Part shown: positions 1 to 64,000 of the stretch, piece by piece | Layout of the letters: every line of letters starts with the position of its first letter | How positions within the stretch are numbered: position 1 is the stretch's first letter | Assembly (NCBI GenBank): GCA_025934715.1 | Contig: JAICWR010000002.1 | Location: 152 to 64,151 of the forward strand | Length of the DNA stretch: 64,000 nt | Origin: Candidatus Saccharimonadota bacterium | GTDB taxonomy: Bacteria > Patescibacteriota > Saccharimonadia > Saccharimonadales > UBA10212 | Direction: 5' to 3' | Position numbers and translations under genes: made by a program | Notes under the pieces: generated by a model | Seen by the model: only the letters and a program-made list of their open reading frames with translations | Databases searched by the model: none | Told to the model about the DNA's origin: nothing

Positions 1-74
1 GTAGTGGAACGGGTCACGGCCTGCTTCATGAAGATGACCAAATTCATAATTAAAGACCTGGAAGCAGCAGCCAA

Positions 75-641
75 ATGAGATTGGTGGTTTCTGAGTTTGT
101 CACAGCCGACGGAGTTTTTGAAGACCCTGGTGGCTCGGAGGGCACCGAATTCGGTAGTTGGAGTATAGATTACGGCACCGCGGAATCATTTAAATATAAA
201 GAGGCGGAGCTTAAGTCCGCCGACGCCCAGCTGCTCGGACGGGTGACTTACCAGGGTTTTGCCGACGCTTGGCCCAAGCGCAGCAATAAAGATCCATTTG
301 CCAAAAAATTCAACCAAATGCCAAAACATGTGGTGTCGTCCACCCTAAGCAAACTCGATTGGGAGAATTCGCACTTCGTAAAGGGCGATTTGGTAACTGG
401 CATCAAAAATCTCAAGAAGCAATATAAGGGTGACGTGCTGGTTTATGGCAGCGGCCAATTAGTGCGGTTTTTGCTGGATAAAAATTTGGTTGACATGTTG
501 TCATTGATGGTCCACCCGATAATTTTCGGCAAAGGCAAACTTCTGTTTGATGGCTTGGAGAAACGCCACAATTTAACCCTCAAAACCACTAAAAAATTTC
601 CTAACGGTGTAGTAGTTTTGGAATATGAGCCGAATAAATAA
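75..641 (+). CDS. Dihydrofolate reductase-like / RibD C-terminal domain family protein
   Basis: 188-aa ORF with the typical YwjB/RibD_C pattern (GRVTYQGFADAWP... VYGSGQLVRFLL... HPIIFGKGKLLF); ATG at 75. Confidence 0.7.
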   Translation: MRLVVSEFVTADGVFEDPGGSEGTEFGSWSIDYGTAESFKYKEAELKSADAQLLGRVTYQGFADAWPKRSNKDPFAKKFNQMPKHVVSSTLSKLDWENSHFVKGDLVTGIKNLKKQYKGDVLVYGSGQLVRFLLDKNLVDMLSLMVHPIIFGKGKLLFDGLEKRHNLTLKTTKKFPNGVVVLEYEPNK

Positions 642-723
642 GAAGCTCTTTTGTGCTCGAAGCAGCTGCCAAGCCTTAGCCGGCAAACGGAGTATATAAT
701 TATATCTATAAAAGGGAGGTTTT

Positions 724-1146
724 ATGGCAAACGTAAGTATTGTTCCCTATCTGTTTTTCAGGGGGAACGCTAAAGAGGCGATGGAATTTTATAAAAGTGT
801 CTTTGGAGGCGAGTTGCATGTCCAGACGATGGCCGATTCGCCGCAGGAGATGCAGATGCCCGGTTCTAAGCCGACCGACGTGATGCACGCCCGCTTAAGC
901 GGGCCGGTGGATCTGATGGCCAGCGACAGCCAGCAAGCCAGTGAAAAAGCCATGAAAATCGAGTTATCTATAAACGGCGGCAGCGCCGACGAAGCTAAGA
1001 TGCGCGAAATGTTCGGTAAATTAGCCGAAGGCGGCAAGGTCAAGATGGAACTTCAGAAAATGCCCTGGGGCGACCTTTACGGACAGATAACTGATAAGTT
1101 CAACATCGAATGGATGATGAACATCGGCGACAGCATGGGCGGCTAA
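724..1146 (+). CDS. VOC/glyoxalase-fold protein, PhnB-like
   Basis: 140-aa ORF; N-terminal 'VPYLFFRGNAKEAMEFYKSVFGGEL' and C-terminal 'MPWGDLYGQITDKFNIEWM' are characteristic of the PhnB/3-demethylubiquinone-9 methyltransferase-like glyoxalase family. Confidence 0.65.
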   Translation: MANVSIVPYLFFRGNAKEAMEFYKSVFGGELHVQTMADSPQEMQMPGSKPTDVMHARLSGPVDLMASDSQQASEKAMKIELSINGGSADEAKMREMFGKLAEGGKVKMELQKMPWGDLYGQITDKFNIEWMMNIGDSMGG

Positions 1147-1154
1147 CAAAAAAG

Positions 1155-1192
1155 CACCAGATTTCTCTGATGCGTTTTTGGTGGAGTTGGCG
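1155..1192 (+). terminator. Putative intrinsic terminator after the PhnB-like gene
   Basis: Imperfect hairpin (gcaccag ... ctgatgc) followed by GTTTTTGG directly after the stop at 1146. Confidence 0.4.
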
Positions 1193-1783
1193 GGAAATTC
1201 TCCCGCGTCCGCTCGGTAACAAATCCGATGACTACAGGCTTAGGCCGCTTGAAGTCTTTACCTAGCCATTAAAACGGCCGAAAAAAAACTAGGCGCAATC
1301 CAGGCAGTCTTAACCGGATTTTAGCGGATTACTAAACCCCGGGGCAGCCAAAAAATATGGCGCGCCCGCTCACTATTTGGCGTCGTAAGCGGCGCGGCTA
1401 GCGTGATTAAGCGCTAACTGTTGCGAAAGAATACGCCGGAGCAAAAAGGCTCGCGACAGCAGTTCTCACGCGATTAAATGCGTTTGCATTTAGTGGTTTG
1501 ATCCGGCTAACGTGCAGATCAACCCGGCCTGCCATGTGGATGTGTCAATGTCCAAACGTCGAAATAAATTCAACCCCTCGTCGCAACCTATGCGTCTGCC
1601 TCGTTTCGGCTAGTAAGCCAAAAGCTTCGGCTTGACGCTATGTTGCTCCTCTCAATTTCGCGTACGGCTGCTAGCACCCCGATGCGCAAAATTGGAAAGA
1701 AACCTAAGTTGCAAAGAGCGACCGAACTTTGAACTAATATAGATTATACCACTTGTGTTAACTTTCTGCAATAGAGTAAGGGG

Positions 1784-2188
1784 TTAGGCAAGTTTTTTGG
1801 CGGCAATTTCCAGGGTGGCAGCCTCGCTGTTAGTTAGGATATCCAGTATCTGCTTCTGCTGTCTTTTTAGAAGTTTCTCAGCGTCTTTGTAGCGGCCCGC
1901 GCCTTTAGCAGTTAAAGTCACATCGCGCTGGCGGTTATCCTTTTTATTTCTGCCGATACTTACCAAGCCCTGTTTTTTCATGGCCTGCAGCTGGCGGCTG
2001 ACATTCGCCTCGGTCTGGCTTAGCTCCACCGCGATAACTCTCTGGGAAGTTGGGGTGGATTTATCTAGTACGCTCATTATTCTGGCAGCTGATAGCCCGA
2101 TCCCTGTCTCTGCCTCCAAAACGGCTTCGCATCTATGTTGTAAAACATACGACAGATGGAGCAGGGGAGGAAAATTAGGTTTTGCCAT
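1784..2188 (-). CDS. MarR-family transcriptional regulator
   Basis: Winged-helix MarR pattern (SAARIMSVLDKSTPTSQRVIAVELSQTEANVSRQLQAMKKQGLVSIGRNKKDNRQRDVTLTAKG); ATG at complement 2188 preferred over the longer ORF start. Confidence 0.75.
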   Translation of the reverse strand: MAKPNFPPLLHLSYVLQHRCEAVLEAETGIGLSAARIMSVLDKSTPTSQRVIAVELSQTEANVSRQLQAMKKQGLVSIGRNKKDNRQRDVTLTAKGAGRYKDAEKLLKRQQKQILDILTNSEAATLEIAAKKLA

Positions 2189-2271
2189 GAAACAACCCTC
2201 GTTTAACACTTTTAGCTTATGGCAAAAATACTTAACAAGTCAAGTATTTTGGAGGGCAGGGGACAAATTAT

Positions 2272-2550
2272 TCACAGCAGCGAGTTAACGTCTTGGCTGT
2301 AGCTGTGGGGGTCCAAGCCCTGGTCGATATTCGTGTTATTCAAGGTGTTCTCTGCCGCATTCAGGTCAGCCGCATTTTTAATGGCGGGCGCGCTGTTTAT
2401 GGTTGCCGGAATTGTGCTGGAAGTGGTTGGCGGCGCCACTGCGCTGTTTGTCTTTACCACTTGGTAACCAACAAACGCAATAATGCCAGCCGCAACTAGA
2501 AATAAGGCCAGTCCGAGATGTCCGAAGCCTTGCTGAGTAGTTTTTTTCAT
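2272..2550 (-). CDS. Small membrane/secreted hypothetical protein
   Basis: 92-aa ORF with N-terminal hydrophobic helix (GLALFLVAAGIIAFVGYQVV) then a Thr/Ser/Ala/Asn-rich tail. Confidence 0.45.
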   Translation of the reverse strand: MKKTTQQGFGHLGLALFLVAAGIIAFVGYQVVKTNSAVAPPTTSSTIPATINSAPAIKNAADLNAAENTLNNTNIDQGLDPHSYSQDVNSLL

Positions 2551-2561
2551 CTTCTGCCCTC

Positions 2562-3272
2562 CTATTGGTTAGTGGTATTAGTCGTGCCCGTGGAATTATC
2601 TGTGCCACTGGTCGTATTCGCGCCTGTGCCGGCGCCTTTTAGGGACTTTATTAAATCAACCAGCGCCGAGCGATAGGCTTTGAGCTTATCGCGCGTATCC
2701 TTAACAGCTGTTTGAAATGTAGCGACACTGTCGGCCACTGTTTGGGAAGTGCAGTCTATACTGCTCGCATCAAGCGCCCTTAGCGCATCAATGCTTGTCT
2801 GGGCATTGGCGGAGGCGGTGTCAACATTTGCTTTCAGCGTGGCGTAGTCACTAACATTCAGCTGCTTGTTCGTGTAGAATTGCTGGACCCTTTGATAAAT
2901 TTTGTTGAAAACCGCTTTGTGGTTGGTGGCAAATCGGACCGCATTTGATTCCCTGGTTTCCAAATTCGCCTTTCGGGCTTCACAGGCCCGCTGGCGGTGC
3001 TGCTCGGTCTGTTTCTGGTGGCTAGCACGGGCTAGTTGCAGGTTTTCTTTGGCCGTTTCGCGGAATTGTTCCGTCAGATCGTTCGTTTCAGGCGAGGTTG
3101 AGATGGTGGCCGTGTTATTACTGGTGTCATCAGCTATTTGGGAATTGTCCGACGAACCAGATGAGTTATTACTGCCCCCACCGTGCTCAGCGGCGGCCGG
3201 CAAAACCATGGCGCCTCCGGTGAATAACATTACCACGGCCAGACTTAGTATGAATCTTCTTATGTTACGCAT
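2562..3272 (-). CDS. Secreted hypothetical protein (signal peptide, low-complexity Ser/Thr/Asn ends, coiled central part)
   Basis: N-terminal signal peptide (MRNIRRFILSLAVVMLFTGGAMVLPAAA); no recognisable catalytic motif. Confidence 0.5.
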   Translation of the reverse strand: MRNIRRFILSLAVVMLFTGGAMVLPAAAEHGGGSNNSSGSSDNSQIADDTSNNTATISTSPETNDLTEQFRETAKENLQLARASHQKQTEQHRQRACEARKANLETRESNAVRFATNHKAVFNKIYQRVQQFYTNKQLNVSDYATLKANVDTASANAQTSIDALRALDASSIDCTSQTVADSVATFQTAVKDTRDKLKAYRSALVDLIKSLKGAGTGANTTSGTDNSTGTTNTTNQ

Positions 3273-3277
3273 AGTGC

Positions 3278-4063
3278 TTAAATAATATTACTTTTATAGT
3301 TCTTGTAAAGCGTGTGCCACTCGCGCAGTGAGAGTTCCTGGGCCCGCCGGCCGCCGTCAACCCCTGAGGTTTTTAGCAATTGGTCCGCTTGTTCCTTGCT
3401 GATATTCAAACCGGCTGACAGGCTGCCCCGCAGTTTTTTGCGGCGGCCGGCAAAGCCGGCTTTAACAATCCTAAAGTACATACCGCTGTCCAGGTCTTTG
3501 AACAAAGGTTTTGGGCGCTTTTGCATAATCACCACTTGGGAATCCACCTTCGGCGGCGGCGTGAAGAGCTCGGCGGCCACCGCCGGGCCGAGCTTGGGCT
3601 GGTAGTAGAGCTGTACGCTCACGGCCAGCAGGCTCATCTGGCCCGGCTTGGCGCAAATCCTCTCGGCCACCTCTTTTTGGACTAGCAGCGTCATCTCCAG
3701 CGGCGGATTCGATGATTCGCTCAATGTCCTGAGAAGATTGCTAGTCAGGTAGTAGGGGATGTTAGCGACCACTTTATAGGCCACCGGTAATTCCGACAGG
3801 TCGAACTCTAAGATATTTCCGCGTACGATTACGAGGTTATCCGCGGCTATACCAGTCGCCAGATTCGCCGCCAGCTCCGCATCCATCTCGACCGCCACCA
3901 CGCTATTAGCCCGTCTAATTAAGCGGCGGGTTAAGTCGCCAAGGCCCGGTCCGATCTCCAGCACCGTGTCATCATGGCTCAGGTTGGCCGCCTCACAAAT
4001 AGCCTCTAGGGTCGCATCGTCCTTCAACCAGTGCTGCCCCAAGCTTTTCTTTGGGCCTACCAC
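3278..4063 (-). CDS. rsmA: 16S rRNA (adenine1518/1519-N6)-dimethyltransferase
   Basis: KsgA/RsmA hallmark N-terminus (KKSLGQHWLKDD... VLEIGPGLGDLTRRL... VVAVEMD... NIPYYLTSNLL). Confidence 0.9.
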   Translation of the reverse strand: MVGPKKSLGQHWLKDDATLEAICEAANLSHDDTVLEIGPGLGDLTRRLIRRANSVVAVEMDAELAANLATGIAADNLVIVRGNILEFDLSELPVAYKVVANIPYYLTSNLLRTLSESSNPPLEMTLLVQKEVAERICAKPGQMSLLAVSVQLYYQPKLGPAVAAELFTPPPKVDSQVVIMQKRPKPLFKDLDSGMYFRIVKAGFAGRRKKLRGSLSAGLNISKEQADQLLKTSGVDGGRRAQELSLREWHTLYKNYKSNII

Positions 4064-5280
4064 GAAGAGTAATTAAGCCAATGGTAGTAAGCGTTGGCCC
4101 AGCCGCCGTAAGACCGCGAGGCGTATCCGGAACACCATCTAAGCTGGGTTATGGGGTTTGTCTCCCAGTCGCCGCCGGCGGTTGACATCTTGCTGCCCGG
4201 CAGAGCCTGGCAGAGGCCGTAGGCCCCACTGCCGTTAGCGGCCGTGACCCGCCAGCCGGACTCGTGGCTGACAATAAAGTTAGCGTAGGCGTAATCGCCG
4301 GACGAGATCCCCGAGGCGGCCATGATGGCTGTTTTATCGCCGTTAATGTCGATGGTCGTTCCCCTGGCCACGATTTTTGGCACCGGCGGTTCGATGATTA
4401 TCCGCTGGATGATTTTCTTAGCTTCTGGCTTGCCTTTTTGGATGCTGACCAGATAGGTGGTCAGTTCCTTGCCGGCTGCGCCGTTTTGGCGGGTGACAGT
4501 GGTGCCGAAACTCAGGCTGGCGTCGCTGATGACTTTAGTTGGCACAGGGATGGGTTCCTCCACGGTTTGCACATGAGTGCCTTTGGATAGGATAAAAACC
4601 ACCATTTTCGGTTTGATAGGCGTCTGCAGCGCCGGACTGACATTTTCGCCGTGGTCCAATTTAATATGTTTTTCGCTCAGTAGGTCTTCCACGGTAGAAG
4701 CCAAGGTGTAAGTTGGCACCTGGGAGCCATACAGGTTGATCGTGATCGGGGTTGCCCGGTGGACGACCACTTGCTCGCCTATGATATTATCTTTTATTTC
4801 ACCGGTCGAAAAAGTGGCGATGTCTTCCGGGCGGACCGCCAGTCCGGCGGTTTGGGCGACCACCCGGGCGCTTAGCTGGGCAGTCAGCGTGACAATTTTA
4901 TGGTCGCCGTCAATCACGGTCACCGGGCGGGCATGGTAGATATTGATCCTGAAGTTATCCTCCACGATCGGCGTATTTAAAGAGGGTTCTACGACATCCT
5001 GGGGAATAAGATGTAAATCCAGCCGGTTAATCAAGGCGCCGACTGTTTGGGCATTCGTGTCGATTGTCCGTTTTTGGCCGCTGTCAAACAGATAAACCAC
5101 GTGATAATTAGTCTCGACATAAGTATGGCCGCCCTTACTTAAAAACATCAAGCCGACAATCATCAGGCCCAGCAATAGGCCGAATAACGGCAATATATAG
5201 GGGCGCCGCCTGACATGGCGCAAACCAGCCCGGTGCGCGGTTTTGTAATGCCCGGTTAATGTCTTAGGTATGGGTTTCAT
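4057..5280 (-). CDS. Resuscitation-promoting-factor (RpfB)-like protein: TM anchor, DUF348 repeats, G5 domain, C-terminal transglycosylase-like domain
   Basis: N-terminal TM; G5-like segment (TVTRQNGAAGKELTTYLVSIQKGKP); C-terminal 'SHESGWRVTAANGSGAYGLCQALPGSKMSTAGGDW' matches the Rpf lysozyme-like core (ESGGNW...GLYGGLQ). Confidence 0.7.
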   Translation of the reverse strand: MKPIPKTLTGHYKTAHRAGLRHVRRRPYILPLFGLLLGLMIVGLMFLSKGGHTYVETNYHVVYLFDSGQKRTIDTNAQTVGALINRLDLHLIPQDVVEPSLNTPIVEDNFRINIYHARPVTVIDGDHKIVTLTAQLSARVVAQTAGLAVRPEDIATFSTGEIKDNIIGEQVVVHRATPITINLYGSQVPTYTLASTVEDLLSEKHIKLDHGENVSPALQTPIKPKMVVFILSKGTHVQTVEEPIPVPTKVISDASLSFGTTVTRQNGAAGKELTTYLVSIQKGKPEAKKIIQRIIIEPPVPKIVARGTTIDINGDKTAIMAASGISSGDYAYANFIVSHESGWRVTAANGSGAYGLCQALPGSKMSTAGGDWETNPITQLRWCSGYASRSYGGWANAYYHWLNYSSW

Positions 5281-5323
5281 CGACGATATGGGGTGAAAAC
5301 AGCTTAATTATACCAAAGGGGGG

Positions 5324-7468
5324 CTATAGTTTCTCTAGTGGCGCGAAAGCGATGTTCAGCCGCTTGGTGCCAGCCGATTTAAAACGGATCGTGGCGTTAT
5401 CTCCCTCCAGGTCCAGCACGACACCCACGCCAAACAGTTCATGCTTGACTCCGTCGCCGGCTTCTAGCTCTGGCACGTAGCGGTGATCTTCCACCTGGGC
5501 GGGAAGGGCCGCCTCGGTTGTTGTGTCGAACAATCCATAACCAGCTTGTAAAACTGTTGTGGTGTTGATATCTGCCAAAAAACGGCTCGGCGGATTATGC
5601 TGGCGGCCGCCGTAAAGGGTCCTTTCGGTGGCATAGGCCAAAAATAGTTCCTGCTTGGCCCGGGTCATACCCACATACATCAGACGTCTTTCTTCTTCCA
5701 TCTCAGCCGGATCATAAAGCGACCGGCTATGGGGAAAGACCGATTCTTCCAGGCCGGTGATGAAAACCACTGGGAATTCCAGGCCTTTGGCTGAATGCAG
5801 GGTCATCATGACCACGGCGTCATCACTCATATCAGCCTGGTCCAGATCGCTGACTAGCGACACTTCCTCCAAAAAACCGGCTAGGCCGGCGTCGCTGTAC
5901 TCCGCGGCAACGCTTAGCAATTCTTTAACGTTCTCCACCCGGGCTTCGCCCTGAGGCGTGCCGTCTTGCATGAATTTAAGATAATCAAGCCGACGTATCA
6001 AACTGTCAATCAGGCTGGCCGGCAGTAATTCATCCATCTGAAGCCGGAAGCTGGCGACTATATCGGCCAATTCGGTAAGGCCGGCCCGGGCTTTGGGCGT
6101 GATGTCAAGGCAGCCCGACGATCCAGCCAGCGCTTCACCCAGGCTTAGGCTCTGGGCTTGGCGCCAGCTGTTAAACGACAGGAGGGACTTGGCCCCAATG
6201 CCGCGGGCAGGTACATTCACTATCCGCTCAAAGCTGGCTGAATCGTCGGGCTGGTAAATCAGTCTAAGATAAGCCAGGATGTCTTTAATTTCTTTGCGGT
6301 CATAAAAGCGGACGCCGCCGTAGATCCTATAAGGAATACCGTGGTGCACAAACACTTCCTCGAGTGCCCGGCTCTGGGCATTAGTGCGGTAAAGTATGGC
6401 GAAATCTTTGTAGCTGCGGGCTTTGATATCAACCGCCGACTGGATGCGCCGGACGACTGCCTCGCCTTCGCCTCTTTCCGTGGACACCTGCAGCACCTGG
6501 ATAGGCGAGCCGGCGCTGGCCGCTGTCCATAGTTTTTTATCACTGCGCAAACTGTTTTTAGAAATAATTAGATGGGCGGCATCAAGGATATTCTTAGTGC
6601 TGCGATAATTTTGCTCCAGCTTGATAATGGTGCACCTTGGGTAATCTTTTTCAAAATTAAGGATGTTGCGGAAGTCGGCGCCGCGCCAGGAGTAAATGCT
6701 TTGCCAGTCATCGCCGACCACCGCGATGTTTTGGTGAGTTCCGGTCAGCAGTTTCACCAATTTATACTGGGCAGAATTGGTGTCTTGGTATTCATCCACC
6801 ATCACGTACTTGAATTGGGCCTGCCACTTTTGTCGCAGCTGTTCATGCCCGGCCAGCATATCCACTGTCCGGCCGATTAAATCGTCAAAGTCCAACGCCG
6901 ATCCTTCTTTTAGCATCTTTTCGTAAAGCGGATAGACCTTGGCGGCGGCCCGGGCAGCGGGGCTGTATTCGGAGGTGGATTGGAATTCTTCGGGGCCCAC
7001 CATCTCGTTCTTAGCGCCGCTGATAAGTGACGTCAACAAACGCGCCGGAAAGCTTTTTTCATCAATGCCCGCTTGGCGGGCAGCCTGTTTGATAGCCGCT
7101 TGGCGGTCGCTCTCATCCCAAATCACAAAGCTGCGCGGAATACCGCTGTGCTCGCCGTCGTGGCGCAATATCCGCACACAAATACTGTGGAAAGTACCCA
7201 TATACGGCATAAAGCTTCGGTCCAGCGGGTCTTTGCCCAACAAACCGGCCACCCGCGACCGCATTTCGCCGGCCGCTTTATTAGTGAAGGTCACCGCCAG
7301 AATGTTAGCCGGCTGGGCCATATGGTTGGCCAAAATGTAAGCAGCCCGGTGTGTCAGGGTTTTGGTCTTGCCGCTGCCGGCTCCCGCCAATATCAGCAGC
7401 GGGCCCTCGGTGCATACGACCGCCCGCTTCTGTTCAGCGTTCAAACCACTCAAAAGACCGTCTGTCAC
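5324..7468 (-). CDS. pcrA: ATP-dependent DNA helicase UvrD/PcrA
   Basis: 714 aa; N-terminal 'LNAEQKRAVVCTEGPLLILAGAGSGKTKTLTHRAAYIL', helicase motifs (VMVDEYQDTN, TLHSAKGLEFPVVFI) and a C-terminal extension. Confidence 0.9.
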   Translation of the reverse strand: MTDGLLSGLNAEQKRAVVCTEGPLLILAGAGSGKTKTLTHRAAYILANHMAQPANILAVTFTNKAAGEMRSRVAGLLGKDPLDRSFMPYMGTFHSICVRILRHDGEHSGIPRSFVIWDESDRQAAIKQAARQAGIDEKSFPARLLTSLISGAKNEMVGPEEFQSTSEYSPAARAAAKVYPLYEKMLKEGSALDFDDLIGRTVDMLAGHEQLRQKWQAQFKYVMVDEYQDTNSAQYKLVKLLTGTHQNIAVVGDDWQSIYSWRGADFRNILNFEKDYPRCTIIKLEQNYRSTKNILDAAHLIISKNSLRSDKKLWTAASAGSPIQVLQVSTERGEGEAVVRRIQSAVDIKARSYKDFAILYRTNAQSRALEEVFVHHGIPYRIYGGVRFYDRKEIKDILAYLRLIYQPDDSASFERIVNVPARGIGAKSLLSFNSWRQAQSLSLGEALAGSSGCLDITPKARAGLTELADIVASFRLQMDELLPASLIDSLIRRLDYLKFMQDGTPQGEARVENVKELLSVAAEYSDAGLAGFLEEVSLVSDLDQADMSDDAVVMMTLHSAKGLEFPVVFITGLEESVFPHSRSLYDPAEMEEERRLMYVGMTRAKQELFLAYATERTLYGGRQHNPPSRFLADINTTTVLQAGYGLFDTTTEAALPAQVEDHRYVPELEAGDGVKHELFGVGVVLDLEGDNATIRFKSAGTKRLNIAFAPLEKL

Positions 7469-7492
7469 TAGTAGTATTGTATCAACCGGCGG

Positions 7493-8758
7493 CTACTGGG
7501 CGGCGGAAAATTTGACGGTGCCCAGTAATTGCTTGATGGCCGTGGCGTTGGTCATAGCAGCATCTTTGACTCTGATCACAACTAGGTTAGGGTCGCTAAG
7601 GTTCTCGGCGTAAATATCGCCCATGACTTTGCCTGCGGCGTCCAAAACTTTGGTTTGGACGATGGTTTTAGCGTCAAGCTTCGTGGCGGAAGCCAGAGGC
7701 CCCTGGTCGCAGACTATGGTGGACGGCGTGTCTATGCCGGCGGCAGTCGTGAAATGTAGGGTCGATTGGTAAATCAGTCCGTCGTTCGTCCCGGTGCACC
7801 ATTGGAGGAAATCATAATACTGGGCAGCTCTCGCCGGTGGCAAATATTTGCTGGCGGTGACAGCTAACTGGATATCTTTATTGGTGGCAAAATTAACCAG
7901 ATAAGCGTGGGTGCCGTCTGACTGCTGGCCGTTGCCTCGTTTGGTGTATCCAGGGTCGGCTGCTGAGCTCGGCGCTCCCCACGCCAAAGGCGCCGCGAAA
8001 GTCATGTTAGTACCCGATAATTGGTAGACTTTAAACCCGGCGGGAGTCGCAGGCGCACTGGCAGCCGGCTGATTGCTAGTTTGGGAAGGTTCTTCTGGCC
8101 TAGATCCGGTGGTGGCTGTGGTCTTTGGTTTGAAGATATGAAATGGCAGGTGTGAGTACCCCCGGACTAAGCCGGAATCTATGGCCAGGTAAGCAGCGAT
8201 TAATAAGATGAGGACCACTAACAACGCCGGCTTCCACCAGCTGCGTTTGAGGTTCTTCTCAGAAAAATGAAGTTCTTCAATATGCGGCGGAGGGGCTGCG
8301 GCTTCTGCTGGCACGGCGGACGCCTGGTCGTCGGGAGACGCCGGTTCATTGGCTGGCCGGGTTTCGTTGTCGGGAGCTTCCGCAAAAACCGCCGGTTCGA
8401 CCGGCTCCCCGGTACGATCATTTTCTCCCGCGTCCGGTGTCTCTGCTAGCGGCCTTGTTTCTTCAGTTTTTAGCGGTGCTGGCTCCTGATCCGTTCCCGG
8501 GTCGCTAAAAATAGCCGCGGCATCCGGCGGCACCGGCGAATTGGCCAGCCCTGGATGCTCCGGCGGTTCGCTATCATCAGCTTCGTGGCCGGCATCCAAC
8601 ACTTTTATATGCGTCGGCTCTTCGGTCTGCTTAGATGCATCTTTGACCATCGGGTCGCTGGCCACCGGATGATGGCCGACAATCACCGGCTTGCTGGTGG
8701 CCGGCGGGCTGACATCCTTAGGTTTCGTCACATCGAACACGCGGTTTTCGTCGGGCAT
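7493..8758 (-). CDS. Hypothetical single-pass membrane protein with an acidic Pro-rich N-terminal disordered region
   Basis: Central TM (WWKPALLVVLILLIAAYLAI); N-terminal half rich in P/E/D/A; no known motif. The second Met is preferred as start, so the gene abuts rather than overlaps tpiA. Confidence 0.5.
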   Translation of the reverse strand: MPDENRVFDVTKPKDVSPPATSKPVIVGHHPVASDPMVKDASKQTEEPTHIKVLDAGHEADDSEPPEHPGLANSPVPPDAAAIFSDPGTDQEPAPLKTEETRPLAETPDAGENDRTGEPVEPAVFAEAPDNETRPANEPASPDDQASAVPAEAAAPPPHIEELHFSEKNLKRSWWKPALLVVLILLIAAYLAIDSGLVRGYSHLPFHIFKPKTTATTGSRPEEPSQTSNQPAASAPATPAGFKVYQLSGTNMTFAAPLAWGAPSSAADPGYTKRGNGQQSDGTHAYLVNFATNKDIQLAVTASKYLPPARAAQYYDFLQWCTGTNDGLIYQSTLHFTTAAGIDTPSTIVCDQGPLASATKLDAKTIVQTKVLDAAGKVMGDIYAENLSDPNLVVIRVKDAAMTNATAIKQLLGTVKFSAAQ

Positions 8759-8760
8759 CT

Positions 8761-9567
8761 TTATTCCTTTCCACCCTTTCTTTGCCAGCGCCATGCTGCT
8801 TCTATAATGTCAGTGAACACTTGGTAATTCAAGCTGGCGCCGCCAACCAAAAAACCGTCCACGCCTTCGACGTCCAAAAAACCGCTGACGATTTCTGGCA
8901 CCGTGCTGCCGCCGTATAAAACCCGGACCTGCTTTCCGGCCTTTTCGCCGAAAACATCGGTCACATAACGCCTTATGTAGTTCACTGCCTCGGCCACCTG
9001 GTGGGGTTTGGCCACGATATGTTCCGTGTAGTTGGAGCCGTCACTGATAGCCCAAACCGGTTCGTAAGCAATCACAGAATCCTGGACTTCGCCGGCGGTC
9101 AAGTTCGATAGGGCCGACATTAGCTGGTCGTGCAGCACCTGCTTGGTTTCGCCGTCATCGCGGTCCTGCTTGGTCTCGCCCACGCAAAGTATCGGCATGA
9201 TCTCATTGCGTACAGCGGCCGCCATTTTATTTTTGATAGTTTCAAGGTCTTCATTGAACACATGCCGGCGCTCGCTGTGGCCGACTATGGCGTAGCTGAC
9301 CAGGTCGCGGATCATTGTGAAACTGACCTCGCCGGTGAACGGGCCTTCGTCGCGCCAATAGGCGTTTTGGGAGGCCAGCCGGAATTTGCGGCGGTCAACT
9401 TGAACGCTCAAAGGCTGCAGGCTAAGCATGCTGGGGGCGAGCACGATTTCTATATCACGGCGCCCAGGAATCCGTTCCTGGAGCCGGTGCAGCAATAAGC
9501 TGGCCTGGCTGGCGTTCAGGTGCATCTTCCAGTTACCGACAATCAGTATTTTACGCACGGTCTCCAC
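8761..9567 (-). CDS. tpiA: Triosephosphate isomerase
   Basis: 'ILIVGNWKMHLN', 'AYEPVWAI', 'VLYGGS' motifs. Confidence 0.9.
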   Translation of the reverse strand: METVRKILIVGNWKMHLNASQASLLLHRLQERIPGRRDIEIVLAPSMLSLQPLSVQVDRRKFRLASQNAYWRDEGPFTGEVSFTMIRDLVSYAIVGHSERRHVFNEDLETIKNKMAAAVRNEIMPILCVGETKQDRDDGETKQVLHDQLMSALSNLTAGEVQDSVIAYEPVWAISDGSNYTEHIVAKPHQVAEAVNYIRRYVTDVFGEKAGKQVRVLYGGSTVPEIVSGFLDVEGVDGFLVGGASLNYQVFTDIIEAAWRWQRKGGKE

Positions 9568-9615
9568 CCTTATAGTATTTACGCTTATTGTACACGAAAC
9601 CTGCTCGCTTAAGCA

Positions 9616-10926
9616 TCAGTTTTTATTCGCAAGAGCCTCAACTCCCGGTAGCTTATGCCCACTAATCAGCTCCAGCGTGGCGCCACCGCCAGTGGAGACG
9701 AAACCAAAGTCATCTGTCAATCGCTCGCCCTCCACGTAGCTCACGGTGTCCCCGCCGCCAACTAGCGTGAATGGCTTGCTAGCGTGTTTATTGCTGGCGC
9801 CTATCATGGCCTCGACTATGGTGTGGGTGCCGTGGGCGAACGGATCATGAGCGCCGGCAATGCCTCTCACTTCCGTGATACCGCAGGGCCCGTTCCAAAT
9901 TACCGTGCGAGCTAGCTTCACTGCGCCAGCGATCTGGGCGGCGCTGGCCGGCCCAATATCCAAAACCAGTTCATCTTTTTCCACTGTGTAAGCGCGGGGG
10001 CAGGGAATTTTAGGGTAAGCTTCTATATCTGAGGTGTTGCCGCCAAGCACGTCAACAATTCTGGTCGGGCCTGTGCCACCGATTTTTTCAGACACCACAG
10101 CATCAACCGGCACCAGGAAACTGAAGTTGCGTTTTTGTTCTTCGCTCTTAGCCAGAGCGAGGATTTCATGAGTGGTGCCCAGCGCCTCTTTTTCAACCTT
10201 GCTCTTGCCGATTTTCACACCCTCGGCCAGCAAAAAGTTATTGGCCATGGCGCCCACCACCGCCACGCAATCGGATAATTTAATAAGCTTGTTTAAAACC
10301 TCGATTTTATCGCTGACTTTAGCACCACCGACTATCGACACTAGCGGGCGTGCCGGCTCTTTGACGACCTTTTGAATCGTGGTGACTTCTTTTTCCAACA
10401 GCAACCCGGCGACAGACGGCAGCATTTTTGTTATGGCGTCAGTGGAGGCATGTGCCCGATGCACCACTCCAAAGCCGTCCTGCACGAACACGTCAGCCCC
10501 GCTAGTCTCCGCCAGTTCCTGGGCGAACTGTTTATCATTTTTCTCTTCCCGCGGGTCAAACCGCAGGTTCTCCAGCATAAGGATTTGCCCCGGCCCTAGT
10601 TTTTCGCAGGCTTGTTTGGCCTCCGCCCCAACCGTGCTTTCTACAAATTCCACCTTTTTATCGAGCAGTTCGGACAACCGTCTGGCCACCGGCTTTAGGC
10701 TGAACTCAGCGGACGGCTTGCCGTCCGGCCGGCCCAAATGGGAGACAATGACAATACTTGACTGGTATTGCTCCCAAATATATTGGATAGTCTGCACAGA
10801 TTGCTTAATACGGTAGTCATCAGAAATCTTGCCATCATCAACGGGCACATTATAATCAGCGCGGACAAGCACCCGCTTCCCTTTCAAATCCACATCTTTC
10901 ACGGTTTTTTTGTTGAATCCCACCAT
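9616..10926 (-). CDS. pgk: Phosphoglycerate kinase
   Basis: 'KGKRVLVRADYNVP', 'MLENLRFDPREE', 'GGGDT' motifs. Start placed at MVGFNKKT; the ORF-track start lies 16 codons upstream. Confidence 0.9.
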   Translation of the reverse strand: MVGFNKKTVKDVDLKGKRVLVRADYNVPVDDGKISDDYRIKQSVQTIQYIWEQYQSSIVIVSHLGRPDGKPSAEFSLKPVARRLSELLDKKVEFVESTVGAEAKQACEKLGPGQILMLENLRFDPREEKNDKQFAQELAETSGADVFVQDGFGVVHRAHASTDAITKMLPSVAGLLLEKEVTTIQKVVKEPARPLVSIVGGAKVSDKIEVLNKLIKLSDCVAVVGAMANNFLLAEGVKIGKSKVEKEALGTTHEILALAKSEEQKRNFSFLVPVDAVVSEKIGGTGPTRIVDVLGGNTSDIEAYPKIPCPRAYTVEKDELVLDIGPASAAQIAGAVKLARTVIWNGPCGITEVRGIAGAHDPFAHGTHTIVEAMIGASNKHASKPFTLVGGGDTVSYVEGERLTDDFGFVSTGGGATLELISGHKLPGVEALANKN

Positions 10927-11005
10927 CTTAGGCAAGTATGGCAAAATCAAATTGAAATTACTAGGGTCACGCAAAAACTAGCGCTGAATTAAGCCGCGAA
11001 AATTC

Positions 11006-11443
11006 TTACTCGAACACCCAGGTTGTGGACGAGACGATCGTATTTTTGCCGTTTTTGGGGTTACGTTCCCTGATTTGAAGCAATTGTGAGCCCGGCGATC
11101 CTGTTGAGATATCACCGGTCACGGTATTGATACAGCCTTTGCTGTCTGCCAGGCCCGCTCCCACGGCCCACTGGCCGATTCCGGTATCCGCAATCAAAGT
11201 TTCATTCGCGCCGGGAGTGTAGCCGCAGCCGGTTATGGTAAGGTGTACCGTTGTGGCGGCTGGGGCTGGATTAGGAGATACTTGCAGGGTAGCCGACGAA
11301 TGAGTGGAATTGTTTTTTGGCGCCGCACTGGCTATAATCGCAAAAATTCCCACGCCAGCAAAAATAGCTACGAACACTATCACTTGCCAAAGCTGGAAGG
11401 ATTGTTTCCTTTTCAAAAATTTTGTTTGTGTTTTCTTTGCCAT
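11006..11443 (-). CDS. Small secreted hypothetical protein
   Basis: N-terminal basic segment and TM/signal (LWQVIVFVAIFAGVGIFAIIASA), then a 100-aa domain with two Cys. Confidence 0.45.
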   Translation of the reverse strand: MAKKTQTKFLKRKQSFQLWQVIVFVAIFAGVGIFAIIASAAPKNNSTHSSATLQVSPNPAPAATTVHLTITGCGYTPGANETLIADTGIGQWAVGAGLADSKGCINTVTGDISTGSPGSQLLQIRERNPKNGKNTIVSSTTWVFE

Positions 11444-11601
11444 ATTTTTATTTACCTTGTTAATTACTATTGGTCACTCTATATTTAACGGTCTTATGTT
11501 GTCAAGATTTCAATAAAAAACCTGGCTCTTTCAGTTGTGGACCCAGCGATCCGATTTATAAAGAAATGGTGGGTAAGATTATCAGGTGGAATGTGCTTTT
11601 A

Positions 11602-11874
11602 CTAAATAATTAAACTGTTAAGCTCATGGTCTGTAGCAGCAGATATCTTAGCAGCTTCTATGCTTGCTTGAGAACGACGGAAATCACGAAAATCAACCGC
11701 TGTTTGGTAAATAGCTCTGGCCTCCGGATTAAGTTTGCCGAGAAACCACCGGCCGAATTTACCGGCTCTATCAAAACCTGCTATTAGTTCAGCGTGAGTT
11801 TCAAAATGTTCTCTTATTGCCCTGTCGGGATTAGCTAATCGGTCTCGGGCTCTTTTTTGTCTATCCTGCTCCAT
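11602..11874 (-). CDS. Hypothetical protein; downstream half of a TAG-interrupted reading frame
   Basis: Same frame as 11875..12231, separated only by one TAG directly followed by ATG. Confidence 0.4.
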   Translation of the reverse strand: MEQDRQKRARDRLANPDRAIREHFETHAELIAGFDRAGKFGRWFLGKLNPEARAIYQTAVDFRDFRRSQASIEAAKISAATDHELNSLII

Positions 11875-12231
11875 CTATATAGACTCTCTATCATCAAGAG
11901 CTTTTTGCATACTATCTATTATCTTTTCGGCCATCGTATTTCCTCGGCCAGGATGTCCGCCAAGGTATATTAAATCTCCTAGTTGTATGCTTTCAACCAC
12001 TTCATCATCACTCTTGCCATATCTGAAGGCAGCAGTAGCTATCTTACTGGCTTCAATAACGGATACCATGCCTAAAAACTCTATGACAAAAAACTTATTT
12101 AAATATGCTTCGCCGTATGCTCTGTTCACATCATCATCACTGGAAAGTAACTGCTCTATTTGCTCCATATCTTTATCATCCCAATCAAATTGAGGCAATG
12201 GGCCTTGGATAAGCTCAGGTTTATCTGACAT
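11875..12231 (-). CDS. Hypothetical acidic protein; upstream half of a TAG-interrupted reading frame
   Basis: 118-aa ORF with a 'GDLIYLGGHPGRGNTM' segment; no confident family assignment. Confidence 0.4.
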   Translation of the reverse strand: MSDKPELIQGPLPQFDWDDKDMEQIEQLLSSDDDVNRAYGEAYLNKFFVIEFLGMVSVIEASKIATAAFRYGKSDDEVVESIQLGDLIYLGGHPGRGNTMAEKIIDSMQKALDDRESI

Positions 12232-12251
12232 TAACTCTCCTAATAATTTAA

Positions 12252-12761
12252 TTACGGCTCATTAGCACCACTACTCTCAATAGTAAATCTGGCCAGTAGC
12301 CTATCTCTATCAAATTGAGGTAAGGCAGACATAGTTTGAGCAAGGTCTTCAATATCAACGGAAGAGTCTCGCAGCGCGACGTACTCTTTTACGGATTGTT
12401 TAGTATTTTGAATCGTACGAGCAACTTCTATGTCTGCGGCTAGTGTATCTAAATCAAGAGGCGGCTTTTTAAAACTCAACTCGCCTAGACCGTAGTATTT
12501 CCAATGAGGTAAGAATCTAACTTGAATGCCTTCAAAGTCATATTCCATTGGTACGCCAATAGCGTAGTCGTTATCAATTATAAATGTTGGGGTAGCTTCG
12601 CTATCAAGAAGAAGTTTTAGAGTTACGAGGTTTCGTTCCCATAAGCCATGGTCTTTTATGTACGGTTTGTCTGAGTACCATGAAATGTCATCAAATCTTA
12701 AAGGAACCTTCGGTTGGCGTTCGTTAATCATACCTGAAATAGGATGTCTTTCCCTGGGCAT
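12252..12761 (-). CDS. Hypothetical protein
   Basis: 169-aa ORF immediately 3' of tRNA-Glu; no recognisable motif. Confidence 0.4.
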   Translation of the reverse strand: MPRERHPISGMINERQPKVPLRFDDISWYSDKPYIKDHGLWERNLVTLKLLLDSEATPTFIIDNDYAIGVPMEYDFEGIQVRFLPHWKYYGLGELSFKKPPLDLDTLAADIEVARTIQNTKQSVKEYVALRDSSVDIEDLAQTMSALPQFDRDRLLARFTIESSGANEP

Positions 12762-12808
12762 TAGTTAATTTTCTAATAATTACACCTGATGTGCAAGCAT
12801 GAGCGTAA

Positions 12809-12883
<75 letters not shown>

Positions 12884-12904
12884 AAAACAGAGGTATTTTA
12901 GCAG

Positions 12905-12968
12905 ACTTACCCCTGATACCAAAAATCCCCCGATGCTATCCTCACCATAGCAAACAGGGGATTTAAGG
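12905..12968 (-). terminator. Putative intrinsic terminator between structured element A and tRNA-Glu
   Basis: Minus strand reads AAATCCCC-TGTTT-GCTAT-GGTGAGG-ATAGC-ATC-GGGGATTT-TTGG: a two-tier hairpin with a T-run. Confidence 0.4.
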
Positions 12969-13089
12969 TTATATTCAAATTTTTGTTTTCGAGCGGTCAG
13001 TCACGATTGCTCTGTTGTCCATCTGTTACGCTAGCACAAATCAACGATTTGCACAAGCTTTATGCACAGGGAACTGACCGTTCTAGAAG

Positions 13090-13256
13090 CTAAAACTTTC
13101 CTGCTTGGATGAAGCGCCAGGAAGCGGCGAAGCACGCAGTGAGCTGTATTGTAATACAGCGACTGAGTACTGGAGCCGCTGACACAGCGATTAGCCAAGA
13201 GCGCTGGCGGGTTCCGGTTTAGCCGGAAACAGGCCAGCGCGCCAGGAAAGTTTTAG
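13090..13256 (-). ncRNA. Candidate structured RNA element, copy A (paralog of 15765..15929); strand tentative
   Basis: 14-bp terminal stem (ctaaaactttcctg / caggaaagttttag), inner stem agcggc/gccgct, hairpin gctgtat-tgta-atacagc, and a long 3' hairpin gcgctggc..gttccgg-tttag-ccggaac..gccagcgc. Core sequence is shared with copy B and the stems covary. Confidence 0.55.
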
Positions 13257-13258
13257 TC

Positions 13259-13933
13259 TTAGCGACGCTTGCGGGACACAACGTAGTGCCCAGCAGCGCC
13301 CAGGGAACTCACTCCGGTAAAGATACCCAGCACGTCACCCGCGCCGGTGTTCGGCAAAGTCTTCGTAGGTGTTGGGGTAGGTGTAGGTGTTGGAGTCGGT
13401 GTAGGAGTAGGAGTCGGGCAGCTAATCTTGGCTTTATAGTTCACGAACTCAGTCGTTGAACCATTAAGGCCGCCGATGTCTACGCCACTGGAAGTGATAG
13501 TATCGGGCAAAGTCTTGATGACATTACCTTTACCATCAAACAAAGTGGTTGTGCCGTTCTCGTAACTCACGGTCTGAGCAGAATCTATGTTTACAGTAGC
13601 GATTCCAGAAGTACCGGAAGTGCCACCGAGGTTGGTGGTAGCCGTCATTATAGAGGTATTAACGGTAGAGCTGCCACTGGGCAAGTTTACCTTAACCTTA
13701 ACATCGGTAAGACCACCAAACGAAATGTTGTGAAGCCGAATGCTGTACTCAACCTGTTCACAAGCGCTGGCGTTGGTTGACGGAGCATAACTACCGCCTT
13801 TAGTAACGTTCTTGACGTTATACACGATAGAACCGCCTTCAAGCTGGCCAGGGCTGTCGGCAATCGCCGGAGCGGCAATAGCAAACACAGGCAAAGCAGC
13901 CAAAACAATGGCTAATTTAGAAAATCGAATCAT
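13259..13933 (-). CDS. LPXTG cell-wall-anchored surface protein with a (Pro-Thr)9 linker
   Basis: Signal peptide (MIRFSKLAIVLAALPVFAIAAPAIA); C-terminal 'CPTPTPTPTPTPTPTPTKTLPNTGAGDVLGIFTGVSSLGAAGHYVVSRKRR' gives an LPNTG motif, hydrophobic span and basic tail. Confidence 0.8.
   Translation of the reverse strand: MIRFSKLAIVLAALPVFAIAAPAIADSPGQLEGGSIVYNVKNVTKGGSYAPSTNASACEQVEYSIRLHNISFGGLTDVKVKVNLPSGSSTVNTSIMTATTNLGGTSGTSGIATVNIDSAQTVSYENGTTTLFDGKGNVIKTLPDTITSSGVDIGGLNGSTTEFVNYKAKISCPTPTPTPTPTPTPTPTPTKTLPNTGAGDVLGIFTGVSSLGAAGHYVVSRKRR
13357..13420. repeat. Dinucleotide-codon tandem repeat encoding (PT)9
   Basis: ggtgtaggtgttggagtcggtgtaggagtaggagtcggg on the plus strand corresponds to a CCN-ACN repeat in the gene. 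Confidence 0.7.
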
Positions 13934-14015
13934 ATCAATTCTCCTTATCTAATCGAACTTAAATTACTTTACTTAACAAACTAGGTAGATACTGGACTTT
14001 AAATAGAGTGAAATC

Positions 14016-14052
14016 GACTACTGGCGCGCTATTAGCTGCTGCCAGTAGTCGT
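14016..14052 (-). terminator. Putative intrinsic terminator after the high-GC surface protein gene
   Basis: 11-bp stem cgactactggc / gccagtagtcg around a 15-nt loop, followed on the minus strand by ATTTCACTCTATTT. Confidence 0.45.
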
Positions 14053-14149
14053 TGGGGAGGCGGGCACCCGCTGGAATGCGGGTGCCCGTCCTATCCACGC
14101 CCCTCGGTCCCCCTTCATACTGAGGAGCGATCTGGAGGAGTGGCACCGA

Positions 14150-15499
14150 CTACGTGCTGTGGAGCTCCTTGCTGACTCCACTGGGGATGCTGGGGTTCGG
14201 CGGCGGCTGGACGACATCGATCGGCGTCGACGGGTCAGGGCTTTGCACCTCACCCGTGGTCAGGTCGACCACGTGGGCCGACACGGTGTCGGTGACCGGC
14301 TCCGTCGGAGCCGTGTATGTCACCTCGATGACCTGGTCGCTGCCGGTTGCAATCACCGTGAACGAGTTCGTCACGCTGAGCGTGCCGTAGTTCACGTGCA
14401 TTGTGATCTGCAAGGTATTCCCTGCCGGTGCCAGGCAGTGCAACTTGACCGGCGCCGTACTGATGTTGCCGGTCGAGAAGTCGCTGGTGTCGACCTCCTG
14501 AATCGTGTCGAAGTGACACGAAGGAGGCGGCGGGGGCGGCGTTTGGCGGTTTTTGAACTCCGCCTGTACGCCAGAGGACTCACAGGTGAACGTCTCAGGG
14601 TTATCCGACAGGATCTCCCAGCCATTCTTCGGGTTCTCGGTGATGATAACCGAGTCACCGACCTTGCAAGTCCCTGCGGACTGCGGGTTGCTGTCGAGGG
14701 GTACCGTCGTCGTCGTTCCTCCGGTCGTCACCTGGAAGGTGAACGTGCCTCCGGTCGGACAGGTTTCCTGCACGCCGGTGTCGTCCTCGCAGACCTTACC
14801 GATGGTAATCGGCGGCTTGGAGGGCGGCGGGGTCTGAGGAGGCGGAGGTGGGGACGGAGGCGGGATGGTCTTGGTCGTCTGATGGTGGACGTGCGTCACC
14901 TTCGTGATGCACTTGTGCCGAACGACCGCGAAGTTACCGCATTTGAACGGCACCTTCGTTTCGATGAAGCACGTCTTGGTCGTGATGGTGTCCACCCGGT
15001 CAAAGAACTCGGTCTTGCTGCCGTCGCTGTTCGTGACGGTCTTGACCAGCTTCGTCAGGCCATGCTTCACGGTCGTCTTCACGTTGATGACGACGCGTGA
15101 GCAGAATGCCGGGGCGCCATGGCGCTTGTAGCGCGGGTCGCGGAACGTGACGTTCCGGTCCACACTCGTGCCATTGATGCCGAAGCTCATCCGGATGAAG
15201 TGATCGCCGTAGCGAAGCACGCACTGACGGAAATTGCCCTCGCGCGTGGCCAGCACGAACTTCTTCCGTGCGGACTTGCTGAGCCCGGCGTACTTCATGG
15301 CCGTCGCGCCCTTGCGGGACGTGATCAGCTTGACGTAGCCGTGACGAGCGTTGCCGTGGTCGAATGCCGCCAGGCCGCCCGGGGTTACCGGGTCGCCGCC
15401 GAGGCGGGTCCAGCCGTTGCTCGCGAACGCGCTGTTCGAAAGCATCAAGATCGCCCCGACCACACTGGCCAGGACGAGAAGGAAGCGCTTTGCACGCAT
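14150..15499 (-). CDS. Secreted multi-domain surface protein with polyproline linkers; compositionally atypical (high GC)
   Basis: Start at MRAKRFLLVLASVVGAILMLSNSAFA (signal peptide) with an AGGAGA Shine-Dalgarno 6 nt upstream. PPPSPPPPPQTPPPS and TPPPPPPS linkers; Cys-containing modules; about 60-65% GC against a ~50% flank. The overlapping Arg-rich ORFs on both strands are GC artefacts. Confidence 0.7.
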   Translation of the reverse strand: MRAKRFLLVLASVVGAILMLSNSAFASNGWTRLGGDPVTPGGLAAFDHGNARHGYVKLITSRKGATAMKYAGLSKSARKKFVLATREGNFRQCVLRYGDHFIRMSFGINGTSVDRNVTFRDPRYKRHGAPAFCSRVVINVKTTVKHGLTKLVKTVTNSDGSKTEFFDRVDTITTKTCFIETKVPFKCGNFAVVRHKCITKVTHVHHQTTKTIPPPSPPPPPQTPPPSKPPITIGKVCEDDTGVQETCPTGGTFTFQVTTGGTTTTVPLDSNPQSAGTCKVGDSVIITENPKNGWEILSDNPETFTCESSGVQAEFKNRQTPPPPPPSCHFDTIQEVDTSDFSTGNISTAPVKLHCLAPAGNTLQITMHVNYGTLSVTNSFTVIATGSDQVIEVTYTAPTEPVTDTVSAHVVDLTTGEVQSPDPSTPIDVVQPPPNPSIPSGVSKELHST

Positions 15500-15530
15500 C
15501 TCTGCTCTCCTTTCGGTGATCGAGGACAAA

Positions 15531-15572
15531 GAAAACACCGCGTGGGTGATCAATTCCACGCGGTGTGCCGGC
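15531..15572 (-). terminator. Intrinsic terminator or attenuator hairpin about 30 nt upstream of the surface-protein start codon
   Basis: Minus strand CACCGCGTGG-GTGATCAATT-CCACGCGGTG followed by TTTTCTTTGTCC: a 10-bp GC-rich stem plus U-tract. Confidence 0.55.
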
Positions 15573-15586
15573 CGATACTGCTAGAC

Positions 15587-15628
15587 CGTGCGTCTTAGCG
15601 ACAAATAACTTATCGCTAAGACGCACGA
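15587..15628. promoter_or_regulatory. Perfect 15-bp inverted repeat (CGTGCGTCTTAGCGA-N11-TCGCTAAGACGCACG); candidate operator or hairpin
   Basis: Read directly from the sequence; lies between structured element B and the terminator hairpin. Confidence 0.5.
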
Positions 15629-15764
15629 TCCAACCGGGCGCACTAAAGCTCGCGTGGATAAATGTAGTAGTCGGAATGGGATTAAGGAGCCGCCTTATAA
15701 ATAAGTGGCTCGACTTAAAGCCCCATAACTACCTAGTTTGCTGTCTTAAATTTACAAAATTTAA

Positions 15765-15929
15765 CACACTTTCGTGCTTGGAAGCAGTGCAAGGAAGAAT
15801 CAAGCAACGCAAAGAGCTGTATTTGAATACAGTGATTGAGTAGCGGAGATTCTGACGAAGCAATGCGCCAAGAGCACTTTAACCAAGGCGAGCTTAGCTT
15901 GCCTTGTTAAAGTGCATCACGAACGTGTG
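15765..15929 (-). ncRNA. Candidate structured RNA element, copy B (paralog of 13090..13256); strand tentative
   Basis: Terminal stem cacactttcgtg / cacgaacgtgtg, inner stem agaatc/gattct, hairpin ctgtatt-tg-aatacag, and a 3' hairpin gcactttaac-caaggc..ttagc..gccttg-gttaaagtgc. Colinear with copy A, with compensatory changes. Confidence 0.55.
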
Positions 15930-16175
15930 TTGGACAACAAAAGGCTAAGCATTTTACTGCTTAGCTGTGACTGACTTGTTAAGTAACACCTCACCCGCCA
16001 CAGCTTCGGAAGAGTACTCATTGCCGCTCTACCTTAGAGGTTTCCCACCTCTCGCATGTGTTGCGAGGATGTCCATACTCTACCACAACAAGTCGCTAAT
16101 GTCAATACTCTATGCAATGAAAGTTAAATAAGGACAAGCACTATGGCCAACACTTTATTATAAAAACCCGTAGGG

Positions 16176-16415
16176 TTATTCGAGCTCTACGCCAACTATA
16201 ATCGCGGTAGGTGCGACCGCTTCCGCGCCTATAACTTCCCCGACCCGCTGTAGGCCTTCTTTAGCTAACAACATAGTGCTCTCCCGGCGAAGTTCCCCGG
16301 GCGATATCTGCTCAACTTCTACCCCTGGCAACCTAAATGCTTTAGCCAGTTGTTCTTCTTCACGTCTGGCTTTCTCAGGCCCAGCCGGGTCATATAGTGT
16401 GGAGATTTCTAACAT
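16176..16415 (-). CDS. Small hypothetical protein (79 aa)
   Basis: ORF 65 bp downstream of the sensor kinase; no recognisable motif; weak ribosome-binding site. Confidence 0.3.
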   Translation of the reverse strand: MLEISTLYDPAGPEKARREEEQLAKAFRLPGVEVEQISPGELRRESTMLLAKEGLQRVGEVIGAEAVAPTAIIVGVELE

Positions 16416-16480
16416 GTTTCTTTCAGCTGTAACTGATTTCCGGAAAGTGATTATACGCCGCCGTCAAGCCAAGTGCAACA

Positions 16481-18700
16481 TTATGCCGCTACGGCCTCAG
16501 CGGCTGGTTTAACCGGAGCCTTACCCTTTATCTCCACCTTATGCCTGGGGAAGCTGAAGCCAAAGGTGCTGCCTTTGCCTTCCTCGCTCTTAAAGATAAT
16601 CGAGCCTCCTTGGGCGACTATTACCTTCTTGGCCATAAATAGGCCTAACCCCGTGCCATCTGGCCGCATCTTCCTAGCATTCCCTGCTCTATAGAACTTG
16701 CTGAACAGATGGTGCTGCTCGGCTTTTGGTACTCCTAGGCCAGTGTCGGTCACGGTGTAAGTAACGGCACTATCTGTCAACCCCAGTTCCACCTCTATAC
16801 TGCCCTCCGCCGGGGTGTAATAGATGGCGTTATCTAAGAAGTTCATAATCACTTGGCGTATCTTGGTTTCATCTAGGCTAAGCATCGGGAATTTATCCGG
16901 CTTCTTAAGGGTTAATTTAAGCTTATGGTGCTCGGCTGTATCTGTCAGGAGTTTGACCTCTGATTCGACCATCTTGGCCAGATCAGTCGGCTTGTTTTCT
17001 ATCACAAACTTACCGCTCTGTAAGCGCGAGACATTCAAGAGGTCGGCTATCAGAAACACCATGCGTTCGGCGCTGTCGAAAGCCTGCTGGATCATCTGTT
17101 TCTCGTTCTTGTTGACTGGGCCGACATCGCCTTCTAAAACCATGCTCAGATAGCCCTTGATGGTCGTCAGTGGCGTACGCAACTGGTGGCTGGCCATGCT
17201 GATAAACTCATCCTTGGTCTGGTCGAGCTCTTTAAGCCGGTGGTTAGCGTGCCGCAGCTGCTTTGTGGCCTCCTCAATCCTTTCCTGCAGCGTGATGTTG
17301 AAATGCTGAATCTCCTCGAACCGCAAGGCATTCTGAATAGCGATTACAAGCTCGTCAGCAATAATCCCCATCACGGTAATGTCTTGAGGCGAATATAAAC
17401 CCCCGCTACGTTTTTGGCCAAGCAATATAAATCCAGGGTGTTGTACATGTCCAGATACCCTGCCTTCTAGTTTCACTAAGCCGGCGACATTTGCATCGTG
17501 CATCAGACCGCTTAGGTGCCGCTTCGAACTATCCAGGTCTTCAGCTATTACGACTTTCCCCTTTACATGTTCTGAAGCTGTGGTCAGCTGCTTAAGCAAA
17601 CCTTCATCAATCCGCGCCGGCCGTGTCCCGGCGAGCCGGTAGGCCTGTGAACCGGTTTCCTTAATTACAAAACCGCAGAACTCTGCCTTGAGCGTATCTC
17701 TTATAACCTCAGAGCTTTGGTCAAGGATGGCATCAAGGTCGATGGTTGTAACTAGTGATCTATTAAGGGTGTTTAGCAATCCCTCAGAGTCATAGGCATC
17801 CCTGTAAAAAATCTTGGTCGTGGCCCTATCAAAAAAAGATTTAAGAGGATTATAGCCAATCGCCAAAGCCACGACTACCACAGCGTCAAATAGCTGCTGG
17901 GAGCCCTTGGAAAGACTGTAATTGTCGGCGATCACGGAAATTAGATACACCAGCAAAAGTGTGACAGCAACGATTGAGCCAAGAGAGAATAGGTATGCCG
18001 CTGACCTGGCAACGACCGCCCTTATGTCGAAAAAGCCGTGCTTGGTAATTGCATAAGCTACGAATAATGAAAAAATAAACAATGAAAAGCTGCCGAATAA
18101 AATCGCTCGAGTATTGACATTCAAAACAGTCAAAACTATCCCTGTAACGATGTTAACTGCTGCGACGATTGACAGGCCAAATAACAGCAATTTAATCTGG
18201 TTTTTCTCCCGGGGAGTAGACCGCCTAAATTTAAAGAGCAACATTATTGTGCCAGCTAGGATATAGAGGAGCCCTACTCCATCCGAAAGATTATAGAGAG
18301 GGCCGATATCTTGGGGATGAGCCCCATAACTCTCGATAGATACAGATGAGACTGTCAAAGAAGTGAAGGATAGTAGAGCGATAACCACTAAGGGCACTGA
18401 ATAAAGAATCTGTCTTGTGACGTTTACTTTAGTATCAAACGGAAAAACTAAAGCAAAATAGTAGAAGAATAGAAAAACCAAGGCCCCAAAAAACAGAGCA
18501 ATCCGTAAAAACCAGAGAGAATGGCTCGTGCTTTGGGACGCGTCCGCGCCAAACAAGAATAAGAGCCAAAGGGCTGCCAGAAAGTTTAGTGCCGCGAACA
18601 CTTGATTCCTAAGCTTCCGGGAGTTATTGAGTAAAATAAACAGACCAACTATAGATAAACCAATGATGGACGGAATGTAGGAGATAACCTTTAATAACAT
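16481..18700 (-). CDS. Sensor histidine kinase with a multi-TM N-terminal domain, a central sensor domain and HisKA-HATPase_c
   Basis: About 8 predicted TM helices in the first 300 aa; H-box 'FISMASHQLRTPLTTIKGYLSMV'; ATPase N/G boxes 'FLDNAIYYT... TDTGLGVPKAEQHHLFSKFYRAGN... GTGLGLFMAKKVIVAQGGSI'. Confidence 0.85.
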   Translation of the reverse strand: MLLKVISYIPSIIGLSIVGLFILLNNSRKLRNQVFAALNFLAALWLLFLFGADASQSTSHSLWFLRIALFFGALVFLFFYYFALVFPFDTKVNVTRQILYSVPLVVIALLSFTSLTVSSVSIESYGAHPQDIGPLYNLSDGVGLLYILAGTIMLLFKFRRSTPREKNQIKLLLFGLSIVAAVNIVTGIVLTVLNVNTRAILFGSFSLFIFSLFVAYAITKHGFFDIRAVVARSAAYLFSLGSIVAVTLLLVYLISVIADNYSLSKGSQQLFDAVVVVALAIGYNPLKSFFDRATTKIFYRDAYDSEGLLNTLNRSLVTTIDLDAILDQSSEVIRDTLKAEFCGFVIKETGSQAYRLAGTRPARIDEGLLKQLTTASEHVKGKVVIAEDLDSSKRHLSGLMHDANVAGLVKLEGRVSGHVQHPGFILLGQKRSGGLYSPQDITVMGIIADELVIAIQNALRFEEIQHFNITLQERIEEATKQLRHANHRLKELDQTKDEFISMASHQLRTPLTTIKGYLSMVLEGDVGPVNKNEKQMIQQAFDSAERMVFLIADLLNVSRLQSGKFVIENKPTDLAKMVESEVKLLTDTAEHHKLKLTLKKPDKFPMLSLDETKIRQVIMNFLDNAIYYTPAEGSIEVELGLTDSAVTYTVTDTGLGVPKAEQHHLFSKFYRAGNARKMRPDGTGLGLFMAKKVIVAQGGSIIFKSEEGKGSTFGFSFPRHKVEIKGKAPVKPAAEAVAA

Positions 18701-18748
18701 CTATAAACTTCTAGTAAAATACTAGCATAAGAGTTACAGCGCACGAGA

Positions 18749-19642
18749 ATGATTCCCAGTTATCCTGAATTCGATAAGCTTGAATTAAAGCATAAAGAAG
18801 CCGTTGAGAGTTTCACCGGCCAGTTTGAGCCTTATTCCGACTTCAACTTCATAAGCCTCTACTGTTGGGATATCGACGGGTCGGTTACTTTAAGTAACCT
18901 CAACGGCAACCTGGTCATCCAGCTACCGGATTATCTTACCGGCAGGTCTGTCCACTCAATTATTGGGAACCGGGAGATCGATATTACTTTGACCGGGCTA
19001 GTACAAGATGTTGGTGATTTGAAGCTGGTGCCTGAGCCAGTAATAATCAGCCTCGTTCAGAATGAGTCCTTTGATATTCATGAAGACCCGGATAATTTCG
19101 ACTACATTTTTTCTGTCCAGAAACTGGCGGAACTTTCTAAAGCTGAATTCAACGAGAAGGGGAAAAAGGCCAACCGCTTTGCCCGGAAATATATCGACAA
19201 ATATCAAGTATTTCAAGTAACTAGCCACGATGAATCTACCACCAAAATGGTGAATTATGTCATGGACTGGTGGAAGGAAGTTAAAAACCGGCCCGACCAT
19301 GAGTCTCAAGCTGAGAGGGAAGCAATCTTTAGATTGCTGCAGCTGCATTCTGACTTCAATTTACTGACACATATTCTAACGGTGGAGAATGTGCCTATCG
19401 GCTTCAGCGTCCATGAGCTGCTTAACAATGGCTTTGCGATAAGCCATTTTCATAAAACCCTTCCGGTTTATAAGCACGCTGATGTTTTTCTTAATCGTCA
19501 CATAGCCACGGACTTGCTTCAAAAAGGATGCAAGACGGTGAATTGGGAACAGGATTTGGGCATCGAAGGGCTCAAGCGGTCAAAGATGTCTTACCACCCG
19601 GATGGCTTCCTGAAAAAATATACTGTGAAACGGGTTAATTAG
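18749..19642 (+). CDS. Hypothetical protein, possibly DUF2156/MprF-C-terminal-like (aminoacyl-tRNA-dependent transferase fold)
   Basis: 297 aa, soluble; the 'FNFISLYCWDIDGSVTLSNLNGNLVIQLPDY' pattern loosely parallels the start of the C-terminal domain of the MprF homolog at 27071..29299. Assignment is tentative. Confidence 0.35.
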   Translation: MIPSYPEFDKLELKHKEAVESFTGQFEPYSDFNFISLYCWDIDGSVTLSNLNGNLVIQLPDYLTGRSVHSIIGNREIDITLTGLVQDVGDLKLVPEPVIISLVQNESFDIHEDPDNFDYIFSVQKLAELSKAEFNEKGKKANRFARKYIDKYQVFQVTSHDESTTKMVNYVMDWWKEVKNRPDHESQAEREAIFRLLQLHSDFNLLTHILTVENVPIGFSVHELLNNGFAISHFHKTLPVYKHADVFLNRHIATDLLQKGCKTVNWEQDLGIEGLKRSKMSYHPDGFLKKYTVKRVN

Positions 19643-20858
19643 TTTTTCTCAAAGCTCTGTAAATAGTAGTTGAAACGGGGGCCTCTAAGCCTGATACGGC
19701 TCCGTGCTCACCGTTATTTATAGCTCTTTTAACGATCCGGGGAATGTACCGGCTGCTAATCTGGGTGCACTCAAATGTCAGCATGGCGTTTGAGCCGCGT
19801 TTGTTATAGAGCTTCATGGCGAAATCCACTAAGAGACCGCTATAACTGCTACCCTTTCTTGATTCATCGGATACGATTCCCGGGAACATCACCACGTTGT
19901 CGGTGGCTACATAATCAGCGTATTCCCTTTCGTAGTAGGCTTTATTGAACCATGGGGAAGTTTCAAAATCATGATTGAAAAAGCATAGTGATACCACGTC
20001 GCCATTATCACGGAAAACTATCTTAGCCACTTGCGGGCTTTGCATGAACTCTTTTAGGCTGTGTTTGTCAAAGCCGGCGGGAGATGGGTCGTTTTCTCCC
20101 AATCTGGAGAATTGTTTATCATACATTTCCCAGATGCTGTCTACTTCATCATCCGAAAATACGTCTACCATCGCAAGACCGTTTAGTTCGTCTATTGTTA
20201 TCTCGCCGTTATTAACCGACTCTTGATATACGTCAAATAGCCGCTGCGCCGGCTTAATTTCGGCCGCGTTTTTAAAATCTACTTTACCGGTGAAGGCATT
20301 ATTCTGATTTTGAACGCCGTCGACGCCCAAAGTATCAAGCGCATAGCCCTCGCCCAGCTGTAAGACGCTGAGGCTCTCCGGTTTGGATACATACTGGTCG
20401 GTTATAATTATCGCTCCGGAATCTATTACCTCTTTGACCTTGGTCCTAAGCTTTTCCATTTGTTGAGAGTCAGTAGGCAACGGCGGGTGTATATAACTAT
20501 AAAACTTCTTATCTCGGCCATAAGCCCGGCCTAAAACATCCTCGTCATACCATTCCAAAGATTCGGCGGGTACTAGCAGCGGCATTGGCAATTCTTGCCC
20601 ATCCTCTGATTGGTACGGGAAGGATATTGTTTCGGGGTTAGCTATGGCGTTTTCAAGGTCCTCGCCAAATAGTCCCAACCTTATAGTTTCGTCATTCGCA
20701 TCGTGATAGGCCATGTAGCTATCGGCTGTTTTTTTAATTAGCTCCTCTGTAAGTTCTATGAAACCTTCTTGCGAGTCACTCTTATGGGCGTTTTCAACAA
20801 TCTCCATGCTTGGTAGTGATTGTTCTGGATTGGGCTTGTATGTTTCTTGGTCAGCCAT
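19635..20858 (-). CDS. Hypothetical protein with a C-terminal GNAT-like segment
   Basis: 407 aa; the C-terminal 'VVMFPGIVSDESRKGSSYSGLLVDFAMKLYNK' resembles GNAT motif A; the N-terminal domain is unknown. Confidence 0.35.
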   Translation of the reverse strand: MADQETYKPNPEQSLPSMEIVENAHKSDSQEGFIELTEELIKKTADSYMAYHDANDETIRLGLFGEDLENAIANPETISFPYQSEDGQELPMPLLVPAESLEWYDEDVLGRAYGRDKKFYSYIHPPLPTDSQQMEKLRTKVKEVIDSGAIIITDQYVSKPESLSVLQLGEGYALDTLGVDGVQNQNNAFTGKVDFKNAAEIKPAQRLFDVYQESVNNGEITIDELNGLAMVDVFSDDEVDSIWEMYDKQFSRLGENDPSPAGFDKHSLKEFMQSPQVAKIVFRDNGDVVSLCFFNHDFETSPWFNKAYYEREYADYVATDNVVMFPGIVSDESRKGSSYSGLLVDFAMKLYNKRGSNAMLTFECTQISSRYIPRIVKRAINNGEHGAVSGLEAPVSTTIYRALRKTN

Positions 20859-20865
20859 AGAAGTA

Positions 20866-21366
20866 TTAGCGGGCTCCCTTTCGGAGAGGAAAGTTACCCC
20901 ATTTAGTCGCTTGATAAACCGCGATGACTAAAGCGCAGACCGGGTCGTGGGTGCAAGTACGGCCGGCAACTTCCATTTGGATCTCACCAAAATCTATGTT
21001 CCTCGTGCCCATCATGGCTTCCAGGCTAGCCTTTATGTCCCGGCGGACGGTGGCTTCATTATTGCCTTCGTGTTCAACGAACAAACCCTTGCCGGTTTTT
21101 TTATCCTGGACCCAACCAATCCCGGCCCAGGCCTCCTTGTTTGGTGTATCCACTCTCATATCGGCCATTACAACGTACAGCCTGTCGCCCCACTTTCCCT
21201 GTCGTTCCTTAATAGGTTTACTGATGGCTACATTAGAGCCGGCCGGAATTATAGAGCTTAATCTGATAAGGTTGTAGTTCTCTACCCCGGCTTCGTGGAG
21301 AGCCGCATCAAAAGCCGCCAATTTAGTATGGGCTTTACCGGTACCGGAACTGATTTGAATTTTCAT
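20866..21366 (-). CDS. pdaD: Pyruvoyl-dependent arginine decarboxylase
   Basis: 'MKIQISSGTGKAHTKLAAFDAALHEAGVENYNLIRLSSIIPAGS' closely matches archaeal PdaD ([27 protein letters not shown]), including the Ser-Ser self-cleavage site. Start placed at MKIQ. Confidence 0.8.
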   Translation of the reverse strand: MKIQISSGTGKAHTKLAAFDAALHEAGVENYNLIRLSSIIPAGSNVAISKPIKERQGKWGDRLYVVMADMRVDTPNKEAWAGIGWVQDKKTGKGLFVEHEGNNEATVRRDIKASLEAMMGTRNIDFGEIQMEVAGRTCTHDPVCALVIAVYQATKWGNFPLRKGAR

Positions 21367-21520
21367 AGATGATTTTGGTTTTGGCGAATAACTGCTTAAT
21401 AATATATACCTTCGACCGCTACGCGCCAAACCTTACTTACCTTACTCTATATATTTAACCATAAACATATCTATACGTCAATATTAGACCTACTGGGGCT
21501 AGGAGTGTAATATTTAGCTA

Positions 21521-21925
21521 GTGGTTAAGATCGCGATTATTGAGGATGAGGCGGCCATTGCCGCGATGTATGAGACCGAGCTGCAGAACGCCGGCTTTGA
21601 GGTTGGCGTGGCCAGCAATGGCAAACTTGGTTTAGAGCTCTGCGAGAAACTCAAGCCAGATTTGGTTTTGCTTGACATCATGATGCCAGAGATGGACGGC
21701 AAGCAAATGCTTGAGAAAATGCGGACGACCGAATGGGGCAAGCATACCCTTGTGATTGTCCTAACCAACCTGGGCCAGCACGAAGCCCAGATGAGCATGG
21801 GCGACAACAAGTTTGACGGCTACGCCGTCAAAGCGTATTACACGCCCAAGCAAATCCGTGACCGCGTGGTTGAGCTGCTCAAGGAGAATGACAAGCTGCC
21901 CAAAGAGTGGACGCCTAAATCCTAA
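21521..21925 (+). CDS. Single-domain response regulator (CheY-like receiver)
   Basis: Receiver motifs: 'IAIIEDE', 'PDLVLLDIMMPEMDG', 'VIVLTN', 'DGYAVKAY'. Confidence 0.8.
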   Translation: MVKIAIIEDEAAIAAMYETELQNAGFEVGVASNGKLGLELCEKLKPDLVLLDIMMPEMDGKQMLEKMRTTEWGKHTLVIVLTNLGQHEAQMSMGDNKFDGYAVKAYYTPKQIRDRVVELLKENDKLPKEWTPKS

Positions 21926-21943
21926 AGTTGTAAGATTTAGGCA

Positions 21944-22315
21944 ATGGCCAAGATAGCGATCGTAGAAGATGATCTGGCAATTGCCCAGATGTACCGCCTT
22001 AAATTCGAGGCGCTGGGCCACCATGTGGAAATCGCCGAAAATGGCAAGCTGGGATTAGAGCTTTGCGAGAGGCTCAAGCCCGATTTGCTGCTACTTGACC
22101 TGATGATGCCGGAGATGAACGGCGATGAGATGCTGGAGAAAATGCGGGCTACGGAGTGGGGCAAAGGCATCAAGGTTATTATTCTAACCAATGTCGGCGA
22201 GCAAGAAGCACCGGAAAAACTCAAATCCCTGCACGTGCGCGATTACATCGTAAAGGCCGAAATGACACCCTCCCAAGTTGCGGAGGTCGCCAAAAAAGAA
22301 CTCGAAGCCGCCTAA
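21944..22315 (+). CDS. Single-domain response regulator (CheY-like receiver), tandem paralog
   Basis: 'IAIVEDD', 'PDLLLLDLMMPEMNG', 'VIILTN', 'DYIVKA'; about 55% identical to the preceding gene. Confidence 0.8.
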   Translation: MAKIAIVEDDLAIAQMYRLKFEALGHHVEIAENGKLGLELCERLKPDLLLLDLMMPEMNGDEMLEKMRATEWGKGIKVIILTNVGEQEAPEKLKSLHVRDYIVKAEMTPSQVAEVAKKELEAA

Positions 22316-22320
22316 ATTTT

Positions 22321-23682
22321 ATGAAGATTGGAATCGTCGGCTGGGGACTGGAAGCCCAAAGCGCCCACCGGTTTTTTGGACCAGAGCACGAATATTTGAT
22401 TGTGAATGAGTCTAAGCAGGCTGGCTTCCCCGCCCAAACAGATAAAGTGCAGGTGCAGTATTTAGAGAAAGAAGCGCCGGCCGGCATCGGCGGACAGGTC
22501 CAGGACCTTAGTTATTTAAAGGGTGTGGAAAATTGCGACAAAATCGTATATCAGCCCACGGCTTACTTCAACTTAAAGAAAGCCTACGCTGATAATGCTG
22601 AGTTTTGGACCAAAGCCACCACTGTTTACGACATCTTCTTTGAAAACTGCCCGACAAAAAATATCATCGGCGTCACCGGCACCAAAGGCAAAGGCACGAC
22701 TTCCACGCTAATCACTAAACTCTTAGAAGCCGCCGGCAAAACCGCCCACCTCGGTGGTAATATCGGTACGCCTATCCTGGACATATTGCCGAACGTTAAG
22801 GAGGATGACTGGGTGGTTTGGGAGCTGGCTAATTTCCAGCTTAAGGCCGCATCTCATAGCCCCCGTATAGCTGTCTGCCTGATGATCACAACCGAGCACC
22901 TGGACTGGCACCCGAATTTTGAAGATTATATCGACTCTAAGGCTAACCTGTTCCGGCACCAAGCGGCCACTGATACCGCCATTTATTTTGCCGACAACGA
23001 ATATTCCAAAAAGATCGCTGGATTTTCGCCTGGAAAACAAGTTCCCTATTTTGCTGCCCCTGGAGCACGGGTGAAACAAGATGGAAAGATTGTCATCGGC
23101 CAAGAAGAGACCATCATAATACCAAAAGCAGACGTCAAACTACCCGGAGAGCATAACCTCCAAAACATCTGTGCGGCTTGTACGGCCGTTTTTGAGGCCA
23201 TAGGAAGCCTTGACAATGCTAGGACAGTATTATCTAGCTTTAGCGGCTTAGAACACCGCCTGGAGCTTGTACGTGAGCTAGACGGGGCTAAATATTACGA
23301 TGATTCGTTCGCCACGACTCCCGAAGCGGTGATTGTCGCTTTGAGGGCGGTGACCAGGCCGGTGGTGTTGATATTGGGGGGCCACGACAAAGGACTTGAT
23401 TATAAAGGGCTGGTCGACGAGATTGCCAGTAGAGGCCAGGTGCATCATGTGGTGACCATTGGCGAAATCGGCCCTAAGCTGGCCCAGAGCCTACGCGAAA
23501 AAGGCTTCACGGCTATCACGGAAGACGGTAAGTCAATGAAAGAAATCATCATCGAGGCCCGCTCCTGGGCCCGTACAGGCGATGCCGTTTTGCTTTCCTG
23601 CGGCACTTCCAGCTTTGGAATGTTCAAAGATTATAAAGACCGGGGCGACCAGTTTAAGCAAGCCGTCCTAGCACTCTCTTAA
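22321..23682 (+). CDS. murD: UDP-N-acetylmuramoylalanine--D-glutamate ligase
   Basis: 'MKIGIVGWGLEAQSAHRFF' start, P-loop 'GVTGTKGKGTTSTLITKLL', Mur ligase middle and C-terminal motifs. ATG at 22321; the ORF-track 5' extension is read-through. Confidence 0.85.
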   Translation: MKIGIVGWGLEAQSAHRFFGPEHEYLIVNESKQAGFPAQTDKVQVQYLEKEAPAGIGGQVQDLSYLKGVENCDKIVYQPTAYFNLKKAYADNAEFWTKATTVYDIFFENCPTKNIIGVTGTKGKGTTSTLITKLLEAAGKTAHLGGNIGTPILDILPNVKEDDWVVWELANFQLKAASHSPRIAVCLMITTEHLDWHPNFEDYIDSKANLFRHQAATDTAIYFADNEYSKKIAGFSPGKQVPYFAAPGARVKQDGKIVIGQEETIIIPKADVKLPGEHNLQNICAACTAVFEAIGSLDNARTVLSSFSGLEHRLELVRELDGAKYYDDSFATTPEAVIVALRAVTRPVVLILGGHDKGLDYKGLVDEIASRGQVHHVVTIGEIGPKLAQSLREKGFTAITEDGKSMKEIIIEARSWARTGDAVLLSCGTSSFGMFKDYKDRGDQFKQAVLALS

Positions 23683-24313
23683 GCTGTTCGATTACTGGCT
23701 TCTCAGGTTGGATAATTTTCGCTCTGCCTTTAGCGATATCTTTGATAATTTCTTCAATCCAGTGGTAATGAGTACAGCCAAGAACAATTACGTCTGCGCC
23801 CTGCTTGATTGCCTGATTGGTTATTTTTGCAACTTTATCGCGCTCAACACTGTCATTTTCAATCATCATCGCCCAATCGCTGCAATCAGGCTCTAAAACA
23901 ACCATGCCTTTAGTGAATTCTTGTTTCAGCCACTTATAGCGCTTACTGGCAAGTGTTCGTGGAGTAGCGCAGACTGCTATGGTTTTTGATTTAGTCATCA
24001 CGGCCGCTGCCCTAACTGCCGGTTCCAAGCCGACCATAGGCAGCTTAAACTCATGGCGTAATTCAGTTATCAAGTTTGTAGTTACAGTATTACAGGCAAT
24101 TACTATCGCCTGGCAACCTTCGTCTACAAACTCCTGAAAAATCGGTCTGACAAAACCATGGATTTCATTAACGTCACGTAGGCCATACGGCACATGTTTT
24201 TTGTCATCCTTATAAACAATTTCCAGATCTGGTAACTCATTTTGAATTGCTTTTACTACGGATAAGCCGCCGATGCCGCTGTCGAAAACGCCTATCTTGT
24301 GTTTATTAGCCAT
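23654..24313 (-). CDS. murI: Glutamate racemase
   Basis: 'IGVFDSGIGGLSVVKAI', 'IVIACNT', 'VLGCTHY' motifs. Confidence 0.85.
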   Translation of the reverse strand: MANKHKIGVFDSGIGGLSVVKAIQNELPDLEIVYKDDKKHVPYGLRDVNEIHGFVRPIFQEFVDEGCQAIVIACNTVTTNLITELRHEFKLPMVGLEPAVRAAAVMTKSKTIAVCATPRTLASKRYKWLKQEFTKGMVVLEPDCSDWAMMIENDSVERDKVAKITNQAIKQGADVIVLGCTHYHWIEEIIKDIAKGRAKIIQPEKPVIEQLKRVLGRLA

Positions 24314-24845
24314 CTTCTTTGAGGGGAACAAAGGAGTCGATTACAGAAACAAGCGGGAGATCAGGTTCTGTTAAGAACGGGCTGCGATTCCATATGACGC
24401 CAGCTGCCACCACCTTGTCGGTAAGCTCGGCATGGCCTATTACTTTTTTAATACTGCTACCGGTAGTGAAAACATCGTCAATAATCGCGATCCGCTCAGC
24501 TTGCAAAGCGTTCCCTCTATCTGTTGCACTGGCGAACGTAAGCCTCCCGTGTTGTTTGTCCCTCCATCTTAATCTGGCAGTTTTAGTCTTTAAGTGCAAC
24601 GATACTTCGCTCCCCCAGCGGTTTGCTCCAGCTGGCACCGGAATAATTAAATCGGGTTTGTATACGGAAAGGCGGATAGCTAGTATGCCGGCGATTTCAG
24701 CCGCCAGCTGCGGATCGAGTCTAGGCACTTTTTCAAGGTTTATTTTGCGATTGGCAAGGAGGCCTGCTGCCGTGATAAATGGGCTACTTTCAATAACCTC
24801 AAGCCCACGGAGACGGCTCTCAAAATTAAAGGTGGAGTCAGCCAT
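24306..24845 (-). CDS. Phosphoribosyltransferase-domain protein (ComF/PRTase-like)
   Basis: PRPP-binding motif 'IAIIDDVFTTGSS'; the substrate cannot be resolved. Confidence 0.55.
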   Translation of the reverse strand: MADSTFNFESRLRGLEVIESSPFITAAGLLANRKINLEKVPRLDPQLAAEIAGILAIRLSVYKPDLIIPVPAGANRWGSEVSLHLKTKTARLRWRDKQHGRLTFASATDRGNALQAERIAIIDDVFTTGSSIKKVIGHAELTDKVVAAGVIWNRSPFLTEPDLPLVSVIDSFVPLKEDG

Positions 24846-25647
24846 TATTATGCCGTATTTCAGAGGCGCGGATGACGTTTTCGAATAAAGCACACACGGT
24901 CAGCGGTCCGACGCCGCCTTTTTCCGGTGTGATGGTCAAATCATCGCGTTCATAAACTTCCGGCGCCAAATCGCCGACCGTTTTGCCTTCTTCGCTGGCC
25001 ACGCCGGCGTCGACTACGACAGCGCCTTGCTTAATCATATCCGGATATAAAATCGCCGGGCTGCCGGTGGCGGTGATGATAATATCCGCCGCTTTGGTTT
25101 TATCGGCCAAGTCTGGGATCTCCCGATCGATTACTTCAACCTGGTAGCCGGAATCTTTAAGGATTTTTTCCAGCGGGGCGCCGACCAGTTTACCCCGGCC
25201 GATGAGCAGGATTTTCTTGCCGGTCAGCTCGATGTTGTAGCCGCTCAGCAGCCACATGATGGCCATCGGGGTGGCCGGCTCGAACTTCGATTTTTGGCCC
25301 AGCGCGTCCACGTCCTTTTTAGGATTCACCAAATTGACGATCTCATCTGTCTGCGATGTGTCCTCCAGGGGCAGCTGCACTATAATTCCATGAACGGAGC
25401 TTTCTTGACTTAACTCCTTAAGCAATTCGGGTACTTTACTCTGCTTAACTTTATGGACTCCCACTTCAGCGCCGATATCCGAGCCATACTGCTGTTTTAG
25501 TCTCACATAAGTATTTATCGCTGGGTCATCCTTCGCCTGGATAATCTCCAACTTTGGCTGGACACCGTGCGAATGCAGCTGCCTGACCTGCTTGGCATGT
25601 CGTTCTTTAATGAAGCCCGCCAGTTCTTGGCCATTCAATATTTTCAT
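24838..25647 (-). CDS. folD: Bifunctional 5,10-methylene-THF dehydrogenase / methenyl-THF cyclohydrolase
   Basis: 'MKILNGQELAGFIKERH', 'VGDLAPEV'... 'TGSPAILYPDMIKQGAVVVDAG', 'GGVGPLTV'. Confidence 0.85.
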   Translation of the reverse strand: MKILNGQELAGFIKERHAKQVRQLHSHGVQPKLEIIQAKDDPAINTYVRLKQQYGSDIGAEVGVHKVKQSKVPELLKELSQESSVHGIIVQLPLEDTSQTDEIVNLVNPKKDVDALGQKSKFEPATPMAIMWLLSGYNIELTGKKILLIGRGKLVGAPLEKILKDSGYQVEVIDREIPDLADKTKAADIIITATGSPAILYPDMIKQGAVVVDAGVASEEGKTVGDLAPEVYERDDLTITPEKGGVGPLTVCALFENVIRASEIRHNNG

Positions 25648-25712
25648 ACTCTGGTAATTTTACCTCAATCGATTGCAAAAACAGAGGTCGTTTGCTAAAG
25701 TTACGCTGTTAC

Positions 25713-25789
25713 GGGCCATTAGCTCAGTTGGTTAGAGCAGCGGCCTCTTAAGCCGCGTGTCGTGGGTTCGAGTCCCACATGGCCCTCCA
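25713..25789 (+). tRNA. tRNA-Lys (anticodon CTT)
   Basis: GGGCCATTAGCTCAGTTGGTTAGAGCAGCGGCCTCTTAAGCCGCGTGTCGTGGGTTCGAGTCCCACATGGCCCTCCA; cloverleaf with anticodon loop CTCTTAA. Confidence 0.85.
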
Positions 25790-25826
25790 AAGTTCCGGCA
25801 AACGCCGGAATTTTTTATTATATAAA

Positions 25827-26301
25827 GATGGCTAAGGAAGAGTTGCGGGATAAGTACCGGTCAGTGCGGCTAAGGATGGACAGCCGCGACGTTGAAAAGT
25901 ACAGTCTGCGAATCTGCCGGAAACTATACCGAGAAATTGGCTGGGACAGGATTCAAAAAATCTGTTCGTATGAGCCAATTGCCGAATTGAAAGAAGTTAA
26001 TGTTTTGCCATTACTTGAAACTGTCAAGTACAAGTATCCAAACACCATAATCAAGTTAGTTGGCATGTCCAGAAAATCGAAGACGCCAAAAATGAAGTTT
26101 GACCTGATTTTGGTGCCGGTCTTGGCCTATGACAAACAGAATTACCGGCTGGGCTGGGGCGGCGGCTGGTATGACCGGTTCCTTGCAGAGCAGTCCCAGG
26201 CGCAGAAAGTCGGCGTCGCCTTTAAAAACGGCTTCGTAAAAAACAGTTTGCTCTTGGAACCGTACGATATCGCGCTCGATAAAATCATTACCGAAGTGTA
26301 G
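25827..26301 (+). CDS. 5-formyltetrahydrofolate cyclo-ligase
   Basis: 'VPVLAYDKQNYRLGWGGGWYDRFL' is the MTHFS/5-FCL signature. Start at MAKEEL (ATG 25827), just after tRNA-Lys. Confidence 0.8.
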
Positions 26302-26311
26302 TCTATCTCTT

Positions 26312-27070
26312 ATGATTGTGAGACCGGTAAAAACCGATCGGATAATGCCCGGAAAGAAAACTATCCTTGAGATTTTAGATGATAGCTTACCCCAAATAGC
26401 GGAGCGGACCGTCGTCGTGATAACTTCCAAGATAGTTGCCTTGTGCGAAGACAGGGTGGTGCCCAGAACCGGGACCAACAAGGAGGGGTTAATAAAAGAG
26501 CAGTCTAGTTTCTACTTGCCAATGAGCCTCAGCCGATACGGTCATCACTTTACGATTACTGAGCATACTTTGGCGTCGGTCGGTGGTATTGACGAATCGA
26601 ACAGCGGCGGCGAGAATTACGTGCTGTGGCCGGCTGACTCGCAGAAATCGGCTAATCGAATCCGTGAGTATTTGGCGCGAAAACATGAAGTTAAAGAAGT
26701 CGGCGTGATTATCAGTGACAGTACCTGCGTGCCAATGTGCTGGGGCACGATTGGCCAGCCGCTTAGTTACAGTGGCTTTGAGCCGGTCCATGATTATATA
26801 GGCCAGCCGGATTTGTTTGGGCGGCCTTTCAAAGTTAGCCGCTCAGGCGTAGCCCTTGGGCTGACGGCGGCGGCAGTGGTGGTGATGGGTGAGGGCGACG
26901 AGCAGACTCCAATCGCTGTAATAACAGATGTTGACTATGTGAGGTTCCAACCCCGTAATCCGACCCAAAAAGAGCTCGAAAACTTTTATATCGCCGATTA
27001 CAAAGAAGACTTATTCGGGCCATTTTTCGAAGCCGTCGATTGGCAAAAAGGCAGACAGACGAAAAAATAA
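26312..27070 (+). CDS. CofE-family (F420-0:gamma-glutamyl ligase-like) protein
   Basis: 'VVVITSKIVALCEDRVV' and 'GGIDESNSGGENYVLWPADSQ...VGVIISDSTCVPMCWGTIGQPLSYSGF...AAAVVVMGEGDEQTPIAVI' align with the archaeal CofE core. Confidence 0.7.
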   Translation: MIVRPVKTDRIMPGKKTILEILDDSLPQIAERTVVVITSKIVALCEDRVVPRTGTNKEGLIKEQSSFYLPMSLSRYGHHFTITEHTLASVGGIDESNSGGENYVLWPADSQKSANRIREYLARKHEVKEVGVIISDSTCVPMCWGTIGQPLSYSGFEPVHDYIGQPDLFGRPFKVSRSGVALGLTAAAVVVMGEGDEQTPIAVITDVDYVRFQPRNPTQKELENFYIADYKEDLFGPFFEAVDWQKGRQTKK

Positions 27071-29299
27071 ATGTACAAATATTTGAATTTGCGACCTAAC
27101 CTATCGAGGCGGCGTTACTTAATGCTCTGGCAGCTATTGATATTGGCCTTCGGAACCAGCTGGCTTTGGGCGCCCCTGTTAAATCCGGCATTATCCGACC
27201 GGCTTTCGCTTATTAGCGATTACGAAACGGCGCATCAACCCTACGCCTGGCTATTCAGAGTTTGCGACGCCATAGCCGGACTATTGGTTATGTGGCTCGC
27301 CTTGGTGCTTATACAACGCCAGCAAAAAACGGTTGGCTGGCTGCTTATGGTTATCGGTGTCTGTTTTACCCTGGACCCCTTGCTGCCTACCACCTGCCGC
27401 CTAACAGGCGACGTTTGCCAAGGGAGTTCTACGCCACGCTATCTTATCCATGGTATCGAGTCCGTAGGCGCCGGCGCGATCGTCTTTATCACGATGGTTT
27501 ATGACTCTGTGACGCGAAAAAAGCTGTTGTCTTGGTCGGCAGCTCTCTTGCAGGTCATATATGGCGCATACTTCCTTATGGAGACCGCCCGAGATGTTCG
27601 TACTAATACTGTTTACCAATATTTATATGAAACAGTGGCGATCGCCTGGCTGGCGTGGCTGGGACGCGATTTAATAACTGAAGGCAGTTTCACGCCTAGG
27701 GTTAAAGAGCTCACGCTAGTCAAGGCGCTGGCGGCGATGTGGGCTTTTGCGAATGGGGTACTAGCTATCATTGTCAGCCTCGTCCATATCCAGCTTGTCG
27801 GCAGGTTTAAAGGGCTTTATTTCGCGGGTAACAACGCTTGGCTGGCCCAGCACGGAGTGATAATCGGTGTCATAATGATATATCTCAGCCGCCACTTGGT
27901 CCGCGGCGAGCGCCGTGCCCGGCAGATTTTTCTGGTAATCGTAGGTATCGAGGCGCTGAAGTATGCCGTGGTAACTCCTAGTTTCGTGCTACTGGCCTTA
28001 TATTCTCTAACTTTCTTTGGGTTGTTCATACTTAGGGATGATTTTGACAGGGGGACTATCCCGCTTACCTGGGCTGTTCGTTTCAGAGACCTTTATTACA
28101 TGCTGGCCGGCCTGCTGTTAGCCAGCGGAGTTGCTTTGCTAGCCCTGGACAGGGATGACAGGACATCAATTATCGCCAGCCGGGCTTTTGACCACTTCAC
28201 CGCTTATTTATCGACAAGCAACTTAGGCGGATATACCCATCTGAGGGCTGTGTTATTGGCGCAAACAGTATCCGTCTTTTTAGCGGCTGCAGCCGTTAGT
28301 GTGCTGTGGATACTTTTCAGGCCTCATAAACTAATCAGGGGGCGGCGTGAGGACTATAATCGGGCAAAGATTTTATTGAATAAGTTGTCCGGTTCGTCAG
28401 AAGATTACTTTAAGCTGTGGCCTTATGATAAACAATATTTTTGGTCCAAACAGCCGGAAGGGCTTATTGCCTATAAAATCCAGGGGTCAGCGGTTCTCGC
28501 CATGGCTGATCCTATATCCGCAGAAAAAAAAGTCATGATTGAAAAGTTTATTGAGTGGGCAAGAGAGCGCCGGCTGAAAGCTTGTTTTTTGCCCATTTAT
28601 CCCGCCAGCACAAAGCTGTACGAACAGGCCGGATTACAGTTAATCCAAATTGGGGCCAGCGCCGTGATTGATATCCAGACGTTTGTGCTAAAAACCTCGA
28701 ACGATAAATGGTGGCGCTGGCAAAAAAACCGCGCGGCTAAGAAAGAGTTCAGCTTCAAAGAATCACTTCCGCCTCACTCAGCAGATCTTTTACGCCAGCT
28801 TAAACGGGTTTCAAATAGTTGGCTCAAGGTTGGCGGCCATAAGGAATACAGTTTTGCCGTCGGCCATTTTGACAGCGATTATCTTAAACAGTGCCAGATT
28901 TACTACCTTGAGAATTCGAGCGGCCAAATCATTGCTTTCACTAACAGAGTGCCGCAGTTCAGCAAGGACGAAACAGTAACGGTGGATTTACTGCGTTATG
29001 TACCCGAGTTTAATAATGCGATGCCTTTTTTGCTTTATAAAACCATAAGGTCGGTATCGACAGAAAATAGGTCTTACAAATTCTTTGATCTGGGCTTTGT
29101 GCCGTTCGCTAAAGCGCGGGGCCCAATACAGGCGATTGCCAAAACTCTTGGCGGCAGCCGTTTTTCCGCACGCGGACTTGAGCAGTTCAAAAACAAATTT
29201 GACCCGGTGTGGCAGGATAATTATATGGCCTACGATGGAGACCTGGCGGACTTGGCGACAATAGCCCTGCGCTTAGAAGAGGCTATGGATATCAAATAA
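27071..29299 (+). CDS. MprF-like aminoacyl-phosphatidylglycerol synthase / lysyl-PG synthase family protein
   Basis: 742 aa; about 14 TM helices in the N-terminal 500 aa, then a soluble C-terminal DUF2156-type domain (GLIAYKIQGSAVLAMADP... VIDIQTFVL... WQKNRAAKKEFS... DLGFVPF). Confidence 0.7.
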   Translation: MYKYLNLRPNLSRRRYLMLWQLLILAFGTSWLWAPLLNPALSDRLSLISDYETAHQPYAWLFRVCDAIAGLLVMWLALVLIQRQQKTVGWLLMVIGVCFTLDPLLPTTCRLTGDVCQGSSTPRYLIHGIESVGAGAIVFITMVYDSVTRKKLLSWSAALLQVIYGAYFLMETARDVRTNTVYQYLYETVAIAWLAWLGRDLITEGSFTPRVKELTLVKALAAMWAFANGVLAIIVSLVHIQLVGRFKGLYFAGNNAWLAQHGVIIGVIMIYLSRHLVRGERRARQIFLVIVGIEALKYAVVTPSFVLLALYSLTFFGLFILRDDFDRGTIPLTWAVRFRDLYYMLAGLLLASGVALLALDRDDRTSIIASRAFDHFTAYLSTSNLGGYTHLRAVLLAQTVSVFLAAAAVSVLWILFRPHKLIRGRREDYNRAKILLNKLSGSSEDYFKLWPYDKQYFWSKQPEGLIAYKIQGSAVLAMADPISAEKKVMIEKFIEWARERRLKACFLPIYPASTKLYEQAGLQLIQIGASAVIDIQTFVLKTSNDKWWRWQKNRAAKKEFSFKESLPPHSADLLRQLKRVSNSWLKVGGHKEYSFAVGHFDSDYLKQCQIYYLENSSGQIIAFTNRVPQFSKDETVTVDLLRYVPEFNNAMPFLLYKTIRSVSTENRSYKFFDLGFVPFAKARGPIQAIAKTLGGSRFSARGLEQFKNKFDPVWQDNYMAYDGDLADLATIALRLEEAMDIK

Positions 29300-29373
29300 T
29301 GGTACAGCAGGATTGCTGAAGTTAGAACCGCTCTACTATCAAGTCTTAGCTTATATGATGTGTCAGGTTGAGC

Positions 29374-29814
29374 CTAAATTAATGTCTTCCAGTAATACCA
29401 GAATTTGTATAGCAATATTCCGAAAAATATCATATACCAAACGACTAATATATCTCCGTGATGCTTTTGGACCCACAAGTTCAGCCTTGGTCTTAATAGC
29501 TTGATATTGCCTTCTCGTAAATTATAAAGTGTGGTGTACCAAAGTAAGGGAGGAACAATTAACCACACAACAAAACAATAAGGACAAATTGCTTTGATTC
29601 TAAAGACAGCTTGAAAATACAGGTAGATAAAAAAGAAGAAACCTCCGAGAGCGCCAATATTTATTACTTGCCAAAGACGTTTATGCAATTTCGATCCTGA
29701 AAGCAAAACAATTCCTAGGGTAGTCAAAATACTGAAAGCCATTAAACCAAAAATGGTGTTGGGAACGCCGAGAACACTTGCTTGCTGTGTTTTCATCACC
29801 GATCCACAGCTCAA
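29374..29814 (-). CDS. VKOR/DsbB-like thiol oxidoreductase family membrane protein (CPYC motif)
   Basis: Four to five TM helices; CXXC 'CPYC' at a membrane boundary; family assignment tentative. Confidence 0.4.
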   Translation of the reverse strand: MSCGSVMKTQQASVLGVPNTIFGLMAFSILTTLGIVLLSGSKLHKRLWQVINIGALGGFFFFIYLYFQAVFRIKAICPYCFVVWLIVPPLLWYTTLYNLREGNIKLLRPRLNLWVQKHHGDILVVWYMIFFGILLYKFWYYWKTLI

Positions 29815-29962
29815 TATTGGATTGATATTGCAGGATGGCTGGTAAGATGAATTTTTAAGAACCTGAATCTTATCGTACGTCAGAGCAAATGAAGCAATTA
29901 GTCCTATGATGCCTGCTATAAGAAATATGTAAGTAGAGTTTGTCCGAGAGTGATTTTTTTCA

Positions 29963-30517
29963 CTATCTGATTCTGGCCAAGTGTAACAACCCTAACCAGA
30001 CTAGGACTGCCATAATCCCAGCTCCTACAAAAGACACAATTGCTACATATTTTGCAATCATTCCGAAGGTCCAGTAGGCATAGCCGCTTCCAAGAAGGAG
30101 ACCTCTCAATGTTTCACCCTGGAACAATGTAGCTTTCTGACCTTGAAGCTTAGTATTTGTGGGGTCTTTCAAAGCTGCTGTGCTGACTTCGGCATAGGTT
30201 TTACCGCCGGCAACCTCTTGTAGATGTACACTAATAAAATTATTGGCGTACACTTTTGCCTGCTGTCCGTCCGTTAGTTGTTGCCCAGCATATTTATTCA
30301 TTTCTTGCTGATCTGATGCTGGTAAAGACGTTATTGCTGGGCTACCTTTTGGAGGAAAAAAGATTTTCTGGGCTGATAGTTCTGTTTTAACTTGGTTAGT
30401 GGCAAAATGATAACCGTACCATGCGAGCCCCCCAACTACGAGCAAAACCGCCGTCATCGCTGTTCCAAGTAATATAAAAACTTTATCTATTGCTTTTCGT
30501 TCTGTATTTCTTGCCAT
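29963..30517 (-). CDS. Hypothetical membrane protein (N- and C-terminal TM helices)
   Basis: TM at residues about 14-35 and in the C-terminal 40 residues; no motif. Confidence 0.45.
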   Translation of the reverse strand: MARNTERKAIDKVFILLGTAMTAVLLVVGGLAWYGYHFATNQVKTELSAQKIFFPPKGSPAITSLPASDQQEMNKYAGQQLTDGQQAKVYANNFISVHLQEVAGGKTYAEVSTAALKDPTNTKLQGQKATLFQGETLRGLLLGSGYAYWTFGMIAKYVAIVSFVGAGIMAVLVWLGLLHLARIR

Positions 30518-30611
30518 CTGTTTTCCCCTATTGTTAAGTATCTGTCTTTATTTTAACTCTTAAGCTTATCTGTATCCATTCCGGAAAAGGACTTTTTATA
30601 GTGCATAGAAA

Positions 30612-30688
30612 TGGTACGCCCGGAAGGATTCGAACCTACGACCTCCTGTTCCGAAGACAGGCGCTCTGATCCGCTGAGCTACGGGCGC
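30612..30688 (-). tRNA. tRNA-Arg (anticodon TCG)
   Basis: Reverse complement GCGCCCGTAGCTCAGCGGATCAGAGCGCCTGTCTTCGGAACAGGAGGTCGTAGGTTCGAATCCTTCCGGGCGTACCA; anticodon loop CTTCGGA. Confidence 0.8.
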
Positions 30689-30689
30689 A

Positions 30690-30766
30690 TGGTACGCGTG
30701 GAGGGATTTGAACCCCCGGCCTTTGGTACCGGAAACCAACGCTCTATCCAGCTGAGCTACACGCGC
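30690..30766 (-). tRNA. tRNA-Arg (anticodon CCG)
   Basis: Reverse complement GCGCGTGTAGCTCAGCTGGATAGAGCGTTGGTTTCCGGTACCAAAGGCCGGGGGTTCAAATCCCTCCACGCGTACCA; anticodon loop TTCCGGT. Confidence 0.8.
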
Positions 30767-30795
30767 TTAACAGAGGTCATTATATCAGTTTTTGC

Positions 30796-31317
30796 TTAGT
30801 TATTCTCTGGCGAGGAAATCCGCCGCGGCTGGACGCTGTCAGTTTGGGATAAAGTGATCTGCAGGATTTTGAGGACACTTTTGGCGTGCTCGCGGCTCAT
30901 GCCTACCCGGCTGACGACTTGAGTGCTGTTGGACGGGCCGCTTTGCATGAAATTCATCACCACGCCATGGTTATTGACCATGATGTCGACAATGTCCGAA
31001 TAAATGATTTTTTGCCCATGGTCTGTAGCAGCTAGGGTTTCGGTGGTCGCCATGCGCGACACCGAGGACTTATCGGTCCCGTAGCCGGCCATTTCCCAGA
31101 GGTGGACTGCTTCGTCATCCTTAGCACCGAAGTGGCTGATCAACAGTAATAGAACATCTTCATTGGGCCGCGCCTTACCCAGCTCATAGCTGGCCAGCTC
31201 ACGGACATCTATCTCCACGGCTCCAGAGGTTTCGGCTAGGCTTTCCTGGGCCCGGGTTCGTAGGTTTTTGAGCTGTTTACCCAGTGGGCGGTAAGGAGTT
31301 TTGGCCGAATCATTCAT
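30796..31317 (-). CDS. XRE-family helix-turn-helix transcriptional regulator
   Basis: HTH 'LKNLRTRAQESLAETSGAVEIDVRELASYELGKARPNEDVLLLLISHF'; the start is uncertain (the ORF extends to 31380). Confidence 0.6.
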   Translation of the reverse strand: MNDSAKTPYRPLGKQLKNLRTRAQESLAETSGAVEIDVRELASYELGKARPNEDVLLLLISHFGAKDDEAVHLWEMAGYGTDKSSVSRMATTETLAATDHGQKIIYSDIVDIMVNNHGVVMNFMQSGPSNSTQVVSRVGMSREHAKSVLKILQITLSQTDSVQPRRISSPENN

Positions 31318-31344
31318 CAATACACCTATTGTACAATAAGGCTG

Positions 31345-32373
31345 ATGCGTATCCAGGAAAATGTCAGTCTTCGCGACCACAGCACGATGCGCTTAGGCGG
31401 TGAAGCCCACTATCTTGCCGAGATAAAAAACATCCGTGATTTGCAAGAAGCCTATAGCTGGGCGGCTGGCAACCACCTGCCCGTGATAATGATTGGCCGG
31501 GGCAGTAATATTATTTGGCGCGACGAGGGTTTTGGCGGCTTGGTGATGGTCAACAAAATCATGGGTCGCGAGGTTTTGGCCGAAGATAACCACTCGGCGA
31601 CCTTAAAAATAGCTGCCGGCGAGAACTGGGACGAAGCCGTAAAATGGTCCGTGGATAAAAAGCTCAGCGGCATCGAGTACATGTCGCTCATCCCCGGCAC
31701 AGTCGGGGCGGCGCCGGTACAAAACGTCGGGGCTTATGGGGGCGAGCTGGCCTACACTTTGCTTGAGCTGGAAGCTTTTGACGCCAGGCTGAACGCGTTT
31801 TTGAAGCTGCAGAACCACGAGTGCGGTTTTTCATACCGCTCCAGCCGTTTCAAGACCGCCGACCGGGGCCGGTTTTTCATCAGTTCAATCACGCTTAACT
31901 TACGCAAGGCGCCGCCGGCGCCGCCGTTTTATGAATCATTGCAACGTTATTTGGACGAGCACGGGATTGATAAATACACTGCTAAAACAATCCGTGAGGC
32001 GGTGATTGATATCCGCCAAAACAAACTGCCGGATCCCGAAAAAGTGTCGAACAATGGCTCATTCTTTACAAATCCGATAGTCGAGGCGGCCAAATTCGAG
32101 GAACTTAAACGGGCTTACCCTCAAATAAAAGGCTGGCCGGTGGCGGATGGACGGATAAAAATCGCGGCCGGATGGTTGGTAGAACAGGCTGGCTTTAAAG
32201 GTGTCCATGACCAGCAAACCGGCATGGCCACCTGGCCGAACCAAGCCCTGGTGCTGGTGAATGAGAACGCCCAAAGTACACAGAATTTATTGGCATTCAG
32301 GCAAAAAATCCTCGATAAAGTCCAACAGATGTTCGGCATCCCACTCGAGCAGGAACCCGAAATTCTGCCCTAG
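31345..32373 (+). CDS. murB: UDP-N-acetylenolpyruvoylglucosamine reductase
   Basis: FAD-binding N-terminus 'LRDHSTMRLGGEAHYLAEI... IGRGSNII' and the MurB C-terminal domain. Confidence 0.85.
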   Translation: MRIQENVSLRDHSTMRLGGEAHYLAEIKNIRDLQEAYSWAAGNHLPVIMIGRGSNIIWRDEGFGGLVMVNKIMGREVLAEDNHSATLKIAAGENWDEAVKWSVDKKLSGIEYMSLIPGTVGAAPVQNVGAYGGELAYTLLELEAFDARLNAFLKLQNHECGFSYRSSRFKTADRGRFFISSITLNLRKAPPAPPFYESLQRYLDEHGIDKYTAKTIREAVIDIRQNKLPDPEKVSNNGSFFTNPIVEAAKFEELKRAYPQIKGWPVADGRIKIAAGWLVEQAGFKGVHDQQTGMATWPNQALVLVNENAQSTQNLLAFRQKILDKVQQMFGIPLEQEPEILP

Positions 32374-32391
32374 TAGTGCTAAGATTGGTTC

Positions 32392-32614
32392 ATGGCCAAG
32401 AAAACAAAAAGGAAGAAATGGTTCGTAGCGGTGCGCGGCAGTTACTTGCCTAATAGCCGTGCCGGCTGGCTGACCTATATTCCCTTCACCGCTTTCCTGT
32501 TAATAACCCTATACATCGGGTGGCACTACAGCCCAGACACCGGCTTAGCGATCTTATATATTTTCCCAAATTGGATTGCCGCCGCTGTGGTGATGACCTG
32601 GGTCGCCAAGCGCA

Positions 32615-32622
<8 letters not shown>
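32392..32622 (+). CDS. Small membrane protein (2 TM)
   Basis: 76 aa with two hydrophobic helices; overlaps the glyA 3' end by 8 bp. Confidence 0.4.
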
Positions 32623-33898
<1,276 letters not shown>

Positions 33899-34043
33899 AA
33901 TAGAATCTCCTCTCATTTACTTAGTGGGTCGGAATTGAGAGGCAGCTAGATCATGGGTTTATTTTAGCAGTTTAGCGTTGGACAAGGGTTGTCAAAAATG
34001 AAGTGGACGATTTTATACCTTAGATGATATTATCGCTGAGTTA

Positions 34044-35570
34044 ATGCACGAAACTAATCAGAAAATTGGCCGTTTAATTCATCAGATACGGCAAGAGCGG
34101 GGTTTGACCCAGGCGGCTTTTGCCCAGCAACTTGGCACCAGCCAATCGGCCGTCAACCGTATCGAACATGGCAAGCAGAACCTCAGCCTCGACACTTTAG
34201 GCCGTATCAGCGACGTGTTAAACAAACAGCTTATAACCCTTAGCGGCAGTGCAATCAACCTTCGGGTGGAAGGCGGCCATGAACTCAAAGGGGAGATTGC
34301 GCTCAAAACATCTAAGAATGCCGCTGTAGCCCTGCTCTGCGCCAGCTTGCTCAATAAAGGCACGACCCGGCTTAAAAGGGTCGCCCGGATAGAAGAAGTC
34401 AACCGGATAATCGAAGTCCTGACCAGCATTGGTGTGCAGGTTAAGTGGCTGCCGGGTAATGACCTTGAAATCAAACCGCCCAGAAAACTGGAACTGGCCT
34501 CGATGAACAAAGAAGCCGCCCGCAAAACCAGGATCGTCATTATGCTGGCCGGCAGCCTGATGCACGACTATCCGGAGTTCAAAATCCCTTATGCCGGCGG
34601 CTGCGAACTGGGGCGAAGAACTATTCTTCCGCACATATATGCGCTGGAGGATTTCGGTGTTAAAATCGTGGCCCATAGCGGCCACTACAATGTGGTTTCC
34701 ACGCCTCGCCTTCCCCGCGGGCCAGTTGTGATGTACGAAATGAGCGACGTTGCCACGGAGAACGCTTTGCTGGCTGCCGCCCGGCAAGAGGGCGAGACTG
34801 TCATTAAGCAAGCCAGCGCTAATTATATGGTGCGCGACCTTTGCTACTTTTTGGAGAAACTGGGCGTCAAAATCGATGGCATCGGCACCAATACTCTCCG
34901 GGTGCAGGGCTTAAAAGAAATCAAGAAAAGCGTCAGTTATTCGCCTACCGAGGATCCTGTAGAAGCCATGACTTTCATTGCGGCCGCCGTGACTACAGAT
35001 TCTTCGATCACCATCCGGCGGGCGCCAATCGATTTTTTGGAGTTCGAACTTTTAAAACTTAGTAAGATGGGTCTGAAATTTGATGTCAGCACCCCTTATA
35101 AAGCCGACAGTGGCCGCTCCGACCTGGTCGATATCGAAGTTCATAAGCATAACGGCGAACTAAAAGCGCCGGAGGAAAAAATCCACCCGTTGCCCGGCGG
35201 TGACGGCATTAACATTGACCATCTACCATACTTCGTGCCGATAGTGGCCGTGGCGCAGGGCCGCAGCCTTATCCATGATTGGGTTTATGAAGACCGGGCC
35301 CTGATGTACACCGAGATGAAAAAGATAGGGGTCAACCTGGAACTGGCCGACCCGCACCGGGTGTTCGTAGACGGTCCCACGCGCTGGCGCGCCGCTGACA
35401 TCGTCGCTCCCAGCGGCTTGCGGCCAGCTGTTATCTTACTCATCGGCATGCTGGCCGCCGGCGGCATCTCCATGCTGCGCAATGTTTACACCATCAACCG
35501 CGGCTACGAAGATTTAGCCGACCGGCTTAACAGCCTCGGCGCCCACATATCTGTCATCCACGAAGCCTAA
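34044..35570 (+). CDS. murA: UDP-N-acetylglucosamine 1-carboxyvinyltransferase with an N-terminal XRE helix-turn-helix fusion
   Basis: Residues about 10-65 form a canonical XRE HTH (RGLTQAAFAQQLGTSQSAVNRIEHGKQNLSLDTLGRISDVL); the rest is MurA ('LKGEIALKTSKNAAVALLCASLL', active-site 'GGCELGRRTI'). Confidence 0.8.
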   Translation: MHETNQKIGRLIHQIRQERGLTQAAFAQQLGTSQSAVNRIEHGKQNLSLDTLGRISDVLNKQLITLSGSAINLRVEGGHELKGEIALKTSKNAAVALLCASLLNKGTTRLKRVARIEEVNRIIEVLTSIGVQVKWLPGNDLEIKPPRKLELASMNKEAARKTRIVIMLAGSLMHDYPEFKIPYAGGCELGRRTILPHIYALEDFGVKIVAHSGHYNVVSTPRLPRGPVVMYEMSDVATENALLAAARQEGETVIKQASANYMVRDLCYFLEKLGVKIDGIGTNTLRVQGLKEIKKSVSYSPTEDPVEAMTFIAAAVTTDSSITIRRAPIDFLEFELLKLSKMGLKFDVSTPYKADSGRSDLVDIEVHKHNGELKAPEEKIHPLPGGDGINIDHLPYFVPIVAVAQGRSLIHDWVYEDRALMYTEMKKIGVNLELADPHRVFVDGPTRWRAADIVAPSGLRPAVILLIGMLAAGGISMLRNVYTINRGYEDLADRLNSLGAHISVIHEA

Positions 35571-35576
35571 AAGACT

Positions 35577-36926
35577 TTATTTTTGAGCGGCGATACCGCT
35601 TCGCTCAGGTGATTTCCAGGTTATGAAATCATTGCTGATGCTTTCTTTAAGTTTGTGAAGTTTCATCACCGAAATCACTAAAGACACATACTCGATCAAG
35701 GTCAGTAGGTATATTAAGAAGTACATGGTGGGAGCAATGATGCTAAGCCTAGTCTTTTCAAGCTTTGAAAGATGTTCAGTTGACCATACTGCCAATAGCA
35801 GATAGGTTGAGATTATAGAAGCCACAATAATCATCGTCATTGGGTTCTGGTATTTTATTGAAGAATAAAGGAGGTAGCCAATTATTAATGGTTCACAGAA
35901 TAGAAAGAATTCTTGCACCACAGCATAAGGAAGCATAATCCATGTGAGCGGCTTGCTGAATTCTTTCCCTGTATTAAAGAAAATTGATCGGTTTTTCAAA
36001 AAGGTCTGCATCCTTCCATACTTCCAGCGGAATCGTTGGTTAATTAATCCTTTAAGGGATTGGACTGGCTCGGTGTAGCTTATTGCATCGGCTGCAAAAA
36101 CCAGTTTGTTCTTTTTGTTTCCGCGACCCACGATCTTCATACTTAGGTCAATGTCTTCAGTCATTGTATTAGTATCGTAGTAGCCAACTCTACGAACAGC
36201 TGACCGTCTAAACATCGAACCGATACCACCAATGATGTATTCAATATTCATAGAGGTCTGCGCTTTTTTCATATGCCCGCATAGAATATATTCGAAGCGC
36301 TGGACCAAGCCCAGAACCGTGCCGTCTTCTATGACATTCACATTGCTGGCCATTGCAACCACCTCTCTATCCCGGAAGTACTTTACGGAGTTTTCTACCA
36401 TACGGGGATGCACGAGAGAATCTCCGTCTAAGCACATAATGAGTTTTCCAGTGGCATAGTTCATAATCCCATTATTAAGAGCCGAGGCTTTGCCTCCATT
36501 CAACTGGTTGACCAGGCGGACTGGAAAATATGATGCTTCTCGGCGCACGTACCTTTTGGTAATAGTGGAGTTCCTGGGGTGGCGATGGAATTCTGCTTTA
36601 GCCTCTAGTTTTTTTAATTCAGCGATATATTTCCTAACTATAGCCGCGGTAGAATCTGTCGACCCATCATTTACTACAATTATTTCCATTTTATTTTTAG
36701 GATAAGTGCTGGCTTGGAGGCTCTTTAGGGTTTCCTTTATCACAACTCCCTCATTATGAGCAGGCACTACGACAGAGACAGTCGGCCTGTATTGTCTTTT
36801 GTTTCGATGTTTGCGTGTCTTTAAGGCCCGATAAATCTCATAGTAATCGCTGGCCAGCATGTATGCGGAAAGCCTGAAAAGATTCAGAATACCTAGAAGC
36901 GCTAAAGCGATGATGAGCTTATTCAT
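35577..36926 (-). CDS. Processive family-2 glycosyltransferase (PgaC/IcaA/cellulose-synthase-like) with TM helices
   Basis: 'VSVVVPAHNEGVVI', 'IIVVNDGSTDST', 'CLDGDS', 'QRFRWKYG' (QxxRW) motifs; N- and C-terminal TM helices. Confidence 0.75.
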   Translation of the reverse strand: MNKLIIALALLGILNLFRLSAYMLASDYYEIYRALKTRKHRNKRQYRPTVSVVVPAHNEGVVIKETLKSLQASTYPKNKMEIIVVNDGSTDSTAAIVRKYIAELKKLEAKAEFHRHPRNSTITKRYVRREASYFPVRLVNQLNGGKASALNNGIMNYATGKLIMCLDGDSLVHPRMVENSVKYFRDREVVAMASNVNVIEDGTVLGLVQRFEYILCGHMKKAQTSMNIEYIIGGIGSMFRRSAVRRVGYYDTNTMTEDIDLSMKIVGRGNKKNKLVFAADAISYTEPVQSLKGLINQRFRWKYGRMQTFLKNRSIFFNTGKEFSKPLTWIMLPYAVVQEFFLFCEPLIIGYLLYSSIKYQNPMTMIIVASIISTYLLLAVWSTEHLSKLEKTRLSIIAPTMYFLIYLLTLIEYVSLVISVMKLHKLKESISNDFITWKSPERSGIAAQK

Positions 36927-36927
36927 C

Positions 36928-37506
36928 TTAGGCCGCCTTCACTAACTCAAAGGTCATAAAGCGCCGGTTTTGCGACCACGCTCCATCGCAAGTCATAAGC
37001 TTCAATACAGGCTTTTGGCTATCAAGGTTAGCAAATATTTGGGTGTCTGTCGGGTTAACTATCACGTCACTTTTGAAGATGTACTCAAAAATGTGTCCGT
37101 TGTTTGTATAAACCAAAGCCTTATCGCCGGGTTTGAGGTTGTATGTCCGGCCAAACACATATACCAGCGCATGCCCATAAATAAGAGTTGTGCCGTGGCT
37201 ATTGTTTATGGGATAGGTATTGATTGCAAAGTTGGCATTCACCGGCGACACGTACCACCCTTGCTCGGCGTTGATATAATGGCCTTTCACCACTGGTAAG
37301 TCAATGCTCACGTCAGGCAACACAATCCTCACGGGTATACCGCTGATTATAGATGGTGCTGTTTTCTTATTGAGTTGAACTTGAGCAGTGTGAGCAGCGG
37401 CCTGCACATCTTGGGTATGCCGGTATGATAAGTAAAAGGGACTCGCCACTAGGGCGGCGAGCCCTATATACAGCGGCAGCAATTTTAAATATAAGCTGAC
37501 TCGCAT
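36928..37506 (-). CDS. Sortase-family transpeptidase
   Basis: N-terminal TM; 'TLIYGH' His motif; 'KLMTCDGAWSQNRR' with the TLXTC-type Cys and a conserved Arg. Confidence 0.7.
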   Translation of the reverse strand: MRVSLYLKLLPLYIGLAALVASPFYLSYRHTQDVQAAAHTAQVQLNKKTAPSIISGIPVRIVLPDVSIDLPVVKGHYINAEQGWYVSPVNANFAINTYPINNSHGTTLIYGHALVYVFGRTYNLKPGDKALVYTNNGHIFEYIFKSDVIVNPTDTQIFANLDSQKPVLKLMTCDGAWSQNRRFMTFELVKAA

Positions 37507-37536
37507 ATTTCCACCTATATTTTGAATAGCCGTCTC

Positions 37537-37713
37537 TTAGCGAAGAGAGCGAGCTACCAATCGGCTAACAACAGAGCTAGCTAAAACTGTGGCGCCAGCG
37601 ACTATTGTCGCCCAGGCTAACACGGTCAGCATGGAATTGCCGGCAGTGTTAGGTAAAACGGCCACGCCAGTAGCGGTGGTTGTAGCACCTAGAACTTGTC
37701 CTTGTCCACTCAT
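37537..37713 (-). CDS. Leaderless mini-protein (58 aa) consisting essentially of an LPXTG sorting signal
   Basis: MSGQGQVLGATTTATGVAVLPNTAGNSMLTVLAWATIVAGATVLASSVVSRLVARSLR; AAGGAG ribosome-binding site 7 nt upstream of the ATG at complement 37713; no signal peptide. Confidence 0.5.
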   Translation of the reverse strand: MSGQGQVLGATTTATGVAVLPNTAGNSMLTVLAWATIVAGATVLASSVVSRLVARSLR

Positions 37714-37916
37714 GGATATTACTCCTTTAATTAATTTGCCGCGCAACAGGAAGTGAAACAACCAACAGAAAAATCTATTGGTCGAGTTCCTCCAGTTACT
37801 CGTTAGCTGTATATTACTATATTTATGCTTAATTGTAAAGTATATTTTATAGTAGAAACGTTTATGTTTATTTGCAAGTAAGGGAAGGTTTATTTTCTGA
37901 TATAATTACCCCTGTT

Positions 37917-37991
37917 GCGGGATTCGTATAACGGCTAATATGCAAGTTTTCCAAACTTGAGACGGGGTTTCGACTACCCCATCCCGCACCA
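37917..37991 (+). tRNA. tRNA-Gly (anticodon TCC), non-canonical D-arm
   Basis: GCGGGATTCGTATAACGGCTAATATGCAAGTTTTCCAAACTTGAGACGGGGTTTCGACTACCCCATCCCGCACCA: acceptor 7 bp, anticodon stem caagt/acttg with loop TTTCCAA, 4-nt variable loop, T-loop TTCGACT, Gly identity pairs G1:C72, C2:G71, G3:C70. A hairpin follows. D-stem has a G-U pair. Confidence 0.55.
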
Positions 37992-38037
37992 CGCTTTGGC
38001 GAAGCCAAAACAATTAACATTTCACCTTTTTCAGTTC

Positions 38038-38105
38038 CATTGGTTTTTCATTGGTCATTGATCATTGATAATTCATTGAAAATTGATAATTGTAAATTGT
38101 TAATT
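38038..38105. repeat. AT-rich phased CATTGA/AATTG repeats upstream of tRNA-Arg
   Basis: cattgg-ttttt-cattgg-t-cattga-t-cattga-taatt-cattga-aaattgataattgtaaattgttaattg; units spaced 7-10 bp. Confidence 0.5.
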
Positions 38106-38125
38106 GCTCGCCTAAGGCGAGCTTT

Positions 38126-38202
38126 GCCCCGGTAGCTCAGTTGGATAGAGCAGGAGACTTCTAAGCTCAAGGTCGCAGGTTCGAATCCTGCCCGGGGTAC
38201 CA
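38126..38202 (+). tRNA. tRNA-Arg (anticodon TCT), weak anticodon stem
   Basis: GCCCCGGTAGCTCAGTTGGATAGAGCAGGAGACTTCTAAGCTCAAGGTCGCAGGTTCGAATCCTGCCCGGGGTACCA; anticodon loop CTTCTAA; the anticodon stem has two non-Watson-Crick positions. Confidence 0.65.
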
Positions 38203-38262
38203 ATTTTGACCTGTTTGGACTATTATTCTATTAGGTTCTAAAAACAAAAATAAAACTAAAAA

Positions 38263-39363
38263 ATGCCCAAAAAGTTAATTGCTTTATGGATTAGCTACCG
38301 GACGCATCATCTCACAAAAGCTCTAGTGGAGTGCGTTATAGGAGTAGTTCTTTTAAGTTTACCGGTTGTATCAACGGCCGCGCTTATTAGCAGTTCGCAT
38401 CATAAACCACTAGCTAGCCAACCTGTAGCGTCAAAAAAAGTCAACAAGCCGAAACCAAGAGCAGTAGTCGTTAAGAAAAAGCCTGCCCCCAAAAAATCTA
38501 CTCCGGTGAGTGAAAAGGTGGCCATAGCTTCGCCGCCGGTTTCAAAATCCAAGCCGGCGCCTATACCTGCCGCCCAGCCCGCGCCAAGCGGCGGGGCTAA
38601 AAAACTGACACCCGCGCCTAAAACCAAGCCTTCGTCGGGTAATAGTTCTTCATCCGGCTCGTCAACATCCTCCACAGGTGGCGGCAGCTCCTCATCGTCG
38701 GGCACTAACAGCCAGACGCCGACTTTCGCCACTGGCGGGTTCACTTCCACAAACTGGGCAGGCTATGTGGCGACGGCCGGAAGCTACGACAGCATATCAG
38801 GTTCCTGGATCGTGCCGAGCGCCACCGGCAACGGCTCGTCCACGACCGCTGATGCCAGCTGGATTGGAATCGGGGGAGTGTTTTCCAGTGACCTCATTCA
38901 AACCGGTACTTTAAATACAGTTTCCGCGAGCGGGCAAGCATCGACTTTCGCCTTCTACGAACTGCTGCCCGACACAGCTTTGGAAATACCTTCAATCTCC
39001 GTCAGTCCCGGCAACAACATGGCCGCCACCATTAACGAGACATCAGCCGGTGTCTGGACAATAAGCATCAGCGACATTTCGACCAGCCAGACCTTCACGA
39101 CAACAGTTAATTACACTTCCAGAAATTCGTCGGCGGAATGGATTGAAGAAGACCCCAGCTTTGCCAATGGCAGCCTGGTGCCATTTGACAACTTCAGTCC
39201 GGCGGCTTTTACGAATGGGGCTGTAGGAGTTAGCGGTGTCCCAAATTCCATATCAACTGCCGGAGCATCGCCTATAACGTTGGTGAGCCAAGCAGGGAGC
39301 CCATTAGCAAAGCCGACGATATTAACAACTGACGGCGCCGGATTCAGCGTTTACAGGCAGTAA
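38263..39363 (+). CDS. Secreted glutamic peptidase (family G1/eqolisin-like) with an N-terminal TM anchor and Lys/Pro-rich linker
   Basis: 'TSTNWAGYVA' and 'SSAEWIEEDPS' resemble the G1 catalytic Gln/Glu regions; TM 'VIGVVLLSLPVVSTAALI'; KP-rich linker. Confidence 0.55.
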   Translation: MPKKLIALWISYRTHHLTKALVECVIGVVLLSLPVVSTAALISSSHHKPLASQPVASKKVNKPKPRAVVVKKKPAPKKSTPVSEKVAIASPPVSKSKPAPIPAAQPAPSGGAKKLTPAPKTKPSSGNSSSSGSSTSSTGGGSSSSSGTNSQTPTFATGGFTSTNWAGYVATAGSYDSISGSWIVPSATGNGSSTTADASWIGIGGVFSSDLIQTGTLNTVSASGQASTFAFYELLPDTALEIPSISVSPGNNMAATINETSAGVWTISISDISTSQTFTTTVNYTSRNSSAEWIEEDPSFANGSLVPFDNFSPAAFTNGAVGVSGVPNSISTAGASPITLVSQAGSPLAKPTILTTDGAGFSVYRQ

Positions 39364-39373
39364 AGCCTCGCCT

Positions 39374-40282
39374 TTAGATCAATTTGCCATAGACGACAGT
39401 GTTGTCGCTGTAACGCATAGTTTGGGGATTGAAGGTGCCGCCGCAAGTTAAGAGCCGGATGCCCGCATAGTTGATATTACCGTAGACCTCCTGGGTGGGG
39501 AAGCTGTCGCGCGGCAGTTGTTTTATACCCATCACTGCGAACCTAGCGGTTGTGCCGTCCTCGCGCGTGACATCAATTTCACTACCGGTTTTAAGCTCGT
39601 GCAGCCGCCAAAAAATGGCCGGGGCCGTCCAGGTGTCTAAGTGCCCGGCAATAATAGCCGGGCCGATTTCGCCGGGAGTGGGCCCGTATTTATACCAGCC
39701 GGGTATGCTGGGCCACGATGGCATCTCGATAGAACCGTCCGGGTATCGGCCCAAAGGTATAAGTTCCGAATTGAGCTGTATGGACGGAATAATAAGTCGC
39801 TCTGGAACAGACCGGGGCATAGATTTGGGCGGTTGGGGGCGTACCGCGGCTGAGGCCACAGCTTTATGAATTGATATATCATGCACGGCGCCCTTAGAAG
39901 TTGAAAAATGATAATAAAAGCCAAGATTAAGGCCGAGAGCCAGTAGCACCGGGAAAGCCCACCGTAAAACCCGGCGAGGATGGTGGACTTCTTCTTTTTT
40001 GGCGTACCGGCGCCAGGTTTGCTTGGGAACCTTTGCAACGGCGATTTCTTTGAAGGAAAAAATCCTAAACCTAAATACCTTCTGCCAATAGCGCTGGGAA
40101 CGCAGTTCCGGCTTGGTCCGGAAACGCCTTAATGTGATTTGAAGTTTTGATGAAAGGCTTAAAGGCAGCCTAATCTGCTTGGCCCTGGGTCGTTTCAGCC
40201 GCTGGCTGGGGCGCCAGGAACCGGACAATCCCTGTTTTGCGGATCGCCCGGTTAATTTAAGCTGACGCTGTGAGCCCGGCAT
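39374..40282 (-). CDS. Sortase-family transpeptidase with a long basic N-terminal region
   Basis: 'IAGH' His motif and 'IRLLTCGG' Cys motif; TM 'VLRWAFPVLLALGLNLGFYYHF'; the true start is uncertain (about 130 Arg/Lys-rich residues precede the TM). Confidence 0.65.
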   Translation of the reverse strand: MPGSQRQLKLTGRSAKQGLSGSWRPSQRLKRPRAKQIRLPLSLSSKLQITLRRFRTKPELRSQRYWQKVFRFRIFSFKEIAVAKVPKQTWRRYAKKEEVHHPRRVLRWAFPVLLALGLNLGFYYHFSTSKGAVHDISIHKAVASAAVRPQPPKSMPRSVPERLIIPSIQLNSELIPLGRYPDGSIEMPSWPSIPGWYKYGPTPGEIGPAIIAGHLDTWTAPAIFWRLHELKTGSEIDVTREDGTTARFAVMGIKQLPRDSFPTQEVYGNINYAGIRLLTCGGTFNPQTMRYSDNTVVYGKLI

Positions 40283-40299
40283 TTTTTACCTTTGCAGTA

Positions 40300-40899
40300 T
40301 CACCAAGCCCTAGCTAGTGATGTCAGGCTGAAGTCGCTGATTCCGCCGCCGCCGCCATTGGCGCTGCCGACGGGAACTTGCGACACTTGGCTTTGGGCCT
40401 GGCCAGTTGCACCTAAGACCTGGCCGCCGGAAGTGGTGGTCGTACCACCGCCACCGCCCTGGCCGCCGCCGCCGCCGCTACTGCTATTGCTGCCAAAGCA
40501 GCCGCTGCTGATGACTAGGTTAGCGTGACCGTTACCGAGACTGCCAGTGAACGTGACATGTGCCGACACCGTACTGGTCGTTGGCTGCCCTGTCCCCGAG
40601 AAAGCTGTGTCAATAGTCCAGCTATGGCCGTGCTGCGACATTGCGCCCCCACCGGAGGCATCGCCGCTCACCGACAAAGTGGCTGAAGAGACCGAGCTAT
40701 TGCCACCTGTGGTGAAAATCCAGTGCAAGAAAGGTGTCTGACTCGATGAACAAGCCTTGACAGAATCAGCACCTTGGCCCGTCCAGTTGACTGTGCCGTT
40801 AGCGTGGCTGACACCGCCTAAAGCTGCCAGCGGTATAGCCGCCAAAGCAGCTGAGACCACGAACTTAATAGTGAAAGCTTTAATTTTTTGTATAACCAT
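40300..40899 (-). CDS. Secreted Gly/Ser-rich hypothetical protein
   Basis: Signal peptide (MVIQKIKAFTIKFVVSAALAAIPLAALGGVSHA); GGGGGQGGGGG tract; the Pro-rich ORF on the opposite strand is the antisense artefact. Confidence 0.55.
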   Translation of the reverse strand: MVIQKIKAFTIKFVVSAALAAIPLAALGGVSHANGTVNWTGQGADSVKACSSSQTPFLHWIFTTGGNSSVSSATLSVSGDASGGGAMSQHGHSWTIDTAFSGTGQPTTSTVSAHVTFTGSLGNGHANLVISSGCFGSNSSSGGGGGQGGGGGTTTTSGGQVLGATGQAQSQVSQVPVGSANGGGGGISDFSLTSLARAW

Positions 40900-41111
40900 A
40901 AATCCTCCTTCCGGACATTGAGGCCCCTAAAACCTCTGCCCATTACCCCACAGTTACCACGCCAGCATAAACTAGAAATCCGCTTTAATCTGTGATTTTA
41001 GTTACTAATTTTGCCAGGTGTTCAAATTGTGTTAAAGGGAGCAAGTTAGACCTAAATGATAACGAATTCGATTTAAAAAATAGAACGCTTATGCCTTATA
41101 ATTAACTTTAA

Positions 41112-41351
41112 ATGCATGGCGACAGGCTTTTTGATGTGACTGAATATGACCCCAATATTTCAATCGCCGACAGATTGCAAAGTGTCCATGAGGTTTCACG
41201 GGCGACGGTAGCGGAAAATGCCGCACGGGAGATAAAACGCATGCCGCCATACTTACAAGACAAACTTGCTGCTTTGGCGGCCGGCTCAACAATTGTCATC
41301 CATGGCGTTGAATTTAATGCCCGCGAAATTAATCCTTTAGCGAGTCGCTAG
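41112..41351 (+). CDS. Small hypothetical protein (79 aa)
   Basis: ORF only; no motif. Confidence 0.35.
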   Translation: MHGDRLFDVTEYDPNISIADRLQSVHEVSRATVAENAAREIKRMPPYLQDKLAALAAGSTIVIHGVEFNAREINPLASR

Positions 41352-41395
41352 TTTTATAGTCTGGTTCCTAGTATAAGCACCCCTGTTACGGCAAG

Positions 41396-41437
41396 AATGG
41401 CTCAGTTGGTTAGAGCATCGGGTTGTGGTTTTATAGA
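41396..41437 (+). pseudogene. tRNA-His-like 5'-half fragment (D-arm plus anticodon stem-loop GTG), no 3' half
   Basis: ...GGCTCAGTTGGTTAGAGCATCGGGTTGTGGT then divergence; shares the 12-nt TCGGGTTGTGGT anticodon stem-loop with the intact tRNA-His at 41963. Confidence 0.55.
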
Positions 41438-41483
41438 AACCCATCTCCTTTATATTTTAGCTCTAGGTTGATAGACTTATGAC

Positions 41484-41978
41484 ATGCCCACAGTTATTTG
41501 CCGTTCCTGTGGCAGACAGTTTTATGCTAAACCGAGTTGGCTTAAAGCTGGCTGGGGGAAATACTGCTCGCTAAAGTGTAGTCATGAGGCGCAGAGGAAT
41601 GGTGCTCGTTTCCGGTGCGATGTTTGCGGCGGAGAGATTTATAGGAGCCAGAAGAATCAAAAGCGTTCTGTAAGCGGGAAGTTTTTCTGTAGCAAGTCCT
41701 GTCAAACCAAGTGGCGTAACTCAACGTATATTGGTTCCAGCCATGCAAATTGGAGAAACGGTGAATACTCTTACCGAGATGCCCTTCGACGAACTGAACT
41801 TCCGCCTGTATGCAAGCGGTGCAGGAGCGACGATTTCAGAGTCTTAATCGCTCATCATAAAGATAGAAATCGCCGAAATAATTCCCTTAACAACTTGATT
41901 TGGTTGTGCCACAATTGTCATCACTTGGTACATCATTATAAAAATGAGGCCAAGGACTTCGTGGTGCCTGTAGCTTAG
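41484..41978 (+). mobile_element. HNH endonuclease gene (Cys-rich zinc-ribbon N-terminus) between the tRNA-His half fragment and intact tRNA-His
   Basis: 164-aa ORF: CRSCG..C..C, CDVCGG, C..C pairs and an HNH motif 'AHHKDRNRRNNSLNNLIWLCHNCHHLVHH'. The last 5 codons overlap the 5' end of tRNA-His. Confidence 0.7.
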
Positions 41979-42040
41979 CTGGTCAAAGCGTCGGGTTGTG
42001 GTCCCGAAGATCGAGAGTTCAAATCTCTTCAGGCACCCCA
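41963..42040 (+). tRNA. tRNA-His (anticodon GTG) with encoded G-1
   Basis: G-GTGCCTGTAGCTTAGCTGGTCAAAGCGTCGGGTTGTGGTCCCGAAGATCGAGAGTTCAAATCTCTTCAGGCACCCCA; G-1 opposite the C73 discriminator; anticodon loop TTGTGGT. Confidence 0.85.
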
Positions 42041-42046
42041 GGATTT

Positions 42047-42583
42047 ATGAACAGAAGTATTAACCCTTTTTCGTGGCCGGTCGGCCACAGCAGCCGGCAG
42101 CCACGCAGCCAAGAAGAACACAATAAGTTCATCTTACAGACGGTCCAGCCCGGCCTGGCCGGGCTGATGGACGGCTCCGTATCAACCTTGGCGCCGATTT
42201 TTGCGGTGGCGTTCGCCACACACCGGCCTCATTATGCCTTTGTCACAGGTATCGCCGCGGCGGTCGGCGCCGGCATCAGCATGGCGTTCGCCGAAGCTTT
42301 AAGCGACACCGGGGAGCTGACAGGCCGCGGCCGCCCCCTCCGCCGCGGCGTGATAATCGGCGCCATGACTTTCATCGGCGGTATCTTTCACACGCTGCCC
42401 TTTTTATTCAGCAACATCAACCATGCCTTAATCGTCGCCTACCTGGTGGTGGGCGTTGAGCTAATGGCTATCGCCTACATCCGCTATAAATACTTCGCGA
42501 TGCGTTTTTGGCTGTCAATTTTACAAGTGGTGGTTGGCGGCGGCCTGGTGTTTGCCGCCGGGGTTCTTATCGGATCCGGTTAA
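42047..42583 (+). CDS. VIT1/CCC1-family (DUF125) membrane protein
   Basis: 'LAGLMDGSVSTLAPIFAVAFAT' and a Gly-rich TM pattern typical of PF01988. Start placed at the first Met after tRNA-His. Confidence 0.55.
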   Translation: MNRSINPFSWPVGHSSRQPRSQEEHNKFILQTVQPGLAGLMDGSVSTLAPIFAVAFATHRPHYAFVTGIAAAVGAGISMAFAEALSDTGELTGRGRPLRRGVIIGAMTFIGGIFHTLPFLFSNINHALIVAYLVVGVELMAIAYIRYKYFAMRFWLSILQVVVGGGLVFAAGVLIGSG

Positions 42584-43227
42584 GTTTGGAATAAACGCAA
42601 AATCACAATCGTCAAAATCGGGATCGCTAAATTATCGAGGCCGAAAAGCGATATGCTCTCCACGGCGGTCAGCAGCGGCGGTAAAAGTAGCAGCAGGTAA
42701 TAGTAGCTTTGGAATTGGAACACGTTGTGGGCAGCCAGCAGGCCGGCGGTCAAAATCTCCACCGATGCAATCCAAAATATCATCGAGCCAATGATCGTCT
42801 TTTTATACCCGAACACCCTATATTCCCAGCGTTTACCAATCGATATTCCAGCCACAGCCGCCAGGCCGTCGGCCAAAGCCACCTCCAAAATCGCCACGGC
42901 GAAAAATATTTTGTTGTGGGTGATAATGGCCGATATGAAAATGGCTAAAGCCAGGAAGATGTCGCCGTAAGTCACCCGGTGGACAAAACCGTTATACTTC
43001 AGAAGGTTCCGGAAACGGCCAACAATCATAACCAGCAGCATCAATATGCTCAGAACCTGGATGGCCCGCCAGCTGATCAGCCAAGGCCAGAAAGCGATGA
43101 AGCTTCCGGCGGTGATGTGGAAAAATTTACGGTGGTACTCGCCCCTTAGAACTTTGTGTTTAGCCAGTGAATCCGCGATCAGGAGAAGCACAGCCAATCC
43201 GGCAATACAGGCAATAACCGTAAGCAT
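42580..43227 (-). CDS. CTP-dependent polyprenol/dolichol kinase or CdsA-like cytidylyltransferase family membrane protein
   Basis: Six to seven TM helices; 'EVALADGLAAVAGISIGKRW' resembles the PF01148 C-terminal signature. Confidence 0.5.
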   Translation of the reverse strand: MLTVIACIAGLAVLLLIADSLAKHKVLRGEYHRKFFHITAGSFIAFWPWLISWRAIQVLSILMLLVMIVGRFRNLLKYNGFVHRVTYGDIFLALAIFISAIITHNKIFFAVAILEVALADGLAAVAGISIGKRWEYRVFGYKKTIIGSMIFWIASVEILTAGLLAAHNVFQFQSYYYLLLLLPPLLTAVESISLFGLDNLAIPILTIVILRLFQT

Positions 43228-43383
43228 TATTTAAAATTGTACTCCTATTTTTTATATTTTTTGCAGTTAGACCGCTTGGCTTGAGGATAAGCCAAGCGGA
43301 AAAGCAGCGGCAATACAAGGCTCCGCTAAATTTCAGCCACTTGATTGCTGAAATTTCTAGCGGGGCTGATATTAGCTGATGCG

Positions 43384-43460
43384 TGGTCGGGGTGACTGGA
43401 TTTGAACCAGCGACCTCACCGTCCCGAACGGTGCGCGCTACCGGGCTGCGCCACACCCCG
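43384..43460 (-). tRNA. tRNA-Pro (anticodon CGG)
   Basis: Reverse complement CGGGGTGTGGCGCAGCCCGGTAGCGCGCACCGTTCGGGACGGTGAGGTCGCTGGTTCAAATCCAGTCACCCCGACCA; C1:G72 and A73 typical of Pro. Confidence 0.8.
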
Positions 43461-43534
43461 CCAACAGGGGTAATTATATCAGAGATATCTCTGTTTTTTG
43501 ATATAATCCCTCTGAGCCCAACTGGAGAAAAGAC

Positions 43535-44497
43535 GTGAATTTTTTAGAGCGACTCGTACATAGAATAGACACTTTCCAGAGGAACCATAAATTCCCGGGG
43601 TTTTTGTATGCGGTGCAGAAAAAATATGGTGACGACAACGGCGGCCAGCAGGCCGCTATGCTGACTTACTATGGATTTTTGTCGCTGTTCCCGCTTTTAT
43701 TAGTGGCCGCATCCACCTTGCAGTTTGTCCTGCATTCGCATCCTGGCATCAGGGATGATGTCATCCGGCACGCCACCCAATACTTCCCCGCGCTAAGCGA
43801 CCAGCTGCAATCGAATGTCAAAAGCCTTAACGGCGCCGGAGCCGGTCTGGCTATCGGTATCTTGCTGACCCTCTGGGGAGCAAAAGGTGTTGCCGACGTC
43901 TTTCAATCGGCCATGAACCATATATGGGGTATACCCAGGGTGGAACGGCCGGGCTTTCCTAAGGGCCCGCTCAAGAGCCTAGGAATTGTGGTTGTCGGCG
44001 GCCTAGGATTTATAGCTGCCTCGTTCTTATCGGGCTTTGCCACCGGGCTGGACAGGATATTCATCCTTAGGCTCGTGCCTATCCTAATCGCCGTGGCTGT
44101 GCTATTTGGCCTGTTTTGGTTTTTGTTCAAATGGGGGCTGGCCCACTCATCGAATGTGACGCACCGCCCGCTGGTCATCAGCTCCCTGGCAGCAGCAATT
44201 TTGATTGAGGCGCTCCAAATCATTGGCGGTTATTTAGTGAACCACCAATTAAATAACTTCAAGCACTTATACGGCACATTCGCGGTGACTCTGGGGCTTT
44301 TATTTTGGATTTATTTACAGGCCCGGGTGGTGCTTTACGCCGCGGAAGCCGGAGTGGTCGACAGTAAGACGTTATGGCCGCGAAGCTTAGTGCAGGAGCA
44401 CTTAACCGATGCTGACAAAAGGGCCTACGGCCGCCAGGCCAAAAAGGAAAAGTTCGTCCCGCCCGAAGACATAGACGTCGACTTCCAAAATAAATAA
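43535..44497 (+). CDS. YihY/BrkB-family membrane protein
   Basis: 'AAMLTYYGFLSLFPLLLVAAS', six TM helices, the typical YihY layout. Confidence 0.7.
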   Translation: MNFLERLVHRIDTFQRNHKFPGFLYAVQKKYGDDNGGQQAAMLTYYGFLSLFPLLLVAASTLQFVLHSHPGIRDDVIRHATQYFPALSDQLQSNVKSLNGAGAGLAIGILLTLWGAKGVADVFQSAMNHIWGIPRVERPGFPKGPLKSLGIVVVGGLGFIAASFLSGFATGLDRIFILRLVPILIAVAVLFGLFWFLFKWGLAHSSNVTHRPLVISSLAAAILIEALQIIGGYLVNHQLNNFKHLYGTFAVTLGLLFWIYLQARVVLYAAEAGVVDSKTLWPRSLVQEHLTDADKRAYGRQAKKEKFVPPEDIDVDFQNK

Positions 44498-44643
44498 CTG
44501 CTATAATTACCTCTGTTGCTTTTCCAATTTTGCGTATCGGGGCGTTAGCGGCCGTACGCAAAGTTGAGAGAAGGAGGCGAGCCGAGGCTGAAAGTGAGCA
44601 ATCGCAAGCGTGCTCACGGAAGCCGGCACCTCGACTCCGACGA

Positions 44644-44720
44644 CGGGGTGTGGCGCAGTTGGCTAGCGCGCCGCGTTTGGGACGCGGAGGCCGGAGGTTC
44701 AAGTCCTCTCACCCCGACCA
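44644..44720 (+). tRNA. tRNA-Pro (anticodon TGG)
   Basis: CGGGGTGTGGCGCAGTTGGCTAGCGCGCCGCGTTTGGGACGCGGAGGCCGGAGGTTCAAGTCCTCTCACCCCGACCA. Confidence 0.85.
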
Positions 44721-44750
44721 AAAAATACTTAACTTGTTAAGTATTTTATT
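44721..44750. terminator. AT-rich palindrome AAAAATACTTAAC-TTG-TTAAGTATTTT between convergent tRNA-Pro and rny; member of a recurring motif family
   Basis: 9-bp inverted repeat flanked by an A-run and a T-run; overlaps the rny stop codon. Confidence 0.5.
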
Positions 44751-46200
44751 TTGCGAACTCTACCGCCCTTGTTTCTCTTATGACGTTGACTTTGATTGTA
44801 CCGGGGTACTGCATCGTTGATTCAATTTTGTTGGCGATGTCGCGGGCCAGCCGGATGGCCGATAGGTCGTCGACTGACTTTGGCTGGACAAACACCCGGA
44901 CTTCGCGGCCGGCGCTGATGGCGTAGGCCTTCTCGATGCCATCAAAACCGAGCGCGGTGTTTTCCAAATCTTTCATGCGCTCGGCAAAGTTCTCGGCGCT
45001 GACATTGCGAGCGCCGGGCCGGGCTCCCGAGATAGCATCTACTACCCGCACAATCAGCCCCTCCACACTGGTCGAGTCCATATCGTCGTGGTGCTGCTCG
45101 GCAGCTGCGGCGACTTCCTCGGGGGCTCCATATTTGCGCAGCATTTCACCGCTGATGTGGTGGTGTTTACCTTCGACTTTATGGCTAAGCGCCTTACCCA
45201 TGTCATGCGTCAGGGCGGCATACTTGGCGGTTTTAACGTCGGCCCCCAGTTCCTCGGCTAGCACTCCGGCCAGCTGGGCCATTTCGACCGAATGTTTAAG
45301 TACGTTCTGGCCGTAGCTGGTGCGATACTTCAGTTCGCCCATCAGCTGCAGGATTTCCTTAGGTATGCCAACCAGCCCAACTTCGCGGGCGGCGTCTTCG
45401 CCAGCCCGGACGACGTCTTTTTGGACCTGTTTTTGGGCTTTTTCGACGATCTCTTCGATCCGGCCGGGGTGCACCCGCCCATCCTTAAGCAGCATCTCCA
45501 TAGTCTGGCGGGCAATCTCGCGCCGCACCGGGTCGAAACTGGACAGCACGATCATGCCGGGAGTTTCATCGACTAAAATATCGACGCCGGTGGCCCGCTG
45601 TAGCGCCTGGATGTTGCGGCCTTCTTTGCCGATGATACGGCCTTTCATTTCTTCGTCATCCAGTTTCACAGCCGTGACTGTGCGCTCGGCTGTCACTTCG
45701 CTGGCCATCCGTTCCATGGTTGTGGCCAAAATCACGGCTGCTTGCCCTTCGGCATCTTCTCTGGCTTCGTTTTGCAATTTGTTAACCAAACCAAGCAGGT
45801 CGTTTTTAATGTCGCGCTCAGTCATGGCCATCAGTTTCTCGGTGGCTTCAGCTTTTGTAAGCTTAGCGATTTTCTCCAGCTTTTCCTGTTGCTTGCCGCG
45901 TATCTCGCGGATTTCATTTTTAAGATCTTCGACCTCGCCTTCGCTTTTGCGAAGAACTTCTGTGCGCTTGTCTAGGTTGTCTAGCTTTTTATCTAGTGAT
46001 TCCTGGCGAGACAATAAGCGGTTTTCAATTTCTTTTAGTTCGCTTCTGCGTTTTTGCTCGTCTTTCTTAACTTCTTCGATCCGCTTTGCCGCGTCTTCCT
46101 CGGCTTTTTTAATTGCCTCAGCCGCGTCTTTTTTAGTCTGGACCAGTTCTTTTTTAATTTCGTCAATAACCTTACCGGTAAATAAATCCAGTAGTGCCAT
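44746..46200 (-). CDS. rny: Ribonuclease Y
   Basis: Coiled-coil N-terminus, KH domain (GKEGRNIQALQRATGVDI), HD domain (LKHSVEMAQLAGVLAEELG...LTHDMGKAL). Confidence 0.85.
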   Translation of the reverse strand: MALLDLFTGKVIDEIKKELVQTKKDAAEAIKKAEEDAAKRIEEVKKDEQKRRSELKEIENRLLSRQESLDKKLDNLDKRTEVLRKSEGEVEDLKNEIREIRGKQQEKLEKIAKLTKAEATEKLMAMTERDIKNDLLGLVNKLQNEAREDAEGQAAVILATTMERMASEVTAERTVTAVKLDDEEMKGRIIGKEGRNIQALQRATGVDILVDETPGMIVLSSFDPVRREIARQTMEMLLKDGRVHPGRIEEIVEKAQKQVQKDVVRAGEDAAREVGLVGIPKEILQLMGELKYRTSYGQNVLKHSVEMAQLAGVLAEELGADVKTAKYAALTHDMGKALSHKVEGKHHHISGEMLRKYGAPEEVAAAAEQHHDDMDSTSVEGLIVRVVDAISGARPGARNVSAENFAERMKDLENTALGFDGIEKAYAISAGREVRVFVQPKSVDDLSAIRLARDIANKIESTMQYPGTIKVNVIRETRAVEFAK

Positions 46201-46400
46201 ATAGTCCTCCTCTTAAAGAAGACCTTTCGTCTGTCCTAGTTTTTGGCGATCACTATCACTTCTTTAGCTAAAATACCGGACAGTTTAGGGTTTTCAGATA
46301 TTAGTAAAATTGAACGGATTTATCCTTGTCCGCCAAAATTTTTTAAAATTTCGGCGGCCCAAAACTCACTTCAAAATCCAAAAATATAATATCACGATTC

Positions 46401-46793
46401 TCACTTTTTAGGCTGAGTGGTACGGGGCGGCGCGCCATATTGCAGGGTCGCGATTTTATCATTCTTGCCGGCTTGTAAATCTTTTATGGATTTTTCCAGC
46501 CAGTTTTTGCCGCCGCGGGACACGATGGGAATAGCCTGCGAATAGGCCAGGGCATTCGCCACGCTCACGCCTATTCTCAGTCCGGTGAAACTGCCCGGGC
46601 CTTTAAAGACAGCCAGCCCGTGCAGGTCTTTATAGGAAATACTTGACTTGTTAAGTATTTCTTCGATTTTGCCGTTGAGGGTTTCGGCTAGCTTTAAGTG
46701 GGCCTGCCACTTTAACGCGTTTATTTTCTTTTTACCTTCATATACATATAGTTCAGCTTCAGGTTGGTCGGTGCGAATAGCCAGGACCATCAT
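46401..46793 (-). CDS. tsaB: tRNA threonylcarbamoyladenosine biosynthesis protein TsaB, short form
   Basis: 'LAIRTDQPEAELYVY', 'GPGSFTGLRIGVSVANALA'; only about 130 aa. Confidence 0.7.
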   Translation of the reverse strand: MMVLAIRTDQPEAELYVYEGKKKINALKWQAHLKLAETLNGKIEEILNKSSISYKDLHGLAVFKGPGSFTGLRIGVSVANALAYSQAIPIVSRGGKNWLEKSIKDLQAGKNDKIATLQYGAPPRTTQPKK

Positions 46794-47275
46794 GGTTCAA
46801 CCTCCTGCCAAGCAGTCTCCATCGCAGCAAACACCTCCCTTTCGCTCTCGGGGTAGCTAAAAGTTATCCGTCGTTCTTCGGAGTTGCCGCTAGCCGGCTT
46901 TAGTTCGATGCTGATACGCCCCTCGGGAAGCACATTCGCAGCAATATCAGCCCATTCAACCACGGTCACAGTTTGGCTGCTGCTGATTGATTCGGCCAGC
47001 TGGTCAGCCATCACACCAGCGTCATTCAGCCTATAGAAATCGAAGTGATTGATTGTGAATTCCGGCGCCTGATAAACCCGGCTGAGAGTGAAGGTTGGGC
47101 TGGCGACCTTTGCTTTGCTGCCGGCGCCGCGCGCCAGGCCTTTGACAAAAGTCGTCTTGCCGCCGCCCAGGTCCGAGCGCAATTCTATGGCCTCCCCGCC
47201 TTTTAGCCGCTCACCCAGCAGTTCGCCGAGCTTCTCGGTTTCGGCGGAGCTTGTAGAAGAAGTTTCCCAAATCAT
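46790..47275 (-). CDS. tsaE: tRNA threonylcarbamoyladenosine biosynthesis ATPase TsaE
   Basis: 'LRSDLGGGKTTFVKGLARG', 'SPTFTL', 'HFDFYRL'. Start placed at MIWETS; the longer ORF extends into the upstream gene. Confidence 0.75.
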   Translation of the reverse strand: MIWETSSTSSAETEKLGELLGERLKGGEAIELRSDLGGGKTTFVKGLARGAGSKAKVASPTFTLSRVYQAPEFTINHFDFYRLNDAGVMADQLAESISSSQTVTVVEWADIAANVLPEGRISIELKPASGNSEERRITFSYPESEREVFAAMETAWQEVEP

Positions 47276-48584
47276 GGCGGTACTCATATACGGCATATAG
47301 TAAGGCGACAGCCCCGACGCCGGCAAGCACCAGCGGATGCATTCGGACAGCACTTGGAGTTCCGCCGCCCGGACCAGTATTCGTAGCGGCCGCCAGTACG
47401 GAGCCTTTTTTAGTGGACGAGCCACTGCCAGACGGGGCGCCGGACTTATTAGCCGGCGTGCTGACGAGATTGGCTTTTCCGGGCGTGGGCGTAGTTGTCC
47501 ATTGCCAAAGCCCACCGGCGCTCACCCAGGCGTAGTCGTCTTTCGCTCCTGTGTATTCATCTGTCTTATTAAGTACGTTCCCGGCCGGATCTAGCAATTT
47601 GACCTGCCCGTCACTGTTGCTTAGGCTGAGGTTGGTGTCTGATGAATAAAAGGCCGTGAATTGTTTGGGCTCGATGGTAGTACCATCCGGAAAAGTATAT
47701 TTATGTATGGTCGTGGTCCCAACCTGCAGAATGAACCCGCTTAAATCGAAGGGCTTGGCGTTGGAGTTATAAAGCTCAATGAACTCATCATTGGCATCGG
47801 TCTTCGGTGAGGCCGGGTTGGGCACAACTTCAGAAATCTGCGGCGCTTTTAAATCGGAATCGTCGGCCGGGATTGAACTCAATGTAGCTGACGCGGTGTT
47901 AACCGTGTAAGGAATGGGGGCAGAACCTGGCGCCAGAGACCCGCCGCCCAACGACCCGGAGGTCTGAGAAGGGCTGCAGGGCGAGTTGCCGTTAAGCTGC
48001 TTGACGCTCTGCCAGCCACCGTCCCCTGGAATTTGTATAAGCGACAGTTTTGATGAGCCGCCCGGCGCCTGGCGCTGTAAAAACGAACTGGCGTCGGCGG
48101 GCAGGGCTTGCGCCCCGGGAACCAATTTCTTAGACCAGCCGACATAGTCATCCAGGACACTGACCACGTGCGGGCTGTCGCCAAGATAGTGGCTGACCTG
48201 CAAGAAGCCGGCGGTTGTTGACAGGCCTAGCGACACCGAATTAACAGTCATCTGGTAGCAAGCCTGGATAGCGCCGTCGTTGACCACTGCATAGCCGTGG
48301 GGCGACAGCTGGCCGGTCAGTTTTACCAGCTTACTGCTGGTGGCCGACGCCAAATCATAATTGTTGAAGTACTGCAGCTGGATATTATTCAGGTCAATAG
48401 TGCCAGCCGTGTTGTTATAAAGCGTGATGAACTGGCCGTCGCTGGAGGTCACCTTAACCTGAGCGATAACCAGCTCCGGGCCCACCGGCGCCGATTCAGC
48501 TAACTTTATGCTCTTCCACCACCAAAAGCCGGCCGTGAGAAGAAACAATAGCAGTACTACAAAATATTTTCTCATTTGTATCAA
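47211..48584 (-). CDS. Lamin-tail-domain (LTD) protein with signal peptide and C-terminal TM anchor
   Basis: Two LTD-like segments ('VIAQVKVTSSDGQFITLYNNTAGTIDLNNIQLQYF' and 'ISEVVPNPASP...DEFIELYNSNAKPFDLSGFILQ'); C-terminal TM 'LVLAGVGAVALLYAVY'. Confidence 0.6.
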   Translation of the reverse strand: MIQMRKYFVVLLLFLLTAGFWWWKSIKLAESAPVGPELVIAQVKVTSSDGQFITLYNNTAGTIDLNNIQLQYFNNYDLASATSSKLVKLTGQLSPHGYAVVNDGAIQACYQMTVNSVSLGLSTTAGFLQVSHYLGDSPHVVSVLDDYVGWSKKLVPGAQALPADASSFLQRQAPGGSSKLSLIQIPGDGGWQSVKQLNGNSPCSPSQTSGSLGGGSLAPGSAPIPYTVNTASATLSSIPADDSDLKAPQISEVVPNPASPKTDANDEFIELYNSNAKPFDLSGFILQVGTTTIHKYTFPDGTTIEPKQFTAFYSSDTNLSLSNSDGQVKLLDPAGNVLNKTDEYTGAKDDYAWVSAGGLWQWTTTPTPGKANLVSTPANKSGAPSGSGSSTKKGSVLAAATNTGPGGGTPSAVRMHPLVLAGVGAVALLYAVYEYRHDLGNFFYKLRRNREARRTAG

Positions 48585-49217
48585 TTATATCCCCTTGAAA
48601 CCTCAGAGAAAGTGCCTGTGCTAAAAACCGCTGGTGATATAAATCGTAGCAGCTCCAGCACTCTGAAGTTATACTTAGGCTTAATTATGCTGATGCTTAG
48701 TAAAGGCCTGCTTAACCAGCCGGTCATAAGCTTGAGGTCGGGCGGCCAGATCGCCACGGCGCTCGAGCCGGTCATCAATCCCCATAATCTTAAGGTCCTG
48801 GGCTGGTGGTGCGAAGGGCCCGGCGGCCGGCGGGAAGTGCTGCTGGTGGATGATGTCCGTCAGACGATGCCCAATGGCCTGGCCGTGAATGACGAATCAG
48901 ATTTAAGCTTGCCCGAAGATTTGGTGCGGCATGGCGAAATCCTAAACACCCGTTTTCAGCTACTGGAAAAACCAGTCAAAACCAAGCGCCAAAGGCTGGG
49001 CAAAGTCAGCGACTATAGTTATAACGAGGGGATGTTTGTCCAAAAGCTATATGTAGCGCGGCCGCTACACAAGGTGTTCACGTCTGACGACACTTTAATT
49101 ATCGACCGTACCCAGATCTTGGAGGTCACCGACCATTACATCCTGGTGCGCGACACTGAGATAAAGGCTACGGCCGAGGAAGTTGCCAGAGCCGGCGCCG
49201 CTGTGCCCTCCGGATAA
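48576..49217 (+). CDS. PRC-barrel domain protein
   Basis: Two PRC-like segments (LLNQPVISLRSGGQIATALEPVINP..., LLEKPVKTKRQRLGKVSDYSYNEGMFVQKLYV); the start may be internal. Confidence 0.45.
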   Translation: MYQLYPLETSEKVPVLKTAGDINRSSSSTLKLYLGLIMLMLSKGLLNQPVISLRSGGQIATALEPVINPHNLKVLGWWCEGPGGRREVLLVDDVRQTMPNGLAVNDESDLSLPEDLVRHGEILNTRFQLLEKPVKTKRQRLGKVSDYSYNEGMFVQKLYVARPLHKVFTSDDTLIIDRTQILEVTDHYILVRDTEIKATAEEVARAGAAVPSG

Positions 49218-49231
49218 AATCACTTAACTTG

Positions 49232-49843
49232 TTAGGTATCTTCGCGGTCTGATAAAAGCTCCTGTTTAACCAGGTTCCAGCTGAATCCTTGACCCGTTAA
49301 GTATTTGGCGAGCTTGTTAGGGTCGTTTTTATAGCGGCTAAGTTTGGCCTTCTTCTCTATCACTGATTTTAGCCGCTGTTCTTCCCCGCCGGCATTTTGC
49401 GACATTGTTTCGTCGGCCAGCTCCCGCCCGATGCCTTTTTTGAACAATTCGGCCCGAATAGCCCGGTCGCTCTTGCCGCGGCGGGCCTGCAGTTCTGTGA
49501 ACCACTCCGCGAATTTAGCGTTATCTAAATAACCCTTTTCAGTCATCTCTTTAACCAGGCCGTCGATCTGCTCCGGTTCGATTTTTTTGCGGAATAAGTA
49601 ATCGCGGAATTCGCGCTCCGAATGCGGCCGGTTCATCAGCCATTCGAGCGCCCGGGCTCTAAGCTTGCCATCGGCACTGATTTTTTTAAATTGTTTGACT
49701 TCAGGCCCATCCAGTTCATCATCATTCTTGAGCTTATGCTTCACCAACTCGTCCAGGCTTAATGAGAACTCGTACCTACCATCAATGAAGATGCTGACCC
49801 GCTCCGGGTTCTTAACTTGCTGCTTGATAGCGGTTATTTTCAT
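49232..49843 (-). CDS. recX: Regulatory protein RecX
   Basis: RecX three-repeat helical pattern (ALEWLMNRPHSEREFRDYLFRKKI...); located immediately downstream of recA. Confidence 0.7.
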   Translation of the reverse strand: MKITAIKQQVKNPERVSIFIDGRYEFSLSLDELVKHKLKNDDELDGPEVKQFKKISADGKLRARALEWLMNRPHSEREFRDYLFRKKIEPEQIDGLVKEMTEKGYLDNAKFAEWFTELQARRGKSDRAIRAELFKKGIGRELADETMSQNAGGEEQRLKSVIEKKAKLSRYKNDPNKLAKYLTGQGFSWNLVKQELLSDREDT

Positions 49844-49846
49844 GGG

Positions 49847-50302
49847 CTAATGCTGAATGTGAAGAATTAGAAAAACCATCAGCGCGAACCAGATGGCCTC
49901 AACATATATACCCCGGCTGGTCTCGCTTAATTGGATCCATAGATGCCACCGCCGTAACTTATTGATTAGACTTTTCTTATTCCCTTTGATGGAAGGTTTG
50001 CCCCTGACATAAAATCTCAGCCACATCGAATCTGGGAGTATGGCCAGCAAACCGCCCGTGATTATCAGCCAGGCCTTGGCGTCGACGAAAAGTGTCAGGA
50101 CAAACAGCAGCCAAACACTTAGAATCAGGTCCATAACCATGATCACTTGCTTGGCCCGCAAACCGCCGGGCACTTTATAGTCCCAATGCGGTATGACATC
50201 AATAGCGAAATGGCTGAGCAGGGCTGCCGGCAGGGCGATCGCTGGTTTATCAATAGCCGCAGCCACTAAAGCGCCGGTCATAGCATGGTTGAGCCCGGTC
50301 AT
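49847..50302 (-). CDS. YdjM/DUF457-family membrane-bound metal-dependent hydrolase-like protein
   Basis: 'MTGLNHAMTGALVAAAI... LLSHFAIDVIPH' parallels the E. coli YdjM N-terminus; three TM helices. Confidence 0.5.
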   Translation of the reverse strand: MTGLNHAMTGALVAAAIDKPAIALPAALLSHFAIDVIPHWDYKVPGGLRAKQVIMVMDLILSVWLLFVLTLFVDAKAWLIITGGLLAILPDSMWLRFYVRGKPSIKGNKKSLINKLRRWHLWIQLSETSRGIYVEAIWFALMVFLILHIQH

Positions 50303-50313
50303 AGATATATATT

Positions 50314-51336
50314 TTACTGGCTGGCTTGGGCGGTCTCAACCGTGGCTTTGGCGATTTCGCTGAAAACCTTGGGGTTTTCGGACAAATATTTTTTGGCGGC
50401 TTCGCGCCCCTGGGCGATTTTTTCGCCTTTATATTCGTACCAGGCGCCGGACTTTTGGACAATGTCGTGGGCGGCGGCCAGATCAATAAGGTCGCCCTCT
50501 TTGCTGATGCCCTGGTTATACATGATGTCGAACTCGGCTTCGCGGAACGGCGGCGCCACTTTATTTTTAACGATTTTGACTCGGACGTGGTTACCAATCA
50601 CGCTGTCGCCCTGTTTGATCTGGCTGATGCGGCGGATGTCCATGCGGACAGAAGCGTAAAATTTCAGGGCGTTGCCGCCGGTGGTGGTCTCTGGGTTACC
50701 AAACATCACGCCGATTTTCATGCGCAGCTGGTTAACAAAGATGACTGTGGTTTTGCTGCGGTTGATTACACCAGTGAGCTTGCGCAAAGCCTGGCTCATC
50801 AGGCGGGCCTGCAGGCCCATGTGGGCGTCGCCCATGTCGCCTTCGATTTCGGCCTGGGGCACCAGCGCGGCCACTGAGTCCACCACGATGATATCGACGG
50901 CATTGGAGCGCACCAGCGTCTCGACGACTTCCAGCGCCTGCTCGCCGCTGTCGGGCTGGGAAATCAGCAGGTTTTCAACGTTCACGCCCAGGCGTTTGGC
51001 GTAAGCCGGGTCCAAGGCGTGCTCGGCGTCAACATAGGCCGCGGTGCCGCCGGCTTTTTGGACTTCGGCCACGGCATGCAGGCAAACGGTCGTCTTACCA
51101 GAACTCTCCGGCCCGTAAATTTCAATAATCCGGCCTTTAGGAATACCGCCGCCCAGTGCTAAATCTAAGCTGATAGAGCCAGAAGGTATCGTCTCCACAT
51201 TCACGGCATGGGCCTCTCCCAGTCGCATAATACTGCCCTTACCGAATTGCTTCTCGATCTGGTCAACGGCCAACTGCAGCGCCTGGCTCTTGCCGCTGCC
51301 GGCCGCCGGGGCGTCTTTAACCTTCTTCTCTGCCAT
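50314..51336 (-). CDS. recA: Recombinase RecA
   Basis: '[14 protein letters not shown]' Walker A, '[20 protein letters not shown]', '[12 protein letters not shown]', L2 loop. Confidence 0.95.
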
Positions 51337-51402
51337 TTCTTCCTCCTACCTCAGACAAATATTCTACATATAGTATATCAGCCCTAACAGTTTAGAAACT
51401 CC

Positions 51403-53253
51403 TTGCGTTTATTTCTGTATTCTTTTCTCAATTCATTTATACTTATGCTTATGCGTATTAGCGACGCTCTAGTGATTACATTGCTAAAGGAGAGTCGTAA
51501 AGTTACCGATGAGCAGATCCATGGTCTGCTTGAACAGGAAAAAACCGAAAAAAAACCACTGCAGGACATCGTCATCAAAAACAATGTCCTGCCCGAAGCC
51601 GACCTGACTAAACTTTACGCCGCCAAGATCGACGTTCCGTTCGTTGAGCTGGTGCCCCGAAACCTGCGCAAAGAAGTGTTCGGGTTGATCCCCGAGCATA
51701 TCGCCCGGCAATATAATGCTGTTTTGTTCGATGTCAAACCCGACGGCACGCGGTACCTGGCAATGGAAGACCCGGATGACATCCAGGCCTTCAGTTTCCT
51801 GCAAAAACAGTTGGGCTCCAATATAAGGCTGTTCATAGCCACCCGGTCCAATATCCTCTCGGCCCTGGACCAGTACCGGACAAACATCGGCAGCGAACTG
51901 ACCCAAGTGATTGCCGATAATGAAACCGGCGCACAGGCGCCCGAAGAAGAGGTGTCTGAAGCAGAAGTCGCCGAAGACAGCCCGGTGGCCAAAACCGTCA
52001 ACCTGATAATCGAATACGCTATTAAGCAAGGCGCTAGTGACATACACATCGAGCCGCATGAAGATTTCGTGTCAATCCGCTACCGCATCGATGGCCAGCT
52101 GCGCGAGACTAACCGGCTGCCTAAGAAAATCATCTCCGCGCTGGTCAGCCGCATCAAAATCCTGTCCAACTTGAAAATCGATGAACGCCGGGCGCCGCAA
52201 GACGGACGGTTTAAGGTGGCGTTCGGCAGCGGTGAGTACGCCCTGCGCGTCAGCACCCTGCCGATTGTCGACGGTGAAAAAGTCGTGATGCGTATCTTGG
52301 ATGAATCAACCCGCGCCTCATCACTTAAGGAGCTGGGGTTTTGGGGAAAGAACCTTGAATCGCTCGAGAAAGCTCTGACCAGCCCCCATGGAATGATACT
52401 GTTCACCGGCCCGACCGGTTCCGGAAAGAGCACGAGCCTATTCAGCATCTTAAGCCGGCTGAACCAGCCGTCAGTGAACATCAGCACCGTGGAAGACCCG
52501 GTGGAGTACAAGATACCAGGCGTGAACCAGGTGCAGGTCAACCCGCAAGCCGGCATGACTTTTGCCAACGGGCTGCGGGCTCTGTTGCGCCAGGACCCGA
52601 ATATCATCATGGTTGGCGAGATCCGCGACAGTGAAACCGCCAATCTGGCTATCCAGGCCGCCTTGACCGGGCACCTGGTTTTTTCAACCCTTCACACCAA
52701 CAATGCCTCCACCGCGCTGCCCCGCTTGCTGGACATGGGTATCGAACCGTTCTTGATCGCCAGCACCATGCGGGCGGTCATCGCCCAGCGCCTGGTGCGC
52801 CGACTTGTCCCTGAAAACACCGAAATCTATCACCCGGATGAAACCACCGTCAAGCGGATCCGCACAGCCTTCGGCCTTAACGATTCAGCGTCGATGGACC
52901 GCATCCATAAGCTGGAACAGCAGTTCGTCCAATCCGATTTGGATATGGTGCTTAACAGCTCCAAGCCCATAGCCCACGCCGAACCCTCTAGCAACGGACA
53001 GACCATCAGTAAGCTGTGGCGGCTGAAAGGCCAAAGCGGTGCGACTTCCTTCCGCGGCCGGCTGGGAATATATGAAGTTTTGCCGATCAGCCTGCCTATC
53101 CAGAAACTTATCATCGGCGGCGCGCCGAGCGAGGAAATCCAGGTCGAAGCCATCAAAGAAGGTATGATATCCATGCAGACCGATGGTTTGATCAAAGCCT
53201 TGCAGGGCCAGACTACCCTTGAAGAAATAATGAGAGTGACCAGCGAGCGGTAA
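51403..53253 (+). CDS. pilB: Type IV pilus assembly ATPase PilB (GspE family)
   Basis: N1/N2 domains; 'MILFTGPTGSGKSTSL' Walker A; 'VGEIRDSETANLAIQAALTGHLVFSTLHTNNA'. Confidence 0.9.
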   Translation: MRLFLYSFLNSFILMLMRISDALVITLLKESRKVTDEQIHGLLEQEKTEKKPLQDIVIKNNVLPEADLTKLYAAKIDVPFVELVPRNLRKEVFGLIPEHIARQYNAVLFDVKPDGTRYLAMEDPDDIQAFSFLQKQLGSNIRLFIATRSNILSALDQYRTNIGSELTQVIADNETGAQAPEEEVSEAEVAEDSPVAKTVNLIIEYAIKQGASDIHIEPHEDFVSIRYRIDGQLRETNRLPKKIISALVSRIKILSNLKIDERRAPQDGRFKVAFGSGEYALRVSTLPIVDGEKVVMRILDESTRASSLKELGFWGKNLESLEKALTSPHGMILFTGPTGSGKSTSLFSILSRLNQPSVNISTVEDPVEYKIPGVNQVQVNPQAGMTFANGLRALLRQDPNIIMVGEIRDSETANLAIQAALTGHLVFSTLHTNNASTALPRLLDMGIEPFLIASTMRAVIAQRLVRRLVPENTEIYHPDETTVKRIRTAFGLNDSASMDRIHKLEQQFVQSDLDMVLNSSKPIAHAEPSSNGQTISKLWRLKGQSGATSFRGRLGIYEVLPISLPIQKLIIGGAPSEEIQVEAIKEGMISMQTDGLIKALQGQTTLEEIMRVTSER

Positions 53254-53254
53254 A

Positions 53255-54475
53255 ATGGCAGTTTATTCTTACAGCGCTTTAAACAATCAGGGGCAGCATG
53301 TCAGCGGCACAATCACTGCCACCAACCGCGATGAAGCCGTCAAGAGCCTGCGCCAGCAGGGTAGCCACCCGCTGACGGTCAAAGAGGCCAAGCAGGCGGC
53401 CTTTAACTTGTCTCTTGGCAGTCGCAAGGTTAAAAGTAAGGATCTGGTGATTTTCACGCGCGAACTTTCAACCATGGTCAGCGCCGGAGTGGCTTTGCCC
53501 AAGATTTTGGACACCTTGGCCGGACAGGCCGAAAACAAATACTTTAAGGAGGTCATCACTGGCATCAACCACGACGTGGAAAGCGGCGCGCCGCTGGCCG
53601 ATGCCATGGCTAAATATCCAAATGTCTTCAGCGACGTTTACATCAACATGGTCCGGGCCGGCGAATCCGGCGGTATCTTAGATGAGATTTTAAAGCGGCT
53701 GGCCCGCCAGGAAGAAAAAGACGCCGCCATTAAAGCCAAGGTCAAAAGCGCCACGACGTATCCGATGGTTCTGCTGGCGATCACAGTCATCGCGTTCTTT
53801 ATCCTGACGGTTTTCGTGGTGCCCAAAATCGGGGCGCTGGTGCTGAATCTGGGCGGCCCGCACGCCAAACTACCGCCCCAAACCGTCGCCATGCTGGCTG
53901 TCAGCAAATTCATCCGCCACCAATGGTATTTGGTGTTGCTGATAATCGTCGGCGGGCCGCTATCTGTGAACCGCTGGCGCAAGACGCCTAAAGGCAAGCC
54001 CAGATTTGACGCGCTAATGCTAAGGGTGCCGATTTTCAAGACGATTGTCAGTAAAGTGGCCATCGCCCGCTTTGCCAGGACTTTCGCTTCACTGATGGGC
54101 GCCGGCGTCACCGTTTTGGAATCCCTCCAGGTCACCTCGCACGCCATCGGTAATTTTGTGATTGAGCAGGAACTGCTCAAAGCCTCCAGCGAAGTCCGGG
54201 AGGGCCGGCAGCTATCCCAGGCTTTGGCTAAAAGCCAACTGTTCCCGCCGATTGTCAGCCAGATGCTGGCAGTCGGTGAAGAAACCGGCAAGACCGATGA
54301 AGTGTTGGCTAAAGTCGCTGACTTCTATGAGGAAGAGGTTGATTCGGTCATCGATAGCTTGAGCTCCATTTTGGAGCCGATCATGATAGTCATAATGGGC
54401 AGCATGGTCGGCCTGATCGCCATAAGCGTCATTGGCCCGATCACCAGCTTGAACCAAACCTTGCAGCAGCAATAG
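53255..54475 (+). CDS. pilC: Type IV pilus platform protein PilC (GspF family)
   Basis: Two GspF repeats with three TM helices. Confidence 0.85.
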   Translation: MAVYSYSALNNQGQHVSGTITATNRDEAVKSLRQQGSHPLTVKEAKQAAFNLSLGSRKVKSKDLVIFTRELSTMVSAGVALPKILDTLAGQAENKYFKEVITGINHDVESGAPLADAMAKYPNVFSDVYINMVRAGESGGILDEILKRLARQEEKDAAIKAKVKSATTYPMVLLAITVIAFFILTVFVVPKIGALVLNLGGPHAKLPPQTVAMLAVSKFIRHQWYLVLLIIVGGPLSVNRWRKTPKGKPRFDALMLRVPIFKTIVSKVAIARFARTFASLMGAGVTVLESLQVTSHAIGNFVIEQELLKASSEVREGRQLSQALAKSQLFPPIVSQMLAVGEETGKTDEVLAKVADFYEEEVDSVIDSLSSILEPIMIVIMGSMVGLIAISVIGPITSLNQTLQQQ

Positions 54476-54495
54476 CCTGGCTGTTAAGCCATCTT

Positions 54496-54530
54496 AAACT
54501 TGACAGATAAGCGGGGTTTGTCGATAATCA
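54496..54530 (+). promoter_or_regulatory. Near-consensus sigma70 promoter for the major pilin gene
   Basis: TTGACA-17 bp-GATAAT (cTTGACAgataagcggggtttgtcGATAATcat); AAGGAGGG ribosome-binding site before the ATG at 54618. Confidence 0.6.
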
Positions 54531-54617
54531 TAAGCATTAAGCAAAAAACCTAGAATAAGAAGGTAATAAAAAGCTTAACTTCACGTAAGACAAGACCTTA
54601 AAGGAGGGTGGCATCTC

Positions 54618-55085
54618 ATGAAGTTAAAAACAATTAGAAACAGTAAGGGTTTCACGATCGTTGAACTCCTTATCGTAATCATCATCATCGGCATCCTGGC
54701 CGCCCTGGTGCTTAACAGCTTCCGCGGGGTGCAGGAACGGGCCCGTGATACCGAAAGGCAAACAGATATCAATGCCCAGCAATCACAGCTGGAAGTTTAC
54801 TTCACCGACAACGGCGAATATCCAACGTTGGCGAACGTGCAGGATGATGGCTGGATCAGCGGCAACTTGAAAGGGGCCGACCTGAACGCCTGGCGGGCAC
54901 CGAACCAAACCACAAACAGTGAAAACGGCACCGCAACCCCCACCAAGGACCAGTACGGTTACGTCGTGACCAACGACAGCGGCACTTCCTGTGACAACAC
55001 CACAGGCAACGAATGTGCCCACTATAAGCTGTACTACATGACCGAAAACAATCCCACAGTCAAAGAAAAAGACAGCCTGAACTAA
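54618..55085 (+). CDS. pilA: Type IV major pilin (prepilin-type N-terminal methylation domain)
   Basis: 'KGFTIVELLIVIIIIGILAALV' class III signal; C-terminal Cys pair. Confidence 0.85.
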   Translation: MKLKTIRNSKGFTIVELLIVIIIIGILAALVLNSFRGVQERARDTERQTDINAQQSQLEVYFTDNGEYPTLANVQDDGWISGNLKGADLNAWRAPNQTTNSENGTATPTKDQYGYVVTNDSGTSCDNTTGNECAHYKLYYMTENNPTVKEKDSLN

Positions 55086-55174
55086 GCCGGCCTGACGGCT
55101 AAGAACTCCCCTGCCAGTGCTCGCCAGGGGAGTTCTTATTAGGCCGGACCTGAGTTACTATTAACATAAGCCTT

Positions 55175-55567
55175 ATGAAAACAAACCGCCAGAGTGGGTT
55201 CACCGTCGTCGAACTGGTTGTGACTATAGTGGCCGCCGGCGTCATCATACCGGCCGTAGCCCTGGCGCTAGCGAATGTAATCGGCATTAATCACCGCGCC
55301 CGTGACCTAACTTTGGCCAGCAGCGTGGCCCAAACCGAAACAGAGACATTGCGTAGTGTCGGTTATAACAGCCTAAGCACCGGTACGACCAGTTTCACTG
55401 GCCAGCTGCCGGCAGCCATGGGCAGCCCTAAAAGCGCCAGTTACACCATCAGCGCTCCAGAAACCGGCGTGAAGCAGATCGATATCACCATTTCTTATAG
55501 CGACTACGGCGCTTCCCATACCTTCACTTACCGGTCCTATATCAGTGAGTTAGGGGTCGGCCAGTGA
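55175..55567 (+). CDS. Type IV minor pilin / pseudopilin
   Basis: 'SGFTVVELVVTIVAAGVII' prepilin motif. Confidence 0.75.
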   Translation: MKTNRQSGFTVVELVVTIVAAGVIIPAVALALANVIGINHRARDLTLASSVAQTETETLRSVGYNSLSTGTTSFTGQLPAAMGSPKSASYTISAPETGVKQIDITISYSDYGASHTFTYRSYISELGVGQ

Positions 55568-56229
55568 GTGTCAGGCGCAGCCAACTGGGCTTCACCATCA
55601 CCGAGCTGGTCATTGCGATCACGGTGGCCGGTATTCTGGCCGGCGCCATTTTCGTAGCGACCTTCGATTATTACGCCGACGTCAACCGCTCCCAGGTGGC
55701 CACAGACGAAGCTTTGTCGTCGCAATCCATCTTAAACCAGATGACCAGTGATATCCGACTGGCGGACGCCATATCCAGCACCAACACTATCACCGACCCC
55801 AATGCACCGGCTGGCGGCTGGGTGACCAGTAACCCCAGCAATGTGATCATCATCGAAAGCCCGGCGACAGATTCTAGCCGTAATATCATCTACAATCCTG
55901 ACACCGGGTTCCCATACCGCAACGAGTTCATCTACTTTGTCAGCGGCAGCAGTATGTACAAGCGGGTTCTGGCTAACACATCGGCGCCCGGCAACACCGC
56001 CGTCACCACCTGTCCGCAATCCCTGTCCAGCCCAACCTGCCCGCCCGACGCCCTCTTCAGCGACCATGTCAATAATCTAAGTTTCACGTTCTACGACTCA
56101 TCCGATAATAGCACCTCGGATGCCACCAAGGCCCGTTCTGTGCTGCTCGACGTGAACCTGGGACAGAAGGTGTATGGCAGAGACGTGACATTGAGCAACC
56201 AAGCCAGAATCACACTGAGGAACCAATGA
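55564..56229 (+). CDS. Type IV minor pilin (PilW/GspJ-like)
   Basis: 'LGFTITELVIAITVAGILAGAIF' prepilin motif. Confidence 0.75.
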   Translation: MSVRRSQLGFTITELVIAITVAGILAGAIFVATFDYYADVNRSQVATDEALSSQSILNQMTSDIRLADAISSTNTITDPNAPAGGWVTSNPSNVIIIESPATDSSRNIIYNPDTGFPYRNEFIYFVSGSSMYKRVLANTSAPGNTAVTTCPQSLSSPTCPPDALFSDHVNNLSFTFYDSSDNSTSDATKARSVLLDVNLGQKVYGRDVTLSNQARITLRNQ

Positions 56230-57656
56230 TGAAACTGGCTAACTCAAATTATTTTAGGATAAGAGCCAAGCCGCAGGACGGTTTTATCTTACCCGTGCTG
56301 CTGGTTACCGGTGTGATGCTGGTCTTGATGATCATCGCTATCACCAGTGAATCGGTGACCAACCAGACGGCTGCCGAACACGATTACTACGCCACGGAGG
56401 CCCAGCTGGCGGCCGACGCTGGGCTCGATGAAGCCATGCACGAGATGAACACCCAGACCGGTTGGACCGGGACCGGCGGCGATGTGACATTGCTAAATGA
56501 TGCCGCCCGCAACCTCAAAACCACCTACAACGTGGTGGTTAATGACGGCGGCGATAGTATCGATAAGACCTTGGTGGTGACCGCCAAAACCTATTTCCCG
56601 GCCAGCGCCACCAGCCCTAAAGTCACCCGCAAGTACGCCATGGATATCCAAGCAGTGACAACTGGGACCGGCGCTGCTTCGGTCGTCACCGGTGTCGGAG
56701 GTCTAGTCATGAACGGCAATTCTAAAGTATCAGGCGGCGACGTGATCGTGGACGGAACCATCACTATGAGCAACAATTCCCAAATCGGATTAAGCACAAA
56801 TCCCGTAAACGTCCGGGTAGCTGACCAAGCATGCCCCAAGCCGGCCGATAGTACCTACCCCCAGGTTTGCTCCGGCGGCGGCCAGCCAATCACGATGGGC
56901 ACAACCAGTTTTATATACGGAAATGTCCAGGCTAAAAACCAGACGACCGGCACTAACATGTTGAACCCTGGGCTGGTGGCTTGTTCGGGAACCAGCTGCG
57001 ACCCCGTGCCGATGCCATCTTTTGACCGTACCGGCTTCAAAAACACTGTGAACGGGTCCGGACAGACCATGACTGGTGCCGCTGCCTCAAATTGCCCCAA
57101 CGGTGGTACCATCAGCTGGCCGGCTAATGTTAAAATCACCGGCAACGTCAGCATCCAAAACAAATGCACCATCAAAATAAACGGCAATGTCTGGGTTACT
57201 GGTTCCGTTGCCATCCAAAATAACGCCAACTTCGTTGTCCAAGATTCGGTTGGCACTACCTATCCTGACGTGGTTGTCGATGGCCAAAGCGGCTTTATTA
57301 TTGGCAACAAGGGCTCGATAACCCCCAACAGCCAAGGTACAAGCATGGAGGTGCTGACTTTTTGGAGCAGTGGAGCATGTTCGCCAGATTGTAGCAGTGT
57401 TACAGGCACCAGTCTTTATAGTAGCCAGCAGGCTACTACCATTAATCTCAGTAATACCGGCTCGGCGCCAGGCGCGATTTTATATGCTTATTGGTCCGAG
57501 GTGCAGCTGAGCAATAATGGATCGCTTGGGGCGGTTTCCGGACAAACGGTTTCTCTGGGCAACAATGCCGTAATAACGTTTGGGACGGCCGTTCCTGGTA
57601 GCGACAATCAAATCACCACCTGGGTCAAGCGTGGTTACATGCGGCAGTATAACTAG
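56226..57656 (+). CDS. PilX-like pilus-associated protein (N-terminal TM, large Thr/Gly/Asn-rich extracellular domain)
   Basis: PilX_N-type N-terminus (GFILPVLLVTGVMLVLMIIAI) without a canonical prepilin cleavage motif; parallel-beta-helix-like repeats. Confidence 0.55.
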   Translation: MMKLANSNYFRIRAKPQDGFILPVLLVTGVMLVLMIIAITSESVTNQTAAEHDYYATEAQLAADAGLDEAMHEMNTQTGWTGTGGDVTLLNDAARNLKTTYNVVVNDGGDSIDKTLVVTAKTYFPASATSPKVTRKYAMDIQAVTTGTGAASVVTGVGGLVMNGNSKVSGGDVIVDGTITMSNNSQIGLSTNPVNVRVADQACPKPADSTYPQVCSGGGQPITMGTTSFIYGNVQAKNQTTGTNMLNPGLVACSGTSCDPVPMPSFDRTGFKNTVNGSGQTMTGAAASNCPNGGTISWPANVKITGNVSIQNKCTIKINGNVWVTGSVAIQNNANFVVQDSVGTTYPDVVVDGQSGFIIGNKGSITPNSQGTSMEVLTFWSSGACSPDCSSVTGTSLYSSQQATTINLSNTGSAPGAILYAYWSEVQLSNNGSLGAVSGQTVSLGNNAVITFGTAVPGSDNQITTWVKRGYMRQYN

Positions 57657-57731
57657 GGTCAAAACACCTTATTTGTGATATACTCAGCCTGAAACGCAAC
57701 GGTAACTAAGAGTGGGCCAAAATAAAGACCA

Positions 57732-58808
57732 ATGAACTTGAACGAGATTTTCTACCACGATAAGCCGTTGTTTGGTTTGGATATCGGCCACTCCAGCATT
57801 AAAGCGATGCAGGTGGATAAAGTGGGCGGCAATACTACGGTCATATCGGGCTACAGCCTCAGCAGCTTTGCGCCCGGGGCCGTGCGTAACGGTGAAATAA
57901 TCAAGCCCGAAGTCCTGGCGGAAGCCATCCACAATCTATTTGAAAAAAGTTTGGTTGGCGCAATTAACAGCCGGCGGGTGGCCTGCGCTTTGCCCACTTC
58001 CCACACCTTCAGCCGGCCGATGAAACTGCCGCCGATGGACCAGCACGACATAGTCGAGGCCACCCAGCTGGAGGCCAGCCAGTATATTCCCGTGCCGATT
58101 GACAGTCTATATTTGGATTACGAAGTCACCAGCCGCAGCCAACAGGGGCTTGAAGTGCTGCTGGTCGCCACCCCCCGCAAAATCGTCGACAGCTATATGA
58201 ACCTTCTCAAATCCTTAAAGCTCGAACCCGTGGTCTTTGAACCCAGTATCAACGCGGCCTCTCGGTTGCTACAGATGGCCGGTAAGGCCGCCGCCGAACC
58301 GTCAATTTTGGTTGATATCGGCTCGGTGACCACCGATTTAGCCGTGTTTGACAGAACGCTACTGGTGTCGAGCACTATTAATGCCGGAGGCGACACTATC
58401 ACGGACTTGATCGCCAGAAACCTGCACATGTCTGAAAAACAGGCCTCGGAGCTGAAAAACCAATACGGCATCGCCTTCAGCGAGAAGCAACAGAGGATCG
58501 TCGACGCCATCAAGTCCCAGCTTGACAACCTGGTGCGCGAGATCCAAAAATCCATCCGTTATCATAGCGAACGGGCCGCCCAATCCGGCAAGCACATCAC
58601 AAAGGTTATAACGCTCGGTGGCGGCGCCATGATGCCCGGCCTCAACCATTATTTGGCGATCGAGCTCAGAATGCCCTGTGAAAGCTTTGACCCCTGGCAG
58701 TTGGTGTCGTTTGGCAACCTGGCGCCGCCGGCCGAAGCCGACCGTTCAATGTATATCACCGTGGCTGGCGAATCCATCCTCGACCCTTTGGAGGTGACCC
58801 ATGATTAA
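57732..58808 (+). CDS. pilM: Type IV pilus assembly protein PilM (actin-like ATPase)
   Basis: 'LFGLDIGHSSIKAMQV', 'LVDIGSVTTDLAVF'. Confidence 0.85.
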   Translation: MNLNEIFYHDKPLFGLDIGHSSIKAMQVDKVGGNTTVISGYSLSSFAPGAVRNGEIIKPEVLAEAIHNLFEKSLVGAINSRRVACALPTSHTFSRPMKLPPMDQHDIVEATQLEASQYIPVPIDSLYLDYEVTSRSQQGLEVLLVATPRKIVDSYMNLLKSLKLEPVVFEPSINAASRLLQMAGKAAAEPSILVDIGSVTTDLAVFDRTLLVSSTINAGGDTITDLIARNLHMSEKQASELKNQYGIAFSEKQQRIVDAIKSQLDNLVREIQKSIRYHSERAAQSGKHITKVITLGGGAMMPGLNHYLAIELRMPCESFDPWQLVSFGNLAPPAEADRSMYITVAGESILDPLEVTHD

Positions 58809-59397
58809 TCTACTGCCGCCCCAACATGCCGCCGCCATAAGATACGGCCGCCAAAACTCCAAGCTGGTGACTTGGCTGGCTGGAGTTGCCGGAGCAATTA
58901 TCGTCCTAGTGTTAATCTTGGCCGGCGGCTGGTTTTACATCAACCAGCAGTCCAAAGAATTAAGGCATAACCTGGATTCAACCAACCAGCAGCTAGCGGC
59001 TCAAAACCTGAGCAAGGTCGAGGCGGACGCCAAGGAACTAACTGGTGATATCAACGTGATCGACAAGGTCCTCGGCCAGGAAATCCACTTTTCAGACCTC
59101 ATCCAGTCGCTTGGAAGTTATATGCCGCCCGGAACAGTGTTAAGCCAGCTGACGCTAAGCAACGAGGTCAGAGGTGGTCTGGACCTGAGCGTCAACGCCA
59201 AAGATTACGCCAGCGCCGCCGAAGTCGCCGTTAACCTTAACGACCCTAAAGATAACCTGTTTTCCAAGGTCGACATCGTTAACATCAACTGCGGCAACGC
59301 CGCCGACAAACAGTACCCCTGCAGCACCCAATTAAGAGTATTGTTTTCCAAGCCCGCCCAGACAAAATTCCTTAGCGCGGGGGGCGGTAAAACATGA
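58801..59397 (+). CDS. pilN: Type IV pilus assembly protein PilN
   Basis: 'MINLLPPQHAAAIRYGRQN' plus a single TM. Confidence 0.75.
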   Translation: MINLLPPQHAAAIRYGRQNSKLVTWLAGVAGAIIVLVLILAGGWFYINQQSKELRHNLDSTNQQLAAQNLSKVEADAKELTGDINVIDKVLGQEIHFSDLIQSLGSYMPPGTVLSQLTLSNEVRGGLDLSVNAKDYASAAEVAVNLNDPKDNLFSKVDIVNINCGNAADKQYPCSTQLRVLFSKPAQTKFLSAGGGKT

Positions 59398-60044
59398 AGC
59401 CGTTGAAAATCGAATTCAATAGTAAGATATTCCGGCTGATTTTAAGCGTGCTGCTAGTGCTGCTGGGCATCGGATTTTTCGCCACCGCTTTCCACGGAAT
59501 CTCTTTGCTAGAGAAGAAGAGCGGCGAGATGGTGCAGCTGAAGTCGCAAAGCCAGTCGGCCCAAACCCAGCTGAACAACCTGCAAATAGCCAAGAAAGAA
59601 GTCAAAAAATATTCATACTTCAAGGCGGTCGCAAACACTGTCATACCTAGCGACAAGGACCAGGCGGAGGCTGTTTTGGAAATCTACCAGCTGGCCAGCC
59701 AGTCCGGCATCGCCATCCAGAGCGTCACCTTTCCCGCCAGCACCCTAGGCTCTTCGATTGCCGAAAGCGCCACCAGTTCAGCGGCCAGCAAGGACGTCCT
59801 GACCCAGGCCAAGCCGGTGCCAGGCATCCCCGGGCTATACAGCCTGCAGCTGACCATTACGCCCCAGGTAGGCAACACCGTGCCGGCGAGCCAGCAAGTG
59901 ACCTACGATAAGATGCTTAAGTTCTTCAGGCTTATCGAGAACAACCGGCACACGGCCCAAATCACCCAAGTCCAAATTGAACCGGCCCAGGGTAATTTAG
60001 GGCTATCCTTCGTTTTGACAATTAATATATTCATCAAGCCATGA
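59394..60044 (+). CDS. pilO: Type IV pilus assembly protein PilO
   Basis: N-terminal TM then a coiled coil; operon position after pilN with a 4-bp overlap. Confidence 0.65.
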   Translation: MKPLKIEFNSKIFRLILSVLLVLLGIGFFATAFHGISLLEKKSGEMVQLKSQSQSAQTQLNNLQIAKKEVKKYSYFKAVANTVIPSDKDQAEAVLEIYQLASQSGIAIQSVTFPASTLGSSIAESATSSAASKDVLTQAKPVPGIPGLYSLQLTITPQVGNTVPASQQVTYDKMLKFFRLIENNRHTAQITQVQIEPAQGNLGLSFVLTINIFIKP

Positions 60045-60346
60045 ACAAGGGACTAAACTTAAAATCAATCGACTTCAAGGGACTGGGCACCAAATATGCT
60101 AAGCAGTATGGTAAGCATATGGCTTTCGCCGCCGTCATTATCGTGCTGCTGGTATACGTACTGGTAGTGGCCAAGATTAGCGCCCTGTCTAAAGCCGAGC
60201 CCAGTTCCAGCCAGACGGTCGACACCAACAGCCTGGTGCCGCGGGTCAATCAGCAGGCGATCAACCGGATCCAGGCACTGGAGAACAACAGCCCACAGAT
60301 TCATAGCCTGTTCGAACAAGCCCGCAATAACCCGTTCCAAGAATAA
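60041..60346 (+). CDS. Small membrane protein, pilus-operon-associated (PilP-like position)
   Basis: 101 aa, single TM; 4-bp overlap with pilO. Confidence 0.4.
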   Translation: MNKGLNLKSIDFKGLGTKYAKQYGKHMAFAAVIIVLLVYVLVVAKISALSKAEPSSSQTVDTNSLVPRVNQQAINRIQALENNSPQIHSLFEQARNNPFQE

Positions 60347-60358
60347 ATACTTAACATG

Positions 60359-60976
60359 TTAAGTATTTTGCTTTTTCTCGTTTTCTTCCTGGATGCTCTT
60401 GGCGTAGGCCTGGCGGGCCTCTATTATCCGATCAGCTAACCCTGTCGGGTTAGGGCACAGCGTGAAGATGAAGTTATCCTCGGTGCCGGCGGTCTGGACG
60501 GTTAAGGTCCCGTAATTGAAGAGGCTGGCCAAAAAGCCCCGCTGCTCCTCGCTGACATCTTCAACGTTTGACATGCTCAGCCGCGAAACCTTTTTGATAA
60601 ATAATGTTTTTTGCAGGATCTGCACTAAACTCCTATTTGTCACCAGCAAGCGGCTCTGGCGGTATATATAGGTCGCTGTGAATAAGATAAGCCCGAGCAA
60701 AACCGCCGCGAGGATAATAATAGCGCTGACCGAAGCGGAAACGGAGACACCCGAAGAGTCGAAACTATCCGGCGACATGGCGATCACCAGAGCGACAATT
60801 GCGGCGATGGCTAAAAATGCGACCAGATAAATACCGAGTAACCCAATGACCGAACGGTGCACGACGGTCAATACGCACTCGCCGGGCTCCAGCATGTCCG
60901 CTTCGCGGTCTTTAGATATGCCAGCCAAAGGTGGCGGCGCGGCCGGCGGCTTTTGGGCTTTTTCGTCAGGCTCCAT
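60359..60976 (-). CDS. Bacterial PH-domain (YdbS/YdbT-like, DUF304) membrane protein
   Basis: Two TM helices followed by a bPH_2-like segment (FNYGTLTVQTAGTEDNFIFTLCPNPTGLADRI). Confidence 0.55.
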   Translation of the reverse strand: MEPDEKAQKPPAAPPPLAGISKDREADMLEPGECVLTVVHRSVIGLLGIYLVAFLAIAAIVALVIAMSPDSFDSSGVSVSASVSAIIILAAVLLGLILFTATYIYRQSRLLVTNRSLVQILQKTLFIKKVSRLSMSNVEDVSEEQRGFLASLFNYGTLTVQTAGTEDNFIFTLCPNPTGLADRIIEARQAYAKSIQEENEKKQNT

Positions 60977-60991
60977 TATTGGAATTATATA

Positions 60992-62017
60992 TTAAAGCAG
61001 GGTCGGCTGGCTCTTGGAGGGTTTTTTGCCTAGGTGCTGCCAAGCCCTAGGCGTCACTTTACGGCCGCGGGGCGTGCGTTCCAGCAGGCCGATTTGCATC
61101 AGGTAAGGTTCATAAAAGTCTTCGATGGTGGTGCGTTCTTCAGCGGTCAGCGCCGCTAGGGTTTCGACACCGACAGGCCCGCCGTTATGGTGTACGATGA
61201 TGGCCTCCAGTAAACCGCGGTCGGCCGGATCCAGCCCCAGGTCGTCAATTTCTAGCAGAGCCAGGGCCTGGGCGGCGATTGATTCATCGATTATGCCGTC
61301 GCCATTGATATCTGCATAATCCCTGACCCGTTTTAGCAGCCGGTTGGCTATCCGCGGTGTCAGGCGCGCCCGTTTGGCCAGTATATCGGAGGCGGTTTTA
61401 TTGATTGGGACATCCAGGATTTTAGCCGAACGGTTGATTATCCGGCTGATTTCCTCGGGCGTGTAAAACTCCAGCCGGTGGATCATGCCAAAACGGTCGC
61501 GCAGCGGCGCCGCCAGGGCGCCAGTGCGGGTGGTGGCGCCGATAATCGAGAATTTCGGCAAGTCCAGCCGCAGGCTGCGCGCACTCGGGCCTTTGCCTAG
61601 CATGATATCCAACTTGAAATCTTCCATGGCGGCGTAAAGCACCTCTTCAACGACCCGGTGCAGCCGGTGGATCTCATCAATGAATAAAATGTCTCCGTCC
61701 TGCAGGTTGGTTAACAAGCTGGCCAGGTCGCCGGCGCGTTCAATCGCCGGGCCGGAGGTTACCCGTATCTGGGCGCCCATTTCGTTAGCGATCACGGTGG
61801 CCATAGTTGTTTTGCCCAGTCCGGGCGGCCCATATAACAGAATATGGTCAATCGGCTCGCCGCGTTTTTTGGCGGCGCTGATGGCTAATTTAAGGTTCTT
61901 TTTCAACCTTTCCTGGCCGACATAATTTTTAAAATCTTTTGGCCGCAAGGTCTGTTCTAATTCCTGCTCCTCGGGCTCGTCTTTGGCCGCAGTGTTCGTG
62001 ATCCTCTCAACCGCCAT
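60992..62017 (-). CDS. ruvB: Holliday junction branch migration helicase RuvB
   Basis: '[14 protein letters not shown]' Walker A, '[10 protein letters not shown]', RuvB winged-helix C-terminus. Confidence 0.9.
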
Positions 62018-62193
62018 AGCGCCTACGCCTTCGGCTCCGGCTTATAGGACACCCCTTCGGGGTTTCTCATCGCGCAGGCAAAATGGAAGACATTTTGTCT
62101 GGCTGCTCTTCCCGAGAAGAAAACCATAGATAGCTTACGCGCCATAAGTGTATTTTAACATTGCGCTAGTATTTATTTTGTTGTGGATTAGAG

Positions 62194-64000
62194 TCAATAC
62201 AATGATGCGGTTTTGGGCATGTGGCTGCCTTCTAGCAGCTTGATAACCTCTTGGGCCTCGACGGTTTCCTTCTCTAACAAGGCGTCTTTGAGCTCATCGA
62301 GTTTTTTCAGGTTAGACTTAAGCACAGTCCGGGCCCGGTTAGCTGCCTCTGTTATGAGTGATTCAACTTCATCATCAATGATTTTGGCCGTTTCATCGGA
62401 ATATTGCCGCTCGTGCACCAGTTTCTCCAACATGATGCCTTCGTCCTGGTGGAAGACCTGGTCGCGCAGTTTTTTGCCCATTCCCTGGTTGACGATCATG
62501 TCGCGGGCCAGTTCGGCGGCTTTTTGCAGGTCGCTGCCGGCGCCGGTAGTAACCCGGTCGTGACCGTAAACCAGTTCTTCAGCAATCCGGCCGCCCAGCA
62601 TCCGGGCCAACACATCCTTAAATTCAATGATGCTGTGATAGCTCTTATCCTCGGGCGGGATGAACCAGGTAACGCCGCCGGTGCCGCCGCGGGGGATTAT
62701 CGTCACTTTGTGCACCATATCGCTGTCCGGCAAAACATGTCCGACAACCGCGTGGCCGGCCTCGTGGTAGGCAGTTAGCTCCTTTTCTTTCTCGCTCATA
62801 ACCTTGCTCTTGCGTTCAGGGCCGATGGCGACTTTCTCAAACGCCGCCACGACATCTTCGTTTTCAACCACCTTTCGGTTATGCCTGGCGGCTAAAATCG
62901 CCGCTTCGTTGGCGATATTGGCCAGGTCGGCGCCCGATGAGCCGGCAGTTTTAGCCGCCAGGGAGTCCAAATCCACGTCTTTGGCCACCGGTTTTTCCTT
63001 AAAATGCACGCCCAAGATTTCTTTACGGGCCTGGCGGTCGGGCAGATCGATGTTGACCCGGCGGTCAAAACGCCCCGGCCGCAGTAGCGCCGGGTCAAGC
63101 ACATCGGCCCGGTTAGTGGCTGCCAGCACGATGACGTTCTGCCCCTGCTCAAAGCCGTCCATTTCAACCAGTATTTGGTTCAGTGTCTGCTCACGTTCAT
63201 CATGGCCGCCGCCCATGCCGCTGCCGCGGCGCCGGCCGACGGCATCAATTTCATCAATGAAAATAATACAGGGAGCGTTCTTTTTGGCCTTATTGAATAA
63301 ATCACGCACCCGGCTGGCTCCGACACCGACGAACATCTCGACGAACTCCGAGCCGCTGATACTAAAGAAAGGCGCATTGGCCTCGCCAGCCACTGCCCGG
63401 GCCAGCATAGTCTTGCCGGTCCCGGGCGGCCCGACCAGCAACACACCTTTAGGGATTTTGGCGCCAACTCCCTCGAATTTTTTGGGATATTTCAAAAATT
63501 CCACGACTTCTTCCAGGTCTTGCTTAGCCTCGGTGGTGTCGGCCACGTCCTTAAAAGTGACGCGGTCCTTTTCAGTGCCATACAGCCTGGCCCGGCTCTT
63601 GCCAAAACTCAAAGCCTGGTTGCCTTGGCCCTGGGCGCTGCGGAAAAGCAATATTAAGATGAACCCGATGGCCACCACCGGAAGAACGCTGCCGATTAAA
63701 GTCAGCCAGATCCCATTGCTACTGGAAGCCGGCTTATTAACGACGGTTGTCACTCCTTGCTTTAGGCCTTGCTCGTAAATACTCGAGCCAGATTCTTTAA
63801 AGGACTTTTCTGTGGCGCGGTTTTGGCCGACTGGCGTGATATCCAGCTCCTGGTCGCCATTAACGGTAATTTGTTTGATCTTGCCGGCATTGGCCTGGGA
63901 GATGACTTGAGAGAAGGGAACATTCGTCTGGGTGGTGTTGGTTTGATTAACCGCAGCGTAAATAATCAGTCCGAACAGTAGTAACAGAGCTATAAAACCG
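62194..64000 (-). CDS. ftsH: ATP-dependent zinc metalloprotease FtsH (N-terminus beyond the window edge)
   Basis: '[21 protein letters not shown]', SRH, '[13 protein letters not shown]' zinc site. The frame stays open upstream of the track's start through the periplasmic domain and TM1 ([14 protein letters not shown]) to position 64000. Confidence 0.85.

Follow-up and report, generated by a model that had tools for sequence, protein, structure and literature searches.

In the Bacillus cereus group, the repeat bcr1 spans ~155 bp. It is a transcribed element whose two stem-loops build a cruciform with compensatory changes, and its genomic positions are not conserved (PMC3184786). Rickettsia palindromic elements (RPE) and other repeats, including those of the BOX, SPRITE, and RU types, were found fused in frame into genes (PMC3184786). 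Herein, we describe a family of non-coding elements of ~165–171 nt, carried by some Candidatus Saccharimonadales, mostly of soil and rhizosphere. The family shares with bcr1 its size, a cruciform-like RNA fold (a closing stem plus two stem-loops), and an intergenic, non-coding position with a distribution that differs between relatives. Its fold is likewise kept by compensatory changes. The two are alike only in kind and not similar in sequence, and bcr1 has 5-bp flanking direct repeats and behaves as a MITE, whereas no such repeats consistently flank the Saccharimonadales copies. In addition, the core of the Saccharimonadales family is far more conserved than its ends, and its structure persists in orthologues that are ~75% identical. 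With RPE, the family shares small palindromic repeats in intergenic positions, gene 3′ ends that are abutted or extended, and an in-frame insertion that leaves the ORF open (L093 8716–8917). It differs from RPE in that this in-frame copy is a single case and in that the elements form a strand-specific multi-helix fold with conserved loops instead of a simple palindrome.

The genomes of Saccharibacteria and other Patescibacteria are tiny and densely packed, and their non-coding RNAs and repeats are, to our knowledge, almost uncharted. A well-supported family (~170 nt, 38 covarying pairs, a conserved G·A-rich core, more than one copy per genome, and two subfamilies) therefore provides a concrete handle. 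The family merits an Rfam-type model, and it poses the question of why every copy retains the fold of one strand, regardless of how the DNA around it is transcribed.

Results and Discussion

Elements A and B

The window, by which we mean the whole 64-kb stretch of DNA that was analyzed, contains two elements, A and B. These were its only copies when it was searched with the family model with filters off. The elements and their parts are as follows.

13090..13256, + strand: element A, a subfamily-i copy of type AGCGGC..GAAGCAC..GUACUGGAG
13090..13103, + strand: A, 5′ arm of the closing stem P1; 14-nt perfect inverted repeat with 13243–13256
13104..13199, + strand: A, conserved arm P2–P6, from the fold, the conservation line, and pair counts
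13201..13240, + strand: A, variable 3′ hairpin, from the fold; helices 7 and 8 covary
13243..13256, + strand: A, P1 3′ arm; perfect inverted repeat partner of 13090–13103
15765..15929, + strand: element B, a subfamily-ii copy of type GAGCAAC..GUAGCGGAG
15765..15776, + strand: B, P1 5′ arm, from the fold
15777..15872, + strand: B, conserved arm P2–P6, from the fold; apical hairpin 15816–15833
15874..15915, + strand: B, variable 3′ hairpin, from the fold
15918..15929, + strand: B, P1 3′ arm, from the fold

A and B are colinear and have one architecture, consisting of the closing stem P1, a long G·A-rich arm, and a variable 3′ hairpin. The initial annotation had reported two colinear elements with a common core, and its coordinates were confirmed; the core pattern occurred twice in the window and in 0 of 100 shuffles. 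A repeat search of the window found a 111-nt direct repeat (13095–13205 / 15768–15878) with 74% identity, while global identity between A and B was 65% and core identity 72%. The P2–P6 arm of A has a CUUGG/CCAAG base, four tandem G·A internal loops, and an apical GUAU/AUAC hairpin at 13143–13160. The terminal stems that had been drawn for the two elements correspond to P1 in both. The internal stem corresponds to P4, which reads AGCGGC/GCCGCU in A (13123–13128 / 13175–13180) and AGAAUC/GAUUCU in B (15796–15801 / 15848–15853), with three positions altered on both sides, as had been claimed. The long 3′ hairpins of A (13201–13240) and B (15874–15915) were also recovered, and their sequences are unrelated. 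A TTAG loop motif had been described as conserved between them; this is not a family feature, and the tip of the family hairpin is GC-U-N-N-GC.

Against the family covariance model R1, A scored 155.3 bits (E ~6e-30) and B scored 144.7 bits (E ~1e-27). On the + strand, A folded with −85.2 kcal/mol (z −8.4) and B with −74.0 kcal/mol (z −8.8). The convergent LPXTG gene (13259–13933, minus strand) has its stop codon 2 nt beyond the end of A's P1 3′ arm. Reading the minus strand, a terminator-like hairpin (15965–15944) and its CTTTTGTTGT tail are followed by B, with a distance of 14 nt from the stem to B.

Copies and Subfamilies in Saccharimonadales

Twenty distinct copies were found in Saccharimonadales genomes and metagenomes. 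One came from a scan of GTDB genomes (L028), 18 from a metagenome scan, and further ones from look-ups of neighboring genes, and most loci were selected for carrying a copy or adjoining a known copy. The pattern used on the genome collection (TGAGTA...) was too strict, TGAGTA being a minority variant, and that scan returned one true homologue. The copies form two subfamilies that are common to several genomes. The core of A is nearest to those of L036, L041, and L048 (79–82%), and the core of B to those of L046, L105, and L042 (80–84%). A and B fall into separate subfamilies, and each is nearer to copies from other genomes (79–84%) than to the other (72%). This agrees with the earlier statement that they are not recent copies of each other.

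Rfam 15 gave no match over A or B, either at gathering thresholds in a scan of the whole window or at E ≤ 10 on the local 3.8 kb. Two ~186-nt stretches searched with lax filters returned snoRNA and miRNA noise alone, at 11–15 bits. The initial annotation had not recognized the fold as a known family, and that assessment held even at E ≤ 10 on short stretches. A blastn comparison of A and B with phage and plasmid sequences gave no match; two pattern scans of viral contigs gave chance matches alone, none of which fit the family model. An exact-sequence look-up of the window's proteins found no record. A literature search found no paper linking Saccharibacteria or Patescibacteria with small interspersed repeats, and no earlier description of the family. 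The family is absent from Rfam 15 and constitutes an uncatalogued family of structured repeats.

Covariation and Strand of the Fold

The family fold is a three-way junction. Its closing stem P1 has 12–17 bp and is free to vary in sequence. The invariant CUUGG/CCAAG helix leads to the long arm with four tandem G·A internal loops and the apical GUAU/AUAC hairpin, and the variable 3′ hairpin carries the tip GC-UNN-GC. Many loop nucleotides of the ~100-nt core are invariant. RNAalifold, applied to a plain MAFFT alignment, gave compensatory change in 32 of 52 pairs. Across the 20 distinct copies, 38 of the 52 pairs had changes on both sides, and standard pairing was found in 95.8% of pair cells, compared with 72% in shuffles and 26–45% in slid controls. 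None of 500 shuffles reached any of the five measures. Each of the 13 P1 pairs covaries, with variation on both sides; this stem has no conserved column and is the least conserved part of the element. The fold is maintained by compensatory change, and the view formed from A and B, that structure is kept while sequence diverges, extends to all 20 copies, with the covariation persisting as homologues were added.

G·U and U·G pairs outnumber A·C and C·A pairs across the copies by 67 to 5, which identifies the window's + strand as the one that folds in all of them. This strand was also the more stable one in 20 of 20 copies, by 2–28 kcal/mol, including ~10 copies that are antisense to their neighbors. 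Which strand folds does not change from copy to copy, however the neighboring genes are oriented. Orthologous copies were kept through speciation (L040a/L103, L040b/L042/L093, and L045/L051). They retain pairing at 75% identity, compared with 79–80% in their flanks; faster evolution of the elements than of the flanks was measured and was not supported.

Insertion Sites, Gain, and Loss

Copies were found in either orientation relative to neighboring genes. At 9 of 15 loci examined, the end of P1 lies −11 to +17 nt from a stop codon, and some stop codons are inside P1. The neighbors are housekeeping genes in conserved synteny, mutually unrelated between loci. The syntenic tgt-thrS-miaA-wHTH-MBL-M50 block of ~10 kb has at least six different occupied sites: on the thrS 5′ side, inside the PF01035 ORF, between miaA and wHTH, upstream of M50 in either orientation, and on the M50 3′ side. 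Orthologous empty sites were present in relatives on the thrS 5′ side, in the PF01035 ORF, between miaA and wHTH, and on the M50 3′ side. With these four filled and empty sites and its many copies, the family shows presence and absence of the MITE type. Contigs L034 and L049 begin inside an element and L044 ends inside one; the family recurs often enough to interrupt metagenome assemblies.

Some copies have interiors that are identical over >110 nt but differ in their outer P1 arms and flanks. These outer arms are unrelated between copies, yet complementary within each. This combination could reflect gene conversion between old paralogues instead of recent transposition. In three of three filled-versus-empty comparisons, the outer P1 3′ arm was native flank and the 5′ arm was its complement. 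No transposase, reverse transcriptase, or integrase was found in the flanking regions examined. Conserved terminal inverted repeats were absent among the copies, whose P1 ends differ in every case, and no consistent direct repeats indicative of target-site duplication flanked 15 copies; the family consequently has no known mobility route. A promoter search around the copies gave no −10/−35 at a fixed distance and no consistent terminator.

The copy in the PF01035 ORF of L093 is a 201-nt insertion of 67 codons, in sense orientation and with no stop, placed between QIAH and DLPWQRV of the protein, where L040 and L103 have TGPA or TGSS. It was present in 10 of 10 contigs of that population and is the single in-frame case; in other copies, 3 of 48 forward frames are open. 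This one copy is flanked by a 7-nt direct repeat, CGCTCAT. A 44-nt extra segment of the insertion gave no specific repeat in other loci, and its scattered 11-mer matches were taken as chance. The family accounts for some assembly breaks and for some overlong gene calls, one of them the 180-aa PF01035 "protein".

The Surface-Protein Locus

The minus-strand order is B, a palindrome, a high-GC gene, an LPXTG gene, A, a terminator, and tRNA-Glu, as the initial annotation gave it. A and B share one orientation and are separated by 2.5 kb, with tRNA-Glu 206 nt from A. The initial annotation held that the two elements bracket a surface-protein cassette. As functionally paired boundaries, att-like or co-regulatory, they would delimit a mobile two-gene cassette beside the tRNA, and their being the sole copies in 64 kb, their spacing and direct orientation, and the nearby tRNA-Glu favor this view. 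Proximity of this kind has a chance of ~8% for two random sites (2 × 2.7/64). The order of histidine kinase, high-GC secreted protein, LPXTG protein, and PGK, on the other hand, is retained in L054, L055, and L082, where the surface-gene homologues align at E 1e-37 and 5e-15. No element was found at the surface-protein locus of these three relatives, and the gene pair is ancestral there. A and B come from different subfamilies, and the two copies of L040 are inverted, 5.3 kb apart, and placed around housekeeping genes. We find paired boundaries hardly credible. The mobile cassette reading is largely refuted, and nothing in the analysis shows that A and B help to move or jointly regulate the two surface-protein genes of the window. 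This removes a tempting but wrong inference.

Two related proposals were rejected. The high-GC gene, the first of the pair, retains high GC in relatives (61–66%), and the idea that it is foreign DNA inserted between 32-nt inverted repeats was dismissed on homologues with equal GC excess at the same locus in three relatives. A and B as att-type direct repeats of an integrated island were dismissed on their membership in different subfamilies, with 72% core identity, and on the synteny of the enclosed genes in element-free relatives.

Possible Nature of the Family

We consider A and B to be old, independent members of a dispersed family of small structured interspersed repeats of the bcr1, RPE, or BOX kind, with the fold under selection, and place the probability of this reading at roughly 0.55. 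Such a repeat would be non-autonomous, and its copies would be transcribed passively from neighboring promoters, as 5′ UTR, 3′ UTR, or antisense read-through. P1 may clamp the ends into a compact, nuclease-resistant module, and the conserved G·A-rich arm may offer a recognition surface for a trans-acting protein, either the element's copier or a host RNA-binding protein. The lack of a known mobility route weighs against such a repeat, and the ~100-nt core, the invariant loops, and the long conservation in place go beyond typical selfish repeats and fit a host-useful RNA. Of the initial view that A and B represent a functional RNA and not a repeat or transposon, the selected fold stands, but the family is also a dispersed repeat that is gained and lost. 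Strong purifying selection keeps the fold of the same strand at all loci, even where a copy is antisense to all its neighbors, and this speaks as well for stand-alone trans-acting sRNA genes, in which at least two paralogue subfamilies would have their own promoters, the scatter would be ordinary paralogue gain and loss, and the G·A-rich arm would bind or sequester a protein. Two subfamilies common to several genomes, orthologous copies that persist through speciation, and some −10-like boxes upstream (e.g., TGCGACTAT before L040a) point the same way. Multi-copy sRNA families and orphan Rfam motifs also share with our family strong covariation, restriction to a lineage, no known function, and a size of ~170 nt with a closing stem. 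The present family differs from them in having no detected promoter or terminator of its own, variable positions, one ORF copy, and no entry in Rfam 15. Against sRNA genes stand the lack of a promoter motif at a fixed distance and of a terminator after the copies, the in-frame ORF copy, and the several copies that start 0–17 nt after a same-strand stop codon or inside a 5′ UTR. Assembly breaks are those of repeats, and for sRNA genes it would be unusual to occupy six sites within 10 kb of syntenic DNA. We regard sRNA genes as a credible but unlikely explanation. There is an outside chance that the family is a new small mobile structured nucleic acid (RNA or ssDNA, with a ribozyme- or guide-like core) whose P1 is rebuilt from inverted target flank, or else a minimal intron-like unit in ORFs. 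This is hinted at by the identical interiors with unrelated, complementary outer P1 arms, and by the native-flank 3′ arm with its complementary 5′ arm in three of three comparisons. If true, rebuilding of P1 from target flank would be an undescribed insertion mechanism.

Use of the fold as ssDNA, as a structure-specific recombination or transposition substrate like integron attC or IS200/IS605-type ends, would explain the strand-specific structure without transcription. The strand bias is independent of neighboring gene orientation, P1 varies in sequence with its pairing constant, the outer P1 3′ arm is native flank in three filled-versus-empty comparisons, and the ORF copy has its 7-nt direct repeat, all of which favor this use. 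Integron attC sites are recognized by R″ (RYYYAAC) and R′ (GTTRRRY) core sites, extrahelical bases, and a cassette array with or without intI. They resemble the elements in an outer stem whose structure matters more than its sequence, in strand-specific folding, and in frequent placement right after a stop codon, and the earlier cassette picture recalls an integron. The elements differ from attC in their 100-nt conserved core and housekeeping neighbors, and attC itself was rejected, with P1 ends that differ in every copy, no R″/R′ core sites, and no integrase or array. For ssDNA use more generally, no TnpA is nearby, four tandem G·A motifs with a conserved apical G·U are typical of RNA tertiary motifs, and orientation is mixed relative to local gene direction and hence to likely replication direction; we give it a slim chance. 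A new small catalytic or intron-like RNA, in which P1 would join the ends for self-cleavage or excision and leave copies harmless in UTRs or an ORF, is suggested by the complex, highly conserved core with invariant loop nucleotides, the juxtaposed ends, and the sense-orientation copy inside a conserved PF01035 gene. The apical helix (GAGCCGUAU..AUACGGU, with its conserved G·U) may resemble group II intron domain V at its base. The open frame of the ORF copy, however, would be expected of a translated element but not needed by an excised one, Rfam gave no match to group I/II introns or self-cleaving ribozymes at E ≤ 10, and neither a pseudoknot nor any other hallmark of catalysis was seen. A catalytic role accordingly appears quite improbable. 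Control of the downstream gene by P1, as in a cis-acting riboswitch or leader, we judge very improbable. In L045 and L051 the element does lie between a TGnTAnAAT promoter and a wHTH gene, where the Shine-Dalgarno sequence is part of the P1 3′ arm, followed after 1–2 nt by the start codon. A same-strand protein gene within 300 nt downstream, however, was found at 3 of ~13 independent loci (L045, L051, and L046), while 6–7 loci face the 3′ end of a convergent gene and most copies are convergent-facing or antisense. P1, with 12–17 bp and mostly perfect, would be too stable for switching, and the neighboring genes are mutually unrelated.

Several known classes were also compared and rejected. A classical MITE defined by conserved terminal inverted repeats does not agree with P1 being the least conserved part of the element. 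For a retron msr-msd, no reverse transcriptase was found in the flanking regions, the sole RVT_3 match being an RNase H protein. Group I and II introns gave no match to Intron_gpI, Intron_gpII, or group-II-D1D4 at E ≤ 10, and 165–171 nt is too small for a group II intron. Resemblances to SRP, 5S loop E, and the Mn2+ riboswitch (GGAGUAGC), and to the hammerhead (CUGANGA), K-turn, and CsrA-sponge motifs had no model match, and the motifs were not consistently conserved. 6S RNA is a rod with a large central bubble, present in one or two copies per genome; it was rejected for the family because the elements fold as a three-way junction, in which P1 and P2 adjoin directly (0 nt) on the 5′ side, and because A and B gave no RF00013 match. 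A separate 6S-like gene was observed in related loci, at L084 2630–2777, with a full-length RF00013 alignment of 17.9 bits (E 0.08).

Elements A and B and Their Neighborhood

Re-examination bore out the positions assigned to elements A and B in the initial annotation. The features of the window that are discussed here are as follows.

1179–1577, minus strand: tmRNA gene (RF00023, 93.5 bits)
12809–12883: tRNA gene
13090–13256, + strand: element A
13977–14008 and 15709–15740: 32-nt inverted repeat, AT-rich, 81% complementary, on either side of the high-GC gene
14150–15499, minus strand: high-GC secreted-protein gene
15584–15630: palindrome upstream of the high-GC gene (21-nt arms, 90% complementary, 5-nt spacer)
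15765–15929, + strand: element B

A repeat search of the window returned A and B as a 111-nt direct repeat with 74% identity and A with a perfect 14-bp terminal stem. The shared core pattern occurred twice in the window and in 0 of 100 shuffles, and the family covariance model (R1), run with filters off, placed only A and B in the 64 kb. On the + strand, A and B fold into the same architecture at −85.2 kcal/mol (z −8.4) and −74.0 kcal/mol (z −8.8), respectively; the reverse-strand folds are weaker, at −82.2 and −63.2 kcal/mol. The folded strand in the window is the + strand, opposite to every neighboring gene. The compensatory changes listed in the initial annotation are real, with P4 going from AGCGGC/GCCGCU to AGAAUC/GAUUCU, and the closing stems (P1) and 3′ hairpins are unrelated in sequence between A and B. 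That annotation recognized no known riboswitch or sRNA family in the fold; Rfam 15 gave no match either, even when very short stretches were scanned at E ≤ 10.

A Structured Family in Saccharimonadales

The first scan, a strict pattern built on a minority sequence variant and run against one genome per species, yielded one true homologue, L028, from a Candidatus Saccharimonadales MAG. A looser pattern applied to JGI metagenomes recovered 18 true copies, mainly from rhizosphere and soil, and all 18 share a common fold. R1 then added a second, more divergent copy in locus L040 and more copies in loci fetched by neighboring genes. Most loci compared were chosen for carrying or neighboring a copy. 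Nothing was found in phage, plasmid, and viral collections. The element is a real, well-supported structured family of Saccharimonadales, apparently undescribed before, with the conserved junction sequence GCCAAGAGC and the following parts.

P1: 12–17 bp, sequence free
P2: CUUGG/CCAAG, stacked directly on P1
Arm: four internal loops, 5′-GA/5′-GA or GGA/GA
Apical hairpin: GUAU/AUAC, G·U frequent at its base
3′ hairpin: GC-UNN-GC tip, AGCAGG internal loop often present

RNAalifold on a plain MAFFT alignment predicted 52 pairs and showed compensatory change in 32. In the R1 alignment of 20 distinct copies, 95.8% of cells pair, against 72% in column shuffles and 26–45% in slid controls; 38 pairs show change in both partners, and no measure was matched in any of 500 shuffles. 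This alignment was fitted to R1 and so favors the structure, but the slid controls and the independent MAFFT alignment speak for a real signal. Initially, the only invariant pairs were the four CUUG/CAAG pairs at the arm base, and the copy inside an ORF carries a C-G to U-A double change among them. Across the 20 copies, G·U and U·G pairs number 67 against 5 A·C and C·A pairs, and the element's own + strand is the more stable in 20/20, by 2–28 kcal/mol; one strand is therefore the folded one.

The core of A is nearest to those of L036, L041, and L048 (79–82% identity) and that of B to L046, L105, and L042 (80–84%); A and B share only 72%. They represent two subfamilies.

Subfamily i (A): AGCGGC..GAAGCAC..GUACUGGAG
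Subfamily ii (B): GAGCAAC..GUAGCGGAG

In three comparisons of filled and empty sites, the outermost part of the P1 3′ arm is native flank, and the 5′ arm of the element carries its complement. The three cases are listed below.

GCTGG, before a 6S-like promoter
An A-run complementary to the T-tract of a terminator
CGCTCAT-GATT, in an ORF

Copies with interiors identical over more than 110 nt differ in flanks and outer P1 arms; these arms are unrelated in sequence yet complementary. Neighboring bases may be recruited by selection for an extended closing helix, with gene conversion homogenizing the interiors; alternatively, the stem may be built during insertion, by the process itself. The family would gain in interest if this closing-stem observation, or catalytic activity, were upheld.

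Surface-Protein Genes between A and B

The initial annotation took A and B to bracket a surface-protein cassette, a reading that found no support: the gene pair is ancestral and element-free in three relatives. L054 (GCA_029288415.1), L055 (GCA_016198345.1), and L082 share the order histidine kinase, small ORF, 410–460-aa secreted protein, LPXTG protein, PGK, and TIM, and R1 with filters off found no element in these loci. The high-GC protein of the window matches that of L054 at E 1e-37, and its LPXTG protein matches the counterpart at E 5e-15. Since the subfamilies differ and synteny persists without elements, A and B are independent residents of the long intergenic regions flanking an ancestral gene pair. 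Roles as cassette boundaries or att-type repeats were likewise rejected, given the two subfamilies and the 72% core identity.

The high-GC genes (L054 12917–14290, L055 2971–4200, and L082 6001–7245, besides that of the window) have 61–66% GC against 47–55% in their neighbors, within genomes of about 50–55% GC. This excess recurs in all four genomes; it characterizes the gene family and does not signal recent import. The encoded family has no Pfam domain and only 14 homologues among 5.8 billion proteins; the histidine kinase that it adjoins, next to B in the window, has homologues throughout Saccharibacteria. The 32-nt inverted repeats were dropped as transposon ends because the high-GC gene is syntenic in relatives; they could be a regulatory site that both surface genes share, lying upstream of each in opposite orientation. 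Hairpins lie at a position analogous to the palindrome, upstream of the orthologous gene, in L054 (12791–12885) and L055 (2851–2945), suggesting that an operator or leader structure is conserved.

Genomic Positions and Turnover

Intergenic copies occur in both orientations relative to neighboring genes. At 9 of the 15 loci examined, one end of P1 is within −11 to +17 nt of a stop codon, which belongs to a same-strand upstream gene (L036, L042, L048, and L040b, one of two copies in L040) or to a convergent gene (A, L028, L035, L041, and L047). In L045 and L051, the element is part of a conserved wHTH gene's 5′ UTR, 3′ of a TGnTAnAAT promoter, and its P1 3′ arm contains the Shine-Dalgarno sequence; L040 and L042 have empty orthologous sites. 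Both L045 and L051 also have a conserved leader between promoter and element, ATGGTGAGTAAA, 12–30 nt upstream of the element. Related populations differ in which sites of the conserved block tgt-thrS-NT5C-PF01035-miaA-wHTH-MBL-L28-M50 are occupied.

L040: thrS 5′ side and M50 3′ side
L103: thrS 5′ side only
L093 (GCA_049521895.1): M50 3′ side and inside the PF01035 ORF
L042: M50 3′ side
L045, L051: miaA-wHTH
L046, L105: upstream of M50, in opposite orientations
L107: none

In L093–L102 (e.g., L093 8562–9104), the called PF01035 (MGMT/ATL-like DNA-binding) protein has 167–180 aa against 112–113 aa in relatives, the extra length being an in-frame element insertion directly before the PWQRVV motif. 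The L093 insertion of 201 nt adds 67 codons without a stop between QIAH and DLPWQRV, where relatives have four residues. Forward frames are open in just 3 of 48 cases in other copies, so this open frame looks selected.

The orthologous copies of L040 (L040a) and L103 are 75% identical and their flanks 79–80%, a comparable divergence. Both diverged copies keep the fold, so structure is conserved in place and does not merely derive from a recent master copy. Among metagenome contigs, L034 and L049 start, and L044 stops, inside the element, as assemblies do at repeats. L047 2003–2185 combines one locus's 5′ P1 arm, which complements the L034 3′ arm, with the 3′ arm and flank of another, as in L036 and L049; either the assembly is chimeric across the repeat or the recombinant is real.

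Genes for transposases, reverse transcriptases, or integrases are absent from the surroundings of every copy examined. At one locus only, L105, a copy is followed after about 100 nt by a small same-strand GIY-YIG nuclease-domain gene (5843–6100, 85 aa). A tRNA gene occurs about 200 nt from the element at 3 of about 13 independent loci (window 12809–12883, L040 1818–1894, and L042 7409–7484), by rough estimate above expectation for random intergenic sites and with inconsistent orientation.

Nature of the Family

Multiple copies, turnover of sites, and indifference to gene orientation, including the in-frame ORF insertion, make it most likely that the family is one of the small, structured bacterial interspersed repeats. 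It is most like bcr1 from the Bacillus cereus group, which has about 155 bp, a closing stem with two stem-loops, and compensatory changes, and which is transcribed and non-conserved in distribution (PMC3184786). For insertion within and beside genes, RPE, BOX, and SPRITE elements offer parallels, and reviewed in-frame fusions of repeats into genes are comparable to the PF01035 ORF copy (PMC3184786). The present family differs in lacking conserved terminal repeats and consistent target duplication; conservation is much stronger in its core than at its ends, and the fold is kept in place over considerable divergence. As interspersed repeats, the copies would be passively transcribed, P1 would make each a compact, stable module, and the G·A-rich arm would offer a putative protein-recognition surface.

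The main rival is an autonomous sRNA gene family, which strand-specific selection at every copy and the two conserved subfamilies support; however, promoters or terminators were not found, copies sit in UTRs and an ORF, and the assembly breaks are of repeat type. A single-stranded DNA substrate is possible, though no nearby recombinase supports it. The copies may also be ribozyme or intron-like RNAs, though the open frame kept by the ORF copy counts against this. A riboswitch is contradicted by the genomic context at most loci. The fold excludes 6S RNA, as does a separate 6S-like gene beside the M50 3′ copies. This gene, conserved, non-coding, and about 150 nt long (L084 2630–2777, between the M50 peptidase gene and tRNA-Pro) also occurs in L042, L093, and L103 and at the end of L040, with a TGnTATAAT promoter and an intrinsic terminator. 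Its full-length match to RF00013 is sub-threshold (17.9 bits, E 0.08, against a gathering score of 46.4), and the gene probably encodes the 6S RNA of Saccharimonadales, which Rfam thresholds miss.

Follow-up and report, generated by a model that had tools for sequence, protein, structure and literature searches.

In mRNAs whose leaders are processed by RNase III, among them Escherichia coli rnc and pnp, phage lambda N, and the T7 early mRNAs, the 5′ untranslated region carries a long hairpin that is nearly perfect and spans about two helical turns. Abundant mRNAs for envelope or S-layer proteins, such as those of ompA and Lactobacillus slpA, have stabilizer stem-loops at the 5′ end of the primary transcript, and in the cwpV-type switch of Clostridioides difficile an inverted segment makes up about 150–200 bp of the leader. 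In rRNA operons, complementary strands flank the product, and in hok mRNA 5′ leader sequence pairs with sequence behind the ORF.

Here we describe a leader that shares features with each of these systems. It lies on the minus strand of a 64-kb window (the whole stretch of DNA analyzed, to which all coordinates refer), and it contains two hairpins, H1 and H2, between its promoter and the start codon of a secreted-protein gene (gene 1), together with an arm, L, that is complementary to a second arm, R, behind that gene. Like the RNase III-processed leaders, it has a long near-perfect hairpin (H1, 20–26 bp at most loci), but there are two putative duplexes here, one local (H1) and one long-range (L:R). 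As in ompA and slpA, a strong promoter is followed by a stable hairpin in the 5′ untranslated region of a gene whose product is secreted or surface-located, and H2 stands at a short fixed distance from the ribosome-binding site; unlike those stem-loops, however, H2 would reach a 5′ end only after processing. As in the cwpV-type switch, a fixed promoter is separated from a cell-surface gene by inverted repeats and terminator-like leader structures, but the repeats here enclose the whole gene, no inverted copy was seen among the loci, and the mismatches point to RNA. The rRNA operon leader offers the closest set of parallels, namely a strong promoter, a boxA-like UGYUACUU(U)AACAA, and complementary strands about 1.4–2.3 kb apart around the product, with a stalk core that recurs unchanged in a Saccharibacterial 16S stalk. 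It differs in that the product here is a protein-coding gene with its own ribosome-binding site and hairpins (H0, H1, and H2), and Nus binding and RNase III cleavage are putative. The fold-back of hok differs in its toxin mRNA context, its length, and its pairing partners. We assign a probability of roughly 60% to the reading that H1 and H2 are promoter-distal RNA modules of a folded 5′ leader of ~570 nt, belonging to a two-gene operon conserved in Saccharimonadales, with a role in processing or stabilization.

Results

A conserved leader precedes a two-gene operon

A promoter scan of the minus strand from 17000 to 12950 returned a single sigma70-like promoter, at 16105..16077 (TTGACA, a 17-nt spacer, and the extended –10 TGg-TAGAGT; 10/12 matches plus the TG), and no further promoter-like site between element B, described below, and gene 1. 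Judged from this sequence, the transcript probably starts near 16070. Gene 1 (14150..15499) encodes a 449-aa secreted protein with a signal peptide, and the high GC content ascribed to it by the first-pass annotation was confirmed (60–65%, against about 45% in the flanks). Its protein belongs to no Pfam or NCBIfam family; the AF2 model (pLDDT 80) shows Ig-like β-sandwiches, and a Foldseek search of the PDB gave weak multi-domain matches only, to S-layer, pilus, and matrix proteins. From the signal peptide, the predicted Ig-like β-sandwich domains, the weak fold matches, and the adjoining LPXTG protein, we infer that gene 1 encodes a surface protein. That adjoining protein is the product of gene 2 (13259..13933), 224 aa in length and LPXTG-anchored, with LPNTG, a hydrophobic tail, and a basic RKRR stretch at its end (16.6 bits to TIGR01167, cut-off 15.9). 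Past the gene 1 stop codon, an 11-bp GC hairpin without a U-tract can be read from the sequence at 14061..14088. Behind gene 2, a terminator-like hairpin (AAAUCCCC...GGGGAUUU followed by UU, 12921..12964) lies upstream of tRNA-Glu (12883..12809).

Related leaders were retrieved with the promoter/5′-end pattern TTGACA-N11-TTGTGGTA-N9-CATCCTC, which is kept in 38 metagenome loci and in three syntenic genomes. The window and these three genomes have a common gene order (LPG-synthase, histidine kinase, leader, gene 1, gene 2, PGK), and in the metagenome loci a signal-peptide ORF begins 316–526 nt 3′ of the conserved leader 5′ end. The segment between the arms has 58–64% GC in all 21 loci, independent of flanking GC. 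We considered recent horizontal transfer of the high-GC gene and rejected it, given this uniform composition (21/21 loci) and the synteny of gene 1. A search of Rfam 15 with the window segment 12700–16300 at E ≤ 10 gave no match beyond tRNA-Glu and noise; at the gathering threshold and at E ≤ 10, Rfam held nothing for the leader, element A, or element B, nor for the related loci, and literature searches returned no description of the leader.

The leader as a whole folds with a z-score of –10.2. Its conserved 5′ domain (15966..16071) is closed by a helix of CAUCCUCGC with GUGAGG, the pairs of which are retained in 25–27 of 27 aligned leaders, and additional pairs covary. At the 3′ end of this domain stands an rrn-boxA-like motif, UGUUACUUAACAA (15988..15976), for which loci L009 and L024 have UGCUACUUUAACAA and E. 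coli rrn has ugcucuuuaacaa, a similarity that spans 9–13 nt with a 1-nt indel. The E. coli rrn boxA-spacer is ugcucuuuaacaauuua (PMC2724277). The terminator scan marked a further hairpin, T1 (GCUAAGCA/UGCUUAGC, then CCUUUUGUUGUCC; 15931..15965), as terminator-like. Its stem covaries in seven loci (L011, L022, L029, L042, L044, L045, and L047), and in the minimum free energy (MFE) structure of the whole leader the U-rich run after it pairs with GACAGCAAA, immediately 5′ of the L arm, to form a bridging helix. T1 (15965..15944) as the terminator of a 125-nt small RNA was rejected, its U-run being one strand of that conserved helix. In the MFE structure the 3′ part of the L arm also pairs locally, with UUAAUCCCAU..CGACUAC, forming hairpin H0 (15667..15732), which recurs with differing stem sequences in L011, L015, L018, L028, L045, and L047.

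H1 and H2 are stem-loops maintained by compensatory substitution

The first-pass annotation had reported a perfect 15-bp inverted repeat at 15587–15628. We confirmed it, with an extent one base shorter (15587–15627): on the minus strand it reads CGTGCGTCTTAGCGA (15627..15613), an 11-nt loop TAAGTTATTTG, and TCGCTAAGACGCACG (15601..15587). RNAfold extends this core to a 25-bp stem with a 5-nt AU-rich loop (H1, 15580..15634). Perfect inverted repeats of at least 12 bp with loops of 3–20 nt occur twice in the 64-kb window and in none of 20 dinucleotide shuffles, and the folding energy of the 149 nt preceding the ATG is –78.2 kcal/mol (z = –8.5), a value equaled by 0 of 200 shuffles. In an alignment of 17 leaders, 91.2% of the H1 cells were paired compared to 69.7% in shuffles (0/500 shuffles reached the observed value) and at most 47% in slid controls, with double changes at 17 of the 20 H1 pairs.

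The GC hairpin and U-tract placed by the first-pass annotation at 15531–15572 also exist, but with boundaries off by 3–7 nt. On the minus strand, H2 (15535..15566; 11-bp stem, 10-nt loop) consists of (A)CACCGCGTGG (15566..15556), the loop AATTGATCAC, and CCACGCGGTG(U) (15545..15535), followed by UUUUCUUU (15535..15528), and it ends 36 nt before the ATG (15499). In this genome, H2 and UUUUCUUU together look like an intrinsic terminator. The interval from H2 to the ribosome-binding site is too small to hold a promoter. A perfect GC hairpin of 9–14 bp ends 23–39 nt ahead of the start codon in 17 leaders, and all six of the alignable H2 pairs show compensatory changes. These six pairs alone were scorable, MAFFT having aligned H2 poorly and misplaced the window and L041, and we therefore used structure-anchored counts in addition. 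By these counts, G.T mismatches outnumber A.C mismatches 46 to 11 in H1 stems and 4 to 0 in H2 stems, although, with the loci being related to each other, fewer independent events lie behind the wobble counts than the figures suggest. Such an excess of G.T over A.C indicates RNA on the gene strand rather than an operator.

In total, H1 (20–26 bp) and H2 (9–14 bp) are present in ~20 distinct leaders at an equivalent position ahead of the signal-peptide ORF. Their stems are unrelated in sequence between leaders, yet the position is fixed and the pairing is retained. We conclude that H1 and H2 are conserved structured RNA stem-loops with compensatory substitutions across homologues, and that they are not private to this genome. 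H1 is moreover as long as an RNase III substrate, for which ~20 bp or more of mostly Watson–Crick double-stranded RNA is needed (25 bp in the window, 20–26 bp at most loci), and the L:R duplex, at 16–32 bp, is a second candidate.

The U-tract after H2 is not a conserved feature

The first-pass annotation took the GC hairpin for a terminator or attenuator. Were H2 and its U-tract a working intrinsic terminator in this genome, the leader would be an attenuator, with expression of gene 1 confined to signal-dependent read-through. Some features agree with this: as in Rho-independent terminators and attenuators, an 11-bp GC-rich stem with UUUUCUUU directly after it stands just 5′ of a gene, no promoter lies between H2 and gene 1, the closest cassette relative (L041) retains the U-rich tail, and the upstream boxA-like motif could give regulated or processive read-through. 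Of the 17 H2-bearing leaders, however, 14 lack the U-tract; it is confined to the window and L041, and L036 has four U's. Because it is limited to the window and one relative, termination is not the conserved role of H2. The 10-nt loop is long for an intrinsic terminator (about 3–8 nt), and an intrinsic-terminator scan of the minus strand did not call H2. A conserved alternative pairing is likewise lacking: in an anti-terminator search of 15 loci, the 5′ arm of H2 had no upstream partner that scored above those of shuffled arms (rank 58 of 200 for the window), and the ranks of the 15 loci were evenly distributed.

The U-rich tract has another potential partner. It belongs to a stretch (15497..15535) comprising a U/C-rich tract, UUUUCUUUGUCCUC, the linker GAUCACC, the Shine–Dalgarno (SD) sequence GGAGAG (15510..15505), and the AUG (15499), and the MFE structure allows the tract to base-pair with GAG-GCAGAGA in the region of the SD and AUG, an arrangement that L041 keeps via a compensating indel. 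Sequestration of the SD by a small hairpin (H3) was rejected (SD pairing probability 0.69, versus 0.78 with the upstream sequence shuffled). We regard the claim of a terminator or attenuator by conserved function as not supported and a working attenuator in this genome as unlikely; partial termination at H2 in this one genome is possible.

Complementary arms enclose H1, H2, and gene 1

The L arm (CAAACUAGGUAGUUAUGGGGCUUUAAGUCGAG, 15709..15740; core AAACUAGGUAGU) is complementary to the R arm behind gene 1 (13977..14008), with 26 Watson–Crick pairs, 3 G.U pairs, and 3 mismatches over 32 nt, and H1, H2, and gene 1 are therefore enclosed in a duplex. We found this bracket, with a duplex of 16–32 bp, in 18 distinct loci and in both leader subtypes; subtype II leaders have a different arm sequence, GGAUCAUGAGAG. 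When the L arm is aligned with the rRNA stalks from L005 and L051, its core matches the outer portion of the L005 16S processing stalk at every position, and the L051 stalk, in which UUGAAAACUGAGUAGUGCAAAUCAACGUCA pairs with UGACGUUUGAUCUGCACUACCCAGUUUUCAA, is close to it; the match covers just 12–14 nt, and the stalks are those of other Saccharibacterial genomes, not of this one. The 16S flanks of L050 were excluded as low-complexity and probably poorly assembled. By sequence comparison, the arms would thus qualify as complementary, stalk-like strands flanking a product, as in rRNA-type processing, with the other genomes' stalks as the reference.

Since the arms are conserved in sequence beyond their pairing, they would also fit as sites recognized by a protein, a DNA recombinase among the candidates. 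If the arms were recombinase sites, the segment with H1, H2, and gene 1 would be invertible, giving ON/OFF phase variation of the surface protein with the hairpins as cargo. Several properties of the bracket agree with such an arrangement: in 18 loci, repeats conserved in sequence flank the gene and leave the promoter outside them; their core, AACTA-GR-TAGTT, forms a small palindrome of its own; the window (GG) and L040 show a matching change in both arms; and in 21 of 21 loci the segment between the arms is GC-rich and hypervariable, as expected at a recombination hot spot. Orientation speaks against it. Every recognizable signal-peptide ORF (about 24 loci) is in sense orientation, as are six of six tblastn matches to the gene 1 N-terminal domain (window included), and no inverted copy of the bracketed segment was found among the assembled sequences of these loci; ORF length could not be used here because high GC gives long antisense frames. 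In addition, the arm mismatches are asymmetric (16 G.T versus 2 A.C, subject to the relatedness of the loci), as expected of RNA and not of DNA sites, the arm core is that of an rRNA processing stalk, the arms sit within local RNA hairpins, and none of the seven neighboring ORFs matched a recombinase family (by NCBIfam; four also by Pfam). We consider inversion improbable. The conservation, covariation, and strandedness of the leader, its bracket architecture, and its likeness to rRNA signals are direct observations.

Element B does not belong to the conserved unit

Element B (15758..15935, minus strand) is a structured copy of R1, a dispersed element normally found 3′ of gene 2 (covariance model match, 203 bits), and it sits as an insertion within the bridging-helix loop, 131 nt from the palindrome. 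Element A (13085..13262, minus strand), an R1 element at the operon 3′ end, occupies the position that is conserved in relatives, and R1 likewise follows gene 2 in L011, L014, L020, L027, L028, and L040. Between A and B, 15 of 50 pairs are compensatory. Element B is missing at this leader site in the closest relatives (L011, L022, and L047), the leader being otherwise the same; it is a lineage-specific insertion into the leader.

These results divide the proposal, made in the first-pass annotation, that B, the palindrome, and the hairpin form a cis-regulatory leader. The palindrome and hairpin do lie in a cis-acting leader of the downstream gene, with the sole promoter at 16105..16077, no room for another after the hairpin, and the hairpin pair equally spaced in ~20 leaders; element B falls outside the conserved unit, because the closest relatives carry the leader without it. 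The other proposal, that B, the palindrome, and the hairpin constitute an independent small RNA of 350–400 nt ending at an H2 terminator, is in our view very improbable. B is a well-folded RNA element, and a transcript could end at H2 with its U-tract, but the absence of B from the leaders of relatives and its identity as a copy of dispersed R1 make such an RNA unlikely. The only promoter-like site ahead of B is the leader promoter, H0, H1, and H2 persist in relatives that lack B, the remaining R1 copies have no such hairpins after them, and H1 and H2 keep station with the gene 1 start codon rather than with B.

That the 15-bp palindrome is a DNA operator for a dimeric transcription factor, an idea behind the earlier suggestion of a DNA-binding protein, is hardly credible despite its perfect dyad symmetry 5′ of a gene, since it lies ~440 nt 3′ of the sole promoter, its arm sequences vary among orthologous hairpins with pairing alone conserved and no common half-site, its mismatches carry the strand bias (G.T over A.C) that operator sites would lack, and stems of 20–26 bp far exceed an operator half-site in length.

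Discussion

The most likely role of the leader, we infer, is mRNA processing and stabilization. Transcription would run from 16105..16077 through the 5′ domain with its boxA-like end, the inserted element B, H0, H1, H2, and the ribosome-binding site, and the boxA-like motif may guard this long untranslated leader against premature termination. In the primary transcript, the L:R duplex of 16–32 bp would then enclose H1, H2, and gene 1. This duplex and the 20–26-bp H1 could be cut or bound by a double-strand-specific factor, e.g., RNase III, and cutting would trim the leader and free the gene 1 mRNA of both the 5′ domain and gene 2. Being stable, H2 would then lie near the new 5′ end, 23–39 nt from the start codon, where it may protect the mRNA and keep the long leader off the ribosome-binding site. 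Cleavage, stabilization, and antitermination are thus the putative activities of this scheme.

A broader and more tentative possibility, which we hold well short of even odds, is that the locus is one chromosomal, rRNA-operon-like "expression site" in Saccharimonadales. Its frame (a consensus promoter, a boxA-like signal, and a 16S-stalk-like duplex) would be conserved, while its content, swappable GC-rich (58–64%) secreted-protein genes with their own H1 and H2, would be non-homologous between strains.

Saccharibacteria live attached to other bacteria, and their surface proteins decide host contact. To our knowledge, almost nothing is known of how gene expression is controlled in this phylum, for which very few regulatory RNAs have been described. 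The present analysis indicates a conserved structured leader of 300–570 nt, outside Rfam, ahead of a hypervariable secreted-protein gene, and it supplies concrete candidate elements for mRNA processing, stability, or antitermination in Saccharibacteria. For annotation, shape alone does not justify calling a hairpin with a U-tract in these leaders a terminator or the end of a small RNA. If the likeness to rRNA signals is functional, gene 1 would be unusual among protein-coding genes in using the signals of an rRNA operon. If, further, the locus is an expression site, the rRNA transcription and processing machinery would be borrowed there to express and exchange a major surface antigen, a strategy that would be new.

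Two conserved RNA hairpins end the leader of gene 1

Gene 1 (15499..14150, minus strand) encodes the secreted protein that the first-pass annotation called a surface protein. The only sigma70-like promoter near it on that strand is TTGACA-17-TGgTAGAGT (16105..16077), and the complete 574-nt leader has a folding z of -10.2. From promoter to gene lie a 5' domain (15966-16071), a hairpin whose tail is U-rich (15965..15931), a copy of the structured R1 element (element B, 15935..15758), and the hairpins H0, H1, and H2. The 5' domain, just 3' of this near-consensus promoter, is strongly conserved; its inner hairpins differ in length. It matched nothing in Rfam and might serve to bind a protein or a ligand.

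By annotation, orthologues of the adjoining histidine kinase belong to Saccharibacteria or Saccharimonadales. In three syntenic loci (L009, L010, and L011), LPG-synthase-C and the kinase precede a long intergenic leader, which is followed by a 409-460-aa protein lacking Pfam hits, a second protein, and PGK; these leaders have the promoter and first transcript bases in common with the window. The pattern TTGACA-N11-TTGTGGTA-N9-CATCCTC returned 38 metagenome loci, about 25 of which have a signal-peptide ORF starting 316-526 nt past the -35 box. Promoter and 5' domain are 80-90% alike between loci.

The perfect 15-bp inverted repeat and GC hairpin described ahead of the gene are present, at coordinates that had been off by only 1-7 nt. 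The palindrome forming the core of H1 (15627..15587, minus) reads CGTGCGTCTTAGCGA, TAAGTTATTTG (loop), TCGCTAAGACGCACG, and extends to a 25-bp stem in the predicted fold; H2 with its U-tract (15566..15528, minus) reads (A)CACCGCGTGG, AATTGATCAC, CCACGCGGTG(U), TTTTCTTT, and GUCCUCGAUCACCGAAAGGAGAGCAGAG lies between the U-tract and the ATG at 15499. The final 149 nt of the leader have a folding energy of -78.2 kcal/mol (z = -8.5). Perfect inverted repeats of at least 12 bp with a loop of 3-20 nt number two in the whole 64-kb window, the palindrome being one, and zero in dinucleotide shuffles (n=20). The other (55100-55138; 14 bp, 11-nt loop) separates a 155-aa ORF from a gene with a type IV pilin-like product start (MKTNRQSGFTVVELVV); it has no clear U-tract and is probably an inter-cistronic hairpin or terminator.

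Across about 20 distinct leaders, H1, H2, and a small hairpin around the SD make up the fold of the final 150 nt ahead of the start codon. H1 is for the most part 20-26 bp long and has an AU-rich loop (e.g. GAUAAUUUAUUUUGUC), and H2 is GC-rich, 9-14 bp, its 3' end 23-39 nt from the start codon in 17/17 leaders measured. Their stem sequences are unrelated from locus to locus. In a MAFFT alignment of 17 leaders, 20 pairs of H1 were paired in 91.2% of cells versus 69.7% in column shuffles (0/500 as high), and in at most 47% when the partner was slid 1-3 columns; 17 of the 20 had changes on both sides, and all six H2 pairs that MAFFT aligned showed compensatory changes. We conclude that H1 and H2 act as RNA, being stem-loops conserved within a cis-acting leader: both are kept before a signal-peptide ORF, and their pairing covaries. 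A cis-acting leader was one of two readings offered by the first-pass annotation.

Termination is not the conserved role of H2, contrary to its earlier description as a terminator or attenuator. Just two leaders, those of the window and L041, carry a U-tract after H2, and these share the tail UUUUCUU(U)GUCCUCGAUCACCGAAAGGAG; L036 has four U's there. The H2 loop measures 10 nt, and an anti-terminator search found upstream partners of the H2 5' arm no better than those of shuffled arms. Attenuation at H2 in this genome, by partial termination in this one lineage, is possible but unlikely. The U-rich tract can also pair with the SD/AUG region, a pairing kept in L041 by a compensating indel. SD pairing probability over 20 leaders was 0.69, versus 0.78 in controls with shuffled upstream sequence; thus, we do not claim translational masking of the SD.

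A long-range inverted repeat encloses H1, H2, and gene 1

An inverted repeat (15740..15709/14008..13977, minus) is conserved in the window and 17 other loci. Wherever a subtype I leader was covered by enough sequence, GCAAACUAGRUAGUUAUGGGNCUUUAA reappears inverted just 3' of gene 1; subtype II leaders use AACAAGUCGGAUCAUGAGAG likewise, the arm types being AACTAGRTAG (I) and GGATCATGAGA (II). The duplex of the upstream (L) and downstream (R) arms spans 16-32 bp in the 18 distinct loci, with 392 Watson-Crick, 16 G.T, 2 A.C, and 19 other mismatched pairs. H1, H2, and gene 1 are thus enclosed by conserved long-range complementarity resembling a 16S stalk. That the arms form a DNA inversion switch is improbable, because the enclosed segment was in inverted orientation at no locus examined.

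Mismatches within the hairpins bear on the proposal that the palindrome is the site of a DNA-binding protein. With stems located by a scoring that weights every mismatch equally, G.T exceeded A.C by 46 to 11 in H1 and 4 to 0 in H2, as expected for gene-strand RNA and unexpected for a double-stranded DNA site; the stems are, moreover, unrelated between loci yet paired. We therefore reject the operator reading as highly improbable.

Element B is an insertion

Element B lies outside the conserved unit, in which it had been included: in the nearest leaders (L022, L047, and L011), UUGUUGUCC is joined directly to AGCAAACUAG without it, and in the window's predicted whole-leader fold it sits within the loop of the helix UUUGUUGUC + GACAGCAAA. 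That B and the hairpins form a separate sRNA has very little probability. An R1 covariance model found only two copies in the window, B and element A (13262..13085, minus), which are 160-180 nt long and 74% identical, with 15 of 50 predicted pairs changed on both sides. Six loci (L011, L014, L020, L027, L028, and L040) have, as the window does in A, a copy behind gene 2; only the window and L034 have an additional one within the leader. Copies outside the window include those at L001 2095-2276, L002 6790-6884, L004 7204-7300, L006 6835-7038 (two tandem copies), and L011 8226-8404 and 12418-12562.

R1 matched no Rfam family. It is rod-like, 100-180 nt long, with the highly conserved apex CUCA-N4-CUGUAUU-NN-AAUACAGCUCA, and usually starts immediately behind, or within a few nt of, a stop codon; scanning a genome collection found its core in Saccharimonadales, Falkowbacteria, and other Patescibacteria MAGs. 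A copy in L005 (2655-2835) is antisense in the 16S rRNA leader, with a processing-stalk strand on one side and the 5' end of the 16S on the other; R1 thus inserts, in either orientation, into leaders that are highly transcribed.

The enclosed segment is GC-rich and hypervariable

Gene 1 has 60-65% GC, versus about 45% in its surroundings. Its product carries an N-terminal signal peptide and matched no Pfam or NCBIfam family; the AF2 model (pLDDT 80) shows a helical/beta N-domain, then Ig-like sandwiches, with weak Foldseek matches to S-layer protein SbsB, B. anthracis TIE, RbmA, and pilus backbones. Gene 2 (13933..13259) encodes an LPXTG protein. The bracketed segment (14009-15708 and its equivalents in 20 loci) has 58-64% GC in 21/21 loci, most flanks having 44-55%. 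The cassette is thus characteristically GC-rich whatever its flanks, and its composition does not point to recent transfer of a high-GC gene into this genome. Gene 1 proteins are not conserved across strains: the segments encode non-homologous secreted proteins, and the window's N-terminal domain was matched only in L009, L010, L020, L024, and L025. This suggests an exchangeable cassette or recombination hot spot.

An 11-bp GC hairpin (14061-14088, minus) without a U-tract, inside the bracket 61 nt past the gene 1 stop codon, may be a 3' protective structure. Elsewhere, the window holds two direct 170-nt copies (21617-21786 and 22040-22209; 76% identity, 423 nt apart), a tmRNA gene (1179-1577, minus; 93.5 bits), and nine scattered tRNA genes, including tRNA-Glu directly 3' of the operon.

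Likeness to rRNA operons and proposed role

Type I arms match the 16S rRNA processing stalk at its core. In L051, a complete 16S gene with both flanks reached via gyrA neighbours, the stalk pairs UUGAAAACUGAGUAGUGCAAAUCAACGUCA (12058-12088) with UGACGUUUGAUCUGCACUACCCAGUUUUCAA (14001-14031), and the L005 16S leader carries GAAAACUAGGUAGUGCAAAUCAACGUCA. Over 12 nt, the window's L-arm core AAACUAGGUAGU shows no difference from the L005 stalk; when aligned, the rRNA stalks and five L arms have 14 invariant columns in common, and a degenerate 12-mer of the stalk core occurred, among 51 fetched loci, only at rRNA stalks and one L arm. The last stretch of the 5' domain, UGUUACUUAACAA in the window and UGCUACUUUAACAA in L009 and L024, resembles the E. 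coli rrn boxA-spacer ugcucuuuaacaauuua (PMC2724277). We regard these resemblances as leads, not as proof of shared machinery. In L050, a 16S gene begins 35 nt past gyrA (9604-9639) and its 3' flank (11134-11380) is low-complexity A/T runs, probably an assembly artefact.

Stabiliser hairpins, RNase III stems, boxA, and processing stalks are, singly, known kinds of element; no description of them combined around a hypervariable, GC-rich, protein-coding cassette turned up in Rfam or the literature searched. We put the probability of the whole package, conserved hairpins and bracket serving processing, protection, and boxA function, at roughly 0.6. The long arm duplex and H1 would be sites where an enzyme specific for double strands (RNase III, for example) processes or binds the RNA, H2 would be a protective, insulating hairpin adjoining the RBS, and the boxA-like motif would shield the long untranslated leader from premature termination.

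Follow-up and report, generated by a model that had tools for sequence, protein, structure and literature searches.

To our knowledge, homing endonuclease genes are thought to persist in essential genes only by way of self-splicing introns or inteins, or else to lie between genes. Group I introns carrying homing endonuclease genes sit in the anticodon loops of bacterial tRNA genes, whose function is kept. The prophages and islands that target tRNA genes span many kilobases and rely on recombinases of the tyrosine or serine type; as a rule it is the 3' portion of the tRNA gene that they duplicate. A free-standing arrangement is known from phage T4, where SegB recognizes a conserved motif in tRNA genes and its homing carries neighbouring tRNA genes along, with loss of recipient markers (PMC2330249). 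A paper on Mycobacterium mentions tRNA arrays of horizontal origin that contain HNH genes, an organization unlike the one presented here; our full-text searches of the literature turned up no account of an HNH/tRNA-His replacement cassette.

The locus analysed here lies in a 64-kb stretch of DNA (hereafter the window, meaning the whole of that stretch) and is best read as a cassette of ~0.6 kb, composed of a conserved box, a promoter-like region, an HNH gene and a complete tRNA-His gene (Table 1). Sequence comparisons establish that the promoter and 5' half of the resident tRNA-His gene stand upstream of this cassette, and that a tRNA of another allele class fills the place of the old 3' half, in front of a VIT-family gene.

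Table 1. Features of the HNH/tRNA-His locus in the window
Feature	Position	Strand	Basis
Native tRNA-His promoter, retained	41372-41389	+	-10-like TATAAG (41372-41377) and discriminator CACCCCTGTTAC
Former native tRNA-His gene, 5' half	41390-41429	+	Sequence read, uniqueness, alignment to empty-site tRNA genes
Cassette 5' region	41430-41483	+	Box TATAGAAAC (41432-41440), promoter-like hexamers, then ATG
HNH endonuclease ORF, 164 aa	41484-41978	+	ORF list, phrog_1271, invariant residues, AF2 model
Complete tRNA-His(GUG) of the cassette	41963-42040	+	ARAGORN (41964-42040), G-1 at 41963, Rfam tRNA 68.1 bits
VIT-family gene	42047-42583	+	Pfam VIT1, E=3.6e-14; flank marker

The tRNA-His fragment reads, in order, as G-1, the acceptor strand GCAAGAA, U8 and G9 (TG), a D-arm (GCTC-AGTTGGTTA-GAGC), A26, the 5' strand of the anticodon stem (TCGGG) and the loop TTGTGGT, and it ends at position 37/38. 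An earlier note on this DNA had recognized a 5' half of tRNA-His at 41396-41437; the identification stands, whereas the limits do not, and bases 41430-41437 fall outside the tRNA part. The 29-nt stretch from D-arm to anticodon occurs only once in the window and was matched by none of 100 shuffles with up to three mismatches allowed. Scored by itself against the Rfam tRNA model, the fragment reaches only 15.3 bits (E=9.2), a weak match, so the case for it is made by comparison: close relatives with empty syntenic sites have intact tRNA-His genes whose 5' half agrees with bases 41400-41429 at 96.7% identity, and alignment A2 puts the fragment in the native allele class. Neither ARAGORN nor Rfam makes it part of some other complete, non-His tRNA; had they done so, the earlier interpretation would have been refuted. 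A search for the missing 3' half with TTCTTGCC found five sites in the 64-kb window, none adjoining a T-arm, which bears out the earlier statement that no 3' half is present. As judged from these alignments, the fragment is established as the 5' half of a former resident tRNA-His gene that was broken in its anticodon loop. The native 3' half being wholly absent from the window, the right-hand junction cannot be reconstructed there.

The resident gene has kept its promoter. The tRNA-Gly gene (37917) and the tRNA-Pro gene (43460, minus strand) of the window are directly preceded by TGATATAAT-TACCCCTGTT, the motif directly 5' of both being TATAAT plus (t)ACCCCTGTT, and close variants precede tRNA-Arg, tRNA-Glu and tRNA-Lys. 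TATAAG-CACCCCTGTTAC stands before the fragment at the distance seen for tRNA-Gly and tRNA-Pro; the same motif at the same distance thus identifies a retained native tRNA promoter. The ACCCCTGTT motif also lies 5' of tRNA-His or its remnant at three other loci (L173, L006 and L001). The complete tRNA-His of the cassette, which encodes G-1, C73 and CCA, has no tRNA-type promoter of its own, and the sequence 5' of it is HNH coding sequence only. The HNH ORF starts 54 nt past the end of the fragment, a distance previously given as about 45 bp. Its end overlaps the complete tRNA-His, as had been claimed, by 16 nt that comprise the last four sense codons and the stop; this TAG (41976-41978) coincides with positions 13-15 of the tRNA, in the D-loop. 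The VIT gene follows 6 nt past the tRNA-His end.

Between the fragment and the ORF, the window's box is the [CT]AGAA variant of an ATCCACA(A/G) box. It is followed by a -35-like TTTATA (41449-41454), a 17-nt spacer, a -10-like TAGACT (41472-41477) and 6 nt to the ATG. A simple sigma-70 promoter scan of the window did not pick up these weak hexamers, and we call a cassette promoter because of positional conservation across the family, not because of the window's own hexamers.

The earlier description of the ORF as a 164-aa HNH protein is well supported. Pfam and NCBIfam returned matches below cutoff only (HNH_3 with E=0.03, and nothing but the HNH region of IscB, respectively), and PHROGs assigned the protein to phrog_1271, HNH endonuclease, with E=4e-20. 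A protein search gave 744 homologous clusters of ~164 aa with up to 66% identity, and the named clusters carry Saccharibacteria, Kaiserbacteria or Patescibacteria labels; the exact protein of the window has no record in an identical-protein lookup. Across 17 diverse homologues, C110, C113, H124, H125, N137, C142, H143, N144, C145, H146 and H150 are invariant, and the layout is that of two N-terminal CxxC...CSxxC zinc modules followed by a C-terminal Cys4 HNH domain. The criterion for membership in the HNH (beta-beta-alpha-Me) superfamily, namely the H-N-H and CxxC residues of the zinc-bound subtype, is met at the level of predicted residues. An AF2 model (pLDDT 79) predicts a string of small domains whose C-terminal part, with strands at 121-125 and 138-142 and then a helix at 143-151, is HNH-like. 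Foldseek found no significant global match to this model in the PDB, only local resemblances to zinc-finger DNA binders and HNH proteins; Gme HNH and McrA matched at E about 0.7, the former with a probability of 0.77 that is not significant by E-value. A sequence profile search of the PDB was likewise weak. We rejected a phage origin of the gene: the viral contig collection contained no full-length relatives, only two partial matches to the HNH motif. The ORF can be called a putative HNH nuclease from its sequence, and nuclease activity is inferred rather than demonstrated.

The arrangement is not a one-off. A search for HNH relatives in one genome per species found them in 321 species genomes, nearly all with Patescibacteria labels, and we kept 80 loci. 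These span most Patescibacteria lineages, including Saccharibacteria, Paceibacterota, Nomura-, Kaiser-, Uhr-, Jorgensen-, Woese- and Levybacteria, among others. CP060229.1 and OY970327.1 are complete Patescibacteria genomes that have the cassette. The few bins with other labels are probably mislabelled; one labelled 'Gammaproteobacteria' (L085) is nearly identical to a Woesebacteria locus (L079) over the stretches compared, with a single tRNA base differing. Three homologue contexts have the layout of the window: a tRNA-His 5' half, ~55 nt, the HNH ORF, and a complete tRNA-His overlapping the ORF end. ARAGORN calls a tRNA-His(GUG) immediately 3' of the HNH ORF at 84 of 86 loci, or 85 with L018, which it missed; the remaining locus (L015) ends at a contig edge. 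In 53 of the 86 the ORF stop occupies one and the same D-loop position of the tRNA (an overlap scored there as 14 nt), and in 28 the ORF ends 3-50 nt ahead of the tRNA. At many loci a tRNA-His 5' half ending in ...TTGTGG lies 53-58 nt 5' of the HNH ATG; others retain an anticodon-proximal vestige only, and some no remnant at all. TGTGG occupies a fixed position before the ATG in 29 of 78 unique loci, compared with 2 of 78 in a control region. An ATG-anchored information profile of the 78 unique loci resolves a box (tat..ca.aa) at -54..-44, TTt.c at -35..-31 and TA.AaT at -12..-7. The usual form of the box is ATCCACA(A/G) or the [CT]AGAA variant: CCACA is found at this position in 35 of 81 loci (background, 1.4%) and [CT]AGAA in 29 of 81 (background, 5.9%). 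Reading ATCCACA as a DnaA box was dropped as the main explanation, the strict consensus TTWTNCACA being present in only 4 of the 81 loci. In 11 loci the box and the anticodon TGTGG together make up an inverted repeat, and the better description of the box is the anticodon loop copied in inverted orientation, [CT]AGAA being a variant. This survey of genome sequences establishes the cassette arrangement as a widespread family at tRNA-His loci across the Patescibacteria.

The fragments come from different tRNA-His types in different lineages and do not match the complete tRNA downstream. One complete-tRNA type, e.g. GGAGRYATTRGTGTAG...GGGTGCAAATCCC, is paired with different remnants across loci, and therefore the complete tRNA travels with the HNH gene, whereas the remnant is the host's. 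Alignment A2 separates two allele classes, a native one (GGCGAAYGTAGCTCAG...CGTGGGTTCAAGACCCATCRTTCGCCCCA) and a cassette one (GGTGCCTGTAGCTTAG...CGAGAGTTCAATTCTCTTCAGGCACCCCA). The complete tRNA-His of the window belongs to the cassette class (GGTGCCTGTAGCTTAG...CAGGCACCCCA), which it has in common with four other HNH-bearing loci (L001, L002, L006 and L049), in agreement with the earlier suggestion that the donor carried a different tRNA-His allele. Acceptor, D-arm and T-arm set it apart from the native class, but its anticodon stem-loop is the native one without change and its variable loop is native-like; native-like versions of both also occur in L049. Such a native-like patch is of the kind that would be expected from gene conversion around a break, and ordinary variation is not excluded.

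At five loci (L012, L031, L020, L053 and L065), a T-arm and the 3' strand of an acceptor stem lie just 3' of the cassette tRNA. Three of these retain both halves of the broken tRNA-His on either side of the cassette, with complementary acceptor strands: GTGGTCG and CGACCAC in L053, GTGTCTA and TAGACAT in L031, and, with one mismatch, GTGGCTG and CAGACAC in L012. In L020 and L065 the 3' piece is kept and the 5' half has been lost or has decayed. The matching halves thus place the cassette inside a tRNA-His gene split in its anticodon loop. In silico excision of the cassette, followed by ARAGORN on the rejoined halves of L053, L012, L031, L051, L065 and L020, produced ambiguous calls or none, because the 3' strand of the anticodon stem has decayed; these calls were not used as evidence.

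Might the HNH gene and its tRNA-His instead be an ancient domesticated pair, inherited only vertically and serving a host function such as tRNA-His expression, with the fragment a conserved leader or regulatory element and no scar? We think this unlikely, albeit with real points in its favour. The HNH gene is under purifying selection among the 17 homologues, conservation favours the anticodon-proximal remnant and the box, also at loci with decay of the rest, and four filled sites (the window, L006, L001 and L002) occupy one syntenic locus. Empty sites speak against it. A metagenome scan with the remnant's D-arm-to-anticodon pattern, in which intactness was judged by a simple stem-complementarity test, found 120 loci: 115 intact tRNA-His genes, four cut by contig ends and one 'fragment' (L088) that is full length except for an anticodon-stem 3' strand 1 nt shorter. 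None of these 120 loci has an HNH gene, and several have the acceptor GGCGAAYGT or GGCGAGCTT found in Saccharibacteria remnants. Eight empty sites are syntenic with the window (L102, L173, L099, L181, L137, L176, L200 and L201), each with an intact native-class tRNA-His, and no HNH gene, at a locus adjoining VIT and/or p215. Related genomes with an uninterrupted tRNA-His, which the earlier note had proposed to look for, therefore exist, and those relatives that do have the arrangement carry the HNH rather than some other conserved syntenic gene, whose presence would have counted against insertion.

Synteny with the window is greatest in L102 (p199, tRNA-His, VIT at 71% aa, p215 at 64% and RNase Y at 90%) and L173 (VIT and p215, with RNase Y at 90%). 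The fragment is 82-97% identical to the intact tRNA 5' halves of the eight empty sites, and identity is at the upper end of this range over the 30-nt D-arm-to-anticodon core. In alignments that do not extend beyond the tRNA, the complete tRNA of the window is 79-87% identical to the empty-site tRNA-His genes. In empty and filled sites alike, 6-9 nt separate the tRNA 3' end from the VIT start codon, showing that the incoming tRNA replaced the native 3' half exactly. Judged by p215, the empty L102 is closer to the window (64% identity) than are the filled L006, L001 and L002 (47-51%), so the distribution is patchy. Loss of the cassette cannot regenerate an empty site with an intact native allele, which is what vertical loss would have to have done in the closer L102 and L173. 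The lineage-specific remnant types, the matching 3' halves that flank the cassette, and the restriction of the cassette to only 321 species genomes also speak against domestication. Presence/absence polymorphism at one homologous site, one of the criteria for a free-standing homing endonuclease, is met insofar as genome comparison can meet it.

The cassette could also have moved without a nuclease of its own, either as what remains of a larger integrative element at tRNA-His or by plain recombination or transformation, the HNH being a passenger or having some other role, for example in defence. tRNA genes are well known as places of integration, and L003 and L004 differ from L005, whose HNH is identical, in their neighbours past tRNA-His (Prim-Pol versus serine recombinase), which marks the region as variable. 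Still, we find this origin rather improbable. No integrase or transposase lies inside the conserved unit at any of the 86 loci; the HNH ORF is the only ORF between remnant and new tRNA; what integrases normally duplicate is the 3' part, not the 5' half, of a tRNA; the HNH-tRNA junction is nucleotide-exact in 53 loci, and the break never falls outside the anticodon loop. A recombinase-mediated element was rejected on the same grounds, the duplicated part being a 5' half with no 3' repeat.

That the fragment is a functional half of a split tRNA-His joined in trans, as in Nanoarchaeum, or of a tRNA-His interrupted by a group I intron with an HNH ORF, is hardly credible: position 37/38 is indeed the canonical site of tRNA introns and splits, and in some loci CCACAA after the break can pair with the anticodon loop in a P1-like manner, but that pairing is absent in the window, an Rfam search of 40900-42600 at E<=10 returned only the complete tRNA, the weak fragment match and noise, with no group I intron or other intron family, the downstream tRNA is complete and its 3' strand CAGGCAC cannot pair with GCAAGAA of the fragment, the 64-kb window holds no 3' half, relatives carry an intact gene, and remnants have decayed to vestiges in many loci.

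We therefore return to a free-standing HNH cassette of the homing type, which breaks the resident tRNA-His gene and brings a replacement for it; we consider this reading probable, with the nuclease activity and the homing inferred. The earlier note had read the locus as the footprint of an insertion, by crossover in the anticodon stem-loop or by homing; the empty sites, the flanking halves and the foreign tRNA support an insertion, and homing is the inferred part. In the mechanism we propose, the HNH would cut within the anticodon loop of uninterrupted tRNA-His genes or close to it, for which there is no biochemical evidence and the cleavage site is unknown. Repair of the break from a cassette-bearing copy, with homology provided by the tRNA sequence and, where the genomes are related, by the flanking genes, would then install box, promoter, HNH and tRNA, a form of intron-less homing. 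The cassette tRNA would make the insertion harmless and later, because the native gene is destroyed, indispensable. The leftover halves would decay, giving a spectrum from intact-looking remnants to vestiges.

The new tRNA might be made from a long precursor, transcribed from the retained native promoter, the cassette promoter or both, from which RNase P would free it. With the HNH stop lying inside the tRNA, an RNase P cut at G-1 would strip the HNH message of its stop codon, and the nuclease level may be kept low in this way. The box, which repeats the anticodon loop in inverted form, may serve the nuclease as an operator, although there are no binding data; I-TevI is known to repress itself in a comparable way.

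Further points count against this homing mechanism. First, the anticodon stem-loop of the cassette tRNA matches the native one in the window, and its presumed escape from the HNH is thus unexplained. Second, divergence of the HNH among syntenic filled loci (62-66% aa) is similar to that of host proteins, a point that also favours domestication, so much of the distribution could be vertical and transfer only occasional. Third, homologous recombination of flanking DNA, without any nuclease, could move the cassette between relatives.

A bolder extension, which we put forward only tentatively, is that the family may represent an undescribed selfish class spread throughout the CPR: an intron-less, self-complementing cassette that would invade the anticodon loop and become indispensable by holding the only working tRNA copy, with the native promoter driving the new tRNA, the box acting as nuclease operator, and the stop inside the tRNA coupling nuclease production inversely to processing. 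If the homing interpretation is correct, breaking the gene and bringing a spare would be a third solution for homing genes, leaving the host unable to lose the element. It would also explain the recurrent 'HNH endonuclease' annotation beside tRNA-His in hundreds of Patescibacteria genomes, provide a compact nuclease (two zinc modules and an HNH domain) with a testable natural target of ~30-40 bp, and make the cassette a marker of horizontal exchange among hard-to-culture bacteria. Annotators should be aware that HNH/tRNA-His loci contain tRNA pseudogene halves. The cassette should interest those who study mobile elements, tRNA genes and Patescibacteria genomics.

Among small HNH nucleases, the protein resembles phrog_1271, the Gme HNH nicking endonuclease, McrA and the HNH domains of IscB and Cas9 in its Cys4-type motif (CxxC ... 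HH ... N ... CHNCH ... H), whereas only the cassette family has the two N-terminal CxxC...(F/Y)CSxxC zinc modules and is obligately linked to tRNA-His. With integrative elements that target tRNA genes, the cassette has in common that it inserts in a tRNA gene and restores its function with carried sequence; it differs in being ~0.6 kb long, in lacking a recombinase, in leaving a 5' half and in carrying a whole tRNA. Like group I introns of tRNA genes, it targets the anticodon loop, includes a nuclease ORF in the insert and preserves tRNA function, but no ribozyme is detectable with Rfam, and a second complete tRNA gene takes the place of splicing. The T4 Mob proteins, to which the locus had been likened, serve as an analogy only, and T4 SegB is the closer functional analogue. 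By analogy, the nearest functional counterpart would be the intron-less homing of free-standing endonucleases of T-even phages, SegB above all: both are nuclease genes outside introns and inteins that sit among tRNA genes, and the cassette nuclease gene, like that of SegB, seems to move in company with a tRNA gene beside it and to oust the recipient allele. SegB, however, is a GIY-YIG enzyme of a phage genome that inserts between genes, whereas the cassette enzyme is an HNH protein of cellular chromosomes whose cleavage is inferred only. The cassette, in contrast, inserts inside the tRNA gene, where the scar it leaves is a 5' half, at some loci together with a 3' half, and it brings a complete replacement tRNA, the 5' end of which lies within the end of the nuclease ORF.

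In the window genome, tRNA genes have a compact promoter in common: TGATATAAT and, after it, a (T)ACCCCTGTT discriminator whose end lies 1-3 nt upstream of the mature 5' end. The positions of four such promoters are listed in the table, together with the upstream neighbours of the cassette (the HNH endonuclease gene with its complete tRNA-His). In the window, a tandem pair of tRNA-Arg genes (anticodons TCG and CCG; 30612-30766, minus strand) is separated by a single base.

Promoters of tRNA genes and upstream neighbours of the cassette in the window
Feature	Position	Strand	Remark
tRNA promoter	30767-30790	minus	
tRNA promoter	37890-37916		
366-aa Ser/Pro/Gly-rich low-complexity protein	38263-39363	plus	upstream neighbour of cassette
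302-aa protein	39374-40282	minus	upstream neighbour of cassette
199-aa Gly/Ser-rich protein	40300-40899	minus	upstream neighbour of cassette
tRNA promoter	41372-41389		upstream of native tRNA-His 5' half
tRNA promoter	43461-43490	minus	

Homologues of the 302-aa ORF (36-50% amino acid identity) adjoin the cassette in two other cassette-bearing loci, L006 and L008, and the 199-aa ORF has a homologue in L102, an empty-site locus. We compared L003/L004 with L005, which match exactly in their HNH protein (P0107) and in the upstream genes RNR and MscL. The genes downstream of tRNA-His differ: Prim-Pol in L003/L004 versus a serine recombinase (Resolvase) directly adjoining the cassette in L005. Other mobile DNA also seems to have a hotspot on this 3' side of the tRNA-His.

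At 41990-42010, read against 41417-41429, the window's otherwise cassette-type tRNA-His has an anticodon stem-loop and a variable loop of native-like sequence. The cassette-class tRNA-His of locus L049 shows the same mosaic, which could represent a gene-conversion tract. In many HNH-linked tRNA-His genes the T-loop is non-canonical, without the usual TTC (T54-Psi55-C56). The T-loop is TGCAAAT in L027, L028, L044, L050, L054, L061, L063, L065 and L066, while sequences such as ATCGTCC and GCAGCA occur in L011, L020, L025, L026, L036, L041, L018, L070 and L084; the L018 gene was overlooked by ARAGORN.

In the HNH homologue of locus L083, codon 23 (3067-3069) is an in-frame TGA that replaces a nearly invariant glycine (Gly23), with the remaining ORF undamaged. 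This suggests that the L083 host uses genetic code 25, and with the host apparently on that code, recoded lineages may therefore also be among those carrying the cassette. Code 25, in which UGA is read as glycine, is that of the Gracilibacteria/Absconditabacteria.
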